The notes: a model not told the origin generated them from the sequence alone. 13,018 nucleotides of DNA from Candidatus Hermodarchaeota archaeon (GCA_016840065.1 JAEOTB010000120.1:1-13018); one strand, 5' to 3'. Positions 1 to 13,018 are shown, counted from the stretch's first letter. Program-made: numbers and translations.

Positions 1-249
1 AAGGGAGGCAACGCGGTTGTGGCAATTCCCCGTCTCTACCAGTCTAATGACGGGAAGCCAGCTGACCCAGATATAGCGTTTGAGCGAATCAGGAAAGTGT
101 CTTTCCACGAGCTCGGTCATGTTCTAGGACTCGACCACTGCAGTAATGAGTGTGTCATGGTCTTTTCTAATTGCCTTGATGACACGGACCAAAAACCGGA
201 TTCCTTTTGCCCAAGCTGCCAACAGAAACTCATTGCCCTGACTGGTTAG
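1..249 (+). CDS. amzA: Archaemetzincin family Zn-dependent metalloprotease (peptidase M54), 3' part, truncated by window start
   Basis: Frame is open from base 1 (KGGNAVVAIPRL...). Contains HELGHVLGLDH-CSNECVM (HExxHxxGxxH, Cys cluster, Met-turn) and C-terminal FCPSC, the archaemetzincin signature. Confidence 0.92.
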   Translation, partial: KGGNAVVAIPRLYQSNDGKPADPDIAFERIRKVSFHELGHVLGLDHCSNECVMVFSNCLDDTDQKPDSFCPSCQQKLIALTG

Positions 250-288
250 CAATATTAGCTTGTGGACACAGGTTATGTGGTTCTGCGT

Positions 289-1128
289 CTAGTCTGAAAA
301 GGAGTCTAAATCTGTCTGCTGACTGGGCTTAACCTTGATTCGTTGGTCTGTTATGCGCTGTAGGCGTTGCCGAATATGAGGCGGCATCCTCGACGAAAGA
401 CCTAGGAGGTCCTGCATCTCCACACAATTCCTTGCAGCGAAGCCGAACCAGTGATTGTTGAAATAGCCGTAAATCCCTTCTGGGCTTTTTTCCTCCAGCT
501 CTAGAACCTTGGGCACCCACTCGTCTAATTCTTCTTCGTTATAGAGGTAATAGTACATGAGGTTTTCTCCGTGGCCGTGCCACCGAATATAGGAGAAGGG
601 AGCTGTCACCTCAACCCTAGGCGGCATTACAGGAGCATCGACGATGCAGTAAGCTGCCTGGTGGCGTCGCAGGATACGGAAGGTGTCAGGTTCTAGCCAG
701 GAGCGGTGCCGGAACTCAACGGCTAACAGCCACTTCTTTGGCACAATCTCAAGGAAGGCTTCCAGCCTTTCTGGGTCAAAGTGAAGGGAGGGCGGTAGTT
801 GGAGCAGCAGAGGACCCAGTTTGCCTGTCTCCTGGAGCGGGGACATTGCCTGCAAGAAGAACCCTAGGCGCTGGTCAGCACCCGCCTCCAGGTCGAGGCG
901 GAGTTCGTGGGTAATCTCTTGGGGAATCTTGGCGGTGAAGACGAAGTCCTTTGAGGCGTTCCGCACAAGGGCTTCCACCATCTTCGCCCCAGGGTAGGTG
1001 TAGAAGGTTGAGTTGATTTCGGCTGTATCAAAAATGGTCTTGTAGTAATGGAAGTGGTGTTGTCTTGAGGGGTAGAAGGTGCCAACCCAATCTTTGTATT
1101 TCCATCCAGAAGTCCCGAGGCGAATCAA
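289..1128 (-). CDS. DUF72 (YecE-like) family protein
   Basis: IRLGTSGWKYKDW, EINSTFY, FTAKIPQEITH, LLQLPPS, AVEFRHRSW, YIRWHG and YGYFNNH are typical DUF72 motifs. TTG start. Confidence 0.93.
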   Translation of the reverse strand: MIRLGTSGWKYKDWVGTFYPSRQHHFHYYKTIFDTAEINSTFYTYPGAKMVEALVRNASKDFVFTAKIPQEITHELRLDLEAGADQRLGFFLQAMSPLQETGKLGPLLLQLPPSLHFDPERLEAFLEIVPKKWLLAVEFRHRSWLEPDTFRILRRHQAAYCIVDAPVMPPRVEVTAPFSYIRWHGHGENLMYYYLYNEEELDEWVPKVLELEEKSPEGIYGYFNNHWFGFAARNCVEMQDLLGLSSRMPPHIRQRLQRITDQRIKVKPSQQTDLDSFSD

Positions 1129-1252
1129 TGTAGGATGGCTTGCTCAAGTTAGGGTTAAAATTCTTGCGGATGATTCCATAGGAAAAACGCTAATAGTATA
1201 AACTATATCTTATGATAAGGGGTTCCTGAGTAAACCCTGTGCTGTGGGGCTT

Positions 1253-1666
1253 TTAGATCGTAGCTAGCTCGACCCGCCACTCATTGTTGGTGTCGGGGTC
1301 TTTGACCAGGATGATTGGCATCGGATAACCGGTTTTTTCTCCTGTACGTAGATATCGCTGGAAGAAGATTTTCTTCTGACCCTTTGGTTGAGGGCGTCGT
1401 GGGTCACGACCATCAGTGACCTTATCCGCCGCCCGTTTTAGGAGCCGAGCCTTCTCTAGGAAGCTGGGCTTGTGAATCTTGTAGGTGTAGCCTTTCTCGT
1501 CGACGAGTTTGCGGCCCACGCCCCAGTAGAGTTTTGGCCGCCCCTTTTCTCGCTCTTTGTGCCATTGTGTGAAGCACTCCAGGAAGGCGGGGTAGTTGTT
1601 GTCCATTATTGCCTGGTAGAAACGTGTGGCAACTTCTTCGGGTTCTATTCCGGGTTCAAGAGGCAT
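1253..1666 (-). CDS. Hypothetical protein, possible NTF2-like/DUF4878-like fold
   Basis: Start reassigned to ATG at 1666 (MPLEPG), which has AGGAG just upstream. PEEVATRFYQAIMDNNYPAFLECF at the N-terminus and ILVKD...NEWRV at the C-terminus resemble NTF2-like small domains. Confidence 0.6.
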   Translation of the reverse strand: MPLEPGIEPEEVATRFYQAIMDNNYPAFLECFTQWHKEREKGRPKLYWGVGRKLVDEKGYTYKIHKPSFLEKARLLKRAADKVTDGRDPRRPQPKGQKKIFFQRYLRTGEKTGYPMPIILVKDPDTNNEWRVELATI

Positions 1667-1878
1667 AGAATCAAACTCCTTAACTGGTTTGTTGTGTATC
1701 GAGAAAAAGGTTATGCCAACAATGGTCCGATTCAAATATAACCTGCTTGCGGCACCTGATTTTAACATAAAATATTAGTCTATATATTATGATTGGTAGT
1801 ATGTTTCCTTCAGATACGGGTGATTATAGTAGTCGTTAGGCTAGTGTAAAACCCCTTTTTCGCCCCCCGGAGAGCTAG

Positions 1879-1888
1879 TTTTTTTAAG
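1879..1888 (+). promoter_or_regulatory. Putative archaeal TATA-like element (TTTTTTTAAG)
   Basis: T-run plus TAAG about 25 nt upstream of a hairpin-rich segment starting near 1910. Sequence pattern only. Confidence 0.3.
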
Positions 1889-2083
1889 TGTGTTCTTGAA
1901 AGATTAACCTGCAGTTGTTTAACTGCAATCTCCAGATTGGGGCAGCAACGCTGTTGTTGCCCCTCTCCATCCTACTCCATCTCGATTTCTGGTGAGTGGG
2001 CGTGCTGCTCTATCCTGTGGGCTGTTCCGTCTGCAAAACCGCACTTTTTTAGGGACTAAATATCAGTGTCTTCTTGACTGAAA

Positions 2084-2707
2084 ATGCCAGGTGACTTCTA
2101 CATTCCTGAAAAAGAGCTTTGCCCGGAGCTCCGAGTGCTAATCCCTCTTGAAGATACCATTCTTTACACATCTTCGGTGAAGGTGAAACGGATTGTCAAA
2201 GGAGAGCGCTCTTCGATAAAGGGTGGGGAACTTGTGATAACTAATCGGGGTGTCGCTTTCTATTCGGATGCTGATGTATCCGCTGGTGGCATCCTATCCT
2301 TTCGAGGGGGGCCAATTAGCGAGTACGTGAGTTATGATCGGATAGTCAAAATTATCGGGAAGGGCGCAAAGGTCCACATCATGGTTGACCCGCCCCTTGA
2401 TTCAGGAGAACCTCGAAGGGAATATGTACTTATTGTGGAGCCGTCTTCACCTCATGAGACTAGTGCGGGCTTCAAACGCCGTAAAGCTGGATTTAGTGCT
2501 GTCCTTGAACAGGCTTTCTATAAGTATCGGGGAGGCGAGGCTAAGCCTCGTCGGGTTCGTCGAGGCAAGCATCCGGCTACCGAGGTACGCGCTACTCCGA
2601 GAGTGAAAAGACGGCGCTACGCCTATTGTAACGAGTGTGGCTCTTACCTGGAGGACCCAGCGGAGTTCTGTGAGAACTGTGGAGCACGCCTCATCGAGAA
2701 AAGATAA
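2084..2707 (+). CDS. PH-like domain protein with basic linker and C-terminal zinc ribbon
   Basis: GELVITNRGVAF resembles the GxLxITNxRxxF strand of PH-like (bPH/GRAM) domains. Arg-rich linker, then CNECG-x8-FCENCG zinc ribbon. Confidence 0.7.
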   Translation: MPGDFYIPEKELCPELRVLIPLEDTILYTSSVKVKRIVKGERSSIKGGELVITNRGVAFYSDADVSAGGILSFRGGPISEYVSYDRIVKIIGKGAKVHIMVDPPLDSGEPRREYVLIVEPSSPHETSAGFKRRKAGFSAVLEQAFYKYRGGEAKPRRVRRGKHPATEVRATPRVKRRRYAYCNECGSYLEDPAEFCENCGARLIEKR

Positions 2708-2713
2708 GCGATA

Positions 2714-2731
2714 GAGTCTACCACTAGACTC
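2714..2731. terminator. Hairpin between convergent genes
   Basis: GAGTCTA-CCAC-TAGACTC perfect 7-bp stem in the gap between the convergent stops at 2707 and 2792. Confidence 0.35.
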
Positions 2732-2791
2732 CCCACTCCAGATAGAGGTCTACGGATTAGAAAATATCTGCCCTATTATAGGAAGGTGGGG

Positions 2792-3352
2792 CTATAGTGC
2801 GACACGCCCTCGGACGCGGTCTATTCCATACCTTGCGATATTGATGAAGGATTCCTCGACGTTACTGCCATCTTTGGCGCTGGTTTCGAGAAAGGTTGCT
2901 CCCAGCTGTAAGCCCATTCCACTTCCTTCATCGTTACTCACAACCCTTTCTTTGATAAGGTCGGTTTTATTCCCGCACACAATCTTCAGGGCGTTGGAGG
3001 CAAAGCGGTCTACCTGCCTGCTCCAAGTAGGAAGGTTTTCGAAGCTTTCCCGGTTCGTAACATCATAGACTAGGAGAGCACCAATGGCTCCCATGAAGTA
3101 TCGTTCCACCAGATTACGGAAACGCTCCTGCCCGCCAGTGTCATAAACTAGTATGCCGACCCGTCTTCCGTCCACCTTAACCAGTTTACGGAAGATATCT
3201 GTGCCAATGGTGGCCTTGTATTCTTGGCTGAAGGATCCTGTCACGAATCTGCCTGTCAGGCTGGTCTTGCCTACTGCGGCGTCTCCTACGACGATTACTT
3301 TGAGGGATATGTCGGTGTCTGTTGGTTTTTGTGGTAGCGGTTCCCAGGACAT
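2792..3352 (-). CDS. Rab-like small GTPase (Ras superfamily)
   Basis: G1 GDAAVGKTS, G2 YKATIG, G3 DTGGQE, G4 NKTD, G5 ETSAK. RabF-like motifs IGTDI, RFRNLV, YFMGA, LVYDVT. Likely start is ATG 3352 (MSWEP), preceded by GGAGG. Confidence 0.95.
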   Translation of the reverse strand: MSWEPLPQKPTDTDISLKVIVVGDAAVGKTSLTGRFVTGSFSQEYKATIGTDIFRKLVKVDGRRVGILVYDTGGQERFRNLVERYFMGAIGALLVYDVTNRESFENLPTWSRQVDRFASNALKIVCGNKTDLIKERVVSNDEGSGMGLQLGATFLETSAKDGSNVEESFINIARYGIDRVRGRVAL

Positions 3353-3472
3353 GAGTAAACCTCCTATGTGAGCCATGTAAATTTTAGCTTTAATTCTTTT
3401 CTCTTTAGGAGTTAACTGTGTTTATTTATTTCCTGATGAAACATCCTGTGAATTGATTTACAGAAGGTTTAG

Positions 3473-3991
3473 CTAGAGGTCTAGGCGGTAAAGGTGTGAA
3501 GCATCAGCGCTGTGTATGAAGCTGAACTTGAGGCGTTTTACGATAGCCATCATCGGATGGTTCGTTATGTTGACCAGAACGAAGAGCCTATAGATGCCTT
3601 CAGCCTTGGCAACCTTCAAAAGTTGCTCCATCATCTGAGTGCCGAGTCCTCGGTTCTGAAAATCGTCTCGGACAAGGATGGAAACTTCTGCGCTTCCTGT
3701 GCCAACCTCGACGAAATACCAGCAGTCACCCACGACTTCTCTTTCTTCTCCGTTTTCTGGGTGTTCAGCGATTAGACATATCTGGGAGTCTTCTGAGCAG
3801 CCTTTGATTGAACGTAGCCATTCCCGGGCTTCCGTCCATCCAAAGCGTTTGCGGAGTGATTCCTCTGATGAGCGCTGGTAGAGGTCTCCGAGACGATCGT
3901 ACTCGTCAAAGTTGAGGGGGCGGATGTGCACACAACGCCCATCCTTTAGTACAGCGTCACATTCGAATTCGGGTGGAAATAAACCACACAT
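3473..3991 (-). CDS. GNAT family N-acetyltransferase (resembles the stand-alone GNAT domain of Pat-type protein lysine acetyltransferases)
   Basis: LKDGRCVHIRP, SEESLRKRF, AEVSILVRDDFQNRGLGT (acetyl-CoA motif A) and NHPM. Confidence 0.88.
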   Translation of the reverse strand: MCGLFPPEFECDAVLKDGRCVHIRPLNFDEYDRLGDLYQRSSEESLRKRFGWTEAREWLRSIKGCSEDSQICLIAEHPENGEEREVVGDCWYFVEVGTGSAEVSILVRDDFQNRGLGTQMMEQLLKVAKAEGIYRLFVLVNITNHPMMAIVKRLKFSFIHSADASHLYRLDL

Positions 3992-4028
3992 TCTTACAGC
4001 GCTCCAAGTCAGGGTTCTAATTTGATGG

Positions 4029-4052
4029 TTACCTATTACCTGTTACCTATTA
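4029..4052. repeat. Short tandem 7-bp repeat, three copies plus a partial
   Basis: TTACCTA-TTACCTG-TTACCTA-TTA, upstream of the GNAT gene. Confidence 0.6.
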
Positions 4053-4179
4053 AACCCTTAATAATTAATTTCAAGGACAGATGATGTGACCTTGTTTATT
4101 GTCTGAGGTTCGCCATTGAGGTGCAAGCTGCATGATTCCATTCACCCGTTCTGGTGTGGTCAGGATCTGTTAGTTGGTA

Positions 4180-4911
4180 TTATCTGGAGATTGGAAGTTT
4201 TCCTTGCTCAAGTTGTTCTACAAGTTGGATTAGTTCTTCCTCTGCCCTCTCCATGATGGCTTTACCCTTTTCCGCCGTTGCGCTTTGGGGTTCGCCATAG
4301 ATTCCCCGGGGCAGTAGTTCTTCTCTTCGTGAAGCTGATACAATCCTAAAACTAGTACGGACACGTGCATCTTTTGCAGCCTTCATATCTACCAGGTCCG
4401 GACGCACTGCCAGCACCTCTGAGGTTTCGTCCTCGCCAGCATGACCATCAGGTGTTTCTAGGATTTCCGCCCTCACACTTTTTGCTAGGTCATCCCACCA
4501 GTTGACAATGATGACTGCACCGTCATGTCCTTCAGTCGCTTCTTCTGCTGCCTGGCGGAGGAGTGTCGAATTCCCACCGTGCCCATTGAGAGCAACAATG
4601 AACTTGAAGCCTTGACGGAAAACCGCTTTCATTACATCCCGGTAGACCATCAGAAGGGTTTCAGGTCGAAGGGAGACTGTACCTTTGAAGACATCAAAAG
4701 ACCAGCTCTCCCCAAAGGGAATCGGTGGGAGCACCATAGCCTTCGTCCTTTGGGCCACCTTTTCCGCTAGGAAGGAGGGTAGAATCATGTCGGTGCCCAG
4801 AGGTAAATGGTTGCCATGAGCCTCGATTGAACATGTGACCATCACGGCGACCTTGGTTTCCCTAGCTTCTCTTTCAAAGCTGGCTTGGGTCAGCTCGGAC
4901 CATCGTGGCAT
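4180..4911 (-). CDS. Creatininase / creatinine amidohydrolase family protein
   Basis: SIEAHGNHLPLGTD, NGHGGN, NWWD, GHAGEDETS and ATAEKG. Likely start is ATG 4911 (MPRWSELT). Confidence 0.93.
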   Translation of the reverse strand: MPRWSELTQASFEREARETKVAVMVTCSIEAHGNHLPLGTDMILPSFLAEKVAQRTKAMVLPPIPFGESWSFDVFKGTVSLRPETLLMVYRDVMKAVFRQGFKFIVALNGHGGNSTLLRQAAEEATEGHDGAVIIVNWWDDLAKSVRAEILETPDGHAGEDETSEVLAVRPDLVDMKAAKDARVRTSFRIVSASRREELLPRGIYGEPQSATAEKGKAIMERAEEELIQLVEQLEQGKLPISR

Positions 4912-5044
4912 AATATTATCCAACCTTCTTGGGGTTGATGTGGGTGCCGACTTGGCAGCTATAAAAACCACTGCTAAATCGAGAACCTACACATCGAATG
5001 AGTGAGGGTTAGTTCCTTTTTCAGTTAATGGTTGGCTGAGTTTA

Positions 5045-5347
5045 CTATTCTTCGTCCTCTTCGTCGAGAGCTTCCTCGTCTTCATCCTCGAGGTCTTCTT
5101 TCTCGATACCTAGTTTCCCTAGTAGTTCTTCTAGTTCTTCCTCGCTCAGTTCATCGATGGGTTTTCCAGCTTCCCGCTCGATGACGATGACATGTCTACG
5201 GTGTAGACGCCAAGAAGCCCCGGCGACTGGTGCAAAAAGCCAGTATGCGCCGCGCCTAACTCTTCTGAAGTGTCGGCGTACGCGTCTACGAGTTCGGCGC
5301 CTGACCCGGCGGCGTACTCTTCGTCTTACTCTTGGTCTTGGACACAA
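5045..5347 (-). CDS. Small bipolar protein: Arg-rich N-terminus, acidic C-terminus
   Basis: TTG start preceded by GGGGAGGT. 20 Arg in the first 32 aa, encoded by all six Arg codons. 15 of the last 19 residues are D/E. Co-oriented with neighbouring genes. Confidence 0.8.
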   Translation of the reverse strand: MCPRPRVRRRVRRRVRRRTRRRVRRHFRRVRRGAYWLFAPVAGASWRLHRRHVIVIEREAGKPIDELSEEELEELLGKLGIEKEDLEDEDEEALDEEDEE

Positions 5348-5397
5348 GTTATTGAACCTCCCCTTGAAGGGGGTTAGTATAATATTCTACGGATTAC

Positions 5398-6132
5398 TCA
5401 TTTAATCTTATGGGGGGCTAGCTGGTAGGTTATCCGTATCCGTTCCTTGCCCTTGCTCTTCCTCTTGGTTATCTTTAGTTGAACCAATTCGCTGGTGGAG
5501 TGGACGTGGGTCCCAGCGCAGGGATAAGCGTCGAATTTACCTATTCTTACCATTCTTAGACGCTTGATGGAGGAGGGAAGTCGTGAGAGGTCAGAGCGGT
5601 CTGCTCCCATCTCCTTCTCCAGTTCTTCACGGTCAACAACAGTGATCGTGACTGGGTGGTCCTCCTCGATAAGGCGGTTGGCTTCTGCCTCTATGGCGGG
5701 GAGCTCTTCTGACTGGAACGTGGCTGGTGCAAAGTCGATGTGGGAGGCTTCAGCGTGTATCTGGTTCCCAGCGGTCCTAGCCCCGTATTTGTCGAAGATT
5801 ATTCTGCTAAGGAGGTGTTGGGCGGTGTGCATCCGCATATGGTCGTAGCGCCTGACCCAGTCTAGTCTTAGGGTTACCTCTTCGCCCTCTGAGGGGAGAG
5901 GTCCTTCTAGGTAGTGGTAGACGTGGTTGCCCTGTTTTGCCACATGTATCACCATTGAGGACCCTAACGCGGAGTCGATTCTGCCCTTATCACTTGATTG
6001 CCCTCCTCCCTCGGGGTAGAATATAGTCCCATCGAGAATGACACTATTACGAGCCTTATTTGCTTCTAGGACGGTTACCTCAGCTTCTTTCAGATAACTG
6101 TCTTCTAGATAGATTAGCTCTGTTTTTGTCAT
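5398..6132 (-). CDS. alaX: Free-standing alanyl-tRNA editing protein (AlaX-M type)
   Basis: YLEDSYLKE, TIFYPEGGGQSSDKG, RMHTAQHLL (HxxxH) and PCAGTHV (CxxxH). ATG 6132 overlaps the upstream TGA (ATGA). Confidence 0.94.
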   Translation of the reverse strand: MTKTELIYLEDSYLKEAEVTVLEANKARNSVILDGTIFYPEGGGQSSDKGRIDSALGSSMVIHVAKQGNHVYHYLEGPLPSEGEEVTLRLDWVRRYDHMRMHTAQHLLSRIIFDKYGARTAGNQIHAEASHIDFAPATFQSEELPAIEAEANRLIEEDHPVTITVVDREELEKEMGADRSDLSRLPSSIKRLRMVRIGKFDAYPCAGTHVHSTSELVQLKITKRKSKGKERIRITYQLAPHKIK

Positions 6133-6605
6133 ACCTTTTCGCTCCATTTCCCGAATTTTATGAATTTTCTGCTGGTTGTTTTTTCTGGTTTTATTAGGAC
6201 TATTCGAACGGCCTTCATTTCCTGCTGAGGTTTCCGGGCGGGCTTGTTGATATAGGCACCGAACTCCTCTGGGACGCGGTACTTGTTGATAAGGGCTTGA
6301 AGGTAGGGAATTTTCTCTGCGTTGTCTTTCAGGATTTCCGCCTTTCCGAAGATAAGTACAGATTTGTACATGGAACCATCAGAGAGTGATTCATCTACCT
6401 CAAAGCAGACCTTTGGATTTGCACGGAGAGCTTCCATTTTCTGGCCAGCGCTGCAGACATGAATGGCAATTTGCCCATTTACCCAGGCATACCCGACTGG
6501 GATGATGTAGGGTTCACCGTTGTGAACAACTCCGAGGCGACCCGTACGAGCACATGTGAGGAACTGGTCAATTTCTTCTTGTGCCATTTCTTTGTGAGGA
6601 GACAT
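6129..6605 (-). CDS. Pyridoxamine 5'-phosphate oxidase-like flavin-binding protein (NimA-like split barrel)
   Basis: TGRLG...GEPYIIPVGY, GQKMEALRANPKVCFEVD and YKSVLIFGKA. GGAGGT precedes ATG 6605; ATG 6623 is an alternative start. Confidence 0.88.
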   Translation of the reverse strand: MSPHKEMAQEEIDQFLTCARTGRLGVVHNGEPYIIPVGYAWVNGQIAIHVCSAGQKMEALRANPKVCFEVDESLSDGSMYKSVLIFGKAEILKDNAEKIPYLQALINKYRVPEEFGAYINKPARKPQQEMKAVRIVLIKPEKTTSRKFIKFGKWSEKV

Positions 6606-6774
6606 ACCAAATATAACCTCCATCTGATAGGAACAGCACCTATTCCCTTAAGATTAATGTTTGGCTGGTTCGTAAGGAATCACTTACCATCTGAATATTA
6701 GGAAATCCAGAGAAACCGGATAGCCACTTCCCTAAAGATAAAATATCAGAACTCCCTTCAAACACCATATCTAG

Positions 6775-7059
6775 GTGGATTACTTGAATCAATCTGACAA
6801 ACCTCTTACGAGGGGAGCTACCGTTTACTGCACCAGATGTGGGAAGGCCCTCCCCAGCGAACAGGAATGGTGCAGGAATTGTGGAGCTATCCAGGTGCGG
6901 TGCATGGTATGCAAGGGGGCTGTCAGATCAGCGGACGACTCGACCAAGTGCCCCCACTGCAAAGGCGTTGCGCACCGAGTCGATTTTCTGGAATGGCTTA
7001 AGGTCAAGGGGACATGCCCCCGCTGCAAGAAGAACCTGCAGAAGAAGGATTTATCCTAG
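6775..7059 (+). CDS. Zinc-ribbon + RING-type (C4-H-D-C2, RINGv-like) protein, putative E3 ligase component
   Basis: CTRCG-x8-WCRNCG ribbon, followed by C-x2-C-x12-C-x2-C-x4-H-x2-D-x3-W-x6-CPRC. Start may instead be TTG 6784 (AGGTGG upstream). Confidence 0.8.
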   Translation: MDYLNQSDKPLTRGATVYCTRCGKALPSEQEWCRNCGAIQVRCMVCKGAVRSADDSTKCPHCKGVAHRVDFLEWLKVKGTCPRCKKNLQKKDLS

Positions 7060-7084
7060 CTTACCTGATTCTTTGGCACATCAC

Positions 7085-7867
7085 TCATGTGGGAACCCTG
7101 GCTGAAAGCAGGAGGATTATTCCTAGTATTCCAGATGGAATCATCATTATGCTTCCAATCATTGTAAGGAAAGATGAACACCAGAAACTGCCAGTGATAA
7201 TGAAGAGAACTCCTGTCGCTATCCCCAATCCCTCATTGCCCATTTGAGTGCGGTTTGTAATCATGGAGCACCCCCAGAGGATAATCATGACACCTGTGAG
7301 GATGTAACCCACATAGGCCATTATGTAATATAGTGTATAGAGGGAGTAGTAGATGTAGTAGGGAGCACCATAGAGAAATGAGTAGAGGATTCCGGGTATG
7401 AGCTGGAACCAGATAAAGACCAGGGAGATAATGCAGGTTGCCAAAGCCAAGGTTGAACCATAATTTCTACGCAGACCATAGAACCCGAAAGCAGACATTA
7501 CTCCCCCCACGCAGAAGATGATGATTGGTATGAGAAATACAAGCGCTGCAGATGCACCGATAATCCAGAGAAAGATATAGATATATTCGAATACCCACAT
7601 CAGGGTGGCGGCAACCATCAGTATAATGAGCCCTATTGCTCCGATGATGAAGTAGGTCCTGCTAGGTTTTCCGGTTGGAGCCGCAGTAGGACCTAGGCGC
7701 TCACTGGGATATGCTACACGCTCCGCAGGGGCTGCCCTGCCTTCTTCTATACATTTCTTGCAGTGGCTTCTACCAGTGATCTTGATTTCGCAGTCCCTGC
7801 ACAAACCGATTCCGCAGGAGACGCATACAGCAATGGCATCTCTTTTCGAGTGTTTAGCACATTTCAA
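7085..7867 (-). CDS. B-box-like zinc finger membrane protein (paralog A, about 6 TM)
   Basis: C-x2-H-x8-C-x2-C-x4-C-x2-C-x9-C-x2-C at the N-terminus, Pro/Ala linker, about six hydrophobic segments. TTG start. Confidence 0.85.
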   Translation of the reverse strand: MKCAKHSKRDAIAVCVSCGIGLCRDCEIKITGRSHCKKCIEEGRAAPAERVAYPSERLGPTAAPTGKPSRTYFIIGAIGLIILMVAATLMWVFEYIYIFLWIIGASAALVFLIPIIIFCVGGVMSAFGFYGLRRNYGSTLALATCIISLVFIWFQLIPGILYSFLYGAPYYIYYSLYTLYYIMAYVGYILTGVMIILWGCSMITNRTQMGNEGLGIATGVLFIITGSFWCSSFLTMIGSIMMIPSGILGIILLLSARVPT

Positions 7868-7967
7868 GATATTTCCCTCGGGGAACCATTCTTACTATAT
7901 CCTAGCCTTTGTGGCATTTAAGTCTTCGATGTCACTCTTTTATTGATTCAAGGGCTACACCAGTTAT

Positions 7968-8864
7968 TCATGAACTTGTGGTGCTGGGTGTTTCTTCTTG
8001 TGTTCTTTCTAACCCGTATTTCGTCGAAACTAGTATCACTATGCTTATGATGCATCCCAGGACAAGGAAAAGGGAGGCTACTCCTAAGAGGAGAACCATA
8101 ACTCCCCTGAACCAGATGGCAAACTCTATTGGTCCAGGTGCGATGATAAAATCACTGGCAAGGCCTGTGATACTGGAGAAGAAGAACATGAGGGCTGAGA
8201 TACTTAGCAAGATTTTCGTAGTACGGGTTAGCCATTCATTAATATCGAAAAGACTTACTTCTCCAATTGCAGAAGACCAAAGCTCAAGGACTACTCCAAA
8301 GGCTGCGATGCCAATATCTCTGATGACAAGGTGAATAAAACTCACATTCATTCCGAGTAGGATTTCACCCAGCATCAGCCACCAACTGAGTATCAAAGTA
8401 CCAAAGAAGGCCACTAAGCTACTTCTTAACCCGTAGTTCCACCAGTAGCCAAAGAACCCGATTCCAGCGATAACACATGTAACAAGAAGATATGCCGAAC
8501 AGAAGATGTTGGTTGACTGGTAACCACCTAACCAGAACGAAACAAATTGAAAGTACGTGTAGATGCTTAAGGCAAGCACAAGGAATATCATACCTATTGC
8601 AGCTATGATGAAGAAGAGACGGAAAGGCCTCCTTGTCGATCGGGGAACCCTTACTTGGCGCGGAGCCCTAATCCTACGTGGCGGCCTTGTACGTGGGAGA
8701 GGACCGGGGGGAAGGGGAGGACTTGGTTGCATCTTTCCTCCTTCGAGGCAGGATTTACAGTAGGTGATACCCTGCACTGCGATTCGACATTCTTTACAGA
8801 CACCAGACCCGCAGCTAACACATGCACCTATTGCTTCTTTTCTATGATGCTTAGCACATTTCAA
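7968..8864 (-). CDS. B-box-like zinc finger membrane protein (paralog B, about 6 TM, most divergent)
   Basis: Same N-terminal finger (MKCAKH...CVSC...CKEC...CKSC), PSPPLPPGPLP plus Arg-rich linker, GFFGYWWNYG matching the paralogs. GAGGTGA precedes the TTG start. Confidence 0.85.
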   Translation of the reverse strand: MKCAKHHRKEAIGACVSCGSGVCKECRIAVQGITYCKSCLEGGKMQPSPPLPPGPLPRTRPPRRIRAPRQVRVPRSTRRPFRLFFIIAAIGMIFLVLALSIYTYFQFVSFWLGGYQSTNIFCSAYLLVTCVIAGIGFFGYWWNYGLRSSLVAFFGTLILSWWLMLGEILLGMNVSFIHLVIRDIGIAAFGVVLELWSSAIGEVSLFDINEWLTRTTKILLSISALMFFFSSITGLASDFIIAPGPIEFAIWFRGVMVLLLGVASLFLVLGCIISIVILVSTKYGLERTQEETPSTTSS

Positions 8865-8910
8865 CCAATCACCTCAACAATCAGGTAATATCTTACTCCT
8901 CATCTACTCC

Positions 8911-9759
8911 TCAGTAGACGAATTCTTCTGGAATCCTTGAGGTCGCCAGAGAAATCATCCAGAGGATGCCAGCGGGGATGAGCAGAATTGAGCCGACTGG
9001 GTAGAGAAAGATGGAACACCAGAAGCTTCCAGCGATGATGAAGATGATACCTGAAGCGATGGGGAGCCCGGCTTTCCCAGTATATTTACGAACGACGATC
9101 AGTGCGCAACCCCAGAGTATGAACAACACTCCGATTAGCGCAGACCCAACGATGTACAGTGCTATGTAGTGAAGGTAGAGTGGACCTGGCATCCAGTATG
9201 TGTAGTAGTATGTAGTGTAGGGAACGAAGACCAACCCAGTGGTTAAGAGAAGCTTGGATATCAGAAGGAACCAGGGGAAGATAAGGGAGATGATGAAGGT
9301 TGCCAGGCTCATTGTTGAGCCATAGTTTCTCCTGTAGCCATAGAATGCAATCGAGGCTACAACTATTGACGAGCACACCAGAATTAATGAAATCATGTAG
9401 ACAGGGGTTGGGATTGGTGGTATGAGAAACCAAGGGGTGAAGAACCCTGTGGTGTCATTAATCCAGTTCACCATCCCGACGGACATGAGTAATAGCATCC
9501 CGATGAAACCCATGATGAAGAAACCCCTTGTCGGTGGTCCAACTGGTTTTGGCTCAGGGGACACGCTTCGTATCGTGGGGGCGTATACATCATGTGTTCT
9601 TGTAGGAGTTGCGCGTGGTTCAAAGGCTCTTCCAGCCTCAACGCATGCTTTGCAGTGGGTTCTGCCCATAACGTTGATCTCACAATCCCGGCAAACACCG
9701 ATACCGCAAGAAACGCAAACTCCCACCGCGTCTGAAGTGGTATGTTTAGCACATTTCAA
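8911..9759 (-). CDS. B-box-like zinc finger membrane protein (paralog C, about 6 TM)
   Basis: Start reassigned to TTG 9759 (MKCAKH) by paralogy and upstream GGAGGA. TM domain closely matches paralog A (RRNYGST.LAT.IISL, ILWGC, GSFWCS). Confidence 0.85.
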   Translation of the reverse strand: MKCAKHTTSDAVGVCVSCGIGVCRDCEINVMGRTHCKACVEAGRAFEPRATPTRTHDVYAPTIRSVSPEPKPVGPPTRGFFIMGFIGMLLLMSVGMVNWINDTTGFFTPWFLIPPIPTPVYMISLILVCSSIVVASIAFYGYRRNYGSTMSLATFIISLIFPWFLLISKLLLTTGLVFVPYTTYYYTYWMPGPLYLHYIALYIVGSALIGVLFILWGCALIVVRKYTGKAGLPIASGIIFIIAGSFWCSIFLYPVGSILLIPAGILWMISLATSRIPEEFVY

Positions 9760-9918
9760 GAAACATTCCTCCAATTGATCTGGACTCAATACTCTCACCG
9801 TACTTTTTAAGTGAATTGGATTCGGACTATCCCCCGACGAGAAGTTGTATAACTTGATAGTTAGAAAAGAAGTTACAAATTTTATAAACAAACCTAGCTA
9901 TTCTTTCTGAGTGATAAA

Positions 9919-10140
9919 ATGATTCGTGATGACTGGGGACCAGATAAGGACAATGATGGAGTTGGTCTAAGGTCGCCAGAGACCATTGTCAGACCTAGCG
10001 ACAAATGTGAAATCTGTCGCCAGCGAAATGCAGTCACGCGATGCTTCTATTGTAAGAGTCAGCTCTGTGATTCGTGCATCCGTTGGGATGTTAGCTGGGG
10101 GGACCGGCGTCCCACCTGCGGCAATTGCATAATTCCTTAA
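9919..10140 (+). CDS. Small stand-alone B-box-like (8-Cys) zinc finger protein
   Basis: CEIC-x8-CFYC-x4-CDSC-x13-CGNC, with the same x8/x4 spacing as the adjacent membrane paralogs. TTTATAAA at 9881-9888, about 30 nt upstream. Confidence 0.75.
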   Translation: MIRDDWGPDKDNDGVGLRSPETIVRPSDKCEICRQRNAVTRCFYCKSQLCDSCIRWDVSWGDRRPTCGNCIIP

Positions 10141-10291
10141 TAGTAAAACTCTCCATTCTAGGAAGAAGGGTGTTGGGGAAGAGGGTATCACCGCTAAAAA
10201 TTAGCTAGGCTATTGAGACACCATTGACAATAACAAATATAGATGATAGATATGAAGAGTATATTGGAAATCCGGCTATTCGGGTGGGAAG

Positions 10292-10864
10292 ATGAAAATC
10301 AATTGGCCCAAAGCATGCGTAGCATGTGGTATTAGTAAAGACAGGTCTCCGCTCACGCCACACTATTATCCCTTCAAACATTCGCAACAGATTGGTGGAG
10401 GTCCCTCCCTCTATCTATGCCCCTCTTGCCATTCAAAGGCTAGAAAACGATACATCATCGGTTCTTTGTTCTTTATTCTTAACACAGTTTTTGCAATACC
10501 TGTTACAGTTTTTTTCTACTGGGCAACCATTGGCTTGATGAATGTACTCGGAGCATATCTTAGTGAACTAGAAGCCTCGCACTTATTAACATCCTCTCTA
10601 AATCAACAGGTCCTGATAAGTAACGGGTTGTTTCTAGGATTCTCACTCTATGCTCTCCTCTTTCTGAGTCTGGGGATCTTATGGATTGTTTTCAAGCGCC
10701 ATTTGTCAAAGCAATTCCTAAAAATCGAAGTGGGTAAACTTGAAAAGGAGCTAGCTGATTTAAAGCCAGTAAAAGAAGGTTCATTCTTTACGAAGTTTCA
10801 ATCCAAGGTTCGCTTATATGGCGAACTCTTTCGAGAAGCTAATCCGTGGTTGGGGCTACCATAA
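10292..10864 (+). CDS. Membrane protein with N-terminal CxxC...CxxC zinc-binding motif and 2 TM helices
   Basis: WPKACVACG...LCPSC, then two hydrophobic segments and a C-terminal FREANP. Confidence 0.75.
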   Translation: MKINWPKACVACGISKDRSPLTPHYYPFKHSQQIGGGPSLYLCPSCHSKARKRYIIGSLFFILNTVFAIPVTVFFYWATIGLMNVLGAYLSELEASHLLTSSLNQQVLISNGLFLGFSLYALLFLSLGILWIVFKRHLSKQFLKIEVGKLEKELADLKPVKEGSFFTKFQSKVRLYGELFREANPWLGLP

Positions 10865-10875
10865 GAACCTGAAGA

Positions 10876-11802
10876 TTAGACGCTTCTCCTTGCAGTGTTC
10901 TTATTATCCTTTGGATTAAATTGTGGCATACCTAGGGGTTGTCCTTTTGATGATTCTATTTCGTCACCCTTTTGTGGAAACCCATATTTCGCAACTACTC
11001 GGTAGTGAGCTATATCACTCCTAGGCATTTCGATGACCACCCCAGCGGCGGGGTCAGCATCCTTGAAGTCTTCCCAGTTATTTTTCAGGTAAATCCCAGC
11101 GGCGAGTGTTCCGGCGGCGTGGGCTCCGAATACTAAGAAAAAGTAAGCGCCAGATGTACGGTAGTTGGGAACCCTCAGTATCATACTGTACTGCCAGTCA
11201 CCTGAGGAATCATAGAGAAGACCCTTTCTCTTGTCAAGGATACCAGTTCGAGCGGGGTGGTCAGCTGTTTCTTTCTGGTCGATGAAATCAAGGTGGGGCT
11301 GCTTTACAAGTTCCAGTACACTCCGTGCCCGAAGATTGACTAATGGAGACCCTATCATTATCACCGTTTTTCCTGTGATTTCTAGGCTCCTATCGTTATC
11401 CAGTGTGAAGTTTACAGGTGTGGGAAAGAATTCAGCAAGGATGGAGGCTACATGGGCTGTAGCGTCTAGGTCATCGAAGGCTACCGTGTCGTCGGGACCA
11501 TAGAATGCTTCAGTCGTCGCGTCAAAGCCTATCTTTTCAAAACGAGTATCATCTCTGGAGGCTTCTTTCACTTTCCAGAGTGGTAGTGAGAAGATTATGT
11601 TCTCGGGGTTCTCGGCGATTTGTCCAAAGACCTTGCGGAAGGTTCTGAACTTGAGTTGTTTTCGGATTTTGTTGATGAACCAGCCTAGAAAGAAAGTGAG
11701 TATGGGAAAGATGATTATCTCTATCATAGCAATGAAGACAGTGGTCGGATCTATTGGCCCGCCATTCTGTAACGCTACACTATGCATTGTTGTCACGCAC
11801 AC
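10876..11802 (-). CDS. Hypothetical protein with N-terminal TM anchor and alpha/beta domain (IGSPxxN ... GTxAA motifs)
   Basis: Hydrophobic VFIAMIEIIIFPILTFFLGWFI followed by basic NKIRKQLKFR. Motifs VIMIGSPLVN and LVFGAHAAGTLAA. Start uncertain (11802 or 11787). Confidence 0.7.
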   Translation of the reverse strand: MCVTTMHSVALQNGGPIDPTTVFIAMIEIIIFPILTFFLGWFINKIRKQLKFRTFRKVFGQIAENPENIIFSLPLWKVKEASRDDTRFEKIGFDATTEAFYGPDDTVAFDDLDATAHVASILAEFFPTPVNFTLDNDRSLEITGKTVIMIGSPLVNLRARSVLELVKQPHLDFIDQKETADHPARTGILDKRKGLLYDSSGDWQYSMILRVPNYRTSGAYFFLVFGAHAAGTLAAGIYLKNNWEDFKDADPAAGVVIEMPRSDIAHYRVVAKYGFPQKGDEIESSKGQPLGMPQFNPKDNKNTARRSV

Positions 11803-11816
11803 AATTCTCTAAATGC

Positions 11817-12704
11817 TCATTTCCTTCGGAGCTGGATGAACAAGTCACCTAACGGTAATACTGGGCTGTCAGGGTCCTTGTGAATAGAATATATTGCGCA
11901 TTTTTCCACCCGGAAGAAAGGCTGGATTATCTTGGAAATCGTGGGTGGTGGGGCTTCCAACCATAAGGGAAGTTTGATCTTTAGGGGATTGGGGAATTCT
12001 GGGATAAAGAAGGAGCGAACTGGTAATAGTCCTGGTTCTGGTGTTTTAGCTGCTTGGTTGAATTCTTCTAGTGTTAAGTAGCGACGGAAGCCTTGGTCAC
12101 TTGGAGATTTCTCCATGGCGACAAGGTGAGTGAAGTCCTCCTTTCCTGACCACGCCCCTACTTGGGGGTTTTCCTTGAATGCTGAACCGATTACTGGTAT
12201 TGCGAGTCCACATCGTCCGTTCTTGTCAAGGATTCGGTGAAAACCTTTGATGATTCGAAGAGTCTGCTTCTCTGAGACATGACCAAGTACCTGTGAGCAA
12301 AGAACTACATCAGCCTTGAGCTGTTCTGGTGCATTCTCAAGGATTTCAATTCCACCGCAGGTGACATAGCTTCTGAGGAACTGCAAACGGTATTCTGCGA
12401 CTTGTTCGGCCCACTTTGCCCTCTTACAATCGGGATCTAAACCTATGAGTAGGTTCCTTCGTTGCTTGGGACCGTCGAAGAGAAAGAAATGTGCACCAGT
12501 TCCGCAACCGAAATCAATGGCAACCTGCCAAGGATCTTCCAGCATCTTGCCAATCAGTGATTGCTCCAGTTTGTGCTTGTTAGGGTCTTGTTGCTGGAGC
12601 CGTATGTTTGTAGATTCGTCGCTCACAGGATATTCGTAGGGTGTCTTTCCCCTTCTGTCGTTTGATTCTAGCAGACTTAGATATTTCAGCCACTTACTAG
12701 GCAA
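11817..12704 (-). CDS. Class I SAM-dependent methyltransferase
   Basis: Motif I AIDFGCGTG, LIGLDPD, ADVVLCSQVLGHV and RILDKNG. TTG start. Confidence 0.88.
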   Translation of the reverse strand: MPSKWLKYLSLLESNDRRGKTPYEYPVSDESTNIRLQQQDPNKHKLEQSLIGKMLEDPWQVAIDFGCGTGAHFFLFDGPKQRRNLLIGLDPDCKRAKWAEQVAEYRLQFLRSYVTCGGIEILENAPEQLKADVVLCSQVLGHVSEKQTLRIIKGFHRILDKNGRCGLAIPVIGSAFKENPQVGAWSGKEDFTHLVAMEKSPSDQGFRRYLTLEEFNQAAKTPEPGLLPVRSFFIPEFPNPLKIKLPLWLEAPPPTISKIIQPFFRVEKCAIYSIHKDPDSPVLPLGDLFIQLRRK

Positions 12705-12815
12705 TGCTCAACACAATTTATCCTTCAGGGCTGAGAACAAAGGTGTTTTGGTCTCTTGACGAGGAATAATGAAAAACGGAAAGACTATATCATAAGTTCC
12801 TCCTAATTCTTGGTC

Positions 12816-13018
12816 ATGAAACCTGAAGGATATCCTGGTGGTTCACCCTTCCCTCCAGGAAAGGAACCAAAGCTAGCAGGTGTAATCAAAATCCTTGTCG
12901 CTGCTGGGGGCGAAATTGAATGGACTCAAGTCAGCATGACACCTACAGATCCATTAACTAGTCAGCCAATCCAGGTCTCCTGTAAGGGCTGTGAATTTGG
13001 AATGATTGGCCCCGAGGC
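12816..13018 (+). CDS. Hypothetical protein, 5' part, truncated by window end
   Basis: My translation from ATG 12816 is open to the end: MKPEGYPGGSPFPPGKEPKLAGVIKILVAAGGEIEWTQVSMTPTDPLTSQPIQVSCKGCEFGMIGPE. A purine-rich element plus TATAT lies about 30 nt upstream. Not in the ORF track because it has no stop. Confidence 0.55.
   Translation, partial: MKPEGYPGGSPFPPGKEPKLAGVIKILVAAGGEIEWTQVSMTPTDPLTSQPIQVSCKGCEFGMIGPE

Follow-up and report, generated by a model that had tools for sequence, protein, structure and literature searches.

Zinc-finger gene neighbours in a Hermodarchaeota archaeon: an srfp-like RING gene beside tandem genes for B-box membrane proteins

The small RING finger protein (srfp) E3 is known from Caldiarchaeum subterraneum and from Asgard ubiquitin operons, and its residues I30, W58 and R69 are required for E3 activity (PMC5654768). 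Membrane proteins that carry B-box domains have been described in prokaryotes (Burroughs, Iyer and Aravind 2011, reviewed in PMC4506424). RING and B-box fingers are combined in the TRIM E3s (RING-B-box-coiled coil), and RING-CH fingers occur in the MARCH membrane E3s. An archaeal partnership between RING and membrane B-box proteins, if functional, would inform the pre-eukaryotic origin of TRIM-type and membrane E3s. We analyzed a window of 13,018 nt from Candidatus Hermodarchaeota archaeon (GCA_016840065.1, JAEOTB010000120.1:1-13018), in which an initial annotation had proposed that six consecutive zinc-finger genes supply the parts of such a ligase in trans.

Genes of the zinc-finger run

All six ORFs of the proposed run were found, each with Cys/His fingers (Table 1). 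In order, they encode a soluble zinc-ribbon+RING protein (gene 1), three tandem B-box/6-TM paralogs (genes 2-4), a putative 73-aa protein with a B-box-like finger, and a CxxC/2-TM protein. A CxxC/H pair was noted in about 8.5% of rough ORFs in the genome bin (n = 2568), and the longest runs of such pairs in the bin are this one and its syntenic twin on contig C48. Tandem duplication accounts for three of the six genes, which leaves only about four independent events and a rough chance expectation of 0.085^4 x 2568 = 0.13. We therefore regard the run as unusual, without taking it as compelling evidence of more than chance.

Table 1. Features of the finger run in the window and of the ubiquitin genes elsewhere in the bin.
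Feature	Location	Strand	Start
Gene 1, soluble zinc-ribbon + RING-H2-like protein, 94 aa	6775..7059	+	GTG
Gene 2, B-box/6-TM paralog A, 260 aa	7085..7867	-	TTG, with Shine-Dalgarno
Gene 3, B-box/6-TM paralog B, 298 aa	7968..8864	-	TTG, with Shine-Dalgarno GAGGTG
Gene 4, B-box/6-TM paralog C, 282 aa	8911..9759	-	TTG at 9759; GGAGGA 8 nt upstream
Putative 73-aa ORF, B-box-like eight-Cys finger, without TM segment	9919..10140	+	ATG
CxxC...CxxC + 2-TM protein, 190 aa	10292..10864	+	
E1	contig C69, 42791-43513		
E2	contig C69, 43618-43983		
Ub	contig C69, 44246-44437		
UEV-like gene	contig C69, 45552-45848		

Gene 1 encodes a zinc ribbon (C19, C22, C33 and C36; residues 19-36, nt 6829-6882) with a RING-like finger C-terminal of it (residues 43-84, nt 6901-7026), following the pattern C43-x2-C46-x12-C59-x2-C62-x4-H67-x2-D70 ... 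W75 ... C81-P-x-C84. The pairs C43,C46 / C59,C62 / H67,D70 / C81,C84 make up the eight cross-brace zinc ligands at RING spacing. Seven of these are invariant or nearly so among 25 aligned paralogs, and position 70 is Asp in the gene 1 orthogroup and His in all the other paralogs. The protein has no hydrophobic span and was classed as soluble. Its differences from the C48 ortholog fall 13/7/42 across the codon positions, and gene 1 is a real gene under purifying selection. The AF2 model reached a pLDDT of about 90 over the RING (88-95 over residues 41-90), and Foldseek matched it to the RINGs of TRIM37, Rad18, RNF24, RNF165 and Ring1B (rmsd 1.1-2.0 A over 52-58 residues). Searched against PDB, the family profile recovered RNF24 (2e-8) and Arkadia (7e-7), as well as RNF165, EL5, RNF38 and HRD1; gene 1 alone fell under the Pfam cut-offs for Prok-RING_1 (21.2/29.1 bits) and zf-RING_2 (19.8/27.3 bits). 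The annotation of a RING-type finger is borne out by the ligands, the fold and the family profile, and by homology to the RING of the bin's ubiquitin operon (BLASTP 3e-12). Gene 1 is an srfp-like paralog, with Asp as its sixth zinc ligand, and is probably an E3 ligase. The alignment equates its V45, W75 and K85 with the E2-binding and linchpin residues I30, W58 and R69 of srfp; through them the RING would bind the genome's E2~Ub, and the zinc ribbon together with the N-terminal tail may select targets.

Genes 2-4 start with TTG, with a Shine-Dalgarno sequence (GGAGG/GAGGTG/GAGGGA) 7-8 nt upstream. For paralog C, a 326-aa ORF starting at 9891 was rejected as an over-extension of the true start in Table 1, and the C48 ortholog has an ATG at the same residue. 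The three proteins begin M-K-C-x2-H-x8-C-x2-C-x4-C-x2-C-x9-C-x2-C, and the B-box ligands C3, H6, C15, C18, C23, C26, C36 and C39 are invariant among 55 relatives. Relative to Pfam PF00643, H6 and C15 are separated by x8 instead of x7, and the final two ligands form C-x2-C where the model has His/His. In paralog A (61% identical to its C48 ortholog), the B-box occupies residues 1-41 (nt 7745-7867), followed by a Pro-rich linker (42-70) and TM helices (71-254); AF2 modelled six helices (pLDDT 93.4, pTM 0.80). In paralog B, whose ortholog lies at C48 22226-23128, the TM domain is divergent and contains an additional insert, and the Pro/Arg linker is longer.

The fingers of these membrane proteins had been described as B-box-like, and the family comparisons agree. 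The window's own B-box proteins score 17.2 (A), 19.3 (B), 14.9 and 21.1 (73-aa ORF) bits against a zf-B_box cut-off of 24.1. Among relatives, zf-B_box was matched at E<=0.01 in 18/35 (best 9e-8). TRIM28 B-box2 was the top PDB match of the B-box profile (E 2.4e-3), with MID1 B-box1 at 0.03 and LIM and FYVE-like fingers scoring similarly. The B-box domain was modelled at pLDDT 96-98, and whole-model fold searches were filled by the TM bundle. One family member is named 'B-box zinc finger protein' at NCBI (MFX1562096.1). For the six-helix domain, neither Pfam nor the solved folds gave a specific match. A rhomboid intramembrane protease (GxSG Ser + His) was considered and rejected: across 85 sequences the TM region holds no conserved Ser or His, with only Gly among its nearly invariant residues, and the rhomboid match in the Atlas reached only TM 0.38.

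The last two genes of the run are lineage-specific, one a putative orphan and the other with a single unlinked paralog. The 73-aa ORF has the pattern C-x2-C-x8-C-x2-C-x4-C-x2-C-x14-C-x2-C, and it is possible, although the less favoured reading, that it is a decaying fragment or chance ORF, which would leave a run of five genes. Searches of the bin, of 20 relatives and of a set of 5.8 billion proteins gave no homologue, the ORF is absent from the syntenic C48 locus, and its codon score (-0.01 bits/codon) falls short of the 5th percentile for real genes, with an opposite-strand ORF scoring higher. Against this, the proven RING gene scores lower still, all eight ligands align with the B-box of the neighbouring family (hhalign E 5.8e-5; zf-B_box E 3.6e-4, under the Pfam cut-off), and a TATA-like box, TTTATAAA, precedes the ATG by 30 nt, which is a leaderless distance. 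The CxxC/2-TM protein (CxxC...CxxC with hydrophobic spans 55-86 and 107-133) has no Pfam family. A paralog with 57% identity (G000:C49:8925-9449), which has no RING or B-box neighbours, was the sole relative recovered. Both genes are probably young additions.

Family distribution and linkage of RING and B-box genes

The B-box/6-TM family profile recovered 227 cluster representatives at E<=1e-10, and the family was present in 49/201 Asgard genomes. NCBI labels of its members include Promethearchaeota, Thorarchaeota and Thermoplasmata. The window's bin contained 12-15 matches, compared with 1-3 in the sister genus, and tandem arrays of 2-4 genes without a RING were encountered in other lineages. 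This is a widespread, uncharacterised archaeal family that is prone to tandem arrays. Given the RING-less arrays, genes 2-4 probably act together, as a membrane complex or sensor. They are three old tandem paralogs, and in each a Pro-rich linker joins the N-terminal B-box, predicted to be cytoplasmic (N-in topology), to a membrane bundle of six helices. The B-box may serve as a protein-docking or oligomerisation module.

The source is an Asgard archaeon with ubiquitin machinery: eukaryote-like Ub, E1 and E2 genes were found in the bin (Table 1), in a Ub-E2-E1-RING operon with a small srfp-like RING on contig C69, where ESCRT genes also lie, and the window's contig may derive from a co-binned close relative of the genome that carries them. 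Some TRIM B-boxes have been reported as E3-like or E2-binding modules. The B-boxes of genes 2-4 could act likewise, which would make the membrane proteins ligases that need no RING, or adaptors, within the Asgard ubiquitin system, and the neighbouring RING irrelevant; the eight B-box ligands are invariant, and B-boxes form a binuclear treble clef similar to that of the RING (PMC4506424). We regard this as highly improbable, as the family showed no Ub/E1/E2 linkage at any locus examined, one member comes from a MAG labelled Thermoplasmata, and prokaryotic B-boxes are tied to membrane-protein folding, stability and proteolysis rather than ubiquitin (PMC4506424, citing Burroughs 2011).

No RING was found within the 4-8 kb flanks of 31 B-box/6-TM loci outside the window's Hermod-like Asgard genus (g1). 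These loci represent the sister genus, further Asgard families, and contigs of archaeal or metagenomic origin, a Thermoplasmata MAG among them. RING adjacency was limited to three syntenic loci of g1, and the sister-genus orthologs adjoin POR/thiolase genes or another unrelated gene. Colinearity with C48 extends over the entire 13-kb contig (75.7% nucleotide identity), housekeeping genes included, so the RING/B-box adjacency is no better conserved than the background synteny. Common ancestry and synteny of whole contigs reduce the three g1 loci to a single event.

These observations bear on the possibility that, at least in g1, the soluble RING is recruited in trans by the membrane B-box proteins or recognises them, either as a split TRIM-like or MARCH-like membrane ligase or through ubiquitylation of the B-box proteins for ESCRT-dependent turnover. 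Several features are consistent with such an interaction. The RING and its nearest B-box/6-TM gene are immediate neighbours at all three g1 loci (25-nt gap), the RING retains its E2-binding residues, Ub, E1, E2, RING and ESCRT genes are available in the bin, and every locus found to hold the RING orthogroup with the Asp ligand (C89, C48 and G003:C158) has an A-type B-box/6-TM gene beside it. The C48 triplet also has RING genes on both flanks, the second membrane-anchored, an arrangement unlikely at random with about 1% of genes being RING. However, the adjacency amounts to one event and is missing from all 31 outside loci, and, of the six proposed parts, one is an orphan and another is unlinked. 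The RING and the adjacent B-box gene are convergent and hence not co-transcribed. The family also reaches a Thermoplasmata-labelled MAG, and N-terminal B-boxes on polytopic membrane domains are common in Bacteria. An interaction in trans is therefore unlikely in our assessment. Its most specific version, in which a private-Asp RING E3 is recruited to a heteromeric complex of the three B-box membrane proteins and cooperates with them in trans at the membrane, seems quite unlikely; if true, the TRIM pairing of RING and B-box would have a forerunner in prokaryotes, or the B-box membrane proteins would have a dedicated ubiquitin-ESCRT turnover switch.

As the pairing is confined to one genus, we favor, with some confidence, the explanation that the stretch holds two separately expanded zinc-finger families that are neighbours by inherited synteny, with no dedicated multi-gene ligase system. 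The parts and the ubiquitin machinery invoked by the split-ligase interpretation exist; a system built from all six genes is not supported, the RING/B-box linkage being kept at 0/31 loci outside the genus, an outcome that the initial annotation had itself named as counting against its model. The evidence weighs against treating the locus as a RING/B-box ligase system.

Comparison with known systems

Both finger types of the TRIM E3s are present at the locus. As a TRIM/RBCC ligase it was rejected: the fingers lie on separate convergent genes whose linkage is not conserved, the B-box is membrane-borne and there is no coiled coil. The likeness to MARCH/RING-CH proteins lies in the C4H-type RING spacing, and other genes in the bin fuse such a RING to TM helices. 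A MARCH-type membrane E3 was rejected because the window's RING is soluble, and the RING-CH finger is N-terminal (C4HC3 with C-x-C), whereas the bin's membrane paralogs carry their RING C-terminally.

Genes 2-4 share with the prokaryotic membrane B-boxes an N-terminal cytoplasmic B-box-like binuclear finger on a polytopic membrane domain, and the nearest ESM-Atlas shapes to the family are bacterial B-box proteins with rhomboid, LiaF-TM or S2P domains. The family differs in that its last zinc pair is C-x2-C, not H-x-H, and in being archaeal, often tandem, and equipped with a six-helix domain matching nothing specific. Its definition is one useful product of the analysis.

Gene 1 resembles srfp in its RING-H2-like finger with a central C-x2-C, in the hydrophobic residue after Cys1, in its Trp, and in the Lys/Arg that follows the final Cys; the srfp-like RING of the bin's operon is a direct paralog. 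Unlike srfp, gene 1 does not lie in a ubiquitin operon, has an extra N-terminal zinc ribbon and uses Asp rather than His at ligand 6. It is also one of about 28 genes with the RING signature in the bin, most of which carry it C-terminally on membrane proteins, often in tandem arrays. A catalogue of this large srfp-like expansion in one Asgard genome, with many genes membrane-anchored, is a second useful product.

A further lead is the resemblance of the Asgard zinc-ribbon+RING module to the C-terminal zinc-ribbon and RING-like modules of IFT-A (WDR19/IFT144, IFT122) and GATOR2 (WDR24, WDR59, MIOS). The gene 1 family profile matched WDR19 over the whole module (E 5e-7; 76 positions), and a fold alignment of the module gave TMq 0.62 and rmsd 2.8 A over 79 columns. 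The IFT-A and GATOR2 modules, partly degenerate, end large beta-propeller/solenoid proteins, whereas gene 1 carries its module without such an N-terminal region.

Genomic setting of the zinc-finger genes

We examined the zinc-finger genes in the context of their bin, a 2.59-Mb marine-sediment MAG of 131 contigs (completeness 83.9%, contamination 5.08%). When the bin was compared with itself, it was noted that many short contigs matched segments of longer ones in colinear order at 72-86% nucleotide identity, and that these summed to 136 kb (5.2% of the bin), the same share as the contamination estimate. The window's own contig (C89), which it spans in full (13,018 nt), was colinear with the 15-30 kb region of another contig, C48, across 11.3 kb at 75.7% identity. 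The bin seems to be a mix of two related organisms and, since the colinear short contigs match the contamination share and C89 is colinear with C48, C89 most likely derives from the second, closely related and minor one; orthology, not duplication, is the probable relation between the loci on C89 and C48. A listing of sequencing runs placed the stretch in three marine-sediment DNA runs only, all from one study, with no RNA run listed.

The bin is Asgard-type. Ras-family small GTPases are typical of Asgard genomes, and one was encoded in the window (Pfam Ras, 4e-51) and kept in the C48 synteny block. The genome check for ubiquitin, E1 and E2 proposed in the initial annotation located all three on contig C69, where genes for E1, E2, a 78-aa ubiquitin with a GG end and an 81-aa small RING protein are followed by genes for a UEV-like E2 variant, a Vps4-like ATPase and ESCRT-III-like proteins (the last two labels come from reading the translations). 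The same cluster encodes a 498-aa protein with an N-terminal multi-Cys finger and, from its translation alone, a possible PH/GLUE-like region. Within the window, a conserved 100-104-aa ORF belonging to no Pfam family combined an extreme poly-Arg N-terminus (RVRRRVRRRVRRRTRRRVRR...) with poly-Glu/Asp at the C-terminus.

All six zinc-finger ORFs described at 6775-10864 were found. Approximately 8.5% of the rough ORFs of the bin contained a CxxC/H pair, and the longest runs of such genes were the window run and its C48 twin. Because tandem duplication accounts for three of the six, the run is unusual, yet statistically not compelling.

Positions of the features discussed, by contig of the bin
Feature	Contig	Position	Strand
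Ras-family small GTPase	C89	2792-3376	-
Conserved 100-104-aa ORF	C89	5045-5347	-
Same, twin locus	C48	25847-26161	+
RING gene (94 aa)	C89	6775-7059	+
Zinc-ribbon+RING module	C89	6829-7026	
Overlapping frame (88 aa)	C89	6839-7105	+
Same, twin locus (87 aa)	C48	23963-24226	-
B-box/6-TM paralog A	C89	7085-7867	-
B-box/6-TM paralog B	C89	7968-8864	-
B-box/6-TM paralog C (282 aa)	C89	8911-9759	-
73-aa B-box-like ORF	C89	9919-10140	+
CxxC/2-TM gene (190 aa)	C89	10292-10864	+
Second 6-TM cluster	C12	1640-4178, 6946-7755	
Free-standing 55-aa B-box protein	C37	6487-6654	-
498-aa multi-Cys protein	C69 (numbered within L011)	13504-15000	-

The RING gene and the small neighbouring ORFs

That the RING ORF is a genuine gene follows from comparison with its C48 ortholog, from which it differed at 13, 7 and 42 sites in codon positions 1, 2 and 3. 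Both this gene and the N-terminal B-box regions seem to have been overlooked in the gene calling that fed the protein collections. A second open frame overlaps the gene at both loci and is probably a composition by-product, because the codon-position pattern favours the RING frame. Word-based protein searches recovered no relatives of the RING protein or of the 73-aa ORF, and the RING protein alone stayed below the Pfam cut-offs. An alignment of 25 paralogs displayed a zinc ribbon followed by C-x2-C-x12-C-P-x-C-x4-H-x2-H-[LF]-x-E-W-[LV]-K-V-K-G-x-C-P-x-C-[KR], with the second His replaced by Asp in the window's orthogroup (C89, C48 and contig C158 of the relative G003).

We then considered whether this protein is a RING by profile and by fold, and the identity given in the initial annotation held on both counts. 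The family profile matched solved RING-H2 E3s (RNF24, 2e-8; Arkadia, 7e-7; RNF165, EL5, RNF38, HRD1 and gp78), and an AF2 model with a pLDDT of ~90 across the RING superposed at 1.1-2.0 A on the RINGs of TRIM37, Rad18, RNF24, RNF165 and Ring1B (Foldseek). The bin's ubiquitin operon encodes a paralogous RING (BLASTP, 3e-12). Mutating I30, W58 or R69 of srfp impaired the reconstituted Caldiarchaeum cascade (PMC5654768), and the counterparts of these residues are kept here as V45, W75 and K85. Profile, modelled fold, operon paralogy and kept srfp residues together indicate that the window RING is very probably E3-competent.

The 73-aa ORF possessed a complete B-box-like pattern that aligned to the B-box of the neighbouring family, and a TATA-like box lay upstream of its ATG at leaderless distance. 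Neither the bin, 20 relatives nor a large protein set yielded a homologue, and codon-usage scoring was uninformative, since even the proven RING gene received a low score. The ORF was absent at C48, where a 360-aa membrane protein ending in a zinc-ribbon+RING module was found instead (signal peptide, ectodomain and TM helix, by reading the sequence). The CxxC/2-TM gene had a single, 57%-identical paralog, located on contig C49 among unrelated genes.

The B-box/6-TM family

The three paralogs begin with TTG starts preceded by good Shine-Dalgarno sequences, and paralog C comprises 282 rather than 326 aa. Their B-box ligands (C3, H6, C15, C18, C23, C26, C36 and C39) were invariant among 55 sequences. 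The window proteins did not reach the cut-off of Pfam zf-B_box. Among 35 diverse relatives, 18 matched this model (best 9e-8), and the domain profile found TRIM28 B-box2 as its top PDB match (2.4e-3), with LIM, FYVE-like and MID1 B-box1 fingers ranking next. The B-box-like identity of the membrane fingers was thus borne out at the sequence level, and one family member is already named 'B-box zinc finger protein' at NCBI.

A whole-protein model from an 85-sequence alignment (pLDDT 93.4) placed the B-box at residues 1-41 and six TM helices at 71-254, joined by a linker. The six-helix domain had no Pfam family and no specific solved structure (best Foldseek PDB match, E 0.44), and a wide fold search (VIA) returned generic helical bundles only (Z<=12, with a de novo six-helix barrel first). 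Searches of the ESM Atlas by shape and features yielded only hypothetical proteins or other B-box membrane families with low scores, some of these weak neighbours bearing just the name 'B-box zinc finger protein'. The nearest shapes, also weak, were bacterial proteins of like architecture, in which rhomboid, LiaF-TM or S2P domains carry a B-box at the N-terminus. These fit a statement in PMC4506424, citing Burroughs et al. 2011, that prokaryotic B-boxes accompany membrane-protein folding, stability and proteolysis. The bundle itself is not a rhomboid, since its TM region lacks conserved (catalytic) Ser/His.

Word-based protein searches found just 5 relatives of the B-box/6-TM protein, far below the yield of the family profile (1883 cluster representatives at E<=1e-3; 227 at E<=1e-10). 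A single-protein search of genome contigs for related loci gave no match. Members were labelled Promethearchaeota, Thorarchaeota and Thermoplasmata. The distribution across Asgard was patchy (49 of 201 genomes), with 15/18 in family f1, 20/43 in f6, 6/6 in f18 and none in several families. Tandem arrays of 2-4 family genes recurred in unrelated contigs. Paralogs A, B and C each had their own ortholog on C48, so the triplication predates the split of the two organisms. A second cluster of the bin, on C12 beside POR/thiolase genes, contained four 6-TM family members, two without a B-box and one with an extra zinc-ribbon insert. A B-box of this family type also occurs on its own, in a 55-aa protein encoded directly downstream of a gene for a 436-aa polytopic membrane protein; counterparts lie on G002:C33 and G014:C179 in relatives.

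RING linkage and RING relationships

The initial annotation had read the six genes as a candidate TRIM/MARCH-like ubiquitin ligase with its parts supplied in trans, had proposed a gene-neighbourhood comparison, and had named a RING/B-box linkage that is not conserved among related genomes as one refuting outcome. Using a RING profile built from the 25-paralog alignment, we scanned all six frames of the 4-8 kb flanks of 31 loci of the family from beyond the window's genus; these comprised 8 loci of the sister genus, 19 of other Asgard families and 4 protein-collection contigs (one labelled Promethearchaeota, one Thermoplasmata and two without label). No RING was found at any of the 31, which is the refuting outcome that had been named. 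The three loci of the window's genus, g1 (C89, C48 and G003:C158), each had a RING; they count as one evolutionary event because whole-contig synteny is common to them. In the sister genus, the B-box/6-TM gene either ran divergently from genes for 2-oxoacid:ferredoxin oxidoreductase and thiolase or neighboured an unrelated 383-389-aa gene. The former arrangement was also seen on C12 and on one Promethearchaeota contig, and this position looks ancestral for the 6-TM family within this archaeal family. Co-occurrences on C88 of the bin (G000) and on G002:C143 were not counted, since 3-5 kb and unrelated genes separate the RING from the 6-TM gene.

A functional link between the RING and the B-box membrane proteins, as ligase parts or as substrate, nonetheless draws some favour from the Asp-bearing RING orthogroup, which was found only beside an A-type membrane gene, and from the C48 triplet, which has RINGs on both flanks. 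The RING and adjacent B-box genes are convergent (25-nt gap) and cannot share a transcript. When B-box residues 1-70 and RING residues 15-94 were modelled as a complex, the prediction scored 0.20, with the mark at 0.32, and counts neither way on binding. We consider such a split-ligase or substrate reading improbable. The parts are real, the ubiquitin machinery is present and each part is individually of a known kind: the RING is a paralog of srfp-like E3s, and the membrane proteins are of the prokaryotic B-box type. The six genes as a trans-acting TRIM/MARCH-like system are not supported.

The bin carries a large receptor-like RING expansion. A signature scan counted ~28 srfp-like RING genes and a translated search 37 RING matches, per-genome numbers that are inflated because the bin seems to mix two related organisms, compared with 9-20 matches within the genus, 4-10 for the sister genus and 0-7 for other Asgard families, which the bin far exceeds. 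Most of these RINGs are carried C-terminally by membrane proteins, type-I or polytopic, and tandem arrangement is frequent. Srfp-like RING genes were located on contigs C5, C21, C25, C30, C48, C56, C62, C101, C106, C113, C116 and C131.

Both parts of the zinc-ribbon+RING module match the C-terminal zinc modules of IFT-A and GATOR2 proteins. WDR19/IFT144 was matched by profile (E 5e-7 over 76 positions) and by fold (Foldseek TMq 0.62, rmsd 2.8 A, 79 columns), and IFT122, WDR24, WDR59 and MIOS were also matched. This likeness is a possible lead on how protocoatomer-type C-terminal RING modules arose.
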